This document shows positions 1-64,000 of a stretch of 64,000 nt of DNA, piece by piece. Source of the stretch: a virus; the IMG/VR virus record IMGVR_UViG_3300017917_002644, positions 1 through 64,000 of that record, one strand, 5' to 3'. Under the pieces are notes generated by a model. That model worked only from the letters and a program-made list of their open reading frames with translations, did no database searches and was not told where the DNA came from. Made by a program: the position numbers and the translations under genes. The first letter of the stretch is position 1. Every line of letters starts with the position of its first letter.

Positions 1-405
1 TGCAACGATTAGTTGTTCTTTTTTCTTTGGTAAGTTATATCCTTTAATCTGGTCTACCAATTTACCTAAAAATCTGTCAACTTGTGGAGGTAGGGTTACA
101 TCCATATCTTCCAACTCTTCGTTTACATTTTCTTTAACAACTTTAGGTAAGTAAGTTGCACCACTATACCATTTTTTTTCAATTTTATGTTCTTTACCTT
201 TTTCATCTTTAACAGTAAAGGTAGAAGGGTTTACTTTAACTACTTTTCCTTTTTTTGGTTGAGCACTTCTTCCAATATTTTGCAATTCTTTTTCTGCATA
301 AAATTTTATAGTATCACCAACATTTGCGTCAAGTGTTACATACCCTTCGTTTACTTTTTTCAAAGAACCCATATTTACGGGAATAAATTGTGTTAATTTT
401 GCCAT
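1..405 (-). CDS. Hypothetical head-module protein, truncated by the window edge (not in the ORF track)
   Basis: Manual translation from ATG at 405: MAKLTQFIPVNMGSLKKVNEGYVTL...KEQLIVA, open to position 1. Starts 7 nt after the protease stop and contains VNE/VKE motifs. Confidence 0.75.
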   Translation of the reverse strand, partial: MAKLTQFIPVNMGSLKKVNEGYVTLDANVGDTIKFYAEKELQNIGRSAQPKKGKVVKVNPSTFTVKDEKGKEHKIEKKWYSGATYLPKVVKENVNEELEDMDVTLPPQVDRFLGKLVDQIKGYNLPKKKEQLIVA

Positions 406-412
406 TTTTATT

Positions 413-1003
413 TTAGTTTAATTCAATTATAATTTCTCTCATTAAGTCTTGTGCTTTACAGAACTTACCACATTCTTCAGCAACTTTTTTCCATTGTTTA
501 GATTCGTTGATTGGTGCCATAAATGCTCCATGAGTTGATGGGTTTGATACAAAGTCCCAACCAACTAATTCAAAATCTTCCTGAACCATTACAGTACCAT
601 CTACCATCTCTTTTACTGAACCTAATCCTCTGGATGAAATACCTAAACGGATATTGTTTTTTAACAACTCTCTAAGAATGTTACCAGATGGAGTAGAAAG
701 GATTTCAACCGTTCCCATTACATCATCACCTTCCCACCAAATTTCTCTAATGTTGTGAGAAACGTTTTTAAGGTTGATAACCGGTGAATCCGGGTGGTCT
801 AATTCTCCCAATGCTCTTCTTTCTTTAATGAGTTGTTCGTATTTTTGGCACTCTCTCTCCAAAATATCTTTAGGGTATCTTCTATTATTTTGGTTTGGGG
901 CACCTGCTCTTTGTAGAACTCCCTTTACCAAATAAGTTCCATTAGATTCTTCTTGAAGTTTTGCTTCAAATAAGTGAGTTTCTATTAATAATCCTTTACT
1001 CAT
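413..1003 (-). CDS. gp21: Prohead core protein protease (T4 gp21-like)
   Basis: Motifs NxNxRxYP, ALGELDHP (His), LGISSRGLGS (Ser), WDFVSNPS (Asp); lies in the head module with the portal. Confidence 0.95.
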   Translation of the reverse strand: MSKGLLIETHLFEAKLQEESNGTYLVKGVLQRAGAPNQNNRRYPKDILERECQKYEQLIKERRALGELDHPDSPVINLKNVSHNIREIWWEGDDVMGTVEILSTPSGNILRELLKNNIRLGISSRGLGSVKEMVDGTVMVQEDFELVGWDFVSNPSTHGAFMAPINESKQWKKVAEECGKFCKAQDLMREIIIELN

Positions 1004-1419
1004 TATTTTATATCGTTTTTTGCTTTATATACTACTTTATCCATTATACTTTTGTCATTCCAAGATTTCAAAAGTATAGTTTTTAATTGGTTTGTCAATT
1101 CTGTTTTATCCAATTTACCATCGGAATTTCTAACTTCCTTTACTATATATATTTTAACATCGGTTAGATTTAATATTTTATCAACCGCATTGTTATCCAT
1201 TCCTTTATGCGTATCAACTATCTTTGATATCTTTTCAACAACCCCATCATCTTTGTATAGGTTTGTTATGATAGTTTTTACAGCACCTTTGTAATCACCC
1301 TTACCACTAAAATACTTAAATCCCTTCTCAATTAAATCTATTAAAAAATAATAGATAATATTACTAATAACTAAAGAACCAAATGCAGCAATTAAACCTA
1401 TTAGTAGGTTTTCATTTAC
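1003..1419 (-). CDS. Probable -1 frameshift extension of 1416..1727, with a transmembrane segment (track calls only 1003..1200)
   Basis: Frame is open from 1440 to 1003 with no ATG/GTG/TTG before 1200. Reads VNENLLIGLIAAFGSLVISNIIYYFLIDLIEKG...KGMDNNAVDK. Entered through the A10 run at 1420-1429. Confidence 0.6.
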   Translation of the reverse strand, partial: VNENLLIGLIAAFGSLVISNIIYYFLIDLIEKGFKYFSGKGDYKGAVKTIITNLYKDDGVVEKISKIVDTHKGMDNNAVDKILNLTDVKIYIVKEVRNSDGKLDKTELTNQLKTILLKSWNDKSIMDKVVYKAKNDIK

Positions 1420-1425
1420 TTTTTT
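1394..1425 (-). other. Candidate -1 ribosomal frameshift signal: A_AAA_AAG slippery site plus downstream hairpin
   Basis: CAA AAA AAA AAG TAA, then after a 7-nt spacer the stem AAACCTA-CTAA-TAGGTTT (1411-1394). Confidence 0.6.
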
Positions 1426-1727
1426 TTTTGAGCCTCGTTTTTACTTGCTCTTAATGCTGCTAAATCACTTGCCTCAATCTCACCATCTTTATCAACATCT
1501 ATTTTTTCTTGGTTTCCTGGTAGGTTTTCGTTATATCCTCTCAATCTACCTTCGGTTTTTGCTTTATATGCTTTATCAACTGCATTGAAAAATGCCTTTT
1601 TCTCATCATCACTCATAGAAGGTATAGATTTACCACTCTTATCCAACATAGTTTTGAATAATTGTTGGTAATCTTCTTCTTCTCTAACTACCTGTCTTAT
1701 AAGTTCTTTAAGTTGATTTACTTTCAT
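1416..1727 (-). CDS. Putative prohead core/internal protein
   Basis: N-terminal LKELIRQVVREE helix, YNE/KNE sites, EF-hand-like DVDKDGEIEASDL; lies between portal and protease. Confidence 0.6.
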   Translation of the reverse strand: MKVNQLKELIRQVVREEEDYQQLFKTMLDKSGKSIPSMSDDEKKAFFNAVDKAYKAKTEGRLRGYNENLPGNQEKIDVDKDGEIEASDLAALRASKNEAQKKK

Positions 1728-2734
1728 TATTGTGATATTTTACGAATTTGTTGTTCTAATCTAACCAATCTCTCTTTTATCTTATAAATATTACTATTAG
1801 TTCTTTTCCAGAAATTTTCGTTAGATACTCCATTTTCTTGCTTAATTCTACCATACCAATTTAGGAACTTTTCCATTTCGGCAAGTTGTTTATTGATGTT
1901 TGATATTCCCTTACCGATTTTAGTTGTAGCAGGTGCATCTTCTTTTTTAAGTTCAATCCAACGATTTTCTGTAACGATTACTTTATATTTAGAAGATTTG
2001 TTTTCGTTTACAACACTATATCCTGTCAAATCAGCTTGTCTTTTTCCCTTTTTCTTTTCGTTTTCAGGTTTTCCAAATGCATAAGGAGTATCATATGGTC
2101 CTGCTGCATCTGAAGTTGTCATCTCTTTAATAGATAATCCTAATTCTTCTTCAACCTCTTGGATTTCATCATAACCCATTGCGTGTAATTCTCTAACAAT
2201 ATCCAATCTACTTGCGTTTTTATCACCAGTTACTACGATTGCAACTTGTTTTCTTACAGAAGGAGTTCCGTTGTGATAATACTGCATCACTCTCTTAAAG
2301 TGTATATCACCACTACCCATTTCATCAATATCACCCTTTAGTTCGGCATCTTTATACAGACCACTAACTTTGGCATCTAATTCTGCTTGAAGTTTTTTCT
2401 TTAAGATTGTTAATTTTTTAAGAGCTTCGATGTGCTTTTTTTCTTCCGGAGTTCCTTTGGTTTTTTTGTATTGGTTTAAATGGTTTTCCATTGCATCCAA
2501 TACTTTAGAATACTCCGTATGGATTGTTTTAACTCCCCTTGCTTCTTTTACAATGATTTCTTTAATCTTATCAGGAAGTTCTTTATGTTTTGTTGATGCG
2601 AAATCTTTAGCAGATTTTTTATCCATATCTGCTGCTACTTTTGCAACTTCTGGAGATGGGGCTTCCATATCACCCTTTTGAGTAGCATGGACCATTCCCA
2701 TAAATTTCTGTTGTGCTTTACTTACCGCTGGCAT
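1727..2734 (-). CDS. Modular head-associated protein with DUF3008-like N-terminus
   Basis: Starts MPAVSKAQQKFMG; modules separated by VKE/IDE/IKE/VNE/VTE; C-terminal coiled coil. Confidence 0.55.
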   Translation of the reverse strand: MPAVSKAQQKFMGMVHATQKGDMEAPSPEVAKVAADMDKKSAKDFASTKHKELPDKIKEIIVKEARGVKTIHTEYSKVLDAMENHLNQYKKTKGTPEEKKHIEALKKLTILKKKLQAELDAKVSGLYKDAELKGDIDEMGSGDIHFKRVMQYYHNGTPSVRKQVAIVVTGDKNASRLDIVRELHAMGYDEIQEVEEELGLSIKEMTTSDAAGPYDTPYAFGKPENEKKKGKRQADLTGYSVVNENKSSKYKVIVTENRWIELKKEDAPATTKIGKGISNINKQLAEMEKFLNWYGRIKQENGVSNENFWKRTNSNIYKIKERLVRLEQQIRKISQ

Positions 2735-3590
2735 CTTTCAATTCTTTTAGTAGTTCATAAGACATCATAAGAGCAGATAAGTGTTGTTCTTTAATCTTTT
2801 TAACAGATTTAACCTTTCTAATGTTTGAGATTGTTTCTGCTAATTTGATTTTTGTTACTTTATCTGTTAATTTGGAACCTACTTCTTTTAATTGAGTAAT
2901 AATATTGGTTACAGATTTAGAAACATATTCGTTCAATTTACCTGTATTGTTGATATTATTGATATATTCTCTCAATAAAGATTTTTGTTCTACGGTAAGG
3001 TTTTTGTATTTTGTGTTAAAGTTTTCTACTAAAAACTTATAAGAAATTGCTCTTAAGTCTTCATCTTGCTTTCTGTATTCCTCCATAACTGCATCTTTGA
3101 TTTTTGCATCTTTATTTTGGATAGATGAATTGATAATATTTTCCGTAATTGTGAAACGAGAACTCACAATATCTGTCGGGTCAAATTGTTCTTGAGATGT
3201 TGTTACTTCAAATATTTTGTAAATTGAAGCCAACGCCTTATAGTTAGAAATTGGTGATTTAATAAAATCATCAATGTTATATGTTTCTTTAATTTCTTTA
3301 ATTAGATTGTATTTTTCTTTGGTAAGTTTTTTCTCATCCAATCTTTTTCTTGCTTCACAGATGGTATCAATAAACTTTTCGGCTTTAGCTTCCGAATTAT
3401 ATTTTTCGTTTACCAAATACTGATATAATTTTAATTCTTTAGATAATTCTCTTTTAGAATTGAAATGTTCTTTCAAAATCTTTTCTGCAACTGATTTATT
3501 TGATGACATGATTTCTGCTGTAATTTGTCTTACAAGCAACTCAAATATAAATCCTGTGTTTTTAAACTTTGAATGTTTTATTTTTTTCAT
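2718..3590 (-). CDS. Hypothetical helical protein next to the portal (probable head assembly protein)
   Basis: 290-aa ORF (ATG at 3590; track starts at TTG 3593), preceded by an ATATTTATA motif. Confidence 0.6.
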   Translation of the reverse strand: MKKIKHSKFKNTGFIFELLVRQITAEIMSSNKSVAEKILKEHFNSKRELSKELKLYQYLVNEKYNSEAKAEKFIDTICEARKRLDEKKLTKEKYNLIKEIKETYNIDDFIKSPISNYKALASIYKIFEVTTSQEQFDPTDIVSSRFTITENIINSSIQNKDAKIKDAVMEEYRKQDEDLRAISYKFLVENFNTKYKNLTVEQKSLLREYINNINNTGKLNEYVSKSVTNIITQLKEVGSKLTDKVTKIKLAETISNIRKVKSVKKIKEQHLSALMMSYELLKELKDASGK

Positions 3591-3612
3591 CAATTTGTGT
3601 AGTTTTGTTAGA

Positions 3613-3621
3613 TATAAATAT
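3613..3621 (-). promoter_or_regulatory. Putative phage late promoter ATATTTATA
   Basis: Recurrent intergenic motif, 22 nt upstream of ATG 3590. Confidence 0.6.
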
Positions 3622-3638
3622 ATCTTTATATTACTTTA

Positions 3639-5384
3639 TTACTTTTTTGTTAAATCTTCGGTTAAAATAGTTTTTTTGTTACCATTCATATCCTTAAATA
3701 CCTCTAAATAAGTATTCATTCTTGGTTTGTATTTTACAGAACCTTCTCTTTGTTTTAAGGTTTTAATACCCAATGGGTCTCTACCTTCTGGATGGTCATC
3801 TTTACCGTATCTAACCGGGTCTTTAGGTCTACCAACTTTTCCTTCTTCTTCTAATTCGTTTTTAATTTTTTCGATTTCTTCTTCTACGTTAGTTGGTGCT
3901 TCTGTACCCGTTTCGTTTGCAGGGTCTATACCTTGCGTTTCAATTGATGTTAAACGGAACATTTGTTTAGTATCATCCAACACTTGCAATGTCATATCGT
4001 TTTGCTCATCTTCCGCCATTCCCATAATAGATTCGTACATCCATTCTTTAGAGAACATCTTTGTTTGTTGCATTTGTTGGATTAGTTGAACTTTTGAGTT
4101 ATACAATTCAACTTTTTCTTGTTCGTATATTTTTGATGGAATTGTTAATTCTAAACTGAAATCGGTTAAACGGTCATCATCAATACCTTGTGCATATAGG
4201 TGAACGATTGCAATTTTTGTTAATTCTGAAATTAATACTCTTTGTATTCTTTCGATTGTTTTTGCAAATCTAATATCCTGTGATGCTAAAGTTGCTTTAC
4301 CATTAACATCCTCTTCATATCCCATATATGCTTTTGGTATCTTTAATGATGCCATTAACTTACCTTTTAGATAGTTTAGGTCATCAATCATATTGTACTC
4401 CAATCCTTTTAGAGTATCAATTGATGTTCCGTTATCACTACCCCTTACTGGCATATAGTAATCCTCAATAAGGTTTTGTATATTATATTTTAAGTTATAT
4501 TCACCTGTTCTTTCATCAACAAATGGAACTTTTTTAGAGTTATTGATAATCTTTTGCATGTAGTTATCCACTTCGTTTGGTGGAATGTTACCCACATCTA
4601 CCTTAAATATCCTCTTTTCAGGTGCTCTCATCACTCTGTGAATTAACATTGCATCTTCCATCAACATTAATTGTTTCCAAACTCTTCTACCGCCTTCAAT
4701 CATAGATTTTCCGTAAGGTAGGAAGTTTGAGTCGGAGTTCAAACGGAAGTGTGCCATTTCATAGTTCTCAAACTCTTTCTTTGCAGATTGAGATGCCGCA
4801 CCGTATGGGTTTTGATAAGGAGCGTATAAGAACTTTACTCTTTGTGGGTTTTCTGGATCAAATTGTTCAACTCTACTCATCTCATAACAAGACATTGGCA
4901 TCACATTCACAATACCCAATTTGTCTGCTATTTCTAATTGTAAAAAGAAATCTCCGTATTTAACTAAGTTTCTTGTCCAAGGCCAAAGATTGAACTCTAA
5001 GTTTAGGATATCAAAGAAAAGGTTTTCTAAGATTTGTTTTACGTTATCGTCTGCATGATGGATTTTAAGAACACTACCCATTTCGTTTCTTGCAGTACAT
5101 TCATCTGCATATACATCTAATGCCGATGAAAGGATAGGGTCAGTATCCATTGAATCGTAATCTCTAAATAAGTCAATACGAACTTGTTGGTATGCCATAG
5201 AAGACTCTGCGGCTCCATTTCCATAGTTTGTAACTTTTAATTTCATAAACCTATCAACGAGGTTTGTAGTCATATTCTGATATTCATCAGTATCTACGAC
5301 CTTTACTCCGGTTGCGGTTTTACGAACTATGGTGTTTGTTGAAAATAATTTTTGTAACCTACCGAATATTGATTTATCTGCCAT
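3639..5384 (-). CDS. gp20: Portal vertex protein (T4 gp20-like)
   Basis: QLMLMEDAMLIHRVMRAPEKRIFKVDVGNIP, EDYYMPVRG, TSIDTLKG, DIRFAKTIERIQ. Confidence 0.95.
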   Translation of the reverse strand: MADKSIFGRLQKLFSTNTIVRKTATGVKVVDTDEYQNMTTNLVDRFMKLKVTNYGNGAAESSMAYQQVRIDLFRDYDSMDTDPILSSALDVYADECTARNEMGSVLKIHHADDNVKQILENLFFDILNLEFNLWPWTRNLVKYGDFFLQLEIADKLGIVNVMPMSCYEMSRVEQFDPENPQRVKFLYAPYQNPYGAASQSAKKEFENYEMAHFRLNSDSNFLPYGKSMIEGGRRVWKQLMLMEDAMLIHRVMRAPEKRIFKVDVGNIPPNEVDNYMQKIINNSKKVPFVDERTGEYNLKYNIQNLIEDYYMPVRGSDNGTSIDTLKGLEYNMIDDLNYLKGKLMASLKIPKAYMGYEEDVNGKATLASQDIRFAKTIERIQRVLISELTKIAIVHLYAQGIDDDRLTDFSLELTIPSKIYEQEKVELYNSKVQLIQQMQQTKMFSKEWMYESIMGMAEDEQNDMTLQVLDDTKQMFRLTSIETQGIDPANETGTEAPTNVEEEIEKIKNELEEEGKVGRPKDPVRYGKDDHPEGRDPLGIKTLKQREGSVKYKPRMNTYLEVFKDMNGNKKTILTEDLTKK

Positions 5385-5406
5385 TTCTTATTTCTATATG
5401 TTTTAA

Positions 5407-5438
5407 CAAAGATACGAAAATTATTTGATTTTTCCAAA
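5407..5438 (-). promoter_or_regulatory. Bacteroidota sigmaA-type promoter (-33 TTTG, -7 TAnnTTTG) upstream of portal
   Basis: TTTG(5438-5435)-N20-TATCTTTG(5414-5407). Confidence 0.75.
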
Positions 5439-5465
5439 TAACTTACTCACTATCAATGAATTATA

Positions 5466-6515
5466 TTACCACTTTCTGCAAGACCAGTATCTTGCTTTCC
5501 ATCTTGGACCTGGATTATCACAATTGTGTCTTGCTCTGAAACTTCTTCTTCTATCTGGATTTGATTTTTTAATTTTAACACCTTTTTGTCCAAAATTTAC
5601 TTTAACAACATTACCTTTGTCGTTTTTAACATAAACTTTGAATTTTTTAACATCACCTGCCATTGGTTTTCCCAATTTCACTTTTCTACCCTGATACTCT
5701 GCTTCTAATAAACAAGGACAAGTTGCTTCGCTTAATTGTTTGTTGTATTCTTTCATAAAAATGATGAAATCTTTTACATCATCTTCGTTTTCTACATCGT
5801 ATTCTATTGGTTCAACATATCCGTATTCTACCTCATCATCTGCATCTCTCAAATTTGGATGATTTGGATATTCATCTTCTTCAGAAATTTGGTTTAATAG
5901 TTTTTCGTATTCTGATTTAGGTGCTGGGGTTCTTTTTTGTAATTGTTGAACAATTTCTTTCCATGCATCATCGTATCTTTTTTTATCAGTAGGTGGTAAT
6001 TGTCTTTTTAAGAAATATATGAAACTCATTATTTCCGATTTATCTTCTTTCCACCACTTAGACATATCTGGAAAGTTTTCATTTATATTTTCATTTACAG
6101 GAACACAATTTGGAACCATTTTATCTCCTTTTTCTTTCATTCCAACTTGTTTGTACCCATCCCAACAAGATTCACATAATCCGTTGGTATCTCCCTCATT
6201 ACAAGTTCTCCAACCACCACCCTTAGATTTGTAGTTTTTTGCTGCCCATCCGTTTGCGTATGCAGATGGATATACATCGAATTTTCTTTTAGCCGCTGCT
6301 TTAGAAGCAGACCATTTACCAGGGTCAGTTGGACAATTTTTTTCTAAGAATAAATTGATACGTTCTTCAATGTTGTTCAAAATTTTCATATTTTCGTTCT
6401 TTTTTCTACCTTGACAATGTGCTCTTTGTGAAAAACCTTTTGGATTGTTACAATTAATGGAGTTTTTATATTTTTGACTCCATTTTTCATTTATTGTATC
6501 AGATAGCTTTATCAT
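5466..6515 (-). CDS. Modular basic internal head protein with several small Cys/Trp/Lys-rich modules
   Basis: Leader MIKLSDTINE; modules KWSQKY..CNNPKGFSQRAHC, FDVYPSAYANG, CWDGY..VPNCVP and AEYQGRKV..RYWSCRKW, separated by x-x-E sites. Confidence 0.6.
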   Translation of the reverse strand: MIKLSDTINEKWSQKYKNSINCNNPKGFSQRAHCQGRKKNENMKILNNIEERINLFLEKNCPTDPGKWSASKAAAKRKFDVYPSAYANGWAAKNYKSKGGGWRTCNEGDTNGLCESCWDGYKQVGMKEKGDKMVPNCVPVNENINENFPDMSKWWKEDKSEIMSFIYFLKRQLPPTDKKRYDDAWKEIVQQLQKRTPAPKSEYEKLLNQISEEDEYPNHPNLRDADDEVEYGYVEPIEYDVENEDDVKDFIIFMKEYNKQLSEATCPCLLEAEYQGRKVKLGKPMAGDVKKFKVYVKNDKGNVVKVNFGQKGVKIKKSNPDRRRSFRARHNCDNPGPRWKARYWSCRKW

Positions 6516-6814
6516 TACGCTCCTGTTTTTACAAATGTTGGTTTTTGTCCTTTTGATTTTTCTCCACCTTTTTTAGCATCTCCTGCTTTATTTTGTGCTG
6601 CTCTTTTTCTTTTTACAAATGCCGCTCTACCATCTTTTCCTAATTTTGCAGCTTTTGCGTTTGATAAACATGCTGCATAAGATGAACCTTTTTTAGAGTC
6701 TCCACACTTACCTACCTTTTCACCTTTGGAATTGTATCTATCCCAACCACCAGTTGGTCCACTACCGAACCACTTTCTAAGGTCTTCATCCAAAAGGTCA
6801 ATTAATCTTATCAT
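6515..6814 (-). CDS. Small basic internal head protein (start revised from 6865 to 6814)
   Basis: MIRLIDLLDE leader then DLRKWFG..CG..YAACL; the track's upstream extension overlaps terL and the promoter motif. Confidence 0.65.
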   Translation of the reverse strand: MIRLIDLLDEDLRKWFGSGPTGGWDRYNSKGEKVGKCGDSKKGSSYAACLSNAKAAKLGKDGRAAFVKRKRAAQNKAGDAKKGGEKSKGQKPTFVKTGA

Positions 6815-6833
6815 TTGTAAATAATATCTATAA

Positions 6834-6842
6834 TATAAATAT
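6834..6842 (-). promoter_or_regulatory. Putative late promoter ATATTTATA
   Basis: In the gap between the terL stop and ATG 6814. Confidence 0.6.
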
Positions 6843-6849
6843 ACAATTT

Positions 6850-8457
6850 TTAACCAAGCAACCAAGTTAGATTTTCTTTTTCTCCTTTGCCCAAATCCAT
6901 CTCATATGGATTCTGACTCATATACCCAGTCGAAATCATTCCTTCGTATTTATTTATTTGAGATGCGTTCAACATACTCTTTGTTAAATCTATACCCTCT
7001 TGTCTTAAACGAAGTGCTGTATTTCTAACCCACAATCCAATTCCTAATGCCATCACCAAGTCATCATTATATCCCTTCATTGCTTCTGCTCTACCACCGT
7101 TCCAAACAAATGTAAATAATTCATCTATCAATCTTTGAGAACGAATGAGTATATCCTTATCGTTCATATAAGTATCTAATGTAGAAATAATTAGAGGACG
7201 GGTTTTTGATGTTGTTGAAAATCCTGCAACCATTTGTCTTTCTTCTCTGTAAAACTTATTGGTCATCTGTCTTTCAACATCAATATATTTTAGGTCATTA
7301 CTCATATAGAATAGGTTTTGGTATCCTCTATCTATTACCTGTTGAATACATGCCCAACCTACGTTTGAGTTTTCTACTACCAATAATGCATTGTTATATT
7401 CGGTTGCTAATGCTGTTAAGAAGTTTCCAAAATCTTTTGTATCAATTTTACCTCTATATTCTGCAACTTGCGAACTATCTTCTATATCAATAACTTGTGC
7501 AGTTGAATAATCGGCTCCATCTCCCCTCGCCACATCGGCTACAACCATATATTGTCTGTTGTAGTTTGGGTGTTCCCATACCCATAGGTTACTATCAAAT
7601 CCTCTCTTTTCAACCGGCTCCATTACATAAGTTTCTTTATACCATGTCAATAGTGCAGGGTCTATCACTGTATCACCGGAACCAACAAAGTCACAATCAC
7701 ATTCTTGTGCCGCACCTTTAATTCCCAAAATACGGGTCTGTTCATCTCTCCATGCCTGATTTCTTTCTGGATGAACTGTCCAATGTAGGTTGATACAATT
7801 GAAACCGTTTGTTCCACTTTCTCCCTCTACCCACATTTTGTGGAACCAGTTACCAATACCGTTTGGAGTTGATAATACAATTGCCGAACCACCTGTTGAT
7901 AGGGTTGATTGTGCCGATAACCAAATCTCATCAATATCTCTAATAAATGCCGCCTCATCCACAACCAATAAGGATAGTGCTTCAGAACGACCTGCATCTG
8001 GAGATGATGCGATTGCTTTTACTTGTGAACCATTCTTTAATTTAAGTGATAATTTGTTATCCTCTACCGATGATTGTCCACCATCTCTCAACCAAACAGG
8101 TAATAAATCGTGCATAACCCTTACTTTCTCTACCAAGTTTTTTGCAACCGTTACTTTAGTTGCAATAACCAATGCATTGAAATCCTGATTAAACAACATT
8201 TTCCACAGAATAAATCCTGCAGAAAGTGTAGATAAACCTAATTGTCGTGATTTTAGAATAATGTTAAAACGATTCTCTTTGAAATCCGTTAAACACTCCT
8301 CCTGAAAAGGATAAAGGTGAAAGGGTATTTTTCCTCTCACCGGATGTTGAATAACGCAGTATTTTTTCATAAAGTAAATGGGGTCTCCCGCACACTTACG
8401 ATATTCTTCTGCTATAATTTGTTTTAGGCTCTTTTGAGGTTGCCCTTGAACTGCCAT
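6850..8457 (-). CDS. terL: Terminase large subunit (T4 gp17-like)
   Basis: Walker A ILKSRQLGLST, Walker B LVVDEAAF, STPNG, nuclease motifs ADVARGDGADYS and NDDLVMA. Confidence 0.96.
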   Translation of the reverse strand: MAVQGQPQKSLKQIIAEEYRKCAGDPIYFMKKYCVIQHPVRGKIPFHLYPFQEECLTDFKENRFNIILKSRQLGLSTLSAGFILWKMLFNQDFNALVIATKVTVAKNLVEKVRVMHDLLPVWLRDGGQSSVEDNKLSLKLKNGSQVKAIASSPDAGRSEALSLLVVDEAAFIRDIDEIWLSAQSTLSTGGSAIVLSTPNGIGNWFHKMWVEGESGTNGFNCINLHWTVHPERNQAWRDEQTRILGIKGAAQECDCDFVGSGDTVIDPALLTWYKETYVMEPVEKRGFDSNLWVWEHPNYNRQYMVVADVARGDGADYSTAQVIDIEDSSQVAEYRGKIDTKDFGNFLTALATEYNNALLVVENSNVGWACIQQVIDRGYQNLFYMSNDLKYIDVERQMTNKFYREERQMVAGFSTTSKTRPLIISTLDTYMNDKDILIRSQRLIDELFTFVWNGGRAEAMKGYNDDLVMALGIGLWVRNTALRLRQEGIDLTKSMLNASQINKYEGMISTGYMSQNPYEMDLGKGEKENLTWLLG

Positions 8458-9098
8458 TACTTTCCTAATTTAATTTTCCAATATGCACCCACACCAATAT
8501 AAGGAGTAAATGCACCGTTTGTACCATCAGTAGTTGTGTTTAATACGCCACCACCAATTTGATACAATTTATCTTTTTTGGTTTTTAAGATAAATCCACC
8601 ACCAATTGTACTAACTAAATCTTTTTTGTTTAAGTTAGAATTAAAACCAAAATATAATTGGTTTTTTGGTAATTCTTTTACAATAGTTGTTTCTTTGATA
8701 GTTCTTTGTTTTACACTCGCATTGAAAGTTCTACCTAAGATTTTGTTTTGTGTAATTGTATCTGTTACCGCAACTGTTCCTAATGAGTCAGGTAAAGTTA
8801 ATACATCTTTATACACATTTTTTGCATAGTAGTTTTGTAAAAGTGCTTGAGTATCAACAACTGCAGGGATTTGAACTTCTTTAATTGTTTCGTGGTAAAT
8901 ATCTTCACCTCTTTTTGTAACAACTTTTGTTTTAACCACATCTACTGTGTCAATAATTCTTTTAATCACTTCGTATTTTTTACCATCTACTTTGATGATT
9001 TCTCCTGTGATTTTTGATGCAATACCGAAATATTCTATTCCTACAAAGATTAATAATACTACGATTGCAATGTTTTTTACTGATAAATACTTTTTCAT
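8457..9098 (-). CDS. Membrane-anchored protein with C-terminal amphipathic beta-strands (possible spanin-like lysis protein)
   Basis: N-terminal TM IAIVVLLIFVGIEYFGIA; ends PYIGVGAYWKIKLGK. Confidence 0.4.
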   Translation of the reverse strand: MKKYLSVKNIAIVVLLIFVGIEYFGIASKITGEIIKVDGKKYEVIKRIIDTVDVVKTKVVTKRGEDIYHETIKEVQIPAVVDTQALLQNYYAKNVYKDVLTLPDSLGTVAVTDTITQNKILGRTFNASVKQRTIKETTIVKELPKNQLYFGFNSNLNKKDLVSTIGGGFILKTKKDKLYQIGGGVLNTTTDGTNGAFTPYIGVGAYWKIKLGK

Positions 9099-9103
9099 AA
9101 TTT

Positions 9104-9772
9104 TTACTTTTTAATAAGTTCTGGATGATTTAATTCAAGTAACTTTTCTTCTAATGCCGCTTTCCTTTCCAATAGGGCTTCTATTGCATCGTATGCACCA
9201 TCAATATCGTTTTTTAAATTTTGTTTTACTTCTTCTATATCTACTTCCCATGTCCAATTTTGTAAAGAACCATCTTCATTTACAATTTGGAATTGAGATG
9301 TTACACCTTCTAATGCTTCTTCAAATCTTTGTTTTAACTCCCTTACATATGCAAGTTTGTTTCTTGTTATTTTGTAATCTTCGTAATAAGGATATGTTCC
9401 ATCTGCTTTTAAGTTTGTTTCATACTTTGCTAAACAAGTTGCACAATATCCTGTTTTACGAATTAGTTTCTTATCCGCATTACTATATTGTATAGTTTCA
9501 CAATCCTCACCTGAACAATTGCTCATTTGGTCAAGAAATTTCCTAACCTCATCCATTTTGGTTACGGATATTTTGTATCCATCTTTTTGTTCCCATTGGT
9601 GACCATCTTTATCTGTCCAAATCTCACCAATCTCTCTATCTTTTTCTACCTCCCCATCATATCCATGCACTCTTTGAGTATTATCTTCTCTACCAAAAAC
9701 CGTATCAATTATCTTTTTACGGGTTGGGTGAATGTAATTGTTTTTTTCTTCGAAACTTTTTCTTTTTGCCAT
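9104..9772 (-). CDS. Hypothetical protein with a putative Zn-binding motif
   Basis: CSGEDC...CATC; C-terminal coiled coil. Confidence 0.55.
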   Translation of the reverse strand: MAKRKSFEEKNNYIHPTRKKIIDTVFGREDNTQRVHGYDGEVEKDREIGEIWTDKDGHQWEQKDGYKISVTKMDEVRKFLDQMSNCSGEDCETIQYSNADKKLIRKTGYCATCLAKYETNLKADGTYPYYEDYKITRNKLAYVRELKQRFEEALEGVTSQFQIVNEDGSLQNWTWEVDIEEVKQNLKNDIDGAYDAIEALLERKAALEEKLLELNHPELIKK

Positions 9773-9808
9773 ATTTGTAACTGTTTATATATGTATATAT
9801 ATTATATT

Positions 9809-12800
9809 TTAATAAAAAAGACCCAATATTTGATTTAGTGGTGCAAAGGTACCTGTAAGTTTATAAGTGTTTCCTTTATAAACAAATACAATACCTTCAT
9901 TTGGAACTATCCTATCTTTACCACCTAAACTATTTAATCTTTCTAATTCTTGTTTTAATTTTGCAATTAAAGATTTATCACCACTTTGCCTAACTCTTTC
10001 TGCGGTTGATTTTAATCTATCTTTCATTGAACGAATTGCAGCATTAGGATTTGCTGTAAGAACTGAACTCATAAAGGATAATACATCTGCTCCAACTCCT
10101 AAAAATATTTCCTCAAAAGGTTTAATATTTGTTTTTTGTTGTTTCATTACATCAACTTTATCGGTTTCAATTGCCCACTTTTTAATATCCTCATCACTTA
10201 TACTTGCTAATCTAAAAGATTTCTCACCAAATGCCCATCTTCTTACCAATGCTTCTTTTGTAAGTTTATCTACTACCTTTGGAGATTTTTTATCTACAAA
10301 ATCTTCCCACCATTTTTGATGATATAATGCAACTGTATCTCCATCACTCAAACGAAATTCATTTTGTAATTTTGATAATTTAGATAAGTATTTGCTCTGT
10401 TTAGAACCCAATTCTTCATTCTTTGGTAATTCGGTTACAGGAGGTCCTTGTATTGTGTATTTAGATTGAACATCTGCATTTACCTGCTTTATCATTCCTG
10501 CTAATACTCTTGCTGCTGATTGGTCAGAACCTACTGCATTTCCTTTTTCATCATAACAAGTTGTATTGTGAAATACTAATAGTGCTTGTCCATAAGGAAT
10601 AACGTTTACAGATGTTGGCCAGATAACCTCCAAATTCATAAAACATTGTCCTTCGTTGAATATTTTTTGTCTTTGTTTTTCTGAAAGTGATTGGATTGCT
10701 GCCGATAGGTCTTTCATTGCAAAATTGTATGCATCGGTTAAACCACCTCTACCCCCAAACTTTGATGCAACACCTTCAATTCCCATTGCGTTTGCTCCCG
10801 CATTTGCAAGGTGTCCTTTGTTTCTTGCCGCAATCAATCTACCATTTTTCCAACTGATTGCCAATGCCTGTCCATCTGTTTTTTCTCTTGTCAATTCCAA
10901 CTCACCATTTAATGCTCCTGTGATAATGTTTTTCAGGTCACCAAATGTTAAATCCATATCATCAAATGGGTGTGCCATATGTCCATATGCACCACCTTCG
11001 TTTAATATTCCTTCTTTAAGACTTCTTTTTTGTAGAACTAATTTGTTTATGTCTGAAAATAAATCAGCAATTTCTTTATCCAATTTCTTTTCATCCGCAC
11101 TCATTGGTGATTCTATATCCACATTGGAGTATAGTTTTTTCTTTTTTGCCACCAATACATCTACCCTTTTAAGTAAATCGTTTTTTACTTTATCTAAATC
11201 TTTTATAATTTCTTCTTTAGATGTTTCGTTTAAGTTTTTATTTGCAGGTTGATTATCATATCCACAAACGTGACAGATATACATCGCGTTTCCACCTTCT
11301 GCTTTATACCATTCATGTCCACAATTATCACAAATTATCATCCCACCCTCATCTGCTGAATTGGATTTTACTTCTGCTTCGTTAAATGCAGATGGAACTT
11401 TTATTTTTGTCCAACCTCCCCAACGAAATATTCTTGATGGTATTGGTAAGGTAGAACCAATTGGTAATTTATGTTGATATTTTTTATCTATACCAACTAC
11501 TTTGGTAACATAGTTTCTGTTTTTATTATCTGCACCAATCAATTCAACTTCAACCTCAACTTCGTTTCCACCGATTTTCATTTTACCCTTAAAGAAACCT
11601 TTGTTAATTTCTTCAATTTTTCTAAATGTAGTTGCTTGTTTTCCGTTGATTGTTGGCATCCCATGCTGGTCTTTACCAATATCTTTTACGGTAGTTTTTT
11701 TGTTCTTAAACTTACCCATAAGGATTTCATCACCCCTATCTATATCCAAAGTAATATCCTCTTTGTTTATTTCAATTGCTGCTAACTGTCTTTTTGCAGA
11801 TGCTAACGATGAATGTGTTCCTAATCTCTTACCACCATTTTTTGGATAAACTACATAATCATCACCAACTTTTTTAATAGTTTCTGTGTAGATTTGTTTG
11901 TTTAATTTTCCGTAATCTCTTAAAAGAATACCTGCTAATGCATTTGCCTGATTTTCAACAGGTGAACCAGTCTTACCCGCTTCTTCCTCATTTCTAATTA
12001 ACTTCATCTCATCCTGCTTTCTGTGAACCATTTCGTGTGCAATAGTTCTTAGGATATCTGCCGTTAATCTTCCACTCGTTACTACAAAAATCTCTTTAGT
12101 TAGTGGAGAATATCCACCCAACGATGGTTGTTCTCTATCTAACTCATTATCCTTTAATAAAACTACTTTTGGTTTTTCGTTTAGTTTTAATCTTTTTGTA
12201 GCGTATTCTATAAAGTGTTGTATATTTTGTGCTTTTGACGGAGAAAGGTTTTCATTTAGAGAACCAAATAGAGAACTCAATTCTCCTTTATCTTTTTCTT
12301 TTTTGTAATCAACAACTGCTTTTTTCAATTGTTCATCACTCAACTCATAGGTTTCCATTTTTTCGGCAACCTTTTTAAGAACATTATTTACAAAATCAGT
12401 TCCACCCGCAATCTCCAATAATCCCATAGATGCAGTTGCCAAACCTGCCCCACCAATCGCAGCCTGTTTAGCTCCCAATCCTAATGTTTCTAATGTTGCG
12501 TGTTTTGCTATATCTTTTGCAAGGTGTGCACTGAACCCACCAACTCCATGTGTAAATACACCTGCTGCACCACTACCTGCTGCCGCAAATGTTCCACCCA
12601 AACTCGCACCCGCATTTACTGCTTTAATAGCAGCTGCTCCCGCACCACCCAATGCCATAGAACCCATTATTAATGCAGTATCAACAGCAAAATGTTTTAA
12701 ATGATGTATTTGTTCTTTTCTTTTTTCTTCTGAATATTCCCACTTACCCGTTTCTTTGTTTTTAGTAGAACCGATTTTTTGTCCGTTTGCTAATGCCCAA

Positions 12801-14293
12801 ACCGCTTCACCGGAACCTTTAACCATTTCCTTTTTATTATCTGCCCACTGTTTAATACCTTTACCGAATTTTTCTAATCCGGATTTGATATTATCCACCA
12901 TTCCTTTTCTTGCTTTTGAACCTGGTTTGTGTTCTCCGTTTGATATAAATTCTCTATCTTCTTTATCTAATGTTTTTACAACATTCATCAAACTTTCTTT
13001 TGCCTTTTCTTTTTCTTTTGCATGTTCTGCTGATGATTTTAACTCCGCACCTTTTAGGGTTTGTGGTTGGGGTTGTCCTTCTCCACCTTTATCACTACCA
13101 CCATCTTTTGGAGTTTTATCAACTTTACCTTGTTGAGTTTGTCCTTTTTGCACAGGTTGTCCCTTTTGTGGTGGTTCAGGTTTCTTTTCAGGTGCAGGTT
13201 TTATTGGTTGTGCAACATTTTGTGTAAGTTTCTTTGCCTGAATATGTGCCTCGTGGTCAGCAGGTAATCTCAATGCACCTCTTACAGTGATTTTCTTTTT
13301 TTGACCATCTTTTGCAGTATATGTAAGTTCCTTATCGTAAATAGGATTCTGTGGTGCATTTTCCGGTTGTTCGTTTAAGTAATTTGCTATAAAATGATTA
13401 AAATCATTTTCCGTAATTGCATTTGCTATAATTTCCGCAATTGGGTCATACGGTGCCATATTACCATCAAATGCATCTTCTTCTTCTGCAGGGTGTTCTA
13501 TTTGATGACGGGTTGGGTGTGGTTCTGGTCTCAATTTTGATGGTGGGTTTGTATTTACACTTTCGTTTGCCGAACCAGTTGGTGCACCATTGATATATCC
13601 ACCAGGTAGAACTAACCCAGTTCCAATTCCACCAGGAAATCCTTCTGTGTTTAAGTCCTCATCATCAATTACATTTATCTTATCAAAACTTCCTGCCATT
13701 CCTGTTGGAAAACCTGTTCCGGCTTCGTTTAATTTATTTTTAATCATTTGGTAAATTTCATCATCAAACTTTGGATATATTTTCTTAAAGAAATCTTTCG
13801 CTTTCTTTTCATCCGCACCCTTAAAGTTTGTTCTAACATCTGTTCCACTTATTGGGTTAGGTTCTGCAGGAACTGCGTAAACATATCCAATCTCATCATA
13901 TCCATACCCAGCTTTACCTTTATATGGTTTAAAGTATTTACCGGTCAATCTACTCGCATCTTTTTCACCAACGGCTGCTACATATTGTGTAGTTTTACCA
14001 TCGTATTTATCCAATATTTCTTTTGGTGCGTATGGATTTTTGATTTGAACAAATTTATCAGCAGGAACTCCAAATATTTTTGTTGCTATTTTTTTCTTTT
14101 CTTCGAAATTAAATGGTGATTTTCCACCATCGGTAACATTGGATGTTCCAATATAAACATTATCTCTACCAAATTTGGAAACCAATTTTTGATATGAAAT
14201 AAAATGCCCCTTATGAAAAGGTTGAAAACGACCTGAATATACTACAATCGTTTTTTTAACTTCCGGCTTATCTACTTCTAATTTTAATTTCAT
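9809..14293 (-). CDS. 1494-aa multidomain polyprotein: HxGH nucleotidyltransferase, Gly/Ala hydrophobic region, HEXXH zincin, Zn ribbon, KxDG ligase-like domain
   Basis: GRFQPFHKGH; IAHEMVHRKQ; CDNC..CHVC; EGGAYGHMAHP, EKTDG, EGIV, YKLTG; domain boundaries fall at LNE/LLE/FNE. Confidence 0.75.
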   Translation of the reverse strand: MKLKLEVDKPEVKKTIVVYSGRFQPFHKGHFISYQKLVSKFGRDNVYIGTSNVTDGGKSPFNFEEKKKIATKIFGVPADKFVQIKNPYAPKEILDKYDGKTTQYVAAVGEKDASRLTGKYFKPYKGKAGYGYDEIGYVYAVPAEPNPISGTDVRTNFKGADEKKAKDFFKKIYPKFDDEIYQMIKNKLNEAGTGFPTGMAGSFDKINVIDDEDLNTEGFPGGIGTGLVLPGGYINGAPTGSANESVNTNPPSKLRPEPHPTRHQIEHPAEEEDAFDGNMAPYDPIAEIIANAITENDFNHFIANYLNEQPENAPQNPIYDKELTYTAKDGQKKKITVRGALRLPADHEAHIQAKKLTQNVAQPIKPAPEKKPEPPQKGQPVQKGQTQQGKVDKTPKDGGSDKGGEGQPQPQTLKGAELKSSAEHAKEKEKAKESLMNVVKTLDKEDREFISNGEHKPGSKARKGMVDNIKSGLEKFGKGIKQWADNKKEMVKGSGEAVWALANGQKIGSTKNKETGKWEYSEEKRKEQIHHLKHFAVDTALIMGSMALGGAGAAAIKAVNAGASLGGTFAAAGSGAAGVFTHGVGGFSAHLAKDIAKHATLETLGLGAKQAAIGGAGLATASMGLLEIAGGTDFVNNVLKKVAEKMETYELSDEQLKKAVVDYKKEKDKGELSSLFGSLNENLSPSKAQNIQHFIEYATKRLKLNEKPKVVLLKDNELDREQPSLGGYSPLTKEIFVVTSGRLTADILRTIAHEMVHRKQDEMKLIRNEEEAGKTGSPVENQANALAGILLRDYGKLNKQIYTETIKKVGDDYVVYPKNGGKRLGTHSSLASAKRQLAAIEINKEDITLDIDRGDEILMGKFKNKKTTVKDIGKDQHGMPTINGKQATTFRKIEEINKGFFKGKMKIGGNEVEVEVELIGADNKNRNYVTKVVGIDKKYQHKLPIGSTLPIPSRIFRWGGWTKIKVPSAFNEAEVKSNSADEGGMIICDNCGHEWYKAEGGNAMYICHVCGYDNQPANKNLNETSKEEIIKDLDKVKNDLLKRVDVLVAKKKKLYSNVDIESPMSADEKKLDKEIADLFSDINKLVLQKRSLKEGILNEGGAYGHMAHPFDDMDLTFGDLKNIITGALNGELELTREKTDGQALAISWKNGRLIAARNKGHLANAGANAMGIEGVASKFGGRGGLTDAYNFAMKDLSAAIQSLSEKQRQKIFNEGQCFMNLEVIWPTSVNVIPYGQALLVFHNTTCYDEKGNAVGSDQSAARVLAGMIKQVNADVQSKYTIQGPPVTELPKNEELGSKQSKYLSKLSKLQNEFRLSDGDTVALYHQKWWEDFVDKKSPKVVDKLTKEALVRRWAFGEKSFRLASISDEDIKKWAIETDKVDVMKQQKTNIKPFEEIFLGVGADVLSFMSSVLTANPNAAIRSMKDRLKSTAERVRQSGDKSLIAKLKQELERLNSLGGKDRIVPNEGIVFVYKGNTYKLTGTFAPLNQILGLFY

Positions 14294-14296
14294 AAG

Positions 14297-14305
14297 TATA
14301 AATAT
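14297..14305 (-). promoter_or_regulatory. Putative late promoter ATATTTATA
   Basis: 3 nt upstream of the polyprotein ATG (14293). Confidence 0.55.
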
Positions 14306-14319
14306 CTTATTTTGTAAGA

Positions 14320-14445
14320 TTAGAAACTTTTATAGATAAATGGGTCTCTTTTTTTAAGTTCTTCTAATTTTTTCTTAAATCTTTTTTTTCTTTTATGTTC
14401 TTCCCAAATTTTTACAAAGAAAGAAATTACTGGCCAATTTTTCAT
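14320..14445 (-). CDS. Small basic protein, 41 aa (below the track cutoff)
   Basis: MKNWPVISFFVKIWEEHKRKKRFKKKLEELKKRDPFIYKSF; ATGA overlap with the upstream gene; the ...KRDPFIY ending recalls small ORFs of T4-like aquatic phages. Confidence 0.65.
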   Translation of the reverse strand: MKNWPVISFFVKIWEEHKRKKRFKKKLEELKKRDPFIYKSF

Positions 14446-14807
14446 AATTGTTTTAGTTTAATTTTTGCTTCTTCTAATGAAACTGCTTTATCATCTATAA
14501 GTAAATCGTAATGTAACTTACCCATAAATAATCCATGATGTTTTACTCCCCACTTTTCTAAACATTCTAATGTTAAAGGATATAATTCATCATATATCCT
14601 ATTTACATCTCCGTTTAGAGTTTTCATACCTCTTGCTGTATAAATATAAATAGTATGTCCTTTATCATACATTTTATTACACAAATCTATCATTTCTAAA
14701 ATAGGTTGACATTGGTGATACTTATCAATTCCCAAATCTTCTATTCCTTCTGGTCTAAAACATAGGGTATCATCTAAATCAAAAACTAATATTTTTTTAT
14801 CACTCAT
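14442..14807 (-). CDS. HAD-superfamily phosphatase (capsule biosynthesis EcbF/BcbF-like)
   Basis: VFDLDDTL, YTARG, GK..YDLLIDDKA. Confidence 0.85.
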   Translation of the reverse strand: MSDKKILVFDLDDTLCFRPEGIEDLGIDKYHQCQPILEMIDLCNKMYDKGHTIYIYTARGMKTLNGDVNRIYDELYPLTLECLEKWGVKHHGLFMGKLHYDLLIDDKAVSLEEAKIKLKQL

Positions 14808-15751
14808 TGTGGTAAACTTTTTAATTTATTTTGTATTTTTTCTTTTATAATATCATCAATTTGTGGCAATTCATACATATCGTAACAGTAATGTCCACAA
14901 ACCTGTATTAGTTTTTTCTTATCTTTTTTATCAAAATCTTTACTTACCCACTTTTCCCATTTTTTAGATTTTAAACATATTTTGTAAAATTCATCAATCT
15001 GTGTATCACTCATATGTTCTAAATAAGTCAGTGTTTGTATTTGTGCAATTTCTGGTCCAATATTAATACTATCTACACCATTATTAAAACGAATTAGATA
15101 TTCTTCGTTAGTTAAGTAATCTCCGTTATGTTCTTTGGTTTTTTTTCCAAATTGTTTACAAACCGAAACCATTGATTTTAATCTTTCTAAATCAAAATTG
15201 CCAGTATTTTTCATATTTACCAAATCCAACCCTACTCCGGATTGTATTACTACATATTCTATATTATCAAATATTTGAGATGATAATTGTTTTTGTAAGA
15301 ACTGTAATATTTCAAATACTTCCAAAACTTCAAATCTAACAATTGCTTCTTCCGTTAATATTTCGTATTTTACGTTAGGGTTTAAATGATATAATAAAGT
15401 AATTGAATCGTGTGTTTGAGTTACTCCCAATACTTTTGTATCAATTATTGCTTTCCAAGGGTCAATGTGAATTATATCAAAATATTGTGTATCATTTTTG
15501 TAAGAAATATGTCCATCATCTTCGGTTTTTCCTTGATTAGGACCAGCATGGTCTCTTTCTAAGATAATTTTTTTGTTTTTCTTTTTAACGTATTTGTAAA
15601 AATTTTTAGTATCCCACCCATTGACATATCCACCATCGTAATCTATTTGTCTTCGTGTTGGTAGTAATCCAAAATTATCAGATTTTAATTCAATAACAGC
15701 ATCCACTATCTGTTTAGACATTGGACAAATATAGTATTTAGGCATCTTCAT
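14804..15751 (-). CDS. GatZ/KbaZ-like (tagatose-6-phosphate epimerase family) TIM-barrel enzyme
   Basis: RRQIDYDGGY, RDHAGP, IHIDP, VVIQSG, KEHNGDY and NIGPE parallel the GatZ motifs NQ..GGY, GDHLGP, IHLD, VQPG, EAHSTDY, KVGP. Confidence 0.7.
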   Translation of the reverse strand: MKMPKYYICPMSKQIVDAVIELKSDNFGLLPTRRQIDYDGGYVNGWDTKNFYKYVKKKNKKIILERDHAGPNQGKTEDDGHISYKNDTQYFDIIHIDPWKAIIDTKVLGVTQTHDSITLLYHLNPNVKYEILTEEAIVRFEVLEVFEILQFLQKQLSSQIFDNIEYVVIQSGVGLDLVNMKNTGNFDLERLKSMVSVCKQFGKKTKEHNGDYLTNEEYLIRFNNGVDSINIGPEIAQIQTLTYLEHMSDTQIDEFYKICLKSKKWEKWVSKDFDKKDKKKLIQVCGHYCYDMYELPQIDDIIKEKIQNKLKSLPQ

Positions 15752-16379
15752 AATCTATTTCTGTGTATAATTTGAACTGATGTATTGCTTGAAACTTAGA
15801 AACCATTCTACCATATTCCGTATGAGGTCTTAAATCAATTATTTTATTATTTTTGGATAATATCTCTATTGGAGTTGCATTTATAAATATTTCATTGTTT
15901 TTATCATCTATATTTGTAATATTTGTTCTATCAAAAATTGAGTATGATAACCCCATTCGTTTACATCCAAACTGAATTGCTTTACTAAATCCGCCGTTTC
16001 CAATAATGTTTACAGTATCGGTTATACTAATATACGAAAAAAAATCCATAATACCAACATAATCAGTATTATATCCAACTAATTTTTTATTTTTTATTAA
16101 AACGGTGTTTACTGCTCCAATTTCTTTTGCGGCAGTATCCAATTCATCTAATAAAGGTAATACCGAAATTTTATGTGGCATACTTAATGCAAATCCACTA
16201 AACCCCAAATGTTTAACTGATTGAATTGTTTGATGGATATTATCCGAATAGAATGATTTGTATATTGCATTTATACCGTATCTTTGAAATGCGTTATTGA
16301 AAAATATACATCCATTGTTTCCAGGATTTTCCGAAAAAGAACCGTATAATTTTGTATCTTTATTTATTTGTAAATTCAT
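15738..16379 (-). CDS. Shikimate dehydrogenase (AroE)-like oxidoreductase
   Basis: SMPHK, IGAVNTV, GYNTD, IGNGGFSKA, INATP. Confidence 0.8.
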   Translation of the reverse strand: MNLQINKDTKLYGSFSENPGNNGCIFFNNAFQRYGINAIYKSFYSDNIHQTIQSVKHLGFSGFALSMPHKISVLPLLDELDTAAKEIGAVNTVLIKNKKLVGYNTDYVGIMDFFSYISITDTVNIIGNGGFSKAIQFGCKRMGLSYSIFDRTNITNIDDKNNEIFINATPIEILSKNNKIIDLRPHTEYGRMVSKFQAIHQFKLYTEIDYEDA

Positions 16380-18273
16380 TTAACATTTCTGTTGATTTGA
16401 ACCATAACATTTTTGAAAATTTCTCATCATGCAATGGTGACATATTTAAGAATATTAATGCGGTTATTAGTTTAACTTTATCCAAATCGTATCCTTTTTC
16501 TACAATCCAATTTTCATAATAACTTTTAAACAATGTAAGGTTTTCTGAAATAGGGTATGTGTAATTTACAGAATAACTACCTTCTATAAAAGAAATGTTA
16601 TTTTCATCTTTCATTAAATCATAAGGTATTAGACACCCACCATACAGTTTAGCTAAATCATAATACACATCTCCACCCTCCGTATATCCACCAAATGACT
16701 CCCTCCAATCAATATATGTAAACTGTTTTATTTTATCGTTATATATTATATTATCAAATTGTAAATCACCATGAAACAATTCATAAAAAGGATTTTCATT
16801 GAATTTTGAATAATCTACTTTAGACAATAATTCTTTTATAGATGGATATTCTTTTCCTCTTATATTATGACCATTTTCATAATAATCTTTTCCATTTTTA
16901 TTAATAAATAATTCCAATCTTTCATTGGTTTTATCAATATAAAACTTTTTAATATGCTCTAATGAATTATTTTTTACAGTTGATAGGTTGTTTGATAGAT
17001 TGGATAAAAATTGTTTATATACATCCAAATTATCAATTGAATACAATGTATCACCATCACTCCAATTGTAATAAATAAAATCTTCAGTATTACCAAAGTT
17101 TGATGGAATTTGTTTTTTTAATATATTTGCTCTTTTTACTCTATTTTCTAATACAGTTTTATTAGGAACAAATTTTAAAAAATTATTATTTTCTTTATAA
17201 GTTATTTCACCATTGTATTTTTGCAGTGATAATGGTTTATCTTTAAAATATTTTTTTGCGTTTTTTAAATCATCAAAATTACCGGTATCTAACCAATTTA
17301 ATTTTTTAGATTTAAAAGTTGGATAATTTGCTGGATTAATAAACGCAGATACAACTTCTCCGTTTTGTATATTTGTTTCTAATTCTTTCCAAAAAATATC
17401 ATAATCCCAAACACCCGCTAAACCAATAAATGCCAAATTGAACCCATTTACATCTTTATTTCTGTATTCTAATATGTTATCGTTATTGTCAGTTTTTAGA
17501 GTTGAATATTTTTCAGGATAAGATGTTTCCGTTACACCTAACCAATTACCATCCAAGTGTGGGATTTTTGATGTTATTAAACAATCGCAGGTGGTTAAAT
17601 AAAACGGTCGTTGTAAATGTTCTTTACACTTTAAAGTTGAATAACCTGGACCAGAACCTTCACCATCTATGTTATCAACATCTACGAAAGTAAATTTATG
17701 ATTAGGATAGGAAATTTTACAATAATCTTTTAGGGATTGTCCTTTATATCCAGTTGCAATTATAAACTCATAATCCGTTGGGAATTTTTCAATAATATGT
17801 GAAATTATTGCACGATTGTTTATTGGTAATAGGGCTTTGTTTATTTGGGTGGTTAATGGTTCTAATCTACTTCCAAATCCTGCCGCTAATATTAATACTG
17901 CGGGAGTTTTATGTTCACCATCAATCTTACCATCGTTTCTTCCAAACTCATCATCTATTCTAAATACATCATCTACTTCGGGTGTAGAAACTTCTTGTAA
18001 GATAATATCTGTTAGAGCGATTACTCTGTGTTTTTTAGGAGGTGTTACATTAAAGTATTCACCGGCTTTCATAATTCTTTTTTCAACTACTCCTTCATCA
18101 TTTTCTAACCAAACTTCTGCTTCACCTGAAATTATGTAATTTGTTTCTTTTTTAAATTGGTGATACTGATAAGATGTTTTATAACCTGCATTAATGTATA
18201 TTCGTTTATAGCAATATTTATCATTTAATTCTAACCACTCTTCTTTCCCCCAAGGCTTTATAACTGTTTTCAT
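16360..18273 (-). CDS. Trifunctional cupin / sugar-phosphate nucleotidyltransferase / choline-kinase-like protein
   Basis: KPWG..SYQYH..HRV..EVST (M6P-isomerase-type cupin); ILAAGFGSRL..KALL (NTP transferase); HGDLQFDN, IDWR, DVYYDLAKL (APH/choline kinase). Confidence 0.85.
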   Translation of the reverse strand: MKTVIKPWGKEEWLELNDKYCYKRIYINAGYKTSYQYHQFKKETNYIISGEAEVWLENDEGVVEKRIMKAGEYFNVTPPKKHRVIALTDIILQEVSTPEVDDVFRIDDEFGRNDGKIDGEHKTPAVLILAAGFGSRLEPLTTQINKALLPINNRAIISHIIEKFPTDYEFIIATGYKGQSLKDYCKISYPNHKFTFVDVDNIDGEGSGPGYSTLKCKEHLQRPFYLTTCDCLITSKIPHLDGNWLGVTETSYPEKYSTLKTDNNDNILEYRNKDVNGFNLAFIGLAGVWDYDIFWKELETNIQNGEVVSAFINPANYPTFKSKKLNWLDTGNFDDLKNAKKYFKDKPLSLQKYNGEITYKENNNFLKFVPNKTVLENRVKRANILKKQIPSNFGNTEDFIYYNWSDGDTLYSIDNLDVYKQFLSNLSNNLSTVKNNSLEHIKKFYIDKTNERLELFINKNGKDYYENGHNIRGKEYPSIKELLSKVDYSKFNENPFYELFHGDLQFDNIIYNDKIKQFTYIDWRESFGGYTEGGDVYYDLAKLYGGCLIPYDLMKDENNISFIEGSYSVNYTYPISENLTLFKSYYENWIVEKGYDLDKVKLITALIFLNMSPLHDEKFSKMLWFKSTEMLNEFTNK

Positions 18274-19061
18274 ATTGTTTTTGTATTATTAATTTTTTCA
18301 ATAATTGTTTCAAATACTAATTTATGTCCAATTTCGGAAGTATGGTATGACCCCATTTCATCTGGATATTTTTTTGATAATTCTCCCCAATCTACCCAAA
18401 TTAAATTTTCTCTTGGTATATAACGTTTAAATTCTGTATCCCACGTTAAAATATAATGTTTAATTCCTGCATTTTTTAATAAAGTATGTGCAAGTGTTAT
18501 CATTCCAATATCATATTGTCTTTGTATGCTTTCATCAAATATTTCTAAAAAATAATTTTTTAATAATCGCATACGTTCCGGTCTTTCATTTTTAAATTTA
18601 GTAAAATAATTTAAATCTAAACCTTTATCTAATACATTATCCACATAATCTACTATTCCTAAATAATTTTCAGTAAACATTTTTCCATTATATGATTTAT
18701 CGGATTGTAATGGATTCCTCAATATCATTGGATATGTATCTCTACCGTATGGTGGATATTGGTGATAATTTACATCCGTATTATTTAATTCCCAATGTTT
18801 ACTATGATGTTCATTTTCTGGAAACCATTCTGTTCTATTGTATGAAGTTATTGCAACACATACAAAATCTATATCCTTAATATTTTGAACCGCATATTTT
18901 GCTTGTAAAAATATTGAAAAATTTGAACTTGAACCTTTAGCAAGATTTATTAGATTTTTATCAAAATGATTTGCCAATAATGAACCATATGGTTCGGTTT
19001 TAAGATTGTAACATCCAATCCCAACACTAAATGAATCACCACAAACAACTATGTTTTTCAT
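18270..19061 (-). CDS. SGNH/GDSL-like hydrolase or acyltransferase
   Basis: VCGDSF, NLAKGSSSN, C-terminal HTSEIGH. Confidence 0.7.
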   Translation of the reverse strand: MKNIVVCGDSFSVGIGCYNLKTEPYGSLLANHFDKNLINLAKGSSSNFSIFLQAKYAVQNIKDIDFVCVAITSYNRTEWFPENEHHSKHWELNNTDVNYHQYPPYGRDTYPMILRNPLQSDKSYNGKMFTENYLGIVDYVDNVLDKGLDLNYFTKFKNERPERMRLLKNYFLEIFDESIQRQYDIGMITLAHTLLKNAGIKHYILTWDTEFKRYIPRENLIWVDWGELSKKYPDEMGSYHTSEIGHKLVFETIIEKINNTKTI

Positions 19062-19771
19062 AAACCTTTATTATAATTCCACCAATCTTCACTTATTTTA
19101 TGAAGTTCTTCAAACGATTTATCTAAATTATTTCTATGAGAACTTCTCATTATAGAATACTTTAAAACTTCATTTGGAATTTTCTCTACATAAATATCGT
19201 TTAAAACAAAATGTCTGGCTAAATGGTAATGTATATCTTTATAACTCAAATCACACATTGGAAATGTTAATATTGCATTTTTAACAGTTTCAAATTTTCC
19301 TAAAAACAACATGTCCTGTATAAACAATAATCCAGGTGGTGGAGAAAAACATATAGGTCCTAATGCATACAAATATTCGGTAGTTATATTTTCAATAAAT
19401 TTGTTTAGTGTATTTTCTTTGTTAAAAAATATATCAGGTCTGATTAATATAACATTTTCGTATTGAAAATCAGTAGTGTTTACCATATTAAATAGTTTTC
19501 TCCAATGATATACCATTTTATTACTATTAAAACTTATATATGGATTATCTTTTTCTATGCTTATTATAGCGTTTGGAAGTATTTTTAATATGCGTTCTTT
19601 AGTTACTGTTTCTATAATATCAATGTTTAACGCAGAATTTCTTTCATATGTTGTATCCCAAGTGCTAAAAAACACATCAGTTTCATCGTTATTTAAAAAA
19701 TTCCAAGATTTGTGAGAATTATCAAATTCTCTGTACATCCCACCTATTAGTACTGCTAATTTCTTTTTCAT
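19058..19771 (-). CDS. Putative glycosyltransferase-like protein (divergent member of the paralogue family)
   Basis: LAVLIGGMYR, FFSTW, YENVILIRPD, QD motifs shared with the family. Confidence 0.55.
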   Translation of the reverse strand: MKKKLAVLIGGMYREFDNSHKSWNFLNNDETDVFFSTWDTTYERNSALNIDIIETVTKERILKILPNAIISIEKDNPYISFNSNKMVYHWRKLFNMVNTTDFQYENVILIRPDIFFNKENTLNKFIENITTEYLYALGPICFSPPPGLLFIQDMLFLGKFETVKNAILTFPMCDLSYKDIHYHLARHFVLNDIYVEKIPNEVLKYSIMRSSHRNNLDKSFEELHKISEDWWNYNKGL

Positions 19772-20643
19772 ATCAAATTATTGAGTTTTATATAATTACT
19801 CAATTCTTCTGCCCATAGACGGTGTGAATCCGGAGAAGGGTGCCATCCATTGTATTTTTTTGTTAAAGTGGAATTATCTATAAAATTTTTAAATGTACTA
19901 ATTGGTAAATCTTTTTTGTAAAATCGAATTGGATTTATAGTTTCCCATAAAGAAGTATATTCAAACATATAAGTTTGTCTTGCATTATGGTTTGATTTTC
20001 TGTAAGAACATCCGTTTAATTTCAAATCTTTTAATTCATTTTTAACGTCCAAATCATTCCATTCACTTATATCTTTAGTAGGGGTTTGATAAAATGAATT
20101 AAAACATAACCATTTTATACCATTTGAATCACAAAAATTTTGAAGTTGTAATACATTCATAACATATCTTGTCATATATTCTTCAGAATTCCAAAAATAT
20201 GAAACATATAGTTCCCAAAATTTTTTCTGTTGTTCGGTTTCAAATATTGGAACTTGTGGCCATAACCTAAATCTGTAAGAAGTTTTTTCATCTTTGTACC
20301 AAAAAGAATTTCTTTCAGGAGAAGACCACCCAACTATTACTAACAAATTATCAGTTGATATATTTTTTGCTAAATAGTTTGATGAAATATATGTTATAGT
20401 TCTATTAAGTATTGTAGAATTATCATCGGCAGGCCATGCTAAATTTGTAACTTCTGCATCCATTAATTCTGCAAGGTGTGTTGGAAATATTTTAGGAATT
20501 CTGTAATTATCATTTTCTTCTAAAAAATCATATTCACCAACATAAGTTGTAGATGGATATCTTGCAACAATTGCAGGGTCTGCTATTTCGCATCCAAACA
20601 CCCAACTATCTCCATCGCATATTATTTTTAATCTATTATCCAT
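19768..20643 (-). CDS. SGNH-like hydrolase
   Basis: CDGDSWVFG, NLA..ADDN, IVGWSSPER, WHPSPDSH. Confidence 0.7.
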   Translation of the reverse strand: MDNRLKIICDGDSWVFGCEIADPAIVARYPSTTYVGEYDFLEENDNYRIPKIFPTHLAELMDAEVTNLAWPADDNSTILNRTITYISSNYLAKNISTDNLLVIVGWSSPERNSFWYKDEKTSYRFRLWPQVPIFETEQQKKFWELYVSYFWNSEEYMTRYVMNVLQLQNFCDSNGIKWLCFNSFYQTPTKDISEWNDLDVKNELKDLKLNGCSYRKSNHNARQTYMFEYTSLWETINPIRFYKKDLPISTFKNFIDNSTLTKKYNGWHPSPDSHRLWAEELSNYIKLNNLI

Positions 20644-21266
20644 TATACTAATTTACGATAAAAATTTGTATTTAACAAATGTTTTGCAAAACTTCTATGA
20701 CCTTCATAAGACCAGTGGTGGTCATTTATTTCTCCATTTGTTACATCTACTATTTTTTCAAAATTATTTATATTTTCTTCAACATCCCATATTAAACAAT
20801 TTTTAACTTTTTTTGTATTTAATAACAATTTTTGTAAAAAATTAAACCTATTTATATTTCTTTTTTTAAAAAGATTACTCTGCATTAAAGTTGAAACATA
20901 CGTTATGTGTTCTATTTCATTTTTAGAATATTCATTTACTAATAAATTTGATGGATTTGGTGCAATGGTTAGTAGTGATTCATCTTTACTGTTAGGTATA
21001 TCATATCTGTGGTGAAAACTCATTTCAATAATAACATAATCGTTTTCGTTTATTTTATCATACACATTCAAAATTGTATCAAATATTTTATCATTAGAAT
21101 ATCCACCCATTCCATAATTTATCAACTCATAACCAATTTGATTTGATATTATTTCAGGCCATATTAAATCATATTCATTGGATTTATATTTTTCTGTATA
21201 TTCTTCACCTACTAAACAACCATTTCCGGCTGTAAATGAACAACCAAATGCAAATAATTTATTCAT
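20643..21266 (-). CDS. SGNH-like hydrolase
   Basis: FGCSFTAG, NYGMGGYSN, DHHWSYEGH. Confidence 0.7.
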   Translation of the reverse strand: MNKLFAFGCSFTAGNGCLVGEEYTEKYKSNEYDLIWPEIISNQIGYELINYGMGGYSNDKIFDTILNVYDKINENDYVIIEMSFHHRYDIPNSKDESLLTIAPNPSNLLVNEYSKNEIEHITYVSTLMQSNLFKKRNINRFNFLQKLLLNTKKVKNCLIWDVEENINNFEKIVDVTNGEINDHHWSYEGHRSFAKHLLNTNFYRKLV

Positions 21267-22121
21267 CTATATAATTTTTTTTCTATTTTCTTCCGCAATT
21301 GTTATATTATTATAATAATCTCTGGATATTTTATAAATTTTATGCCAATCATTTAATCCATTTAACCCCAAATCTTCTGCTTCTTTTCTAACTACATAAT
21401 ATGGAATTGGTATTTCGCAATGTGGGTGTATGTTCCAAAGTTTTAAGTATCTATAAAGTAAAACGCCAGGACCACAAAAATTTTCAACATCTTCAATAAA
21501 ATGCCCATATTTTCTTTTTTCATCTGCTCTTTCTATAATATCTTTGTTCCATCTATACAAATTTGATATTATATCCATTGTTGGTGAATCCGAATAAAAA
21601 AACACATCATCAAATGATGGATAATTAAATTCGGTTGGAAATCTACCAAATGTGTTATTAACAGTATATGCCGTTAATGGATTTATTTTATGTAAATAAA
21701 ATTTTTTAAACGGTATCATTGGTTTTGCAAATCCATCCTGATAGTAGTTTATATCAAATCTGGTTTTTATTACCATATCGTAAACAAAATCGTTTTGTAT
21801 TTCGTATTGTTTTTTTAACCAAACACTTCTCATAAATGAATAAAAAAGTGCTTGCCAATTTCTACCATATTTTTCAAACGAATATTCATCATAATCCATT
21901 AATAACGGATTAAATGCTGCTTTTATTTCTTCTCTTTCATTTCCAATTATTTTATAATCTTTTTTTTGAGTTACAACTTCATTACTGTTTCTGTAAGTGT
22001 TTGTGTCCCACGTATGTATAAAATAATCAACATGAGCACCTATATTAAAATAACTTTTAATATTATCAATTGAGGTTCTCCATGTTCTCGGTTGTCCGCT
22101 TATACAAACTGCTATTCTCAT
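21267..22121 (-). CDS. Putative glycosyltransferase-like paralogue (start revised to 22121)
   Basis: MRIAVCISGQPR, FIHTW, YDMVIKTRFD, FDD. Confidence 0.6.
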   Translation of the reverse strand: MRIAVCISGQPRTWRTSIDNIKSYFNIGAHVDYFIHTWDTNTYRNSNEVVTQKKDYKIIGNEREEIKAAFNPLLMDYDEYSFEKYGRNWQALFYSFMRSVWLKKQYEIQNDFVYDMVIKTRFDINYYQDGFAKPMIPFKKFYLHKINPLTAYTVNNTFGRFPTEFNYPSFDDVFFYSDSPTMDIISNLYRWNKDIIERADEKRKYGHFIEDVENFCGPGVLLYRYLKLWNIHPHCEIPIPYYVVRKEAEDLGLNGLNDWHKIYKISRDYYNNITIAEENRKKII

Positions 22122-22122
22122 A

Positions 22123-23061
22123 TTATTTTTTAATAAGTTCATCTACATACGTTGTATTTAGAACTGTTCTATCAAATATATTTTCTTTAATTTCGTATTT
22201 TTCTTTTAATTCAGTTACAAACAATTTTTCATCGGTAGTTTTTGCATCTTTATAATAATACGCATCACATTCAAAGCATTTCATATACTCATCTATTGGA
22301 GAATATTTTAAACATTCTTTTCTATAAATTGTATAACTAGTTTCTCCAGCATGAAATTTTGTTCTACCTACCATGTCTAATACTTTTATAGAATTATCAT
22401 ATAAATGTCTTACAAATCCATATTTTGGTAATTCTCTATTTAATCTATATTCTTGCAAATATTTTTGATTGTATTCTAAAAAATACTTCGAAGCAACATT
22501 CATTACATCTGAATTTGAAAAGAATAAAACATCATCTACAAATTCACTATTTATATCAACATCAGATTCTGTGTTTTCTATAAAAATTCCATCATTATTT
22601 TCATCAAATAATTCTAATAAGTATTTTAATTTTCTTTGGTTCGGAAATATAATATCAGGTCTTAATTTTAATACATAATCATATTGAAAATTGTGTTTTA
22701 ATTCATAATCCGTTTTATATTCAACACTTTTCATAAATGAATACCAAAATGGTTGTATTGGACCAAATAATTCGTAATTATTTGTTTCAACAACTGCCTC
22801 TTTTTTTATGGTTTCATTATAATTTTCTATTTTAAATACTTTTGGATTATATATTTCTTTTATTTTTTCTATTGTTAAATCATCTAAATAACTTTCTCTA
22901 CTACCTATTATAGAACCATTGTAATTTCTATCTTTATTTCTATCCCAAGTGTGTATAAAAAAATCACAGTTTGAATACAAATCTCCTAAAAAAGATTTAA
23001 TATTTTCATGCGTATATAATCCGGTTCTAAATTGCCCACTAAAACAAACTGCTATTTTCAT
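22123..23061 (-). CDS. Putative glycosyltransferase-like paralogue
   Basis: MKIAVCFSGQFR, FIHTW, YDYVLKLRPD, VDD. Confidence 0.6.
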   Translation of the reverse strand: MKIAVCFSGQFRTGLYTHENIKSFLGDLYSNCDFFIHTWDRNKDRNYNGSIIGSRESYLDDLTIEKIKEIYNPKVFKIENYNETIKKEAVVETNNYELFGPIQPFWYSFMKSVEYKTDYELKHNFQYDYVLKLRPDIIFPNQRKLKYLLELFDENNDGIFIENTESDVDINSEFVDDVLFFSNSDVMNVASKYFLEYNQKYLQEYRLNRELPKYGFVRHLYDNSIKVLDMVGRTKFHAGETSYTIYRKECLKYSPIDEYMKCFECDAYYYKDAKTTDEKLFVTELKEKYEIKENIFDRTVLNTTYVDELIKK

Positions 23062-23873
23062 AAATCGAAATAAAGTAAATTATTATTTTTTCTGTAAATA
23101 ATTTCATCCAATGATAATGGAACGTCATTCATAAAATATCTGTAAACTATAAAATCATTTTTTATTAATGAATTTATTATTATGTTATTCTTCATAACGT
23201 AATTAAAATGTAGTATTTGTCTATCTATTTGGTTATAAAAATTTTCAATATCCCAATCTACAAATCCTGTAGCCACATCCATAACTTTTGAATTTCCTAA
23301 AAAATGAACATCTTCTATTTTTATATCTGCTTCAGGAACATTTTTTGTATCCCATCTATAAACAGTTAATATATTAGATTCTAAATCAATATTTTTAATA
23401 TCCTTTTTTAATTTTCTATTAGAATCAAATGCAATATCCGGTCTTAAATGTATAACTAAATCATAAACAAAATTATTTTTTAACTCATAATTTTGTTTTA
23501 ACTTATTAACTTCATACCAACTCCAATATATTGGTGGTATTCCACATAGTTCTGCTTTTTTATTTTTTTGAAAATACTCATTTTGATTATCAATCGTAAA
23601 AATTTTAGGATTGTATATTTTTAAAAAATTATCTATTTTTGATTTTTCTAAAATTTTAAAAGGTATTTTTTCAATTTCTTCTCTTAAAGGTCTATCTGCA
23701 GTTGTTGCATATTTTGGATGTTCAACTACTTCACAAAATGCAACCGTTTCTATATCCCATGTATGAATAAAAAAATCAGTATTGGGTAATAATTCATCTA
23801 TGTAGTTTAGTAAACTATCTGAACATTCTATTCCCGTTCTAATTTGTCCACTAAAGCAAACTGCTATCTTCAT
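23058..23873 (-). CDS. Putative glycosyltransferase-like paralogue
   Basis: MKIAVCFSGQIR, FIHTW, YDLVIHLRPD, IED. Confidence 0.6.
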   Translation of the reverse strand: MKIAVCFSGQIRTGIECSDSLLNYIDELLPNTDFFIHTWDIETVAFCEVVEHPKYATTADRPLREEIEKIPFKILEKSKIDNFLKIYNPKIFTIDNQNEYFQKNKKAELCGIPPIYWSWYEVNKLKQNYELKNNFVYDLVIHLRPDIAFDSNRKLKKDIKNIDLESNILTVYRWDTKNVPEADIKIEDVHFLGNSKVMDVATGFVDWDIENFYNQIDRQILHFNYVMKNNIIINSLIKNDFIVYRYFMNDVPLSLDEIIYRKNNNLLYFDL

Positions 23874-25616
23874 ATAAATTTTCTTCTCTTATTATCTCCA
23901 CATTCATATCTGAACGAATATTTTTAATATCAAACATTCTAATAAAATATCCAAAAACTTCCTCTATTTTAACACCTTTATCAAATACAGATTCAGGTAA
24001 AATTGGTAACCAATTATAAAATGAAGTTAGTATATCATATGTTTGAGAATCTGCATAAAAAAATATATCACCAACTAAATCATGAGGGAATGTATGAATA
24101 TTTGCACTATGCATACTATATATAGTTTTTTTCTTTAATGGTAATTCTAATTCATTTATAACAATATTTCTATCTTGGGGATTTAGTTTTCCATCAAATC
24201 TAAATTTTATACACATATCATACTCAAATTCATTTTCAATTTCATGCTGCCTTTTTAAATGTGCACATTTCATAAAACTATATAGTTGAGGTGCAGACCA
24301 ACTAACAACTGCCCCATTTGTGTTTTTATATTTAATTGCAGCTGTATCTATAAAATCTTTTCTACCATCACATATTGTATAATCTTCAATAAGATATTTT
24401 ACAGGATTTAATTTATAAATTAAATCATTAATTTCATTATCTTCTATTTTATAGTATTTTCTTGCCCAATTTATTTGAGGAAATCCCAAATCATGCCATT
24501 TGTGAGGTGGTATAGTGTTAAAATTCCAAGTGTGAATAAAATAATCAACTTGTATATTTTTACCATCAAATTTGGGATGTTTTTTAATTCCTTCAAATAA
24601 TAACTCCCAAGACTGATAACATTCTTTCCAAGTTCTAATCTGTCCACTTATACAAAATGCAATTTTCATATTAAATTTTTATTTTTAGGTATTTCATCAA
24701 TATAATAAAAATCACCACCAAATATATCTTCTATATTATCTTCAACTTGATGTGTAAGTTTTAAATCTTGTACAAAAAATTTACCTGAATGTGGTTTGTT
24801 TCCACTCGCACCAAAATAGTAATCATCACATAACCAACATTTTTCAAATTCTTCTAACGGAGATAAATGTAAACATTCGTTTCTGTATATTGAATATTTG
24901 TAATCAATTCCAGCATATTCTGCATATAAATTATTTTCTATTATATTAATATTGTTTTCTATTAAATAACGAGGAAGCCCATATCCAAACGGCCATCCTT
25001 TGGAAAAATTATTTATATTTATGTTATTTCTTAAATTATAATAATAATCACCTACAATATTCATATTTTTGGAATTTGATATAAAATATACATCATCTAT
25101 AAAATGAACATCTGTGTTAATAATTTGTTGTCTATTTTCTATGTATAGATTGGGTGTATTTTTAAAATTTCCTAATTCTATTTCTGTTTTTAAATTTCTA
25201 ATTGGTGGAAAAATAATATCAGTTCTTAATTTAATAACATAATCATATTCAAAATTATTTTGAATTTCATATTCTTTTTTATATTCCATACTTTTTGATA
25301 ATGAGTACCACATTGGTGGTATTAATTGTTTTAAAGTAAATCCTGCAATTGATTCATTATCTATTTTGGAAACCGTATTCCAATTTTCAACTACTATTTT
25401 TTTGGGATTATATACTTTTATTATATCATCAATAGTAGATTGTTTTAATTCTGTTGGTTTACTTATAATTCTAGTTGCATTATAGTTTTTTTTAGTTTCT
25501 ACATCCCATGTATGAATAAAAAAATCAGTATATGGAAATAAATCACCTATAAATCTTAATAAATTTTCCGATGCTTCTACGCCTGTTCTAATTTGTCCAC
25601 TAAAGCAAACTGCTAT
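23754..25616. repeat. Identical DNA blocks shared by the 5' ends of the paralogues
   Basis: 32 bp GTTCTAATTTGTCCACTAAAGCAAACTGCTAT at 23836-23867 and 25585-25616; 29 bp ATCCCATGTATGAATAAAAAAATCAGTAT at 23754-23782 and 25503-25531. Confidence 0.85.
23851..24669 (-). CDS. Putative glycosyltransferase-like paralogue
   Basis: MKIAFCISGQIR, FIHTW, YDMCIKFRFD, VGD. Confidence 0.6.
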   Translation of the reverse strand: MKIAFCISGQIRTWKECYQSWELLFEGIKKHPKFDGKNIQVDYFIHTWNFNTIPPHKWHDLGFPQINWARKYYKIEDNEINDLIYKLNPVKYLIEDYTICDGRKDFIDTAAIKYKNTNGAVVSWSAPQLYSFMKCAHLKRQHEIENEFEYDMCIKFRFDGKLNPQDRNIVINELELPLKKKTIYSMHSANIHTFPHDLVGDIFFYADSQTYDILTSFYNWLPILPESVFDKGVKIEEVFGYFIRMFDIKNIRSDMNVEIIREENLYEDSSLL

Positions 25617-25622
25617 TCTCAT
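24666..25622 (-). CDS. Putative glycosyltransferase-like paralogue
   Basis: MRIAVCFSGQIR, FIHTW, YDYVIKLRTD, IDD. Confidence 0.6.
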   Translation of the reverse strand: MRIAVCFSGQIRTGVEASENLLRFIGDLFPYTDFFIHTWDVETKKNYNATRIISKPTELKQSTIDDIIKVYNPKKIVVENWNTVSKIDNESIAGFTLKQLIPPMWYSLSKSMEYKKEYEIQNNFEYDYVIKLRTDIIFPPIRNLKTEIELGNFKNTPNLYIENRQQIINTDVHFIDDVYFISNSKNMNIVGDYYYNLRNNININNFSKGWPFGYGLPRYLIENNINIIENNLYAEYAGIDYKYSIYRNECLHLSPLEEFEKCWLCDDYYFGASGNKPHSGKFFVQDLKLTHQVEDNIEDIFGGDFYYIDEIPKNKNLI

Positions 25623-26380
25623 AATAAATGTGTATCAAATGGTGAAATATTTTGTTCTAAATGATAATCTCTATATATGTAAAGTTTATTTTTTTCAAAC
25701 CCACTTACTCTTATATTAAATTTATCTAAATATTCTTTAGAATGAATTTGCCAATCAACCGCTATTTTTTGAATATTTGTTTCCCTTTCTAATAAAAAAT
25801 CACACATTATATCCATAATTTTTGATGAAGAAATCCAACATATGTCTTCTATTTGTGTTGGTAATTTATTCCAATAATCACAAGTATAAAACAACATTTT
25901 ATCTTTCATACAGTGTTCTATTTCAGATAACAAAGTATGTCCGTTCTCATATACAACATCAAATCTCATCCTAATTACAAAATCATATTCAATTTTATTT
26001 TGTTTTTCATAATTAATTTTTAATTGATTACATTCGTAAATACTATGAAACATTGGTATTAAACCGGCTATAAGTCCATTGTTTTCTTTTATTATTTTTT
26101 TTTCTCTATATTTTTTATATTCTTCTACACTATCAATTCTAATATTTTTTGGTTTATATATTTTTTTTATTTTTTCAATTTTGTAAGGATTTACAACAAA
26201 TATATCGTTGATAACGGATTTATCTCTCCCATTTAATGCGTGTAAAGATATAGTTTCTGTATTCCAAGTGTGAATAAAAAAATCAGTATATGGTAATAAC
26301 TCACCTATAAATCTTAATATGTTTGGAGAAACTTCTATACCTGTTCTAATTTGACCACTTAAACAAACGGCAATTCTCAT
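25619..26380 (-). CDS. Putative glycosyltransferase-like paralogue
   Basis: MRIAVCLSGQIR, FIHTW, YDFVIRMRFD, IED. Confidence 0.6.
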   Translation of the reverse strand: MRIAVCLSGQIRTGIEVSPNILRFIGELLPYTDFFIHTWNTETISLHALNGRDKSVINDIFVVNPYKIEKIKKIYKPKNIRIDSVEEYKKYREKKIIKENNGLIAGLIPMFHSIYECNQLKINYEKQNKIEYDFVIRMRFDVVYENGHTLLSEIEHCMKDKMLFYTCDYWNKLPTQIEDICWISSSKIMDIMCDFLLERETNIQKIAVDWQIHSKEYLDKFNIRVSGFEKNKLYIYRDYHLEQNISPFDTHLL

Positions 26381-26381
26381 G

Positions 26382-27137
26382 TTAAAAATGTATATTATTT
26401 TCTATGTAAAGTTGAGGATAATTACCGTTTCCAGTCATATCCCATAATTTATATCTGTTGTAATTATTAAAATCACAAAATACTTTATAATTTTCTTTAT
26501 TTGGAATTAATTTATTTAATATTGGCAACCCTTTAAATGTATCAATTTCTATATAATCTTTTTCATATTTATCTATTACTTCTGTTATTTCTTTGATAGT
26601 TAAACATTTATCCAAACATATTAATAACTCATATTCGAAATCACCAACACTTTTATAAAACGGGTCATCACTCATCATACTACCACACCCTAACCATATT
26701 AATGCTTCTGTAAAGGTATCTTTTTCTAAAGATGAATATTCAATTTTACACTTTTCTTCTTCATTAATGTACAATTTTATCATTTTAGAATTGGTATCGC
26801 ATATCATTGTATATCTATTAACAGTATCTTCAACATCCAAAGGTAATATAGATGTTTCCTCTCTCATAATACCATTTTTGTTTTCATCTAAAAACCAATA
26901 CGTTAAATTAACTGCTATTTCGTTTTTTTCAGTTAAAATAGCGGATAATCCAACATGTCTACCATTTCTACAAAAGAAAAAAGATGGATATTCTTTTTTT
27001 AATGCTTCTTTGTATATTTTTGTTTCTACAACAATTGTAAAATCTTCCTCCATAAATCCACCAATATCTTCCGATAATTCGTATTTTGATTTTGGAGTTA
27101 TACAAAAAATATTATTTTCATTTATTCTTAAACTCAT
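26382..27137 (-). CDS. Stand-alone LamG/concanavalin-like domain protein
   Basis: IKLYIN, IWLG, CLTIKEI, KLWDMTGNGN; parallels the inserts in the neighbouring GT7 genes. Confidence 0.55.
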   Translation of the reverse strand: MSLRINENNIFCITPKSKYELSEDIGGFMEEDFTIVVETKIYKEALKKEYPSFFFCRNGRHVGLSAILTEKNEIAVNLTYWFLDENKNGIMREETSILPLDVEDTVNRYTMICDTNSKMIKLYINEEEKCKIEYSSLEKDTFTEALIWLGCGSMMSDDPFYKSVGDFEYELLICLDKCLTIKEITEVIDKYEKDYIEIDTFKGLPILNKLIPNKENYKVFCDFNNYNRYKLWDMTGNGNYPQLYIENNIHF

Positions 27138-28546
27138 AGTTGTATTGTTTTACAAAAATTATAAAATTCTTCTAATTCTGGAAAAGTTTTTACAAAATCA
27201 GTTCCTCTCCTAACATCGTGTTCTGAAAAGAACTTATAAAAACTGTATCTGTTTTTCATTTGTTGAATCGGGTCTTGTGGTGCAACCATCCAATCATATA
27301 TTCTTTTTACCTTTTGAACTTCAACATCACTATACCCAATATGTCTTGCATCAAATGATGGTGTTGCATAATATGAAATTAATTTACTTTGTTCAATTAT
27401 GTATTTAGAAAAATCATGAGGTAATACCTGAACTGTTTGGTGTAATGGATATCTTAAATAAGATGAATCTAAAAATGTTGCAGAATTCCAATATCTATCA
27501 GCACTTGCATATTCATCTTTTAATTTATAAACTTCGGTAATTAATTTATTATAGTTAAACAAACTCAATGCATTGTAGGTAGACATAAATGTTAAATTTG
27601 TTCTGTTTAATGATTTTAGAATTTTATTTACATTATCCCAAAATCTATTAAATTCCAATCCACTTCTAATGTATTCCGCCTGCTCTCCCCACGTATCTAC
27701 TGATGTAAAAATTACAACCTCTTTAACTCTACCCTCATCTTCAATTCGTTTTATCTTTTCAATTAGTTTATCTACTAATTTATCTGGAACTCCCAAATTA
27801 GAATTTATTGCCAGTTTTAGTTCTCTATTTGGATTTGGTTCATTTATGATATGGTCTAAAATTCCCCAAGTGTCTTTACTCATTAGTGGTTCTCCACCCG
27901 TTATTCTAAATGTATGTAAATCTCTATATAGTTCAGGCCACCATTTCCAAAATGCTTCTACATATGGGTTATATTCGGAATGTTTGATTGGCATTTTATT
28001 TTCCCTAATCATCCATTCAGTTTCATTAAAATTATCTAAAGTTGGATACCCTCCATATTTTTCAATTTCTTCTACCCATTTAGAACTATATGCAGGTCCA
28101 CAATAAGAACATTTAAAATTACAAGCATTTGAAAATGCAACCTCAACATATTTTGGATTATAATCTGCTCTCCAATCAGAATTTATAATTTCATCTTTAA
28201 ATGGTAATGACCAACTTTCTCCGGATTTAAAAATTCTATCCGAAAAACGGTCTGAATTATCTTCCACATTCCAACAATAATCACATTCTGTTGGTCTTGC
28301 ACCACTCAACATTTCTTTTCTTTTTAATTTTTTAAATTTAGTGTTGTGAAGTGCTGATGGATTTCTTGCTATTTCTGTTTGTGAAATTTTATGAGTCGCG
28401 GGGTGGTGGCAAGAATGGTTATGCCCACTTTGTAGTTGTAAAGTTACCTGTGTCCATTTTGCTAAACACATACCCGGTCCTACTGAATCTAACTCACTTT
28501 TTAATTTAACATAAAAAGGATTATCAAAACTATTACTCTCTCCCAT
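27134..28546 (-). CDS. Radical SAM protein with N-terminal Cys-rich (Twitch/SPASM-like) segment
   Basis: CNFKCSYC, ITGGEP; CLAKW..SCHH..CDYCW. Confidence 0.88.
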   Translation of the reverse strand: MGESNSFDNPFYVKLKSELDSVGPGMCLAKWTQVTLQLQSGHNHSCHHPATHKISQTEIARNPSALHNTKFKKLKRKEMLSGARPTECDYCWNVEDNSDRFSDRIFKSGESWSLPFKDEIINSDWRADYNPKYVEVAFSNACNFKCSYCGPAYSSKWVEEIEKYGGYPTLDNFNETEWMIRENKMPIKHSEYNPYVEAFWKWWPELYRDLHTFRITGGEPLMSKDTWGILDHIINEPNPNRELKLAINSNLGVPDKLVDKLIEKIKRIEDEGRVKEVVIFTSVDTWGEQAEYIRSGLEFNRFWDNVNKILKSLNRTNLTFMSTYNALSLFNYNKLITEVYKLKDEYASADRYWNSATFLDSSYLRYPLHQTVQVLPHDFSKYIIEQSKLISYYATPSFDARHIGYSDVEVQKVKRIYDWMVAPQDPIQQMKNRYSFYKFFSEHDVRRGTDFVKTFPELEEFYNFCKTIQL

Positions 28547-28549
28547 AAC

Positions 28550-29980
28550 TTACGCTTTTACATTTATCATTTTGTGTTTACCAAATATTATATCTACTGA
28601 TAATAACTCATATTTCATAGAGTTTATTCCATCAGATTTGTAATCTAATTTACCTTGCTGCATTTGTAGAATATATCTTTCTTCGTTTTTTGCAGTAGTT
28701 TCTCCTTTTGCCCATTTATCAACCCCTCCCACATTTATTAATCCTTCTGTTTGGTGTGGTAAACACTCAAACTTACCGTTTCTTCTGTGTGGTAATATTG
28801 TATTTGGTATAATTATTTCATCCTCCACTATTTCTACATTTTCAATATTCAATTCTGTGTTGGATTTTATTTTGTTATTCAAAACCGATAAATCAAAAAT
28901 TAATCCATCTTCGTTTTTTGTAGTATGTAGTTTACTTATTTCTTCCGAAGTTAAACATCTATCCCACATTTGTATTTTAGCAATGCTACCTTTAAAATGA
29001 TTTGGTTCTCCATTTACAATTGTATTAGAATATCCAATAGTGAAAGGTTCTAATCCATATCGTTTAAGTGGTTGTGTGTATTTTTGTGGAGATACCGTAC
29101 CCGTTCCCAACCTTGCATCACTCTCTGTTCCGTTTAGGTAAAAGTGTATCTGTTTCTTTTCATCATCAACAGAAAGTGTAACCCAACTCCACTGATTTTC
29201 GTATCTTTTAATCCATTGATATAAATGCGTTCTGGTTCTATCCCATAACATTGCAGTGTATGCTCTACTGTTATTAAAAGATAATCCCCAATCGTAACCA
29301 GGTTTTCTAAATATTGGATATTCTACAAATCTTCTTTCTCTATCACCTATTAGATAAATTGGTACTTTTTCTATCTGTTGGTCTGCTTTTACTAATATGG
29401 AAACGGTGTGTGATTTTGATATTACATTTCTCAAATCTCTATCACCCACAAATGATATCTTACTATCAATCCCATTGAAATATCCAACAGAATGTGTACC
29501 ATTATAATCCAACCTGGTCGATTTTGCGTACCCTTCCTGAATACATCTCCAAAATAGGTCATCATCCTCCATACCCCAATCCCAATACTCATTAGAGTAC
29601 CCATTTGTTCTCTCCACCTGTTCTTTAGAGAATACAACTGCTCCTCCAAAATATTCTTCGTATTTTAGTTGATAATCTGATTGTGAAATACGAACTGCAA
29701 TGTGTTGTGGGTTATCTTTTGGAAACGAATAATCACAACTATCATCTACCGGAACCATATCAATATCATGCCAAACAATATAATCACACCCATCATCAAA
29801 TGCGTGTTTTGCAGCAATGTTTTTCATCAATCCTCTGTTGAATAGTTTATCATCACATTGGTGTGCAAGATATATTGTATGTTCTATTCCCCTTTCGGTT
29901 AAAAACTTTTCAATATGTGGAACAAATGTATTCATATGTTCCTCTCTATTTCTATATGGTACACATACTCCTAATTTCAT
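28550..29980 (-). CDS. GT7 (beta-1,4-galactosyltransferase-like) glycosyltransferase with an inserted LamG domain
   Basis: VPYRNR, FNRG, HDID, YFGG, NGYSNEYWDWGMEDDD; LamG insert; C-terminal LPH..DGINSMKY. Confidence 0.88.
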   Translation of the reverse strand: MKLGVCVPYRNREEHMNTFVPHIEKFLTERGIEHTIYLAHQCDDKLFNRGLMKNIAAKHAFDDGCDYIVWHDIDMVPVDDSCDYSFPKDNPQHIAVRISQSDYQLKYEEYFGGAVVFSKEQVERTNGYSNEYWDWGMEDDDLFWRCIQEGYAKSTRLDYNGTHSVGYFNGIDSKISFVGDRDLRNVISKSHTVSILVKADQQIEKVPIYLIGDRERRFVEYPIFRKPGYDWGLSFNNSRAYTAMLWDRTRTHLYQWIKRYENQWSWVTLSVDDEKKQIHFYLNGTESDARLGTGTVSPQKYTQPLKRYGLEPFTIGYSNTIVNGEPNHFKGSIAKIQMWDRCLTSEEISKLHTTKNEDGLIFDLSVLNNKIKSNTELNIENVEIVEDEIIIPNTILPHRRNGKFECLPHQTEGLINVGGVDKWAKGETTAKNEERYILQMQQGKLDYKSDGINSMKYELLSVDIIFGKHKMINVKA

Positions 29981-31407
29981 ATTCCAACAACTAAATGTGT
30001 TAAGTTTTCAACTTTTGATTTACTATGTTGTTTATACTGTAAGTTTGATAAACCATCTTCTTTAGTATTTCTATATCCTTTTTCAACTTCGTTATGAAAC
30101 TTTAGTTGATTGTATCGTGTTGTTATGTTTTTCCAAGCACCATTCACATATCCGTTTTCATCATGTTCCAATAATTCAAACTTACCATCTCTTCTATGAG
30201 GAATGTTTACTACTTTTATATCATCGTATGTATATCCAACTATTTCACAACCATTTATTTTTCCATCATTGCCGTTTCCACTTAAATCCATTAATTTATA
30301 ATCTTTTACAAATTTGGCATCATAGTATGTTACTAAGTTTTCTGATGATTTATAGTTTCCAAAATTCGAAGTTAAACCAAAGTGTTTATTAGTAGAAATC
30401 TCTAATATTTCAGAACTACTCAATGATTTGTTAAATATTGCAAATGAATTTATTAATCCTCTAAAATATGTTTTATCTTCGTGAGTTTTAACATATGGAT
30501 TTGCACATCCTAAATAAAAGTTTTTTTCTTTTTTATAATCGTATAATGAGTTTTCAAAATAATCTGTTCCTATAATTTCTCCGTCTTGGAACATCTTTAC
30601 CATTTTCAATGTTGGATTTACAGTTGCTACTATTGTAGTTTTGTAATTTGGTTTTAGGTCTGAATTAATATAACATACATTTCCTTTATCATCAAATAAT
30701 TCTAAACAGTATCTTCGGTAACCATTGTAAGTTATTCTGAAATCATATCCTGGAATAGAAAATACTGTGAATATATCGTTTATTTTTTGATGGTCACAAA
30801 TCAAATCATCTGGATAAAAAGATGTAAATATAGTAAATTTTTTTGTAAAATCAATTACATTTTTACCAATAACATATGCATCGTTTCCGCTAAACTTTAA
30901 TGCTGCCGTATTTACTCCTGATGTTTGAATTTCTTTTGAGTTTAAAGGTATGTTGTTTTGTGAACATCTATACAATAAATCATCATCTTCAAATCCCCAA
31001 CCCCAATAATCATTAGAATATCCGTTTATTTTTTCAAAAACATCTATTGGAAATATAGTTACCCCACCAAAGTATTCATCAAATGTGATTCTTTTGAAAT
31101 CAGAATTTCTTGATTTTAGATTACTTGCCAAATGGATAGGAATATCGGAATATGAATAATCCACATCAATTGGAAGCATATCTACATCGTGAAATACTAC
31201 ATAATCACATTTAATTCTTTTTGCTTCTTTAAATCCAATGTTTAATAACTTGCCTCTATTGAATTCTGTTGCATCATCTTGCTCTACAATAATCAATTCA
31301 AAATCAATTCCTTTTGATTTTAAATATTTTGTGATAGAACTCTTAAATGTTTGTAATTGTTCGTAACGATTTCTGTAAGGAACTATAACCCCTAATTTTT
31401 TACTCAT
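29977..31407 (-). CDS. GT7 glycosyltransferase with an inserted LamG domain (paralogue)
   Basis: VPYRNR, FNRGKLLNIG, HDVD, NGYSNDYWGWGFEDDD; LamG insert; LEH..DGLSNLQY. Confidence 0.88.
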   Translation of the reverse strand: MSKKLGVIVPYRNRYEQLQTFKSSITKYLKSKGIDFELIIVEQDDATEFNRGKLLNIGFKEAKRIKCDYVVFHDVDMLPIDVDYSYSDIPIHLASNLKSRNSDFKRITFDEYFGGVTIFPIDVFEKINGYSNDYWGWGFEDDDLLYRCSQNNIPLNSKEIQTSGVNTAALKFSGNDAYVIGKNVIDFTKKFTIFTSFYPDDLICDHQKINDIFTVFSIPGYDFRITYNGYRRYCLELFDDKGNVCYINSDLKPNYKTTIVATVNPTLKMVKMFQDGEIIGTDYFENSLYDYKKEKNFYLGCANPYVKTHEDKTYFRGLINSFAIFNKSLSSSEILEISTNKHFGLTSNFGNYKSSENLVTYYDAKFVKDYKLMDLSGNGNDGKINGCEIVGYTYDDIKVVNIPHRRDGKFELLEHDENGYVNGAWKNITTRYNQLKFHNEVEKGYRNTKEDGLSNLQYKQHSKSKVENLTHLVVGI

Positions 31408-31594
31408 TATCTTTTACGGAATTTTTGTGCCATTCTGCAAGATAGTATTGTATTCTATCACTCCACTCATCTTTATCCACTTCTTCAAACCAAACGGTAA
31501 GTGCATCTACTGTACTTGCAATCTTTTCTAATGCTTTTACTTTTCTTTGTTCCAAAAGTAATTGTTCTTTCTGAAATTCTGTTAATTCACTCAT
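31400..31594 (-). CDS. Hypothetical protein
   Basis: 64-aa ORF overlapping the genes on both sides. Confidence 0.6.
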   Translation of the reverse strand: MSELTEFQKEQLLLEQRKVKALEKIASTVDALTVWFEEVDKDEWSDRIQYYLAEWHKNSVKDNE

Positions 31595-32448
31595 ATTGAT
31601 ACTATTTTATTTAATAACTTTTTCCAATTTTTGTAGTATGTATAGTTTTTTTGTTCAACCTTGCTGAACATATATTTTGGGTTTTCTAAATCAATCTTAA
31701 ATCCGTTTCTTCTTAATCCTTTATACATTTTTTCATATTCATCAGAATAAGAATAATCTTTTTTCTCATCTGCAACTGCTTTTATTCTTTCTATACAGGT
31801 TTTATCCCACTTAAAATGATGAACTTGCACATTGTATTTTTCTATTGGTGCAATTAGTGGGTGATTCCAACCTTGCCATTTCCAAGTTGTGTGTCCATCT
31901 ATTTTTGCATAGTGTTGTCCATTAGTTATTTCAATATCACCCTTTACTATACAAATCTTATTCGGACAAGCTCCACTCATTGGATATCTAAAAAATCCTG
32001 CATATGGAAACTGTTTGAATATATCCTCACCATCTACTATTTCCGCAAACTCTCCATCTAATCCAATTCTATCTATAAATCCACCTCTAACAATATCCCA
32101 ACCATTGGTTTCACAATCTTTTATTATAGTTTCTAATGGTAGTGAATATAAATGGAACTCATCATCATCTGAAACTACCCACCAATCATTTGGGTGTAAC
32201 CCCTTTACTCTATTATATAATTTTGTAACGGTTTCCCAATTGTATTTTTCATGCACCTCCCTCAATACTATTCTTGCATTTGAGAATTGTTTAACTATAT
32301 CATTTACAGAATCGTAAGTTGTAGTTTTTTCCCATTCATAAACTACTACATACATCTCATCTACCAAATCTTTGTAATGGTTTAACATATGCCAAAGAGT
32401 GTTAGTTCTTGAGCCAGTAACAGTAACCAATCTTATTTTGGTATTCAT
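31591..32448 (-). CDS. GT-A fold glycosyltransferase (GT2-like)
   Basis: MLNHY, WWVVSDDDEF (DxD), GQH, VHHFKW. Confidence 0.7.
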   Translation of the reverse strand: MNTKIRLVTVTGSRTNTLWHMLNHYKDLVDEMYVVVYEWEKTTTYDSVNDIVKQFSNARIVLREVHEKYNWETVTKLYNRVKGLHPNDWWVVSDDDEFHLYSLPLETIIKDCETNGWDIVRGGFIDRIGLDGEFAEIVDGEDIFKQFPYAGFFRYPMSGACPNKICIVKGDIEITNGQHYAKIDGHTTWKWQGWNHPLIAPIEKYNVQVHHFKWDKTCIERIKAVADEKKDYSYSDEYEKMYKGLRRNGFKIDLENPKYMFSKVEQKNYTYYKNWKKLLNKIVSI

Positions 32449-33203
32449 TTTTTTGTTAGTAATGTTATGCCAGTGCTAGATGTATTCTTATCAAATATAC
32501 GAAAATTATTTAACTTTACCAAATTCCATTCAGAATTATTTTCCAATTCTTTTACAAATTTTGCAGGTCCATCGAATGGTTGAAAATCTTTTTTAGCATC
32601 TTCTGTAACAATCATAGTATCGTGATATTGTTGGTCTGTATCGTGGATTGTGATTATTCCGTTTTCGTTCATTATAGTAGAATATAATTCAAAATCTTTT
32701 TTTACTCCTTCGTAAGAATGGTCACCATCAATATGTAAGTAGTCAATCTTAATATCTTGTCGGATAAAATAATCATAGAATGCTTTTTCTGATGTTTCTA
32801 AAATAACCTGCGGTTGAAAGTGTGTTCTTAAAAAACTATTTTCTTCTGTCCAATCAGTAAATCCACCAATTCCGTTTGCAGCATCAATAATGATTGTAGT
32901 TCCAATATCCCCCCACTCTGTTGAATTATTACCTTTAAATACCCCCTGCTCCCAAAGGTCTTTTCTTGCCTGTGTCATTATTCGTGGTATAAACCCACCA
33001 CCACTACCAATACACACACATACTTTTGCTCTAATGAATTGTATAAAAGAATATATTAATAACCCATCACCTAAATGTAAATCCGTTGCACCATGTGACC
33101 AACGATATTTTACTGGTTCTAAAATCATTTGACCAGTCTCTCCATCTATAATATGGTTGTTTGTTAAGAATTGTTTTATTAGTGTTTCGTTAAGTAACTG
33201 CAT
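32445..33203 (-). CDS. Class I SAM-dependent methyltransferase (Methyltransf_24-like)
   Basis: CIGSGGG, IDYLHIDGDHSYEGV, GIITIHD. Confidence 0.85.
   Translation of the reverse strand: MQLLNETLIKQFLTNNHIIDGETGQMILEPVKYRWSHGATDLHLGDGLLIYSFIQFIRAKVCVCIGSGGGFIPRIMTQARKDLWEQGVFKGNNSTEWGDIGTTIIIDAANGIGGFTDWTEENSFLRTHFQPQVILETSEKAFYDYFIRQDIKIDYLHIDGDHSYEGVKKDFELYSTIMNENGIITIHDTDQQYHDTMIVTEDAKKDFQPFDGPAKFVKELENNSEWNLVKLNNFRIFDKNTSSTGITLLTKK
32492..32523 (-). promoter_or_regulatory. Bacteroidota sigmaA-type promoter inside the 3' end of the methyltransferase gene
   Basis: TTTG(32523-32520)-N20-TATATTTG(32499-32492), 43 nt upstream of ATG 32448. Confidence 0.7.
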
Positions 33204-34165
33204 ATTTGTTTAATCCATTCCGATTTATTATCGTATTTTTTTAATCCGTTTTTTAGTTTATTAAATTGTTCTGTATTTTCATCAATTGATGTACCTAATA
33301 TATCATTATAAACTGAAACGAATTCTTCTTTACTTCTTGCTCTCCATTTGTAATCAATATCTTTCATCCAATCTGTATGTATTATTGGTAATTTTCCATT
33401 ATCAACCGCATCAAATCCTGCGTACCCAAATGGTTCCTTTGTATAACAAGCGTGAAATATTTGAAAATTCTTTTGAAAAAACTTGTTATGAAATTTGTAA
33501 TTGAATTCTATGTATTGATGCTTTGAATTATCTATTTTAGAACCTTCTAACATTCTTAAATAATCATATTTGTTTGAGAATACATATGCAGGTAGGTTAT
33601 CTAAATAGTGTGGGTTCTTTCTTGTTTCACATCTTGCCGCATATCCAATCCTATCACTTAATACTCCTAAAAATGGTCGGTTTTCCTTAAATTCGTAATA
33701 GTTTGTTACCGTTTTTGTTTTTGGATATTGTGAATGTATTGTATCATTTTCGTAACCAATCCAAACTATGTTTTCCGAATTATCTAATATTTTTTGTTGC
33801 CATTCCCAATCTAATTTTGTCATTATGTTTTCATAATCATTATTTAAACCAATCAGGTCTGGAATATATGCGTGAACAAATGTTATGTAAGTTTTGTGTA
33901 AGTATTTATCAATTATTTTGTTCCAACGATATGAATGGTGTAGGAATACTATTTTATCACATTTATCTAAAACCTGATTTATTTCGGTTTCGTTACCAAA
34001 TGTATAAAGTGCGTTTTTATCAGTATCATTATAAGGTCTACCATCAATCACAATTTTGTATTCCTCATCTATTAAGTTTAGAATGTTTTTGACAAAATTA
34101 TTACACCAGATGTCAGAACCACCTATAACATTTTTTCCGTAACCAGTTGTTATGAATACTATCAT
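33179..34165 (-). CDS. GT-B fold glycosyltransferase (GT4-like)
   Basis: N-terminal IGGSD; RKNPH; EPFGYAGFDAVDNGKLPII. Confidence 0.7.
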   Translation of the reverse strand: MIVFITTGYGKNVIGGSDIWCNNFVKNILNLIDEEYKIVIDGRPYNDTDKNALYTFGNETEINQVLDKCDKIVFLHHSYRWNKIIDKYLHKTYITFVHAYIPDLIGLNNDYENIMTKLDWEWQQKILDNSENIVWIGYENDTIHSQYPKTKTVTNYYEFKENRPFLGVLSDRIGYAARCETRKNPHYLDNLPAYVFSNKYDYLRMLEGSKIDNSKHQYIEFNYKFHNKFFQKNFQIFHACYTKEPFGYAGFDAVDNGKLPIIHTDWMKDIDYKWRARSKEEFVSVYNDILGTSIDENTEQFNKLKNGLKKYDNKSEWIKQICSYLTKH

Positions 34166-37100
34166 ACACTTCCACTTATTATTTCTTCTAATTGGTTTAC
34201 TTTATTAGATAATTCTTGTATTGCTTTTATCATTGGTGCAATAAATTCATCATATCTCAATCCAAGTTCAGTATTTTCTTCTAAATTTCCAATAATATAT
34301 CCTGCAAAATCATCAGTACTAATTCCACTATCTTCAATTGCTTCTTTAACTTCTTGAGCAATTAAACCATAATGGGTTCTTTTACCAGGAATAATTTCTT
34401 TTACTTCTCTATTAAATTCAGGACCATCTTCATATACTACACTTCCTGTTATAAATTTATAAGATACAGGATTTAATTTATTTATAAAATCTAAACCAAG
34501 ATTAGATGAAACTATTTCTGTTTTTTTGTTTATATCCGATGTTTGTATAGCACCATTAGTTGCCCATATATCTTTCCACTTATATACAGAAGAACCTAAA
34601 TTAAAAGTACCACTTGCACCAGGATATACGTTAGTACCAAAAGAAGATGTTTCATTTGTGTTATTTCCACCTACTTGTAATATTATTTTATTATTCAATG
34701 AATAACCATAACTACCAATAGTTGCGTTGCCATAAATATATCCTTTTCCTTGTGCAATTATTGCTTCGTTATTTATTTGTTCAGTATAATCAGCACCATA
34801 TGCTTCAAAATATGCAATTGAACCAACATTTTCAAATAATTGCGTTCCATCATCTATATTTGAACTATCTCTTCTTGTTATTCTTGTATATGCGGTTTGT
34901 GATGATGCTACTTGAATTCCTTTACCAGTTATTTCCGTTTTGTTTATATCTTGAGATATTGTAAAATCATCTATCGGAATTGCGTAAGAATTTCCATGAT
35001 ATGAAGTTGCAGTATTATCATAATATGTTTCGGTATTTGTAACATAATTTACAATTTTTCCAGAACCTGCAATAACTTCTAATCTCAATCTTGCTTTATA
35101 TTTTGCCTCCGTTGTTATAGGTATATTTTTTATAGCAACTCCACCAACATCTCCCTCATATGTTGCTGAAAAACTTTGAGTATATGGACCTAACCAATAT
35201 CTCATACCTCTACTATCTGTTGTTCCAACGTAGTAAGTATATGAATATGCACCAACTCTAACCGTTTGTGCTATGTAATGAGTATCTATTAAAGTAGTAC
35301 CCGCTTCATCGTAAACATCTAATATCCAATATAATCTTGAAGTTCTAGGTGTTGCAAATTGTGAATAATAAACTTGTCCAGGAACAGCAGTATATGGGGG
35401 TGGTGATGAAACTGCACTTATTGTACCTGCAGTTTGAGTTAAAGATGTTGTTGGTACTATTACTCTAAATGCATTTATACCGACTTTAACATTTGTTGGA
35501 GTTCCTGGTGCAACTGATTCACTTACAGAAATACCAAAAGACCCACTATACATAACTGAAACACTTGATGATTCTTGAGTTAGTCCTGCATATGCAGTTC
35601 GGTTTCCATCGGTTCCAATATATGATGCTCCACTGATGTATAATTGTTGTGTTGTAAAATCCGTAAATGCGTCAAGTGAATTTAACACAATTTTAGCAGA
35701 TGCATTTGATGCTGTATAAAATTCTATTTGTGGTAAGGATGCATCTAAAATTAACAAAGAACCAGACCCAATCATTTGAGTTGATGTTAATACAAATCCC
35801 CCAACCGTACCATTGTCTGCAGTGATAGTTCCATTTATATCTGCACCTGTCGCAGTTAAGTGACCTTGTTCATTTACAGTAAATCCATCTCCAATAGATA
35901 TTGCACCACCGACTATATTATTACCAAATAAAGTTCCACCTATTATATTAGAACCAGATATTGTTCCGGATACATTTAATGTAGCTCCATCAAAATATAA
36001 TTTATCTTTTAAAGAAAATTTACCGTCACCATCTAAATAAACTGCCGTATCTGAATTATTGTAATTTCCACTTCCAACATATATTCTTCTTGTTGAGGTT
36101 GTAGCATCTAATGTTATAGGGTTAGTGTTTCCAACTGTTACTTTGCCAGAAAAATATCCCAAATTACCCGCAATAATAGGTGAAATAACACTGTTATTAC
36201 TTATTAACGTACCACCACTATATGTTCCATTTGCAATTGAATCTGCAATTGCTTTTGAACTACTAAAAGCTGCTGATGCAGAAAGTGATGCGGATGCTGC
36301 GGCATTACTACCAACTGTATTTACAAACGTTTGAGTTGCCGCATTTCCTCCGGTAACATTTATTGTTCCGTTTACTGTAAGGGTTGTTCCATCCCAAGAA
36401 AGTTTATCAGCAAGTGAAAATATGTTCGATGAACCTGATTTGAAATAGAATGGAGTATTTGAGTTGTTATACATTCCGGTTCCAACGTACATTGCTCTAT
36501 TTGGCCCATCCAAAGTTATACCATCTTGTCCAACTTTGAATACTCCCGAAATGTAACCGTTCTGTCCACCTATTGCAGGAGAATAAATTGTAGTTTCACC
36601 TATGAACGAACCACTATAATTACCATCTGCTAATTTTTGAAGTTCATCGGTTGCTAAATTAAAAGTGTAGTTGGATTGTGAAAGTGCGAAGTATGTAGAT
36701 GCACTAAATGATGTACTTATGGATGAACTTAATGATGTTATACTACCACTAACCGAACCACTAAGAGTATATAATGAACCACTAACTACTCCAATACTTC
36801 CACTTACAGAACTACTCAATGATGTTATAGAACCACTTACAGATGAACTATTGGTAGTTATAGTTCCACTTATTGATGCCGAAACCGCATATAGGGCATC
36901 AAAGGAAGCAGATGAAGATGCACTAATAAATGCAATTGCACCCGCAATATTATCATTACCACCTGTAAATGTTGCACTTGCTGTTACTGCAACTGGAACA
37001 TAGTTATTGTTTATATCGTAAAATTCAAATTTAAAATTATAAGTTTCATTACCAATCACCGTTGGCATTGCCGTTATAAATGAAATTGAATCGGGTGAAA

Positions 37101-38301
37101 ATGCTGTATCTTGAGATAATTTTAATGAAAGGTTACCAATATGCCATTGTTGAAAAGATGATGTTAAATATCCATCAAATCCTAAATATAAACTTGCAGT
37201 TGGTTCTGGATTTGTTAATTGAAACTGAAATATTGTATCTTCTAAATTTTTAGTTGGTGTAACTCCATTTAATGTACCCACTAATACTTCACCATTGTTA
37301 GAACCACTTACATACACATTCATATCCATAGGGTCTGAACCTGAAAAGAATGCGTCAATTCCAAATTCGTAAACACTATTTTGAGATAAATTTAATGAAG
37401 ATGTAAAGGTAAAATTACCCATATTTAAACCTAATGGAGATAATTTAACACCATTATCAATACGGGTCGAATCTAATGTAGCAGTTAGTTGTGGATAATT
37501 CCAAAGTTTATTTAAAACCTCCGAAGTCATAAATCCCGCATTTCCAATCACACTACCACTCAATTCATAAGAGGTCAATAATTCTTTAGACTCTACTAAA
37601 ATATCTTGAATTAAATCATAATCGGAAATATTTCCTTGCGAAGTTCTGTAAACTTTAACTCTTTTAACATCACCCGCAAACGTGTCAATATTTGAAACAT
37701 TAACATTTGCAAATGATTGACTAATTCCAGAATTTACTTTTACACCATCTTCAATTCTATAAATTGGTTCTAATTCTTCAGTTATACTAACCGTCGGTCT
37801 TTTGTAAAAACGAATTTTGGTAGTATTTGCTAATGTAGGATTTACATTGATTTGTTTTTCCCACTTTACGTTATATGTATCTTTCCAATTTTCAGGAACA
37901 GGAACTCTAACACCATTTGTTTCGTATTCACTTAACTCTCCTAAAATTGTAATTGTAGCAGGACCGTATGCGGTATCAGGATATATGTAAACAGCAACTA
38001 CCTTTGATGTTCCTTCATAATATTCACCTATAAAACTTTCACCATTTAGTGAAGATGAAACACTACCCTCACCTGGCTCATAATAAATTGTATCACCTTT
38101 GGCATCCTTTATTTGAATCTTTATAATGGTATCAGGTACCAATTCAGTAGAACCTTGAATAAGGAAAGCATTTTTTCCACCTGTAAATGTATCTGGTAAT
38201 TCGGTAATCTTAAAATACCTACTATTTGGGTCGGTGTCGTTTACTAATACATTTATGGTTTCTAACTTTTCATCAAATAATGTCTTTTTTAATATAGCCA
38301 T
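34162..38301 (-). CDS. Tail fibre/spike with C-terminal intramolecular chaperone (peptidase S74)
   Basis: TSDINKK..GLDFINKLNPVSY..YGLIAQEV..LRYDEFIAPMIKAIQEL; Ser/Gly-rich body with an internal repeat. Confidence 0.85.
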   Translation of the reverse strand: MAILKKTLFDEKLETINVLVNDTDPNSRYFKITELPDTFTGGKNAFLIQGSTELVPDTIIKIQIKDAKGDTIYYEPGEGSVSSSLNGESFIGEYYEGTSKVVAVYIYPDTAYGPATITILGELSEYETNGVRVPVPENWKDTYNVKWEKQINVNPTLANTTKIRFYKRPTVSITEELEPIYRIEDGVKVNSGISQSFANVNVSNIDTFAGDVKRVKVYRTSQGNISDYDLIQDILVESKELLTSYELSGSVIGNAGFMTSEVLNKLWNYPQLTATLDSTRIDNGVKLSPLGLNMGNFTFTSSLNLSQNSVYEFGIDAFFSGSDPMDMNVYVSGSNNGEVLVGTLNGVTPTKNLEDTIFQFQLTNPEPTASLYLGFDGYLTSSFQQWHIGNLSLKLSQDTAFSPDSISFITAMPTVIGNETYNFKFEFYDINNNYVPVAVTASATFTGGNDNIAGAIAFISASSSASFDALYAVSASISGTITTNSSSVSGSITSLSSSVSGSIGVVSGSLYTLSGSVSGSITSLSSSISTSFSASTYFALSQSNYTFNLATDELQKLADGNYSGSFIGETTIYSPAIGGQNGYISGVFKVGQDGITLDGPNRAMYVGTGMYNNSNTPFYFKSGSSNIFSLADKLSWDGTTLTVNGTINVTGGNAATQTFVNTVGSNAAASASLSASAAFSSSKAIADSIANGTYSGGTLISNNSVISPIIAGNLGYFSGKVTVGNTNPITLDATTSTRRIYVGSGNYNNSDTAVYLDGDGKFSLKDKLYFDGATLNVSGTISGSNIIGGTLFGNNIVGGAISIGDGFTVNEQGHLTATGADINGTITADNGTVGGFVLTSTQMIGSGSLLILDASLPQIEFYTASNASAKIVLNSLDAFTDFTTQQLYISGASYIGTDGNRTAYAGLTQESSSVSVMYSGSFGISVSESVAPGTPTNVKVGINAFRVIVPTTSLTQTAGTISAVSSPPPYTAVPGQVYYSQFATPRTSRLYWILDVYDEAGTTLIDTHYIAQTVRVGAYSYTYYVGTTDSRGMRYWLGPYTQSFSATYEGDVGGVAIKNIPITTEAKYKARLRLEVIAGSGKIVNYVTNTETYYDNTATSYHGNSYAIPIDDFTISQDINKTEITGKGIQVASSQTAYTRITRRDSSNIDDGTQLFENVGSIAYFEAYGADYTEQINNEAIIAQGKGYIYGNATIGSYGYSLNNKIILQVGGNNTNETSSFGTNVYPGASGTFNLGSSVYKWKDIWATNGAIQTSDINKKTEIVSSNLGLDFINKLNPVSYKFITGSVVYEDGPEFNREVKEIIPGKRTHYGLIAQEVKEAIEDSGISTDDFAGYIIGNLEENTELGLRYDEFIAPMIKAIQELSNKVNQLEEIISGSV

Positions 38302-38304
38302 TTG

Positions 38305-39108
38305 TTAGATTTTATTTATTTGGATTTTAATTTTTGGATTGTAACCTTTTGGTAATTCGTTTACAATTCCTTTAAACTCCTGCACTTTATCCTCAAAATA
38401 TGTAAGTTCGAATATTTTATCCGTTAGATTCATAACTGTCTGTGATGATGTCCACATTGAATCCGTTTGTCTTCTCATATTCAATTGTGAATCGGTTGGA
38501 AAATAATCTTTTCTCATCGCAGGTGCAATTTCTCTCCAATCTTTAACTTTATCAACTGCTTTTTCTGCTGATAATTTTCTCATTTTGGAAGAAAGATATT
38601 TTATACCATTTGTATATCCCGCATCTGTAAAAACGTGCCCATGATTAGTTCTCACTATTGGAGATTTTACGTTTTGTGTTTTGATTTCTGGTTTATGTTT
38701 AGATGTAGTTTCAATACTAACCATATAACCAGGAGATGATATAAATGTATGTCCTTTTAATGATAATTTACTTTTACCTTTATATGTTACTGCCGCTGTT
38801 ACAGCATCTTTAATATCTTTTTGTTTGATGATGTTTCTCATCTTATCACCATCAGGTCCTGGTTTACCTTTCTTTTTAACAATCTTTTTCTCCGCTTCAT
38901 CGGCACCTACCATTAATGCAGAGTTTACAACACCCACTCCGTATTCATTCATACCCTCACTCCAATCGGTAGTTACGTCATGCAAATAGACAACTTCAAC
39001 TCCATCCATAATTGTATGAACTATTTCCAAAACAGGTTTATACGCCCTATCTCTGTTTTTTGCTAAAATAAATTTGTCGTTTACCTCCTTAGATACGATT
39101 ATACACAT
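38305..39108 (-). CDS. N-terminal nucleophile (Cys) hydrolase, NRDE/C45-like
   Basis: M-C start, LAKNRDR, SEGMNEYG, RTNH. Confidence 0.7.
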   Translation of the reverse strand: MCIIVSKEVNDKFILAKNRDRAYKPVLEIVHTIMDGVEVVYLHDVTTDWSEGMNEYGVGVVNSALMVGADEAEKKIVKKKGKPGPDGDKMRNIIKQKDIKDAVTAAVTYKGKSKLSLKGHTFISSPGYMVSIETTSKHKPEIKTQNVKSPIVRTNHGHVFTDAGYTNGIKYLSSKMRKLSAEKAVDKVKDWREIAPAMRKDYFPTDSQLNMRRQTDSMWTSSQTVMNLTDKIFELTYFEDKVQEFKGIVNELPKGYNPKIKIQINKI

Positions 39109-39134
39109 TGTTTGATAAAAAATAATTGTTCGGT

Positions 39135-39173
39135 AATAAATATCTACAAAAAAATAAAACCTACATATTTATC
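39135..39173. promoter_or_regulatory. Divergent pair of ATATTTAT motifs
   Basis: Minus-strand copy 39143-39135 faces the gene starting at 39108; plus-strand copy 39165-39172 faces the gene starting at 39221. Confidence 0.6.
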
Positions 39174-39178
39174 TTTAG

Positions 39179-39219
39179 AAAACTAATGTTTACTATAAAA
39201 AACTAAAGAAAACTAAAGT
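39179..39219 (+). repeat. 10-bp phased direct repeats (AAAACTAA, ACTA core); putative operator
   Basis: ACTA at 39182, 39192, 39202 and 39212; three copies are full AAAACTAA. Confidence 0.6.
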
Positions 39220-39220
39220 T

Positions 39221-39403
39221 ATGAAATATGCAATGTTACAAATAAAAAAAGAAACCCACGAACTTCTCAAAGGATATTGTGAAGAACATGGGTTTAAGAT
39301 GGGTAGTTTGGTTGAGAATTTAATTAAAAAACATATAGGTGTTTCTAATTCTAAATCCGCATCTGTGTTAAAAGCTGATAAGGTTAAAAGTCAATCTTAC
39401 TAA
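39221..39403 (+). CDS. Ribbon-helix-helix DNA-binding protein
   Basis: YAMLQI beta-strand, KETHELLKGYCEEHG helix, KMGSLVENLI helix; the only credible plus-strand gene. Confidence 0.7.
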   Translation: MKYAMLQIKKETHELLKGYCEEHGFKMGSLVENLIKKHIGVSNSKSASVLKADKVKSQSY

Positions 39404-42400
39404 ATCCATCTACTTTCTTTATTTCAATTAATCCATCCACAATATCTCTCATTTGTTCTAAGTGAGAAATCATCCAAATGAAATCGAATTGAGTTTTTAA
39501 ATACTGCATCATCATAAATAGAGATGAAAGATTATCACTATCTAATGTTCCAAATCCCTCATCAATTACTAAAAAGTTTGGACGAGGTAGATTACAGATG
39601 TTGATAAGTGCAACTCTAATTGCCAATCCACTTACAAATTTCTCCATACCGGAACACATTTCTAATGGCCATTCTTGGTCTTCGTAAACTATTTTTGCAT
39701 TAATTGATTTACCATCCACTTCCATCATTACACTGAAATCTACAACCTGTGCAAGGATATTATTGATTTCGTTTTCAATTACAGGCAATGCTTTAGAAAT
39801 CAATTCGTATGGAATACCATCTCTTTTAACTGCATCTAAATAGTAAGTGTATAATCGGTTCTTTTCTTCTAACTCCTTAACTTCATCCATTCTGGTTTTT
39901 ATACCATCTATGAATGTATTTATAGAAGTAATTGCTCCATTTAGGGAGTTGATATTATTTGTAATTGTTTTTATTTCGGCTTCTATTTCGTTTTTAGTTC
40001 GGTTTAACCCATCAATAAGAGTTTCAATTTGCTTATTTCTTTTAATTGTGGTTTCGTTATTGTGATAGGTTTGGATTTCTGTTGCAACGGTTTCCAATTG
40101 GTGATTTAACAATTCCTCTTTTGTATCTAATCCTTTTAACTCCGCTTCTGTTTTTTCTTTGATTACAATTACTTTTTGGTATTTCGCTTTTAATTCAACC
40201 AACTCATCCCATTGTTCTTCAACATCTGAAATGTAAGATGCCTGTTGGATTAGTGATTGGTGTTTGTTACCCAATACCGTTAGGGTTTCTTCTTGTTCCT
40301 CTACCTTTTCTTTTGTTTGTATTGCATCTTTTACGAAAACATTATTCATACAGAACTTACAATTTGGGTCATATTCATGTGTTTCCAAATGTGAAAGTTT
40401 TTCTCTATTAGATTTAATTGATTGTTCTAATAATTCAATTTGATGTTCTGTTTCATTGATTTGTGATTTATATTCATCCCACTCTCCTTTTGCTTCTTCA
40501 ATAGGTTTTCCATTTATGATTTTTAGTTCTTCTATTGATTGAGAAATTTGAGATTGTAATTGAATATATTCTTGGATTTTAGATTGTTTAGATAATCTAT
40601 CGGTTTCTAAACTTTTTATTTCCCCTTTTATATTTTCTTTTCTTACTTCCAATTTATCTATATCCAAATTACCATCTATTGGAGTAAGTTCTTTATTTAG
40701 AGAAACAATTTTGTTTATCAAATCATCTTTATCTAACGTTCTATTTTCCAAAGTTTTTTCTAAACTTCTTAATTCTGCGTTTTTAGTTTGTTTTTCTAAA
40801 CTTTTATCTGCTAATTCAGTTGTAAAATCTGTTTTCTTAAAGTTTTTGATAAGAACTGATACTTCTTTAATATCTTCACTTGCAGTTTCGTAAAGTTTAT
40901 CAAACACATTTAATCCCATAAACTGTGCCAATAAATCTTTTCTTTCACTTTGTGATTTATCAATGAATAAGGCATTGTTTCCTTGCAAAGATAATGCTGT
41001 TAAAACAAAATCCTCATATCTACCAACATATTGCTCAATAACTTGATTAGTATCTCTTCTTTCAGTTCCGTTTAGTGAAATTGCCTGGTCACCATCCATT
41101 CTCCAAAACTGAACATCAACTTTTACATTCTTTCCTTTATTAATTGTTCTTGCAGTTCTTTGGATATGAAAATCCACACCATTAACTTGAAAGTGCAAGT
41201 GACACTCAAAATCTTTCTTACGATTGTTTAGTATGTTTGCCGCTTTAAATGCTCTACTACATTTATCGTATAAACAGAAAGATACTGCATCAAATAGAGA
41301 TGATTTACCACTTGCATTTGGTGCAAACAATCCAACCAATCCTCCCAATTTGGTAAAATCAATTTTATTATCCTCTCCATATGAAAACATATTTGAGAAT
41401 GTAAACTTAATAGGTTTCCAATGAATGTTTCTATGAACTTCATCTTGCGTAATTCTACTGTTTATATCCCTATTAATCCTCTCTAATCCATCCAAATCAC
41501 TTTGGGTGGTAAATGGCATCATTCGTTGAACATAATCGTTTATAAGGGAGTTTTGGTAGTTTATATCAGATACATCTTCAAAGTCTAATTTGTTTAATCT
41601 GTTACCCGTCTTTTGTTTGTTGAATGAATCGGTTCTGATAATTGTAAAATCATCAACACCGTATTTCATTTTAATCTCCGTAATTACTTTTTTAGTATCG
41701 GCAGTATCGGTATTAGATAAACGAACTCTTAAACGAGGGTGTTTTGGAATATCAGTTACATTTGGAACAATACCATTATCAACATCCAATGTATAATATC
41801 CATAATCGTTTGGAATATCAATTTCCTCATAACTCATAGTATCTAAATCCCATGCTAAGAAACCATGCTTTTCCAAAGATTCTCCGAAGTTCTGCTGAAC
41901 TAATGAACCGGCATATACAACCTTACATCCAGATGGAGATATTAGTTCCTGGCGTTTGTGGATATCTCCTAAGAGTGCTAAATCATATCCATCAAATATA
42001 TCTGTTGTAAAATGTCTGCTACTTACAACATAACCAACATCCGTTGTAGAATTATCAATAGGTCCGTGAAATAGGGCAATCTTTTTATTACCACTTAAAG
42101 TTTCGGCTTTTGGCCAGTTTTCTTTGTTATCAAAAATACTGAATACACCAAAATCAACTCCACCAATGGAATGGACTTGAGTATCTCTTAGGTATGTAAA
42201 GTTTGGCAAGTTTAATGCTTCAACAATTGGTGTAAGAACATCTAATCTATCGGAGTTGTTCATATTACAATCGTGATTACCTGTAATAAGGATAGTTTCA
42301 CAATGTTTAGAACATTCCGTAAATAACCAACTTATCTCTCTAACTAATTCAGGAGATAATTCTAATTTAGCATGTGCAATATCACCCGCTAAATAAATGA

Positions 42401-42527
42401 TTGCATCATCCGTTCCTCTTTTACGGATTTCCTCAAACATCTTTTCAAATACCAATCTATATTCTTTATGTCTTTTAACATTTCGAATATGCACGTCTGC
42501 AATGTGGTAAATTGTTTTTAACCTCAT
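39384..42527 (-). CDS. sbcD-sbcC: Fused SbcD/Mre11 (gp47) nuclease - SbcC/Rad50 (gp46) ATPase
   Basis: ADVH, GD, GNHD, FHG, LGDIH, YAGS; then PNASGKS, Q-loop, CKFC hook, SGME, IDEGFGTLD, ISH. Confidence 0.92.
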   Translation of the reverse strand: MRLKTIYHIADVHIRNVKRHKEYRLVFEKMFEEIRKRGTDDAIIYLAGDIAHAKLELSPELVREISWLFTECSKHCETILITGNHDCNMNNSDRLDVLTPIVEALNLPNFTYLRDTQVHSIGGVDFGVFSIFDNKENWPKAETLSGNKKIALFHGPIDNSTTDVGYVVSSRHFTTDIFDGYDLALLGDIHKRQELISPSGCKVVYAGSLVQQNFGESLEKHGFLAWDLDTMSYEEIDIPNDYGYYTLDVDNGIVPNVTDIPKHPRLRVRLSNTDTADTKKVITEIKMKYGVDDFTIIRTDSFNKQKTGNRLNKLDFEDVSDINYQNSLINDYVQRMMPFTTQSDLDGLERINRDINSRITQDEVHRNIHWKPIKFTFSNMFSYGEDNKIDFTKLGGLVGLFAPNASGKSSLFDAVSFCLYDKCSRAFKAANILNNRKKDFECHLHFQVNGVDFHIQRTARTINKGKNVKVDVQFWRMDGDQAISLNGTERRDTNQVIEQYVGRYEDFVLTALSLQGNNALFIDKSQSERKDLLAQFMGLNVFDKLYETASEDIKEVSVLIKNFKKTDFTTELADKSLEKQTKNAELRSLEKTLENRTLDKDDLINKIVSLNKELTPIDGNLDIDKLEVRKENIKGEIKSLETDRLSKQSKIQEYIQLQSQISQSIEELKIINGKPIEEAKGEWDEYKSQINETEHQIELLEQSIKSNREKLSHLETHEYDPNCKFCMNNVFVKDAIQTKEKVEEQEETLTVLGNKHQSLIQQASYISDVEEQWDELVELKAKYQKVIVIKEKTEAELKGLDTKEELLNHQLETVATEIQTYHNNETTIKRNKQIETLIDGLNRTKNEIEAEIKTITNNINSLNGAITSINTFIDGIKTRMDEVKELEEKNRLYTYYLDAVKRDGIPYELISKALPVIENEINNILAQVVDFSVMMEVDGKSINAKIVYEDQEWPLEMCSGMEKFVSGLAIRVALINICNLPRPNFLVIDEGFGTLDSDNLSSLFMMMQYLKTQFDFIWMISHLEQMRDIVDGLIEIKKVDGFSKIDF

Positions 42528-43465
42528 ATATTATTTATTTTATTTAATAACAATTCTTCTGTTGAAAATTGTTTTGATTTATTCAATTGTTCGTAAAACT
42601 TTGTGTATCCAATTTCTGATGCATCTTTATCTTTTAGTTGCATTAGTTTCACATTTATACCCTGCTTTCTAAAATACTCCGATGCCCTCAATGCTTCATT
42701 CATTGCATCACTATCTAATGAAATAACAATATCAGTAACTCCACTCATAAAGATTTTCTCAACCAATTGTTTAGAAGGGAACTTACCTAATAGTGGGATT
42801 GCATTTCTTTTAATTGTAATCGCATCAAATACTCCTTCACATAATATAATCGGTTCGTTCCAATTTATTTGTGATTCAAATCCAATTATATTTTTACTGA
42901 TTGGTGGGTTTTTGTACTTCATTTTTTCATCAGGATAGTAAGACCTGGATACAAAATAGTTTAATTGTCCATTTGTATCATATGATGGGATAATTACTCT
43001 TCTACCATATAATCCATCTTTGCAATAACCTATGTTATATTTAACTATCTCTTTCATACCTATACCTCTTTGGGTAAGGTAGAACATTGCATGTTTATAT
43101 TCTGGATTAAATCCTTTTGGTTCTTCTGCTAAACTAATAAATTCTTTTGGAAGTGAAATGAATACCTTTGTTTCCGCATCTTCTTGTTGTGGTGTCCAAT
43201 TACTATCTCCATATATTTCTCTAATAACCGATATAGTTTTTCTATCTACATCTAATTTACGAAGAAGGGATGTTAATTTTTTACCACCACTATTACAAGT
43301 CCAACAATGCCATTTTTGAGTTTCAGTATTTACTTGCAGTTTTTGTTTGTGGTGATTACAGAATGGACAATAAAATGCCAACTCATTTCCTCTTAGATTT
43401 GAATAACTTCCTAACGCATTAGAAAGAGTAAGTATTACTTTGTTCTTATCGGCAGTATTTAACAC
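42524..43465 (-). CDS. DNA primase (Zn finger plus TOPRIM)
   Basis: CPFC..WHCWTC; KYKNP; CEGVFDA; LDSDA. Confidence 0.88.
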   Translation of the reverse strand: MLNTADKNKVILTLSNALGSYSNLRGNELAFYCPFCNHHKQKLQVNTETQKWHCWTCNSGGKKLTSLLRKLDVDRKTISVIREIYGDSNWTPQQEDAETKVFISLPKEFISLAEEPKGFNPEYKHAMFYLTQRGIGMKEIVKYNIGYCKDGLYGRRVIIPSYDTNGQLNYFVSRSYYPDEKMKYKNPPISKNIIGFESQINWNEPIILCEGVFDAITIKRNAIPLLGKFPSKQLVEKIFMSGVTDIVISLDSDAMNEALRASEYFRKQGINVKLMQLKDKDASEIGYTKFYEQLNKSKQFSTEELLLNKINNI

Positions 43466-43469
43466 ATCT

Positions 43470-43501
43470 CAAATATACGAATAATATTTGATATATCCAA
43501 A
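43470..43501 (-). promoter_or_regulatory. Bacteroidota sigmaA-type promoter upstream of primase
   Basis: TTTG(43501-43498)-N20-TATATTTG(43477-43470). Confidence 0.75.
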
Positions 43502-43504
43502 TTT

Positions 43505-43918
43505 TTATTCAGAAAACCAACTTTCAGGTATTACTTTATCTGCGTATTGGTATCCGTTCTTTACACACCAATCCCCATAAGTTGTTTTAGAATTTTTACT
43601 TATTTTGTTTTTTGAATTTGAGAATACGAAACGAATATCTAATTCAGGATGTTGTTGTTTTACTAATAAATGTTTTTTTCTATCTGCTGCAACAAACCTA
43701 CCTTTTGTTTCTACAATTATCCCATTAGGTAAACGAAAGTCAGGACTGTAAGTATGTTTAGAAGCAGGTACAATATAATCCACTTTTTGGGATTCATACT
43801 GAACCTCAATTCCTTTACTTTCGATTTGTTGTGAAATGTTTTCTTCAAGACCAGACTTAAATCCATACTTTCTCGCAACCCACTTTGAGTTGGATGATTT
43901 TGTAACTTTTTTAGCCAT
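43505..43918 (-). CDS. T7 endonuclease I-like Holliday junction resolvase
   Basis: FKSGLEE, HTYSPDFRLPNGIIVETKGRF, DRKKHLLVKQQHPELDIRFVFSNS. Confidence 0.92.
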   Translation of the reverse strand: MAKKVTKSSNSKWVARKYGFKSGLEENISQQIESKGIEVQYESQKVDYIVPASKHTYSPDFRLPNGIIVETKGRFVAADRKKHLLVKQQHPELDIRFVFSNSKNKISKNSKTTYGDWCVKNGYQYADKVIPESWFSE

Positions 43919-43927
43919 ATAGAAGGT

Positions 43928-44137
43928 TTATTTTTGTATAGTATCAGAATACTTTACGTTGTTTAACTCACCTCTTCTACCAACTTTGAAACGTTCTGCA
44001 GTTAATACCTGCTCATCAACGTTTTTCAAATCGTTTGTAGTGTATGGAGTTTTTAAAGCATCTGCCGCATCTTTACTGATTTTATCAGTTCCTAATTGTT
44101 TTTGTGATGCGTTGTATAATTCTAATATCTTTGACAT
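43928..44137 (-). CDS. Hypothetical protein
   Basis: 69-aa ORF preceded by ATATTTATA at 44154-44162. Confidence 0.6.
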   Translation of the reverse strand: MSKILELYNASQKQLGTDKISKDAADALKTPYTTNDLKNVDEQVLTAERFKVGRRGELNNVKYSDTIQK

Positions 44138-44153
44138 AATGTTTAATGTTTAA

Positions 44154-44162
44154 TATAAATAT
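44154..44162 (-). promoter_or_regulatory. Putative late promoter ATATTTATA
   Basis: Intergenic, upstream of ATG 44137. Confidence 0.6.
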
Positions 44163-44165
44163 AAG

Positions 44166-45374
44166 TTATGTATCAAAACGAACAATAAAGTTTATAGGAA
44201 TATCCTGGTCGGTTTTGATAGGTTGTGGTAATTTTGCTACTGCCACTAAATCCATATCATCATCGTATAATCCAATTGTTGTAACAAATGGTGCTAAGAA
44301 TGAACCAGTTGTATCTATCGAACCACTTAAATCAATATGTTCAAACCCTGCAAATACAGTTGAGTTTACAGATGATGTATATCTATAATCAATAACATCT
44401 CCATTTTCTAAAGTTGATATTTTACGAATATATTTTACACCCGGATTTGTTGTTATTTTTCTAACTACCCCATCACTATCTACCGATGAAGTAGTTTCCA
44501 TCCCAACCGTTACAACTGCCGATGGATTTTGTGAAATATTAAACTCATCTGGATTTGCAATCAATAAGAATTCGTTTTCATAAATAGTTTGTGTAGATTT
44601 ATATGATAATTGCCAATTATTTGTTAATACTCTATCTGTATCTCTTGTCATTACTATCAATCCTTGTGAATAAAATACATTACCAATCTTATTAACACCC
44701 GCTGCTCCTTCCAAAAACGGTATGTTTTCTACAACACAAACGGATGATTCTACATCAAAAGAAGTTATTGATAAATTATATACAATGGATTGATATACTA
44801 TTGTTAAAATATTATTTTCCAAATCAACTGCAATAGTTGGTGAAGATACTAAAGATGCGGAATATGCGGTAAGTTCAACATCCAAAAAATTAAAAACTCT
44901 AGTTTCATTATCAATTCTAGAAACGTATATAGTATCTCCAGTTGCACTAAATAAATTACCGTTTCCATCATCTACAAATTGACTACTATCTTCTGTAAAA
45001 ACTACTGAATTTTTCTTTATACCTTCACCATAATATTTTTGAGGAATTGATATAACTTTAGCAGAACCACTTAAAAATCTATCTCGTGTTGATTCTTCTA
45101 TGTTATATTCTAAATTAGTACTTCCAAAACTTAAAAATGGATTATATTCGGTATCATTATAAAACATTGTTCTTAATTGACCATAAAGAGAATGTTTATT
45201 ATATGATGAACCAGATAATATACCACCACTTATTTCATTTACAGCTGCGGAAGTATAATCTCCTTCTACTGCTTCTAAAACAGCAATTTCCGTAGAATTA
45301 TTATCAAAACTCCATTCTTTATAAGCCTTAAATGGTCTTATACTAATGTCCGATTTAGGTATTCTTTTTAACAT
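44166..45374 (-). CDS. Baseplate/tail structural protein (start revised to 45374)
   Basis: C-terminal TTIGLYDDDMDLVAVAKLPQPIK; paralogous to 45448..46671. The track's extension runs through the terminator and promoter. Confidence 0.6.
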   Translation of the reverse strand: MLKRIPKSDISIRPFKAYKEWSFDNNSTEIAVLEAVEGDYTSAAVNEISGGILSGSSYNKHSLYGQLRTMFYNDTEYNPFLSFGSTNLEYNIEESTRDRFLSGSAKVISIPQKYYGEGIKKNSVVFTEDSSQFVDDGNGNLFSATGDTIYVSRIDNETRVFNFLDVELTAYSASLVSSPTIAVDLENNILTIVYQSIVYNLSITSFDVESSVCVVENIPFLEGAAGVNKIGNVFYSQGLIVMTRDTDRVLTNNWQLSYKSTQTIYENEFLLIANPDEFNISQNPSAVVTVGMETTSSVDSDGVVRKITTNPGVKYIRKISTLENGDVIDYRYTSSVNSTVFAGFEHIDLSGSIDTTGSFLAPFVTTIGLYDDDMDLVAVAKLPQPIKTDQDIPINFIVRFDT

Positions 45375-45380
45375 ATCGTA

Positions 45381-45389
45381 TATAAATAT
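45381..45389 (-). promoter_or_regulatory. Putative late promoter ATATTTATA
   Basis: 6 nt upstream of ATG 45374, just after a terminator. Confidence 0.6.
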
Positions 45390-45395
45390 CCTATA

Positions 45396-45422
45396 AACTA
45401 AAAACCCACCAAAAAGGTGGGT
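45396..45422 (-). terminator. Rho-independent terminator
   Basis: ACCCACC-TTTTT-GGTGGGT stem followed by TTTTAGTTT, downstream of 45448..46671. Confidence 0.75.
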
Positions 45423-45447
45423 CAATTAGTTATATGGTTATTCTTTA

Positions 45448-46671
45448 TTAGAAATCTAATTTAACTTTGATTGCAACTTCTTTATCAAATGATTTCTCAA
45501 TTGGTTTAGAAACTTTTGCAACTGCCAATAATTCATTTCCATCATCGTATAAACCAACTGTTGTAATGTAAACTTTAGGATTGGTTTCAAATGTAGGTTG
45601 AACAAATTGACCTGTCGAACCTGTTACGAATGTTGGGTTGTTTGAGAAGTTAAATTCTCTATTGTTTGCTCTTACAAAGTAGTGAGATGTAGAAACGTTT
45701 TCAGTTCTTCTCATTTGGAAATCACCACCCAATTTAATTGATTTAAATAATGCCAATGAACCAGAATTATCTGTATAGTTGTTATGATATACATTTGGAA
45801 CAGATGCTCCTGCTGGTGCTAAATTTACATCAACGGATGATGATAATGCGTTTGGATTTAATAGGATAATTCCCATATCAGGATAGAATAATCCCCATCC
45901 TTCTCCATTTGATGCAGTTGGTGATTGAATTGTTCCCTCGTTTTGAGTTCCTATGTTTAACGCTCCACTAACAACGTTAAATACTCTACCACTTGCACCA
46001 ACTGTTTCTGTTTGAGCAGAATCATCAATAAGGGTAATAGTTCCTAATGAACCTGAAAGAGTAAGTTGGAAATTACCTGGGTCTAATTGTTCTTTATATC
46101 TTGCTCTATCAATAGATAATGCGTAGAATGAAGTTAAATCATATCCGTTTGCAGTTGTTCCATTGTAAACACTAAAATTTGCATCTGCAGAATCTAACAA
46201 TACGTTCTTAAACTGATTATAAACTGCTAATGATTGTCTGTAAGAATCATCTGATTGGTTAAATGTAGGTGAACCATATCCGTTTACATCACCGTAAGTT
46301 ATAGAAAATTCTTTGTTTAATAATGATGCATCACTATAAACATCAATATAATATTTACCGCTTACATCTGCTTTTTGTACAGAAGATGTGAAGAATGTTT
46401 CTAATGAACCAGTATCACCACTCCAAATACCTGATGTTACAATTTCGGTTCTGTTGGTTACTTTATCAATTGAACCAAATCTTTTATAAATACCATTCGT
46501 AATAGTAGTTATATCAGAACTAATTTGTTCACCTTCACCTAAAAATTGGTTTAATATATTTACCAATTCTGTTGTATCAACTGGTGTTCCTGCTGTGTTT
46601 GCAGCTGCAGCCAAATAACTTGATAAGTTACTTGCTAAAAGTTGTCCTCTATTATCTCTAATTATTGCCAT
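45448..46671 (-). CDS. Baseplate/tail structural protein
   Basis: C-terminal YITTVGLYDDGNELLAVAKVSKPI..KVKLDF; S/T/G-rich. Confidence 0.6.
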   Translation of the reverse strand: MAIIRDNRGQLLASNLSSYLAAAANTAGTPVDTTELVNILNQFLGEGEQISSDITTITNGIYKRFGSIDKVTNRTEIVTSGIWSGDTGSLETFFTSSVQKADVSGKYYIDVYSDASLLNKEFSITYGDVNGYGSPTFNQSDDSYRQSLAVYNQFKNVLLDSADANFSVYNGTTANGYDLTSFYALSIDRARYKEQLDPGNFQLTLSGSLGTITLIDDSAQTETVGASGRVFNVVSGALNIGTQNEGTIQSPTASNGEGWGLFYPDMGIILLNPNALSSSVDVNLAPAGASVPNVYHNNYTDNSGSLALFKSIKLGGDFQMRRTENVSTSHYFVRANNREFNFSNNPTFVTGSTGQFVQPTFETNPKVYITTVGLYDDGNELLAVAKVSKPIEKSFDKEVAIKVKLDF

Positions 46672-46679
46672 TTTCTATA

Positions 46680-47303
46680 TTATTGAACGTATGTTACGGT
46701 TACTGGAATAGTTTGTGAACCACCTGTTTCGTTACCATAAACTGTAATAGTTGTTTTGATAGTCGAAGTTAGAGATGGGTTAGGAATGAATTTAAATGTC
46801 AATCCTTTCGCAATTGCTGCGGTTGCTGAAACATCATCACCGATAAAAATTGGAACTGAACCAACATCTGATGTTACTCCCTCACCAATAATATCACCTG
46901 CATTTTTGTTAGATAATACAATAGTATATCCTAATCTTCTATTTCCTGCTGGAGATGTAGTTGGAGAAAGTGCAACTTCACCACTTTTTTGATTTACTGA
47001 AATGTTTGGAATACCAAATTCTACAACCGGAATACGGGTTGTATTTTTAGGTAAAGTTACCAATTTATATTTCATAACTTGCGTTTCATCAGGAGATGCT
47101 TCTAAGATTGGCATGTTTTTAATTGCCGCATCATAATAAGCAGAACCAAGTGGATGTGCAGGTTCGTATAATGTGTAATCAATTTCATCATCTGCTAATG
47201 CAAATTGAGTGATGTTTAAACCTTGTCCAGCTGCTAATTTCTCTCTTCCTTTTTTAGTAAGGATAGCATCTACTGTAAGTTCGGTATTACTTAAATATCC
47301 CAT
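46680..47303 (-). CDS. Baseplate/tail-collar-type structural protein
   Basis: AILTKKGREKLA..ITQFALADDEIDY resembles the N-terminus of tail-collar fibre proteins. Confidence 0.55.
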   Translation of the reverse strand: MGYLSNTELTVDAILTKKGREKLAAGQGLNITQFALADDEIDYTLYEPAHPLGSAYYDAAIKNMPILEASPDETQVMKYKLVTLPKNTTRIPVVEFGIPNISVNQKSGEVALSPTTSPAGNRRLGYTIVLSNKNAGDIIGEGVTSDVGSVPIFIGDDVSATAAIAKGLTFKFIPNPSLTSTIKTTITVYGNETGGSQTIPVTVTYVQ

Positions 47304-47323
47304 AGTGTTTTGTTTCGTTTAGT

Positions 47324-47332
47324 AATAAATAT
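47324..47332 (-). promoter_or_regulatory. Putative late promoter ATATTTATT
   Basis: Intergenic, upstream of ATG 47303. Confidence 0.55.
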
Positions 47333-47350
47333 AATTATTTTTAATTTCCG

Positions 47351-50300
47351 TTATTCTACTTCTAATATTGGTTCCGATGAATCTCTACCCGCTTTGCTAA
47401 CTCTTAATGTATTTGGATTAGTTAAGAATGTTTCAACAGGAGAAGAACCATCTAATGTTGTTGCCGCTGTATTTTTTGAACCATTGTAGAAACTATTTTG
47501 TAATCCTCTTGTCAAATCGGAAGTGTTTCTATAATGAGATTTCAAATATCCATTTAATGGTATTACTTCAACTATTTTACCACCAACTGTTGGTATTGTA
47601 GAACCACTGAATGGTTGTATGTTTATTTTAGTTTCGTAATATGTTTCGGTTCCAATTTCCGTATATAATCTATTAGAAATACTTCCAGTTAAGTAGGTAA
47701 ACGTTCTTGTATTTTCTTCTTTAATTACAGATACTCTAACTCTTTCTTTAATACGATTTCCCCTTGCATCATAATAAGTTCGTATAGCAGAACCACTTTG
47801 TGCATATATTCCAAAACCTAAAACTTCGTAATCATTTTGTCCAACTATAATGTTTGAATTTACTAATTCTATTTCACTAATTTTAGTTGAATCACTTAGT
47901 TCTGTGTTTACAACACTATCATAAGTATTAAATTCTGATATAATTGTTATATCATCTTCAGTATTTATGTTTGATTCATATTGATAATTTTCTGAAGTTA
48001 TATTTTCAACTATGTTAGTTGATATATCCGCATTATATTGGTTATTTTCACCAAATAATTCGTAAGTATCCAATGTATTAATTAAAGTTTCATTTTCACT
48101 AACTTCGCCAATAATTTCAGTTGTTTTATCAATTGTTACTTCCCAATCATTTAATTCTCCGGTTGGTTTTTTGTGTTGAATTTTACTTCTTTCTAAAAAG
48201 TGAGGTTCAATCAATAAACCGGTTGTTGCTTTTACTCTCGCAGGCAACATTTGTTTAATATCCTCAAACATTGATTTCTCATATAGTTTGATTAGATTAA
48301 TGTATTGGTAAATATCTCTACCATCAAATCTTTGGAAATAATAATTTCTTAAAGAATCTAATTCGGAATAATTTGGTTTATAAACATTAGATGGGTCACC
48401 AATATAGTTATCCAAATTAAATCCACCTAATGATTTTGCAATATCTAAATTTAATTCTTTTGTTGGTGAAAAGAATAATCCAACTCTATTAGAATCTACT
48501 GGTGATTGGTCAAATGATTTTTTAGTTGCTCTACTTTTTACAGAAAGGTCTGATACTAATGTTTGTTCTTCAAATCTAACTTTGTTTGTAGAGTATCTCG
48601 ATGAACCAATAGATGGTATTTCTAATACTACACTTCTATCAACTGCTTCAAATTGGTATGGATAAGTTGTTATAGAATCAAATCCAATTGCAGATGCGGC
48701 AAATGATGCCGATGGGTTTAGTGAGTAAATTGGTGCAGTTGAACCTTCTTCATAATCGTTTCTTACTAAAGAACCACTAAAGTAGATATTAGTATCAACG
48801 TTTATAAATGAAGAAGTTAATGCTAAGTTTTTAGGATATTCAAAATCTAAACGGAAATACAAATCCTCCGTTGAAGAAGAATATGAATTACCATTTATCA
48901 TTTCAGGAAATGCCACATGCTCAAAGAATCTATCTTTATTCAATGGTGTAGACCACAAACGGAACTCATCAACCGTTCCTACAAAATCATTTCCTAAACG
49001 AATTGTAGAACCATTTTCCCAATTTGATTGATTTAATTCTAATGTATCATCAAAACTAAATATAGTTCTTTCTCCATCTACTTGTTTTAAGAATAGAGAC
49101 ATTGTTACATCCGATGCACTACCAGTTGTTCTACTAACTTCAATACCAAAATACCTACTATTAAATAATGGTAAAGTATTTGATTGTAAAGTTTGTAAAT
49201 TTGTTGATTCTGAAACATTTAATGATACAGTTCCATATTTACTATTTAAAGAACCACTAATTGTTACGTCCCAACCACTTCCTGAAATTATGGTGTAAGT
49301 TCCTGAAGTTTGTGGTTTTAGAAATACTTCAATTGTGTCTGGTTTTCTATTTTTATTGGTATTTTTCCATTCAAATTCAACAGATGAACCACTTATCATA
49401 TTCAATACAGTGGTTATATTATCCATTAAAAGTTTTGATTTTCCAGTATCGGTAACCTCTGGTCCACCGAATTCTAAAATTGAAAGGTTAGATGATGGAA
49501 TACCATAACAACTCAAAAGAGCGTATATACCTTTTCTTGTTCCTCTATTTTTTAGAAGATATGGTAAGTTGTTTACAATTCTTCTCCATACTTCGTTTGT
49601 TCTTTGTTTTGCAGGATTTGTTTCTTTTATATTTCCTTCTGAATCTAATCCAAACGTATAGTTCCAAAGTTTAGAATCTGATGATAAGTTTTTAGCATCC
49701 CAACTTAAAGATTTAAGAGTATCAAATAATAATTTATCAGAAATACCATTTTTAGATTTATATCCTAATCCTCTACTTTTTTCAATTGCTTTTGTGTGAT
49801 AGTAAATATTATCAAAATGTTGACCTATCATTGATAAGAATAACAATAAACTTGCGTTTTCTTCGTTATTTACAATATATTGAGGAATATTATTTTGAAC
49901 CCAATTGTAATTATTTACATCGTAATTTTCAGCTAATGTAATTATATTTTCATACCAATTTGCAACTTCAGTAGATGTACTATCGTATCTATTATTCAAA
50001 TCAATGTGTGGCCAAGATAAAGAAGATGATGTAAATAATACTTTTTCAAATCCATCAAATCCATTTATTAGTTGGTTCTTTTTTAAAGTTTGTCTTTCAA
50101 CCTCTTGTTGTGATGAAATTGATGAAGTAAATGCCGCATTTCCGATTGAATACACATCGGTAGATGCACTTAGAATAAGATTATCATATAATTCTATTAG
50201 TTGAACTTTATAAACAAAATTATCAACTCTTTCTTTTGCCGAACTAAAGTGAACAAAGTTACTCCACAAATAATTTGTTCCATCTGTATATTGAATATTT

Positions 50301-52504
50301 AAATCATCTGTATTTACTAAAGATGAACTTAAATAAGTTGATACTAAATTTGCCGATGAAGTTACTTCAGTAGAAAATATAAGATTATCTAATGATTCAA
50401 AATTAGTAGATTGTCCTTTTACAAAATCAACATCTATATTAAAGTTTGGTCCTTTTAGTGGAGGGCATTTAATATCATCTTGTTCTGTAAGAACAACCGT
50501 TTCAATTAAAGGATTACTCATTAATTTAGTAATCCAAAAAGTTGAGTTTTCAACTACATTTGCAGGAAGTGGTGTATATAGTTTTAATATTATTGAATTT
50601 ACAACTTCAGTAACTATTATATTACCAATTTCATCTTCTTCTTTTTTAGATAATGTAAAATCATCTGTTTCCCAAGATGAAATTAAAATCTGTTCGTTAT
50701 TTCCAAAATTAGCTAAATGTGTTAAATACTTACTATCTTTTTCAGGTTCAATTACAGTTAAAGTTTCTGCAAATGCATCGTAAATAGATTTTTCTAAGAT
50801 AGTTTCATCTATTTCAAAAGATGGAAAAACTAATTGTGTAGATATTTCATAATCATTACCAATTAATTCTTCTGCACCACTTCTATTGTATGGTTTTAAT
50901 ACTAATGTTATTTTATCAGAACCAACCCAATTTGCGTAACTTTCTCTTAGTTTTTTAAGATTAATTACCACATCTCCGTTTTGTGGTTGATTTTGGAATA
51001 AAGGAGTTAGAGTATTATCTTTTAACTTTAAGAAAATATCTACACTCGTTGCCGCAAATGTTGAATATGATAAATTGTAATCTATGTTAAAATCTGAAAA
51101 AGATGGAATATCTATATTATCAACATATATAACCTCTGTGATAGATGGGAAATCGTTTATTGCAGTATAAGTAATAATCGTTTCTGCTTTACCACCTGTT
51201 CCAAAGTTTTCACTATACGCTACAAATATAACTCTCTTAGAACCATATACTTCATTAAAATCTTTTTGAAAGAATAATGATACTTGTTTATCTGATGCAG
51301 GTACTCTTAGTACTTTTTCAGAAGATAAATAAACTAATACATAATCCGCATTTTCAGTTGTAAATGGAATTATGATTTCTTTTTCAGTATCGGATTCTTT
51401 TACCCTAACATCAAATTGAGTTTGAGATAAAGTAATTGTTGGTTCTTCAAATTTTACTTCTTTTTCTAATATTACTGCAACTGCAATACCACCAGATGTT
51501 AATATGTTAGCAGGAACTTTAAATGAACTAACCGTAGGTGTCCATTTACTGTAATCACCTCCATCCGAATTAACTGCATTTGTTTTTGTAGTATAATAGT
51601 AATTTGTTACAGCATATCCAATTGGAATATCAGTTTGAATATTTACTGCTATTTCCGCATCTTTTATTACAGAGTTTTGTAATTGTTTATTATCTGTGTT
51701 ACCATCTTGTAATGTTATAACATCTTCATCAACCAAACCATCTTTGTAGAAAATTTGATAATTCATTTTTACCAAATCTCCTAATTCATTTGTAAAGTTT
51801 GATGTAAACGCGATTTCGTAATTTATTATAGTATCATCAGAAATTACATCTCTACTATCAGTTGATGTTTGTGTTTTAAAATTTAATGTATATGTACCGT
51901 ATGTGCTATCATATGGTGTTGTACTTTCTTGCACATAATCAGAACCATTCCAAGTATATTTTTTAACTACCAATTGTTCAGCATATTGATAATCAATAAG
52001 AGTTATTGGTTCTTTTATATTGTAATAATAATCAAAATTATAAAAAGTACCAAATGTATTAAATTGAGATGAAATTACAGTAGGTTCTAATATTGGAACT
52101 ATTGGTTCTGCAATTACAGTTGTGTCTTGATATTTTTTTACAATCTCAACTTCATAATAAAATAATGATTTAAGATTTAATGATTCAAAAGTGTAAGTTC
52201 TTTTTGAACCAAATGTAGTTGATGGTGAATATACAATACTAACCGATGGTCCAATTCCTTTCGATACCCCATCCTCAAAAAACTCACCAGGTATTGTTGC
52301 ATCTTCTGAAATTAAGTTTATAGTAAGTGGTTTTTCTGTATCACCTACATATGAAGGTGGAACAAATACCGGATTTATTTCAGTTGGTGGTGTGTATGTG
52401 CCACCACCTCCACCACCACTATCGTATTGGAAAGCAGTATATTCACCAGTACCATTATATACTGATTGAATTCCGTCTTCGTATGCTTCTTTATATATTG
52501 ACAT
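47351..52504 (-). CDS. Large baseplate wedge-type protein (P2 gpI/T4 gp7-like core) with a LamG-like domain
   Basis: FLSMIGQHFD..WRRIVNNLPYLLKNRGTRKGIYALLSCYG; VDEFRLWSTPL; baseplate context. Confidence 0.6.
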   Translation of the reverse strand: MSIYKEAYEDGIQSVYNGTGEYTAFQYDSGGGGGGTYTPPTEINPVFVPPSYVGDTEKPLTINLISEDATIPGEFFEDGVSKGIGPSVSIVYSPSTTFGSKRTYTFESLNLKSLFYYEVEIVKKYQDTTVIAEPIVPILEPTVISSQFNTFGTFYNFDYYYNIKEPITLIDYQYAEQLVVKKYTWNGSDYVQESTTPYDSTYGTYTLNFKTQTSTDSRDVISDDTIINYEIAFTSNFTNELGDLVKMNYQIFYKDGLVDEDVITLQDGNTDNKQLQNSVIKDAEIAVNIQTDIPIGYAVTNYYYTTKTNAVNSDGGDYSKWTPTVSSFKVPANILTSGGIAVAVILEKEVKFEEPTITLSQTQFDVRVKESDTEKEIIIPFTTENADYVLVYLSSEKVLRVPASDKQVSLFFQKDFNEVYGSKRVIFVAYSENFGTGGKAETIITYTAINDFPSITEVIYVDNIDIPSFSDFNIDYNLSYSTFAATSVDIFLKLKDNTLTPLFQNQPQNGDVVINLKKLRESYANWVGSDKITLVLKPYNRSGAEELIGNDYEISTQLVFPSFEIDETILEKSIYDAFAETLTVIEPEKDSKYLTHLANFGNNEQILISSWETDDFTLSKKEEDEIGNIIVTEVVNSIILKLYTPLPANVVENSTFWITKLMSNPLIETVVLTEQDDIKCPPLKGPNFNIDVDFVKGQSTNFESLDNLIFSTEVTSSANLVSTYLSSSLVNTDDLNIQYTDGTNYLWSNFVHFSSAKERVDNFVYKVQLIELYDNLILSASTDVYSIGNAAFTSSISSQQEVERQTLKKNQLINGFDGFEKVLFTSSSLSWPHIDLNNRYDSTSTEVANWYENIITLAENYDVNNYNWVQNNIPQYIVNNEENASLLLFLSMIGQHFDNIYYHTKAIEKSRGLGYKSKNGISDKLLFDTLKSLSWDAKNLSSDSKLWNYTFGLDSEGNIKETNPAKQRTNEVWRRIVNNLPYLLKNRGTRKGIYALLSCYGIPSSNLSILEFGGPEVTDTGKSKLLMDNITTVLNMISGSSVEFEWKNTNKNRKPDTIEVFLKPQTSGTYTIISGSGWDVTISGSLNSKYGTVSLNVSESTNLQTLQSNTLPLFNSRYFGIEVSRTTGSASDVTMSLFLKQVDGERTIFSFDDTLELNQSNWENGSTIRLGNDFVGTVDEFRLWSTPLNKDRFFEHVAFPEMINGNSYSSSTEDLYFRLDFEYPKNLALTSSFINVDTNIYFSGSLVRNDYEEGSTAPIYSLNPSASFAASAIGFDSITTYPYQFEAVDRSVVLEIPSIGSSRYSTNKVRFEEQTLVSDLSVKSRATKKSFDQSPVDSNRVGLFFSPTKELNLDIAKSLGGFNLDNYIGDPSNVYKPNYSELDSLRNYYFQRFDGRDIYQYINLIKLYEKSMFEDIKQMLPARVKATTGLLIEPHFLERSKIQHKKPTGELNDWEVTIDKTTEIIGEVSENETLINTLDTYELFGENNQYNADISTNIVENITSENYQYESNINTEDDITIISEFNTYDSVVNTELSDSTKISEIELVNSNIIVGQNDYEVLGFGIYAQSGSAIRTYYDARGNRIKERVRVSVIKEENTRTFTYLTGSISNRLYTEIGTETYYETKINIQPFSGSTIPTVGGKIVEVIPLNGYLKSHYRNTSDLTRGLQNSFYNGSKNTAATTLDGSSPVETFLTNPNTLRVSKAGRDSSEPILEVE

Positions 52505-52513
52505 TTAGTTTAC

Positions 52514-52522
52514 TATAAATAT
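52514..52522 (-). promoter_or_regulatory. Putative late promoter ATATTTATA
   Basis: Fills the 19-nt gap upstream of ATG 52504. Confidence 0.6.
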
Positions 52523-52523
52523 A

Positions 52524-53831
52524 TTATTGTACCATTTCTTTTGTTCTATCTTCATAGATGTACCTTTCTTCAAAAAATTGGCCATTATCATAGAAGTATC
52601 CTCCTCCACCTCCACCTACACTAACAATTGGTTGTGGTTCTAAAATGGGTTGAGGTTCAATTACCAATGGTGGTTCTATTACAGGTGTAGGTTCATATAT
52701 TGGTTGTATTGGTGCAACTGGAGTAGGTTCTGGTTGAAGAACCGGTGTATCAGTTGGTGGTACTTCTGTTACAGGATATGTTACAATCGGTGGTTGTTGT
52801 GATGTATCATCAAATGTAACTGATACTTTATCGGGTGAATAAACATTTCTTTTAATGTCAACCGGTGTTTGAAATTTATCAACTGTATCTTTTATTTCTT
52901 TTCTTAATTCTACAACAGAAAACTCTTTAGGTATTGATTTAAGAGTAATATCCCTTCTTTTAATTGTTTTTATGTTGTTATTTATAGAAGTGTATAAAAT
53001 CTTTTGAGTTTCTGCCAATAATTGTTCAAAATCATATTGTTCACAATCTTCAAATCTTTTTGGTAAAGCAGGTTTTCCGTAATTTGATTGAGTTATATCA
53101 TAATGCTTATTTTCCAACCAATATGTAACACTTTCTTTAAAATTTAAAAATATACGATTTCTAAATCCTTCAAAATTAGAAATTCCAAAATCTTTTTTAA
53201 GAACAGATAAAAAATCATTACCAAATTTTGAAATAAGAACATCGTTTATTTTTGAAATACTATTTAGTTCAAAAGAATCCAAAGTGTCTAATATTCTTTT
53301 TTTATAATATTTGAAATCCTGATTTAAGTTATTTATATTAAAAAAATCTTTTCTGTTTTTTTGAGTTATAACTTCATCACTAACTTTTAATGGTAAGATA
53401 CGAACTTCTTCTCTCGATGGAGAGATTTCTTGCACCCACACTCTGGTCAATTCATTATCTGAACCCACTCTGTTACGAACAAAGTTTATGTTTACTTTAA
53501 GAATACCGTTTGTAAATCCTAAATTGTTTAATAATTTTTCTACATCAATAGCAAATTCTTTTTTACCAGATGTGGTGGTAACATTATACATATAATTTTT
53601 AATATCACCTGTTTTTATGTAGGCAACATTATTACCTGATTTTTGTGGAAGTAAATTATTATTTACATCGTAAACAGATACTTCCATTACATCGTATTTA
53701 CATTCACCAAAATCAGTATCTTGGATTTCTTTTTTTGTGACAATAAAGAAATCTTCATATTGAAGGAATTTACCCTCATTATCAACATTTCTATTTATAT
53801 CATCAATATTTGTATATTTTGTAATACTCAT
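52524..53831 (-). CDS. Hypothetical virion protein with a Pro/Glu-rich tail
   Basis: QEISPSREEVRI; C-terminal (I/L)EP repeats and GGGGGG. Confidence 0.55.
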   Translation of the reverse strand: MSITKYTNIDDINRNVDNEGKFLQYEDFFIVTKKEIQDTDFGECKYDVMEVSVYDVNNNLLPQKSGNNVAYIKTGDIKNYMYNVTTTSGKKEFAIDVEKLLNNLGFTNGILKVNINFVRNRVGSDNELTRVWVQEISPSREEVRILPLKVSDEVITQKNRKDFFNINNLNQDFKYYKKRILDTLDSFELNSISKINDVLISKFGNDFLSVLKKDFGISNFEGFRNRIFLNFKESVTYWLENKHYDITQSNYGKPALPKRFEDCEQYDFEQLLAETQKILYTSINNNIKTIKRRDITLKSIPKEFSVVELRKEIKDTVDKFQTPVDIKRNVYSPDKVSVTFDDTSQQPPIVTYPVTEVPPTDTPVLQPEPTPVAPIQPIYEPTPVIEPPLVIEPQPILEPQPIVSVGGGGGGYFYDNGQFFEERYIYEDRTKEMVQ

Positions 53832-53837
53832 AATCTA

Positions 53838-54953
53838 TTAATAAGATTTAGGATGTGCTATTCTTAAATTGGTTTTATATTGTTTTCCTTTTTCAGTACC
53901 ATCACTTCTTTTAACGTTTATATCGAATGTACCAGTGTATTCTTTGGTACTACCTCTTTTACTCCAGCTTCCCATTCCGGATGGTATCCATTTTAATGTT
54001 ATTTTATCTGTTCCACCCGCAGGAATTGTAAATGATGTTTTTGGAATTGAAAACCAATCTCTTCCGGTTGGGAAATTGTGTTTCAATGTTACTGTTACAT
54101 CGGAATTATCGTTGTTTGTGAATTCCATAGTTTCACCCGCAACCCAAGCATGCGCATTATCTCTTGCGTTTTTGAATTTAAGTTTAATATCACCATCTTC
54201 TACTGGAGAAGGTGTAAACTTAACAATCACAACATCATTTATAACATCACCACCAATTGCTGCTGCTAAATTAGAAGCAGATTGTTGAATTGCTTGTTGA
54301 TTTTGCACTGCTCCTAATTGAGATTGTAAACCTTCAATAATTGCGTTTAATGAATCTACTAATTTAATAAGTGCTTCAATCTGTGCTTTGAATCCTGTAT
54401 TTTGAGATTGTAGTGATGCTCTCAATATTGATTCCTCTACCGATTTTTGTACTGCGTTTTGTATTTGGTTTGCAAAATCTTGTATAGTTGCAGATAGGGT
54501 ATCTAACTGATTTGCCAATGCATCATTAGATTGTTCAATTGCCAATCTGTTATTTATTTCAGTTTGTATTTGTCCTTCTAAATCTGCAATAGTTGTGTTT
54601 AGGTTTGTAACTTCAGTAGTTAAATCCGCAACTTGCTGTCTTAAATCTTCATTTTCCGCAACTTGCTCATCGTAGATAGGTCTTGGAACTAAATCTCTTC
54701 TTGTAGCAGGTATGTTGGGTTTTAATTCTTTAACCTCAACATCAATTGCTTTTACCAACTCCTCATTATCGTATTTATCTTTATGTAATGGTTTAAATAC
54801 TAAAGAAGTTGCTACATCGGTTTCATCAACCACAGTTATTCCATAATCATTTTTAGAAATAGCAGCAGAACCCGATACCTTTAGAATATCTTCCAAAAGT
54901 TCTTTTCTTTTTTCTTCTAATTTCTCAGCAATTGCTTCTAAAGATGTTGCCAT
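53838..54953 (-). CDS. Coiled-coil plus C-terminal Ig-like virion protein
   Basis: Long heptad region aa ~95-230; C-terminal beta-sandwich pattern (FTIPAGGT..ITLKW). Confidence 0.55.
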   Translation of the reverse strand: MATSLEAIAEKLEEKRKELLEDILKVSGSAAISKNDYGITVVDETDVATSLVFKPLHKDKYDNEELVKAIDVEVKELKPNIPATRRDLVPRPIYDEQVAENEDLRQQVADLTTEVTNLNTTIADLEGQIQTEINNRLAIEQSNDALANQLDTLSATIQDFANQIQNAVQKSVEESILRASLQSQNTGFKAQIEALIKLVDSLNAIIEGLQSQLGAVQNQQAIQQSASNLAAAIGGDVINDVVIVKFTPSPVEDGDIKLKFKNARDNAHAWVAGETMEFTNNDNSDVTVTLKHNFPTGRDWFSIPKTSFTIPAGGTDKITLKWIPSGMGSWSKRGSTKEYTGTFDINVKRSDGTEKGKQYKTNLRIAHPKSY

Positions 54954-54954
54954 T

Positions 54955-56022
54955 TTATACTATTTCAAATGTAGATTTATCATCTATAATGTATTCAATT
55001 CCACTTTGAATTACTTTAGTTTTTAACAAATAAGTTCTATTTTCTGGCAATGTATTCAAATCCATTATGAAATAACTACCTCTTTCATCACAACTTAATT
55101 GTGTATATTCACCAAATGGAAATATTACCTCTTGAGTAACGTAATCCTCTAACTGATAATAAGATGATGTTGGTAAATGACTCGTATTATCGTAATCAAA
55201 AAATCCGCTAAAAGTTCTTAAAGGATATAACTCTCTACCTTTTACTCTAACTTTTACTTTACCATCTTTTGGATATCTTGCTTTTAAATTTGAATAAACA
55301 ACTTTAAAGTTTTCTTCAGGTATTTCATTAAGTGAACCTGTTGTAAATGAAAAATCATTCCAAACTAATTCCAATTTAGGTTCGTATATAGTATGAGTTT
55401 CTTTTGAGAAAAATTTTAATACACCATAATCTAATGTATCGTTTTCATTATTTAAACCATGATGAACTATAAATCCATTATTAGGTAATGAACCACTAAC
55501 CCATAAAGATACTATACCACTAACATCCATTCTAACATCATCCGGCTCATAGTTGTATGATTGAGATGATTGAGATGCGGTGTACCAAGTTCCACCCTCT
55601 GCGTTTGCAGACCCAGTTGTCCCTGCAGTAAACACTGCCGTTCCTGCTACAACATTATCTTGCCAAGTATCGGTTCCATTTCTATATTTCCAACTTACAC
55701 CATCTGATGTTATATTATCAAATTTAGTACCAGTTCCCATAGTCCAACTTTGAGAAACTGCATTAGCGTAAATTGTATATTCTAATGGGATTTCTTCTGA
55801 ATTTGCAGATTTTAAATTTAAGTATGCTTTCCAACTTCCACTTATTTCTGAAATTGAAGATGATATTTCTGTTAAATTAAATTTAATTAAAGCTCTTGCT
55901 ATATCTTTAGATGAACCATAATATAATTTACCTACTTCTAACACCTCATCTCTTCCTGCATTTTGGTCTGGTTGTTGTAAGTAAATACTTGCATCGTACT
56001 GTGATGTGAATAATTTATGCAT
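54955..56022 (-). CDS. DNRLRE-like domain virion protein
   Basis: DASIY..NAG..LEVG..RALIKFNL..AYLNL..FFSKE..PKLEL pattern. Confidence 0.6.
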   Translation of the reverse strand: MHKLFTSQYDASIYLQQPDQNAGRDEVLEVGKLYYGSSKDIARALIKFNLTEISSSISEISGSWKAYLNLKSANSEEIPLEYTIYANAVSQSWTMGTGTKFDNITSDGVSWKYRNGTDTWQDNVVAGTAVFTAGTTGSANAEGGTWYTASQSSQSYNYEPDDVRMDVSGIVSLWVSGSLPNNGFIVHHGLNNENDTLDYGVLKFFSKETHTIYEPKLELVWNDFSFTTGSLNEIPEENFKVVYSNLKARYPKDGKVKVRVKGRELYPLRTFSGFFDYDNTSHLPTSSYYQLEDYVTQEVIFPFGEYTQLSCDERGSYFIMDLNTLPENRTYLLKTKVIQSGIEYIIDDKSTFEIV

Positions 56023-58049
56023 TATAGAGCCCTCCCTTTTATATCTTTATTTGGATATTTAACTTCAAAAACGCAAGGGTCTAAAGATGGATATACCATT
56101 TTACCAACCGTTGCTTCATCTATGTTGTAACGATTTTCAGAATAGTTTTCACCATTATCCGATTTACATATATTATAAACTTTAACAGATGGAACACTCA
56201 TTACACCTTCAATATTTGCAAGTAATAATTCTATCTCTGAAATGTTTATTGGTTTGTTGAAAGTCCATTTATCTATATTAAAGTAATCTTGCATTTCAGT
56301 TAAACACGCTGCCAAAACTTCTCTTTTATTATAATTTGAATAAGTAATAATTTCAAAATCAACACCTATATTTACAATAAATCCATCTATAATATTTACA
56401 CCATCTGTCAACATTCTGTATTCACTTAAATATGTTTTTAAGTTTTGTTTAACTGCAGAGTTTAATTGTGTTAGTTTTTTATTTGCATCATATCCTAAAA
56501 CGTACATATTGATTGCAAATGGATTATTCACTTCTGAAATTGCCGTTTTCTTTTGAGAAAGATATTTAACTAATTCTTTTTGTATTTCGGATGTTGATTT
56601 ATCTTTCAACCCCTCTACTACACCAACAAACTCTGCTATATTTTTAGGGGAAGCTAATATAGATGATGGTGAATTATTATCAATCTCTCCATCAGGAGAA
56701 ACGTAAACTTTTGAAACACTACCATATCTTTCAGGCATTGATAATGCTCTAACTACATAATCTTGTCTTGTTACTGCTCGGTTTTGTGAACCAAATGCAG
56801 CTAATGCATTTTGTCTAATTTCTTCAATACTCTCACTACCTCTTCCACCAACCGCGGCTTCTAAATTTTCAACCGCAACCGATTGTTTTATTGTTAAATA
56901 TAATGATTGATTTTCAACCGATAGTAAATCTTCTTCAAATTCTATTCTTCTTATTGTTGTTAAATCACCAACATTTACGTTTGATTCAACTCCACCTCCA
57001 ACTAAATATTTTACAGTTAAGGTTTTATTTACAGGTGTTATTCCGAATGTATTTGTTTTTAAGAAATTTGATGGGTCAATACCATCATTTAATCTTTTTA
57101 TAGAATTTGCCAATCCTAATCCAATATTCTTAGTGTTTGGTAAAATAGTTTCATCGGCAAGATTTACATCACCACTACCAAATTGTAAATCAACAGTATT
57201 ATCAGTATTTACTTTTACTGAATATCTGTATGGTACTTTTTGAACTTCTAAAATATATGGTACTGCTGTGTTTTGTGTACTTAACTGCCCATTTTCTTCA
57301 GTATTTGGTTTTTCAACAAATATACTTTCTTGTGCCAAATAAGGGACCTCATACCATTTAGTTGCTCCATCATCCGATGTTACAGATGATACTTCTATTA
57401 CGTTTGTATCGGTTATTGTTACCGATGGATATTCTGTATAATCACCAAAAGTAAATTGAGTTTCTCTTTCAGTTGCAGATATTGCTTTTACTTTTTTAGT
57501 TACCAAATAAAATGTTGGTTCTCCTGTTGTAACATCTCTTTCATAAACATCAATTTCTCTTTCTGTTTCATTTGCAAAATCTATACTATCAACTGTTCTA
57601 AAAATTATATTTGAATTAGTTGTTGCTGTTACTTCTAATCCATCTTTAATTTTAATATAGTATGCCGAATCTGGTCTATTGTTTTGACCAGTTCCTACCG
57701 ATGGTACTAATTGATATACAGTTAAAGTAGTTACTGCAGGAGTTGTTACTTTTGGTTTATATCCCATAGTTTGAGCCAATGCAATAACATTTTTTCTCTC
57801 CGTTGCATGAGATAACATTGATTCTTTAAGTTGTGTATCCTGATAGAATGAAAGAATATCTCCTATCGCAGCTGCCTGTTCAATGAACACCATACCAGGA
57901 GATGCTTCATTGAAATCGGAGTAAGTATTTGGATAGTAAGTTTTTGTAAAATCAATAAGAGTTTGTTTTAATGCTACAAAATCTTTACCAACATAATTTA
58001 TATTCTTATTGTTACTACCAAAACTTTTATTTATAGGTTTTATTGCCAT
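56022..58049 (-). CDS. gp6: Baseplate wedge protein (T4 gp6 / baseplate J-like)
   Basis: DFNEASPG, LSFYQD, FGSG, GGRGSESIEEIR, QNRAVTRQDY. Confidence 0.88.
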   Translation of the reverse strand: MAIKPINKSFGSNNKNINYVGKDFVALKQTLIDFTKTYYPNTYSDFNEASPGMVFIEQAAAIGDILSFYQDTQLKESMLSHATERKNVIALAQTMGYKPKVTTPAVTTLTVYQLVPSVGTGQNNRPDSAYYIKIKDGLEVTATTNSNIIFRTVDSIDFANETEREIDVYERDVTTGEPTFYLVTKKVKAISATERETQFTFGDYTEYPSVTITDTNVIEVSSVTSDDGATKWYEVPYLAQESIFVEKPNTEENGQLSTQNTAVPYILEVQKVPYRYSVKVNTDNTVDLQFGSGDVNLADETILPNTKNIGLGLANSIKRLNDGIDPSNFLKTNTFGITPVNKTLTVKYLVGGGVESNVNVGDLTTIRRIEFEEDLLSVENQSLYLTIKQSVAVENLEAAVGGRGSESIEEIRQNALAAFGSQNRAVTRQDYVVRALSMPERYGSVSKVYVSPDGEIDNNSPSSILASPKNIAEFVGVVEGLKDKSTSEIQKELVKYLSQKKTAISEVNNPFAINMYVLGYDANKKLTQLNSAVKQNLKTYLSEYRMLTDGVNIIDGFIVNIGVDFEIITYSNYNKREVLAACLTEMQDYFNIDKWTFNKPINISEIELLLANIEGVMSVPSVKVYNICKSDNGENYSENRYNIDEATVGKMVYPSLDPCVFEVKYPNKDIKGRAL

Positions 58050-58053
58050 TTAA

Positions 58054-58491
58054 TTAATTATTTATGGTTATATTTACTGTTTCTGACAAATTAGGATTAG
58101 AAGTAAGAGAAAACTTAACCTCTAAATTTACTCTATTTGTATCTATATCGTTTTCATCGTAATCAAATACGATTTCATCTATGTTTAAATAAGGTAACCA
58201 TTTACTAACTGCATCTATAATAGTATTTTCTATTTGAGTTTCAATTTGTCCTTCAACAATTGGTTCAAATAATATTCTCCAAACATCACATCCAAAATCA
58301 GGATTCATTAACCTTTCACCTTTTTTTGTTAAGATTAAATTTGTTAAATTATCTTTTGCTTGAGTTAGTGTAGTATAATTCACAGGAAAAATACCTCCTT
58401 TATCGGAAGTTCTGTTTAATCCTATACCTAATACTTTGTATTCGTTTTCTGTTAAATCGGTTACGTTTACCTTACCTAACTCTATTGCCAT
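58054..58491 (-). CDS. gp25: Baseplate wedge subunit gp25/GPW
   Basis: NLILTKKGERLMNPDFGC..LFEP..WLPY. Confidence 0.9.
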   Translation of the reverse strand: MAIELGKVNVTDLTENEYKVLGIGLNRTSDKGGIFPVNYTTLTQAKDNLTNLILTKKGERLMNPDFGCDVWRILFEPIVEGQIETQIENTIIDAVSKWLPYLNIDEIVFDYDENDIDTNRVNLEVKFSLTSNPNLSETVNITINN

Positions 58492-58497
58492 AATTTA

Positions 58498-58989
58498 TTA
58501 AAATCTTTTAACCAATTCAGTATAATCTCTGGTTAATGCCTTTGTTATCGCATCTGTTTCTGTATTCATAGGAATATTTCCACCATGCAAATCTGCTCCT
58601 CTGAAATCCATAGTTTCCCACTCATCATCCATACCCATTTCCGGTTGTAGTGAATCTAATACACTCGGTGCCGCACCCTCTGCTCTTTGTGCAGAAGTAA
58701 ATGGTGTGGTTTGATTTAATATCTCATTTAAAACCGGGTCTTTAGTAAATTCTCTTTGTTGTACTGGTCTTTGTTGTGTTGGAATAACACTCTGTCTTTT
58801 TATAGGAGCAGTAGCGGTTACTTCCGTTAATTCCATCAACGAAGTAGATTGTTTCTTTTGTGAGTTTAGAGTAACTGCACCAGATTTAATAAGTTTACCC
58901 AATTGTTCTTTAAGTTGTTCTTTAACTTGTGCTTTCACTTCGTTTTTTACAACTTCTTTAATAAGGGTCAATAAAACGTCTGATTTCAT
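58498..58989 (-). CDS. Hypothetical protein
   Basis: N-terminal LIKEVVKNEV helix; LNEILNQT; ALTRDYTEL. Confidence 0.6.
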   Translation of the reverse strand: MKSDVLLTLIKEVVKNEVKAQVKEQLKEQLGKLIKSGAVTLNSQKKQSTSLMELTEVTATAPIKRQSVIPTQQRPVQQREFTKDPVLNEILNQTTPFTSAQRAEGAAPSVLDSLQPEMGMDDEWETMDFRGADLHGGNIPMNTETDAITKALTRDYTELVKRF

Positions 58990-59010
58990 AAAAATTGTTG
59001 TTTTGTTAGT

Positions 59011-59019
59011 TATAAATAT
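59011..59019 (-). promoter_or_regulatory. Putative late promoter ATATTTATA
   Basis: Intergenic, upstream of ATG 58989. Confidence 0.6.
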
Positions 59020-59032
59020 AATAAGTTAAAAT

Positions 59033-59581
59033 TTAATCAGGTATTTGATATCCTTTCCATTTCACTATTCCTGGTGCAGGTGGTGCAGGTGGTGGATATT
59101 GTGCTATAACACTGTAAGTTCCGGATACGGTAGTTAAATGTAATTTAGCTGAATTTATAAATGCGTTTAAGAATTGTTCGGGATTATTATTTGGTGGAAC
59201 TTTAATTGATGTCCATTTTCCAGGATTTATAACAATTCCCGCAGTTGTAGATATATTTTTAATTGAACCCGGAGCGGGTATTTTTGGTGGTGGAAATTTT
59301 GACATTTTACCACCAATCCAATAAATAATAACAGCAGGACCAACTACTTCTAAAAATGTTACAACTTTTGCTTTTTGAGTTTGTTCTAAAAATCTTATAA
59401 TAGATTCTTGCATCAATATAGGATTACCCTTTGCTAAAGGAACACCGTTTGCAGGGTCTTTGCCTGATTTAACTGCGGTATCATATGCAAATGTAAATGC
59501 TTTAGCAAAATCACTAATACTTTTGTAAGAGTTATTCTGCATCTGTGGCAATAATGTTTTTTTGAATGTACCCCAAGACAT
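59033..59581 (-). CDS. Hypothetical baseplate-associated protein
   Basis: Directly after the spike gene; Pro-rich. Confidence 0.5.
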   Translation of the reverse strand: MSWGTFKKTLLPQMQNNSYKSISDFAKAFTFAYDTAVKSGKDPANGVPLAKGNPILMQESIIRFLEQTQKAKVVTFLEVVGPAVIIYWIGGKMSKFPPPKIPAPGSIKNISTTAGIVINPGKWTSIKVPPNNNPEQFLNAFINSAKLHLTTVSGTYSVIAQYPPPAPPAPGIVKWKGYQIPD

Positions 59582-59584
59582 AGT

Positions 59585-60799
59585 TTATTTACTTAAAAAA
59601 TTTCTTGCAGATAGTAAAGTTTTTAACTTAGATTTAATTGAATTAAATTGAGCAGAATTTGTTGGTGCAACGGATGATGGACCGGATGGTGTCAAATATT
59701 GTTGTTTATTTATTGCATCAATTAATTCTCCTAATATTTTTACTAACTCTCCACCTAATACCATTTTTTGAACATCTGCCCCAGCATCACCTTCACCTGT
59801 ATTTTTTCCTAAAAATATTTTACCATTTTCTGAATTTAAAAATATTTGGTTTGCTCCTGCTGAATGGATTGTTACTTTGTTGTTTGAGTGTAGGTAAATT
59901 TCCTTTTCTGCATCTATTGAATAATTACCATCTGTTACTACACCCGTATTACCTCTACCAAAAATAATAAATTCGTATGCTTTTGATGAAAGTACAACTC
60001 TATCAGAATTTATAAAAACTTGGTCACCACTTAAATCTTTTGAGTTTGGAAAATCTTTAAATCCTACTCTTGTTTTTTTTACAGTTTCTACAAATGGAAC
60101 TTTAACTTTATTTGATGTTATGTAAATAGATGAACCATCTTTGTTTATATCTTCATCAACCAATTCTCCAATTTTTTTAGAATCTAACTCTGGATTTTGT
60201 TTGTTACGAATGAATATTGATGGAGATGATGTTTTACCATCTTCGGTTAAATGGAATTCACTAAAACGAATTGTGTTACCAACTCTACCACTTATAATAG
60301 TATCACCTTCTTTTGGGTTTAAGAATTTTATTTTTTCTTTTACCTGATATTGTTTTTCCTGTGATTTAGTTTGAGTTGGTGTCTGGTTTGGTGTTCCTGT
60401 ATTTTTAGTTTCTTTATATTCTTTACTTTTATCATCACCACTAACCTTTTCAACTTTCTTTTCTTTTGTTGCTTCAGAAGTTTTGTAATCTTCTCTATAA
60501 TTTGGATAATGTGTTATTGAATATGGCATCCAATAATAATCGTTTCCTATTTCTATTATTAAAACAGTTTCACCAACTATTGGAAATGTTATATTATTTT
60601 TATCAAATGGAAAAGCGTATCCTTCTAATTTAATAGAGTATTCTCTACTAAACTCAACTACTCCTAAAAAACGAACATCATTATCATCAAAATTGGAGTT
60701 ATTATTATATTTTTTAATAAAATCTCCAGTTTTATCTAATTTCTTATCCGATTTAAGATATACTTTTGTTACAGATGCTAAAAATGTTTCTTTTATCAT
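59585..60799 (-). CDS. Baseplate hub/central spike protein (gp5/gpV-like, no lysozyme domain seen)
   Basis: FPIVGETV (OB fold), EGDTIISGRVGNTIRF, beta-helix-like stretch, VLGGELVKIL..TPSGP. Confidence 0.65.
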   Translation of the reverse strand: MIKETFLASVTKVYLKSDKKLDKTGDFIKKYNNNSNFDDNDVRFLGVVEFSREYSIKLEGYAFPFDKNNITFPIVGETVLIIEIGNDYYWMPYSITHYPNYREDYKTSEATKEKKVEKVSGDDKSKEYKETKNTGTPNQTPTQTKSQEKQYQVKEKIKFLNPKEGDTIISGRVGNTIRFSEFHLTEDGKTSSPSIFIRNKQNPELDSKKIGELVDEDINKDGSSIYITSNKVKVPFVETVKKTRVGFKDFPNSKDLSGDQVFINSDRVVLSSKAYEFIIFGRGNTGVVTDGNYSIDAEKEIYLHSNNKVTIHSAGANQIFLNSENGKIFLGKNTGEGDAGADVQKMVLGGELVKILGELIDAINKQQYLTPSGPSSVAPTNSAQFNSIKSKLKTLLSARNFLSK

Positions 60800-60800
60800 T

Positions 60801-61205
60801 TTATAGTTTAGTTTTTATTTCCTCTATCTCAATTTGGATATCGTTTAATTTTTCTTTCTGCTCTTCTTCTACTTTGGATATTGTATCCTCCATCTCACTT
60901 AGTAATTGTTCTTTTTCTGCATCACTTAACCAACCATCTTCACCAATGCCCTTTGCTTCAGCTGCCGCTAATCTCTGTGCAATAGTTGCTAATTTAATTA
61001 AATGGTCATCGTTCTTTATTGATGCATCTATTAAATCTTTTATAATTGGTGCGATAACTGTTGCTTCTCCAACATTTTTAATCAACTTTCTTAAAGATTC
61101 AATCATATCAGATATGTTTTTCTTTTTGTTTTGTTGATTTTCGTAAATATCTTTAAATAATGATGATAAATTCTTACCATCAAATAATTGAAATTCCGTT
61201 GACAT
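60801..61205 (-). CDS. Hypothetical helical protein
   Basis: 134-aa ORF in the operon. Confidence 0.6.
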   Translation of the reverse strand: MSTEFQLFDGKNLSSLFKDIYENQQNKKKNISDMIESLRKLIKNVGEATVIAPIIKDLIDASIKNDDHLIKLATIAQRLAAAEAKGIGEDGWLSDAEKEQLLSEMEDTISKVEEEQKEKLNDIQIEIEEIKTKL

Positions 61206-61228
61206 AATTGTTTATTTTATACTAATAA

Positions 61229-62920
61229 TTATTTACTTATCAAATAATTCCCCATAACGAGATAATCCATATCGGAATTTAAGAATGTCCAAATTGCATC
61301 GTATGGAGAATTTGCCATAGTTTTACCTCTTAAATTGAATGATGTATTTAATAGAATTGGAGTTCCACTAACCTTTTCAAACTCTTTTAATAAATCGTAA
61401 TAGAGTGGGTTTTGTTCTCTTCTAACGGTTTGTATTCTTGCTGAACCATCAACGTGGGTTACCGATGGAATTGGTTTGTAATCAGTTACTTTAACCACCT
61501 GATTCATATAAGGAACTTCTTCTTCCGAAATAAAATACTTTTCAAAATCTTCAATAGTTACCGATGGTGCAAATGGTCGGAACATTTCCCTTTTTTTGAC
61601 AACCTTATTAATTCTATCTCTAATATCTTTAATATGTGGGTTACCCAATATAGAACGATTACCCAATGCTCTTGCACCAAATTCAGTTCTATTTTGAAAC
61701 CATCCTATAATATTACCTTCATTTATCAGTTTAGAAACTTTTTTAAGTAATGGTTTATCACCTAAAAATTCCCATCTATCTTTTCCAAAGTTTTCGGTTA
61801 TCCACATTTCAATAACTTCGTTATCATATTTAGGTCCTAAGTAAGGTGTTTGATTATCACCTCCTTCTACTTTTGGATTTCCTAATATATTGTGCCAATG
61901 ATATAAACAAGCTCCAATAGAAGAACCCGCATCAGATGGCGCGTATGGTATCCATACCGAATTGATTGCTGCGTGCTTTTTTATTTTACCGTTTGCAGTT
62001 CCGTTGTATGCACATCCTCCACCTAACACTAAGTTTTTGGAATCAACTTTGGATGCCAATCGGTTTAGAATAAAATAGAACTTTTTCTCATACCATTTTT
62101 GGAGTGATGCTGCCAAATCCATATGGTGTTGTTCTATCTTTTCTTCTGGTAATCTTGGTTCAAATCCTATTAGTTTATTTAATTCGTAAGTAAACATTTC
62201 TGTATTTGAATATTCCCAAGTGAAGTATTTTTTAACAACCTGAAAAAGATGTTTACTATTTCTTTCTATTTTATCAAAAACATACTCATATACTTTTGGG
62301 TCACCGTATGGTGCCAATCCCATAACTTTATATTCCCCACTATTTGGTTTGAATCCTAAGTAGGAGGTTATTGTGGAATAAACTAATCCCAAAGAATGTG
62401 GAAACTTTATATTATCTATTTCTTGGAACCCATTTTCATTACATACAGCAAATAATGCAGTATCCCACTCACCCACACCATCAATTGAAACCCCCAATGC
62501 TTCTTTGTATGGAGATGTGTAGTATGAAAAAGCAAGATGTGAATAATGGTGTTTTACATATACAATTTTACCATCATATCCAATTGTTTCTTTTAAATAG
62601 TTTTTTAAATCACCCTCTGTTTTAGAAAATGTTTCCTTGAAATCATTCCAAGTTTTGTTTTTAGAAATCCATCTTTTTCCTAATGTTTTAGAAACTCTAT
62701 CGTATTTTAATTCGGGTTCTTCATACCAACAAACTACATCTACATCACTAATTTTAACTTTTGCATAATCTAAACAGAATTGAATAGCCTGTAAAGGAAA
62801 AGAGTTATCGTGCTTAATGCCAGATAACTTCTCTTCTTCAATAGCTGCTATTACTTTTCCATCAATAACTATAACTGCTGATGAATCGTGATAAAATGCG
62901 GATAATCCTAATTGTATCAT
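61229..62920 (-). CDS. Carbamoyltransferase (NodU/CmcH/TobZ family)
   Basis: HDSSA, HHYSH, IDGVGE, EYKVMGLAPYG, EFGARALGNRS, REMFRPFAP, HVDGSARIQTV, LNTSFN. Confidence 0.93.
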   Translation of the reverse strand: MIQLGLSAFYHDSSAVIVIDGKVIAAIEEEKLSGIKHDNSFPLQAIQFCLDYAKVKISDVDVVCWYEEPELKYDRVSKTLGKRWISKNKTWNDFKETFSKTEGDLKNYLKETIGYDGKIVYVKHHYSHLAFSYYTSPYKEALGVSIDGVGEWDTALFAVCNENGFQEIDNIKFPHSLGLVYSTITSYLGFKPNSGEYKVMGLAPYGDPKVYEYVFDKIERNSKHLFQVVKKYFTWEYSNTEMFTYELNKLIGFEPRLPEEKIEQHHMDLAASLQKWYEKKFYFILNRLASKVDSKNLVLGGGCAYNGTANGKIKKHAAINSVWIPYAPSDAGSSIGACLYHWHNILGNPKVEGGDNQTPYLGPKYDNEVIEMWITENFGKDRWEFLGDKPLLKKVSKLINEGNIIGWFQNRTEFGARALGNRSILGNPHIKDIRDRINKVVKKREMFRPFAPSVTIEDFEKYFISEEEVPYMNQVVKVTDYKPIPSVTHVDGSARIQTVRREQNPLYYDLLKEFEKVSGTPILLNTSFNLRGKTMANSPYDAIWTFLNSDMDYLVMGNYLISK

Positions 62921-62923
62921 ATA

Positions 62924-63613
62924 CTAAATGTTTATATCACCATCATCCATAAATTGGTTAAACAACTCAATTTGTTTTTCTTTCATTTTATTTACAACCT
63001 TTGTTATGTAATGAGTTGGGTGACCTGTCATTTCCCTAATAAGTAGATATAAAGATTTTTTATTGAAATTTTCTATGTATTCTGCTCTTCTGAATAATTC
63101 TAAAACAGCATCTGCGATTTGCATATCTCTCTTTTTTGGGAAATGATTTTCTAAATGTTCATCCCAATATTCCAACATTCGTTTGTTGAATGTTTTGAAC
63201 TCATCGTTTTGCGTTTCTTCTTTCCAATTGTTTTCCGTATCCCAACCTTGTGGCATTTGAGACATGATATCGGTATCTTTGTATCGTTTGTAATTGGAAT
63301 TATTTGTGAGGATAAGATAGTTTCTTGCAACAATAGTAAAGTAAGAGAATGCTTTACCTTTACCTGCTTGATACATATGAATCTTTTCAATCATAAAGGC
63401 AACAACCTCACACATTACATCTTGAGGGTCATCATCAAAATAACTGAACTTCCATTTGTTGTAAACTATTTCTGCAAGTTTATCAAATGCAGGTTTAATC
63501 CTATCTTTATAGATTTTATCTTTTTCTAATTGGTTTTCGGAATTATTATACTCTATGATAGCATCTTCCGTATCTTTTGTAAAATATTGTTTATTTCTCG
63601 GTTTTCTCGGCAT
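62924..63613 (-). CDS. gp55: Phage sigma factor for late transcription (T4 gp55-like)
   Basis: YF..AIIEYN..KLAE..KF.Y..KGKAFSYFTIVARNYL resembles the gp55 region-2 motif (FAYFT). Confidence 0.65.
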   Translation of the reverse strand: MPRKPRNKQYFTKDTEDAIIEYNNSENQLEKDKIYKDRIKPAFDKLAEIVYNKWKFSYFDDDPQDVMCEVVAFMIEKIHMYQAGKGKAFSYFTIVARNYLILTNNSNYKRYKDTDIMSQMPQGWDTENNWKEETQNDEFKTFNKRMLEYWDEHLENHFPKKRDMQIADAVLELFRRAEYIENFNKKSLYLLIREMTGHPTHYITKVVNKMKEKQIELFNQFMDDGDINI

Positions 63614-63878
63614 CGTTCTGTTTGATTTTGAATTTTTCGATAGTTTCTTTTATTTGATAAAATATAGAACCTACTTCATCATCCTTCTCAAACATTTGAC
63701 GATTATCAATCTGTCTTAATGCCTCCAGTAATGCTTCGTTTCTTGTTAATTCAGTATCTATGAATTGGTTGTATTCTTCAACAACATCTTCATATTTTTC
63801 TAATTTCTTTAAAAGATTAATTGTAGCAAAAAATAATGCAACAATTAAAACTGATAATATTCCTATTGTTAATTCCAT
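63591..63878 (-). CDS. Hypothetical membrane-anchored protein
   Basis: N-terminal TM helix followed by a coiled coil. Confidence 0.6.
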   Translation of the reverse strand: MELTIGILSVLIVALFFATINLLKKLEKYEDVVEEYNQFIDTELTRNEALLEALRQIDNRQMFEKDDEVGSIFYQIKETIEKFKIKQNDAEKTEK

Positions 63879-63879
63879 A

Positions 63880-64000
63880 TTATACTACCTCATATCCTTT
63901 TAAAAAATAATCATTTGCTTTTTTATATTTAACCTCAACCATTTCTCCTTGTGGTGATTTCATTACAATCCTATCGTTTCTACCAAAGTTGTTTTTTTTG
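63880..64000 (-). CDS. 3' end of an upstream gene (partial)
   Basis: Manual translation KKNNFGRNDRIVMKSPQGEMVEVKYKKANDYFLKGYEVV*. Confidence 0.6.
   Translation of the reverse strand, partial: KKNNFGRNDRIVMKSPQGEMVEVKYKKANDYFLKGYEVV

Follow-up and report, generated by a model that had tools for sequence, protein, structure and literature searches.

How does an uncultured T4-like phage express a 138-codon reading frame that has no ATG, GTG or TTG near its beginning and that is entered, in the -1 frame, just where the preceding gene ends? The question is raised by a 64-kb stretch of viral DNA, here called the window, in which all features of the junction lie on the minus strand. The upstream ORF, p103 (103 aa, 1416..1727), is the zero-frame product with the C-terminus QKKK-stop, and its 3' end reads GCT CAA AAA AAA AAG TAA. 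Ten A's (1429-1420) and a G (1419) make up a slippery run (1419..1429) that is read in the zero frame as C AA|A AA|A AA|A AG, with the heptamer A_AAA_AAG in phase; the zero-frame TAA, a "shifty stop", follows directly 3' of it (1416..1418). The -1 frame is closed upstream by a TAA at 1443-1441 and stays open down to the TAA at 1005-1003, giving an ORF of 138 aa after the slip (1003..1422), whose first ATG, GTG or TTG is an ATG at 1200. Its stop overlaps the ATG of the gene for a T4 gp21-like prohead serine protease (413..1003; Peptidase_S77, PF03420 E=2.3e-31; phrog_207 E=3e-56) in a TAATG, the kind of overlap by which the neighbouring genes are all coupled. An earlier reading made from the letters of the window alone (the sequence-only reading) had claimed this p103 terminus, these frame boundaries, this first start codon, this abutment on the protease gene and a shifted product of 103 + 138 = 241 aa reading ...AQKKK-VNE-NLLIGLIAAFGSLVISNIIYYFLI...; all of them were confirmed. 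Off-frame stops occur around the junction at a density of 14-16 per 100 codons, from which simple arithmetic puts the chance of a 138-codon open frame at about 1e-10. The junction A10 is the sole homopolymer run of at least 10 in the window; runs of at least 9 are under-represented there (2 observed, ~4-19 expected from Markov models of order 1-6), and the Lys-Lys-Lys triplets elsewhere in these genes are broken by AAG in 16/16 cases.

The same arrangement recurs among relatives. We compared 37 distinct related junctions with a downstream ORF (39 after a later scan, which added two), and the expectation that an open -1 frame would be kept together with the slippery run and its neighbouring stop was borne out in every relative that has the ORF. 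In all 37, the downstream ORF lies in the -1 frame behind a run of A9-A12 (A9 in one locus, A10 in 23, A11 in 12 and A12 in one), A_AAA_AAG or A_AAA_AAA stands in phase, and the run is followed within 0-3 nt by a TAA or TAG stop; 32 of them have AAG as their last zero-frame codon. At the 44 loci where the downstream ORF is absent and p103 abuts the protease gene, the longest A-run is only 3-7 without exception. Loci of the two types are interleaved on the protease-gene tree, which implies that the A-run and the ORF have been gained or lost together. When 34 junctions are aligned (mean column identity 68%), the run contributes eight invariant A's and two further ones conserved at 90% or more, and no other long block is invariant. 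On the 5' side of the heptamer the codon is always one in AA (CAA, GAA or AAA) and never a G-ending synonym. The zero-frame stop arises in every locus from an NTA codon of the -1 frame; GTA and ATA each account for only 47% of Val/Ile codons elsewhere, a comparison that is partly circular and that we use only to say that the stop is always adjacent despite this frequency of the NTA synonym.

Selection on the -1 ORF bears on its expression as well. Synonymous divergence among the loci reaches dS 1-2, the median dN/dS of the -1 ORF is 0.30 (597 pairs), and its first 45 codons, which precede any start, have a dN/dS of 0.35; purifying selection of this strength (dN/dS ~0.3) indicates that the -1 ORF is translated. 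The first ATG, GTG or TTG in the -1 frame varies between loci from +11 to +218 nt, with no conserved start. Moreover, about 12 of the 70 family representatives carry both parts fused in frame (205-217 aa). Two such loci, L131 (205 aa) and L071 (211 aa), encode them as one ORF in the same gene slot; the L131 joint has no A-run, and L071 has no EF-hand segment and a different joint. A third fused form, P0028, which is represented by its protein sequence, reads ...NQKKKINESVF... in frame and so matches the predicted trans-frame joint ...AQKKKVNENLL.... The claim that programmed -1 recoding joins the two ORFs is thus supported by the conserved signal and by the in-frame fused orthologues, and we consider it very likely that programmed -1 recoding takes place at the A10G-TAA junction and yields two proteins from one expression unit. 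We propose that standard decoding would stop at the TAA and release p103, consisting of an N-domain and an EF-hand-like loop, and that a fraction of expression events would shift to the -1 frame in the A-run and give a 241-aa fusion of p103, KKK, VNE, a hydrophobic helix and a helical domain. The downstream ORF, having no start of its own, would be made only via the shift.

Other explanations of the split have to be weighed against this one. The downstream ORF could be translated independently, through a non-canonical start or termination-reinitiation, the A-run serving as an unstructured initiation enhancer of the sort expected in Bacteroidetes-type hosts. Such hosts initiate without SD sequences, and the cultured relatives nearest by portal include Flavobacterium phages (~48% identity); in addition, more distant homologues stand alone with their own ATG, and the TAATG coupling of all neighbouring genes would suit such a scheme. 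However, the junction has no in-frame ATG, GTG or TTG close by, and where the first one falls varies among loci; the ATG within TAAATG is out of frame and is missing from TAG-TTA-type loci. Codons from the joint on, including an invariant Glu three codons in, are under purifying selection, and the joined protein is, as the orthologues fused in frame show, a natural product, so that an independent start appears very unlikely. It is still less credible, and largely refuted already, that an indel from assembly or sequencing caused the split, or that a once-fused gene was recently inactivated by a frameshift and its downstream ORF is a decaying pseudogene. Homopolymers are error-prone, and fused forms might differ by run length only, as the in-frame QKKKINE of the P0028 protein could suggest; but this out-of-frame layout recurs across 39 distinct loci that come from many independent metagenome assemblies, the differences in run length among loci are due to flanking substitutions and not to indels, and the ORF is intact, with purifying selection at divergences up to saturation.

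A switch at the DNA level would be a subtler alternative, in which replication slippage on the A-run produces a mixture of in-frame and out-of-frame phage genotypes, as in phase variation, and the fusion comes from the in-frame subpopulation. A10-A12 tracts are hypermutable and close relatives include both fused and split architectures; yet the -1 phase is common to all 39 shift-type loci as assembled, the sequenced fused loci L131 and L071 are not simple +1A derivatives, and a lytic phage needs both products in each infected cell if stoichiometry matters. We regard this switch as having only a slim chance of being correct.

Within programmed recoding, the shift could be made by the ribosome or by RNA polymerase. 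In the ribosomal route, tRNA-Lys on A_AAA_AAG would exchange its pairing with AAG/AAA for pairing with AAA, a step favoured by the slowly decoded stop alongside, and RNA structure would not be needed. In the transcriptional route, the polymerase would add one A on a run of at least nine, and the same protein would result. We slightly favour the ribosomal route, and both may contribute. The predominance of AAG as the last codon (32/37) and the stop kept adjacent speak for a ribosomal component, and in E. coli no other heptamer is as shift-prone as A_AAA_AAG (PMC5009743). The A's conserved beyond the heptamer, at least nine in all loci, are not needed for tandem slippage and point towards transcriptional slippage or ribosome sliding. 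That the shift takes place mainly at transcription, with the polymerase slipping on A10 (template T10) and an extra A in some mRNAs, from which ribosomes would translate the fusion in the ordinary way, is a variant of recoding to which we give appreciable weight, short of an even chance. Every shift-type locus keeps at least nine A's, more than a 7-nt ribosomal site needs, and the invariably AA-ending codon 5' of the heptamer likewise exceeds the need of such a site; RNA structure is not conserved, and the avoidance of long runs elsewhere in the genome suggests that they slip in this host. A run of at least nine A/T within an overlap, kept together with the ORF organisation in non-identical, diverged homologues, is the mark of transcriptional slippage used by Baranov et al. 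2005 (PMC1088944), and it was found here in 37/37 loci. In many bacteria, selection against slippage-prone runs likewise sets in at nine, and A9 runs serve IS elements for transcriptional slippage; the polymerases of AT-rich organisms may, on the other hand, tolerate such runs (PMC1088944). Transcriptional slippage leaves the predominance of G after the run and the strict adjacency of the stop unexplained, unless both are by-products of coding Val/Ile-x-Glu in the -1 frame.

Stimulatory elements of the classical kind do not account for the shift. The sequence-only reading had described a 7-bp hairpin, AAACCTA-CTAA-TAGGTTT, as a dnaX-type stimulator. The hairpin exists, 7 nt after the heptamer (1411-1394; feature 1394..1411); it has only 2 G-C pairs, and shuffled sequences fold as well as the 81-nt region does (z = -0.42). 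It is not a conserved element, as RNAalifold returned 0 conserved pairs on the related junctions, and the stimulator role finds no support in a comparison among them, pairing being possible in 61% of cells as against 65% in shuffles, with 0 compensatory changes. No SD-like element is conserved at a consistent position across the junctions. With neither a conserved 3' structure nor a fixed SD-like element, classical high-efficiency stimulation of the dnaX type is absent. In addition, the window holds no tRNA genes, including any tRNA-Lys that might tune slippage, and a sigma-70 promoter scan around the junction gave no more matches than shuffled sequence.

What, then, are the two proteins that the junction joins? 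In the p103 protein, a conserved N-domain of two helices (residues 1-67) precedes an EF-hand/dockerin-like, putatively Ca-binding loop, DVDKDGEIEASD (residues 77-88, 1464..1499), and 25 columns are invariant in an alignment of 24 sequences. The loop is nearly invariant, and its D-x-D-x-D-G-x-I-x-x-x-D pattern can be read directly. In profile searches, p103 matches Pfam Dockerin_1 at E=0.0013, below the curated cutoff, and EF-hands of CaBP1 and calmodulin in the PDB at E=7e-4 to 1e-2; its PHROG match (E=5e-4) is to a family of unknown function. The downstream ORF, laid out as a linker motif, a hydrophobic helix and a helical C-terminal domain of ~100 aa, has no match in Pfam or PHROG, and its profile has none among PDB sequences. 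An AF2 model of a fused orthologue (pLDDT 80) found no match in the PDB at E<=0.001, and in BFVD only another uncharacterised fused homologue; tblastn of GenBank phage records with either ORF gave no match. Across the Pfam, PHROG, GenBank phage, PDB and BFVD searches, no characterised member of the gene family was found, so that everything said here about function is drawn from context.

That context is the head-assembly module. p103 and the -1 ORF occupy the position of T4 gp67/gp68, after the portal gene and before the gene for the gp21 protease; two ORFs, of 291 and 335 aa, separate p103 from the portal gene. Judged by the portal protein, the closest cultured relatives are Microcystis phage Mel-JY01 and Flavobacterium phage immuto, at ~48-49% identity; both have other, ordinary-looking small genes in the corresponding slot. 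As in T4, where genes 67/68 encode 80 and 141 aa, two small genes (103 and 138 aa) stand directly upstream of a gp21-type protease gene. The T4 junction, unlike this one, is an ordinary TAATG overlap with no slippery run; gp67 and gp68 show no obvious hydrophobic stretch and no detectable similarity to the ORFs described here. Homology to T4 gp67/gp68 was considered and rejected (hhalign probability 0.2 against gp68, 0.1 against gp67). By synteny with T4 genes 67/68 only, p103 would be a prohead core protein.

The joint itself suggests how the fusion might be used. The earlier claim of a [VIL]-x-E motif directly ahead of a hydrophobic helix holds among homologues, in which both are conserved. 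Right after the joint, V-N-E (GTA AAT GAA, 1411..1419) is a candidate gp21-type cleavage site. The motif has the form [VIL]-[ND]-E, and its Glu is kept without exception, both among split and fused homologues (27/27) and among in-frame fused forms (13/13); in the AF2 model of the fused orthologue it lies in a low-confidence linker (pLDDT ~55-58) between two folded parts. The density of [LIV]NE is 3.6 per 1000 aa in head-module ORFs vs 1.2 elsewhere. The cleavage motif is short and common. The helix that follows, LLIGLIAAFGSLVISNIIYYFLI (1339..1407), is TM-like: over 19 residues its Kyte-Doolittle maximum reaches 2.16 here, and 27/27 homologues have at least 1.98, above the TM threshold. In the AF2 model the hydrophobic segment forms one long helix (residues 71-99 of the fused orthologue); most homologues have one Lys inside it, and the fusion carries no signal peptide. 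The helix could equally be buried in an oligomeric core instead of inserted in a membrane. It is possible that the N-domain brings the hydrophobic-helix protein to the prohead core or to a membrane assembly site, the slip frequency setting the ratio, and that the adjacent gp21-like protease would then cut the flexible joint at [VIL]-[ND]-E, on the C-terminal side of its invariant Glu. Cleavage at the joint and membrane tethering of the product, as the sequence-only reading had it, may be the role of the fusion, and the long form may, as in that reading, be the minority product; packaging of a cargo protein through the fusion is at least as likely.

The recoding signal is textbook; its very probable use here to join a head-assembly protein to a protein with a membrane-type helix is not known to have been described, and a limited literature search found no report of recoding in the prohead-core/protease module of T4-type phages. 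The junction resembles the -1 frameshifting of E. coli dnaX and of IS3/IS911-type elements in its in-phase A_AAA_AAG, in two products that share an N-terminus and in conservation of the site among homologues. It differs from them in that neither a 3' hairpin or pseudoknot nor an upstream SD-like element at a fixed position is conserved, and in a run extended to 9-12 A with the zero-frame stop directly adjacent; moreover, the shift lengthens the product here and shortens it in dnaX. Phage structural proteins are also made by frameshifting, as in the lambda G/GT tail chaperone, T7/T3 10A/10B, and the capsid extensions of Lactobacillus phage A2 and of a Listeria phage. Common to these and, as proposed, to our junction are a short and a C-terminally extended virion-assembly protein, made at a fixed minority/majority ratio from one gene pair; here, however, the gene pair is followed by the gene for a T4-type prohead protease, a putative protease site is present at the joint, and what is added is an entire protein of 138 aa with a hydrophobic helix rather than an Ig-like decoration or a chaperone domain. 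T4 internal proteins bear a capsid-targeting sequence that gp21 cuts at (L/I)-x-E, to which both the x-x-E motif and the short x-N-E leaders of stand-alone homologues are alike.

Sites of transcriptional slippage, such as the Thermus thermophilus dnaX A9, the A9 runs of IS elements and Shigella mxiE/spa13 (PMC1088944; PMC5009743), share with this junction a homopolymer of at least 9 A in an ORF overlap, a conserved organisation and independence of RNA structure. They differ in that the G and the adjacent stop are extra conserved elements here, that the setting is a phage head-assembly module and that heterogeneity of the mRNA is a prediction here. In retroviral and totiviral Gag-Pol, frameshifting fuses a protein to a capsid component for packaging, and proteolysis then releases it (PMC5009743). 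The likeness to our junction would extend to the proposed logic only, that is, a cargo fused at a set ratio and freed by the virus's own protease; the proteins are unrelated, and packaging and cleavage are putative here.

Recognition of the recoding site corrects the annotation of the downstream protein, which gene callers cut at arbitrary internal codons or miss, and the gene pair is mis-annotated in this way in hundreds of metagenomic T4-like phage contigs. A run of 9-12 A with an adjacent stop and no RNA structure is also a compact test case for distinguishing ribosomal slippage, RNA-polymerase slippage and poly-A sliding. In the more distant homologues, each encoded separately and begun by an ATG, the protein opens with a short leader whose last residues are x-N-E, as in MKKNKKNINE...; a separate gene with such a leader, fusion by frameshift and fusion in frame are three architectures that form a natural experiment on how a cargo or anchor is recruited into proheads, and at what ratio. 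T4 relies on a separate membrane protein, gp40, to tether its prohead to the membrane. We tentatively suggest, as a reading that is possible but on balance doubtful, that a clade of uncultured T4-like phages follows a Gag-Pol-like strategy, in which a poly-A slip would attach a membrane-active single-helix protein at a fixed ratio and the head protease would free it; the freed protein would then tether the nascent prohead to the inner membrane, the role of gp40 in T4, or be packaged, ejected and act on the membrane of the next host. If this is true, the in-frame fusion, the slip fusion and the T4-CTS-like leader would be three interchangeable delivery devices for one cargo.

The contig whose first 64 kb form the window is a 74.6-kb IMG/VR viral contig, ~39% complete by estimate, and carries on the minus strand of the window a head module of T4 type. 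This comprises a portal gene (3639-5384, minus; Pfam Portal_T4, E=5e-70), two minus-strand ORFs of 291 and 335 aa, the 103-aa ORF p103 (1727-1416, minus) and a gp21-like prohead protease (1003-413, minus; Peptidase_S77, E=2e-31). By portal protein, the closest cultured phages are Microcystis phage Mel-JY01 and Flavobacterium phage immuto, at ~48-49% identity; p103 and the ORF downstream of it gave zero tblastn matches among 50,697 GenBank phage records. p103 ends GCT CAA AAA AAA AAG TAA, with an A10 run at 1429-1420 and the stop at 1418-1416. The -1 frame is closed upstream by a TAA at 1443-1441, would offer 138 open codons after a slip, and ends at a TAA (1005-1003) overlapping the protease ATG; its earliest canonical start is the ATG at 1200. 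The sequence-only reading had proposed that a hairpin-stimulated -1 frameshift here adds a protease-cleavable membrane anchor to a prohead protein, and its description of the run, the stop, the open -1 frame, the missing early start and the presence of a hairpin was correct throughout when rechecked on the sequence. The neighbouring junctions of the module are TAATG stop/start overlaps (335-aa ORF/p103, 1725-1729; -1 ORF/protease, 1000-1006), and only between p103 and the -1 ORF is a start in the right frame missing.

Very probably, the A-run junction serves as a functional recoding signal. Searches of viral contigs with p103 and the protease yielded 160 related loci, giving 92 distinct junctions once duplicates were removed: 37 of the shift type, 44 without the downstream ORF, 2 fused and 9 with other inserts. 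In all 37 shift-type junctions, the window counted, a homologue of the downstream ORF follows an A-run and is in the -1 frame, so that the slippery run, adjacent stop and open -1 frame are kept in each of them. The runs are A9 (n=1), A10 (n=23), A11 (n=12) or A12 (n=1), and 0-3 nt separate their end from a TAA or TAG; a later scan added two distinct shift-type loci. In the 44 junctions without the ORF, p103 directly adjoins the protease and the A-run near the stop is at most 3-7. These two types are interleaved on the protease-gene tree, thus the A-run and the downstream ORF have been gained and lost together, repeatedly. A 34-junction alignment with a mean column identity of 68% has eight invariant A's and two others conserved at 90% or more, and synonymous divergence among shift-type loci reaches dS 1-2. 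Elsewhere in these genes, all 16 Lys-Lys-Lys triplets are broken by an AAG codon. In a further locus type (L145, L147, L149, L155, L156), ~870-885 nt separate the p103 homologue from the protease, and this gap holds an unrelated insert of ~290 aa beginning TAATTATG.

The downstream ORF bears the marks of a coding sequence. Its median pairwise dN/dS is 0.30 (597 pairs) and that of the first 45 codons, upstream of any conserved start, is 0.35; the off-frames over the same DNA contain 14-16 stops per 100 codons. The earliest ATG, GTG or TTG in the -1 frame falls +11 to +218 nt past the stop, varying by locus. The ATG within TAAATG lies in another frame, and loci of the TAG-TTA type do not have it. 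Public gene calls begin these proteins at arbitrary internal codons (LIDLIEKG..., MIEKG..., P0005-P0007). By these measures, the -1 ORF is translated and has no start of its own.

Relatives in which both parts share one frame indicate what the product looks like. An exhaustive profile search yielded 70 family representatives at 50% identity, ~12 of which are fused: these are 205-217 aa long and match the downstream ORF over their C-terminal two-thirds. Two fused loci, L131 (205 aa) and L071 (211 aa), have in the same slot a single ORF that encodes both the N-domain of p103 and the downstream protein, and the fused protein P0028 reads ...GYNENNQKKKINESVFIG... in one frame, nearly identical at the joint to the predicted trans-frame product of the window (...NEAQKKK-VNENLLIG...). 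Judging by these homologues, the joined form is an architecture that occurs naturally. The L131 joint has no A-run. L071 (contig shared with L165) has an unbroken in-frame A9 at the same joint (2558-2572, TCT AAA AAA AAA GGT); read by hand, a slip either way meets a stop within 2-4 codons (-1, AGG TAA; +1, ...GTA AAT TGA), so slippage there would yield a truncated N-domain product. L071 would then make short and long products, a dnaX-like mirror image of the layout in the window. In more distant family members the downstream protein has a gene to itself, and a short leader whose last residues are x-N-E comes immediately ahead of the helix (MKKNKKNINE-, MQKKLVIKLNE-, MIKLKSILIEVMKKKSVNE-). In four distant stand-alone homologues (P0010, P0011, P0051, P0068) the leaders are short, basic and x-N-E-ending, like the T4 capsid-targeting sequence; that of P0010 opens MIKL, as does MIKLSDTINE, the leader on the 349-aa ORF at window position 6515.

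How the frame is changed can be approached from the junction itself. The proposed stimulatory hairpin (1411-1394) did not hold up: it is weak, with 2 G-C pairs, the folding of the region is not above shuffles (z=-0.42), RNAalifold predicted 0 pairs on the aligned junctions, and pairing of the helix holds in 61% of cells versus 65% after column shuffling, with compensatory changes absent. An SD-like element at a fixed position is likewise absent from the junction alignment. Ribosomal slippage is marginally the more probable route and transcriptional slippage nearly as probable. In the former, the ribosome would slip by -1 at A_AAA_AAG beside the adjacent zero-frame stop; this heptamer is the most shift-prone in E. 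coli (PMC5009743), and AAG is the final zero-frame codon in 32 of the 37 shift-type loci. The stop is kept directly adjacent to the run in all of them, which needs an NTA synonym for the first -1 codon, a choice made elsewhere only 47% of the time. Such a "shifty stop" is reportedly a classical arrangement, described by Weiss et al. in 1987.

Transcriptional slippage would instead act on the run of at least nine A's present in every shift-type locus, a length that exceeds what the ribosome requires. Nine is where bacterial genomes begin to avoid such runs, and IS elements exploit the same length (PMC1088944). The A10 run is the sole homopolymer of at least 10 within the 64-kb window, and runs of at least 9 number 2 against roughly 4-19 expected (Markov models, order 1-6); this avoidance of long runs elsewhere in the genome suggests that such runs are prone to slippage. 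Poly-A sliding by the ribosome (PMC4363877) is a possible third contributor. Just one more run of 9 occurs in the window (26095-26103, minus-strand A9); it falls within a 253-aa GT-like ORF (25619-26380, ...REKKIIKE...), with no obvious alternative-frame ORF after it.

Only six columns are invariant among 27 homologues of the downstream protein, and one of them is the Glu of the [VIL]-[ND]-E motif at the joint, which is also invariant in 13/13 fused forms; the 19-residue window after the motif exceeds the Kyte-Doolittle TM threshold in 27/27 homologues (at least 1.98). The AlphaFold2 model of fused L131 (mean pLDDT 80) comprises a two-helix N-domain, a linker of low confidence (pLDDT ~55-58) holding the motif, one long helix corresponding to the hydrophobic segment, and a helical bundle that is well predicted. 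A search of solved and predicted viral structures with this model found only another uncharacterised fused homologue. In shift-type loci, p103 contains a canonical 12-residue EF-hand/dockerin-type loop, DVDKDGEIEASD (window 1464-1499, minus), putatively Ca-binding; it is nearly invariant in shift-type and ORF-less loci and absent from the fused forms and L116. Some p103 homologues (L007:1123-1641, L046:2066-2581, L081:64-579, L021:735-1244, L029:2108-2581) bear extra ~70-aa modules after the EF-hand, or between N-domain and EF-hand, and end in the same A-run and stop; the upstream gene is thus modular and the slip site fixed. The N-domain (~60 aa, ...DYQQLFK.ML...SMSD.EKKKFF.AVDKAYKAK.EG) is far more widespread than the downstream ORF, with relatives at 40-60% identity (L251-L324) in many marine metagenome contigs from TARA and other metagenomes.

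In gene order, the pair stands where T4 has genes 67 and 68, immediately upstream of the protease gene; homology is not detectable, and the T4 genes, unlike this pair, are joined by an ordinary TAATG overlap. [LIV]NE occurs 3.6 times per 1000 aa in head-module ORFs versus 1.2 elsewhere, a threefold difference on small numbers. Over 1-6814 and 9809-14293 (minus), the partial head-module ORF 1-405 has KKVNEG and NVNEE, the 335-aa ORF has VVNEN and the 349-aa ORF has PVNENINEN; the 1494-aa ORF has six copies. This recurrence is consistent with a shared protease motif. With an invariant x-x-E situated in a flexible joint, [LIV]NE enriched in head-module ORFs and leaders like the capsid-targeting sequence on the stand-alone relatives, the joined protein fits a gp21-type protease substrate whose N-terminal part would bring it to the prohead. 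The hydrophobic helix may be a membrane anchor, as first proposed, may belong to a membrane-active protein that is packaged and perhaps also ejected, or may be buried in the core. The packaging and cleavage that we infer here would resemble Gag-Pol logic, in which a frameshift fusion sets the incorporation ratio and proteolytic release follows (PMC5009743).
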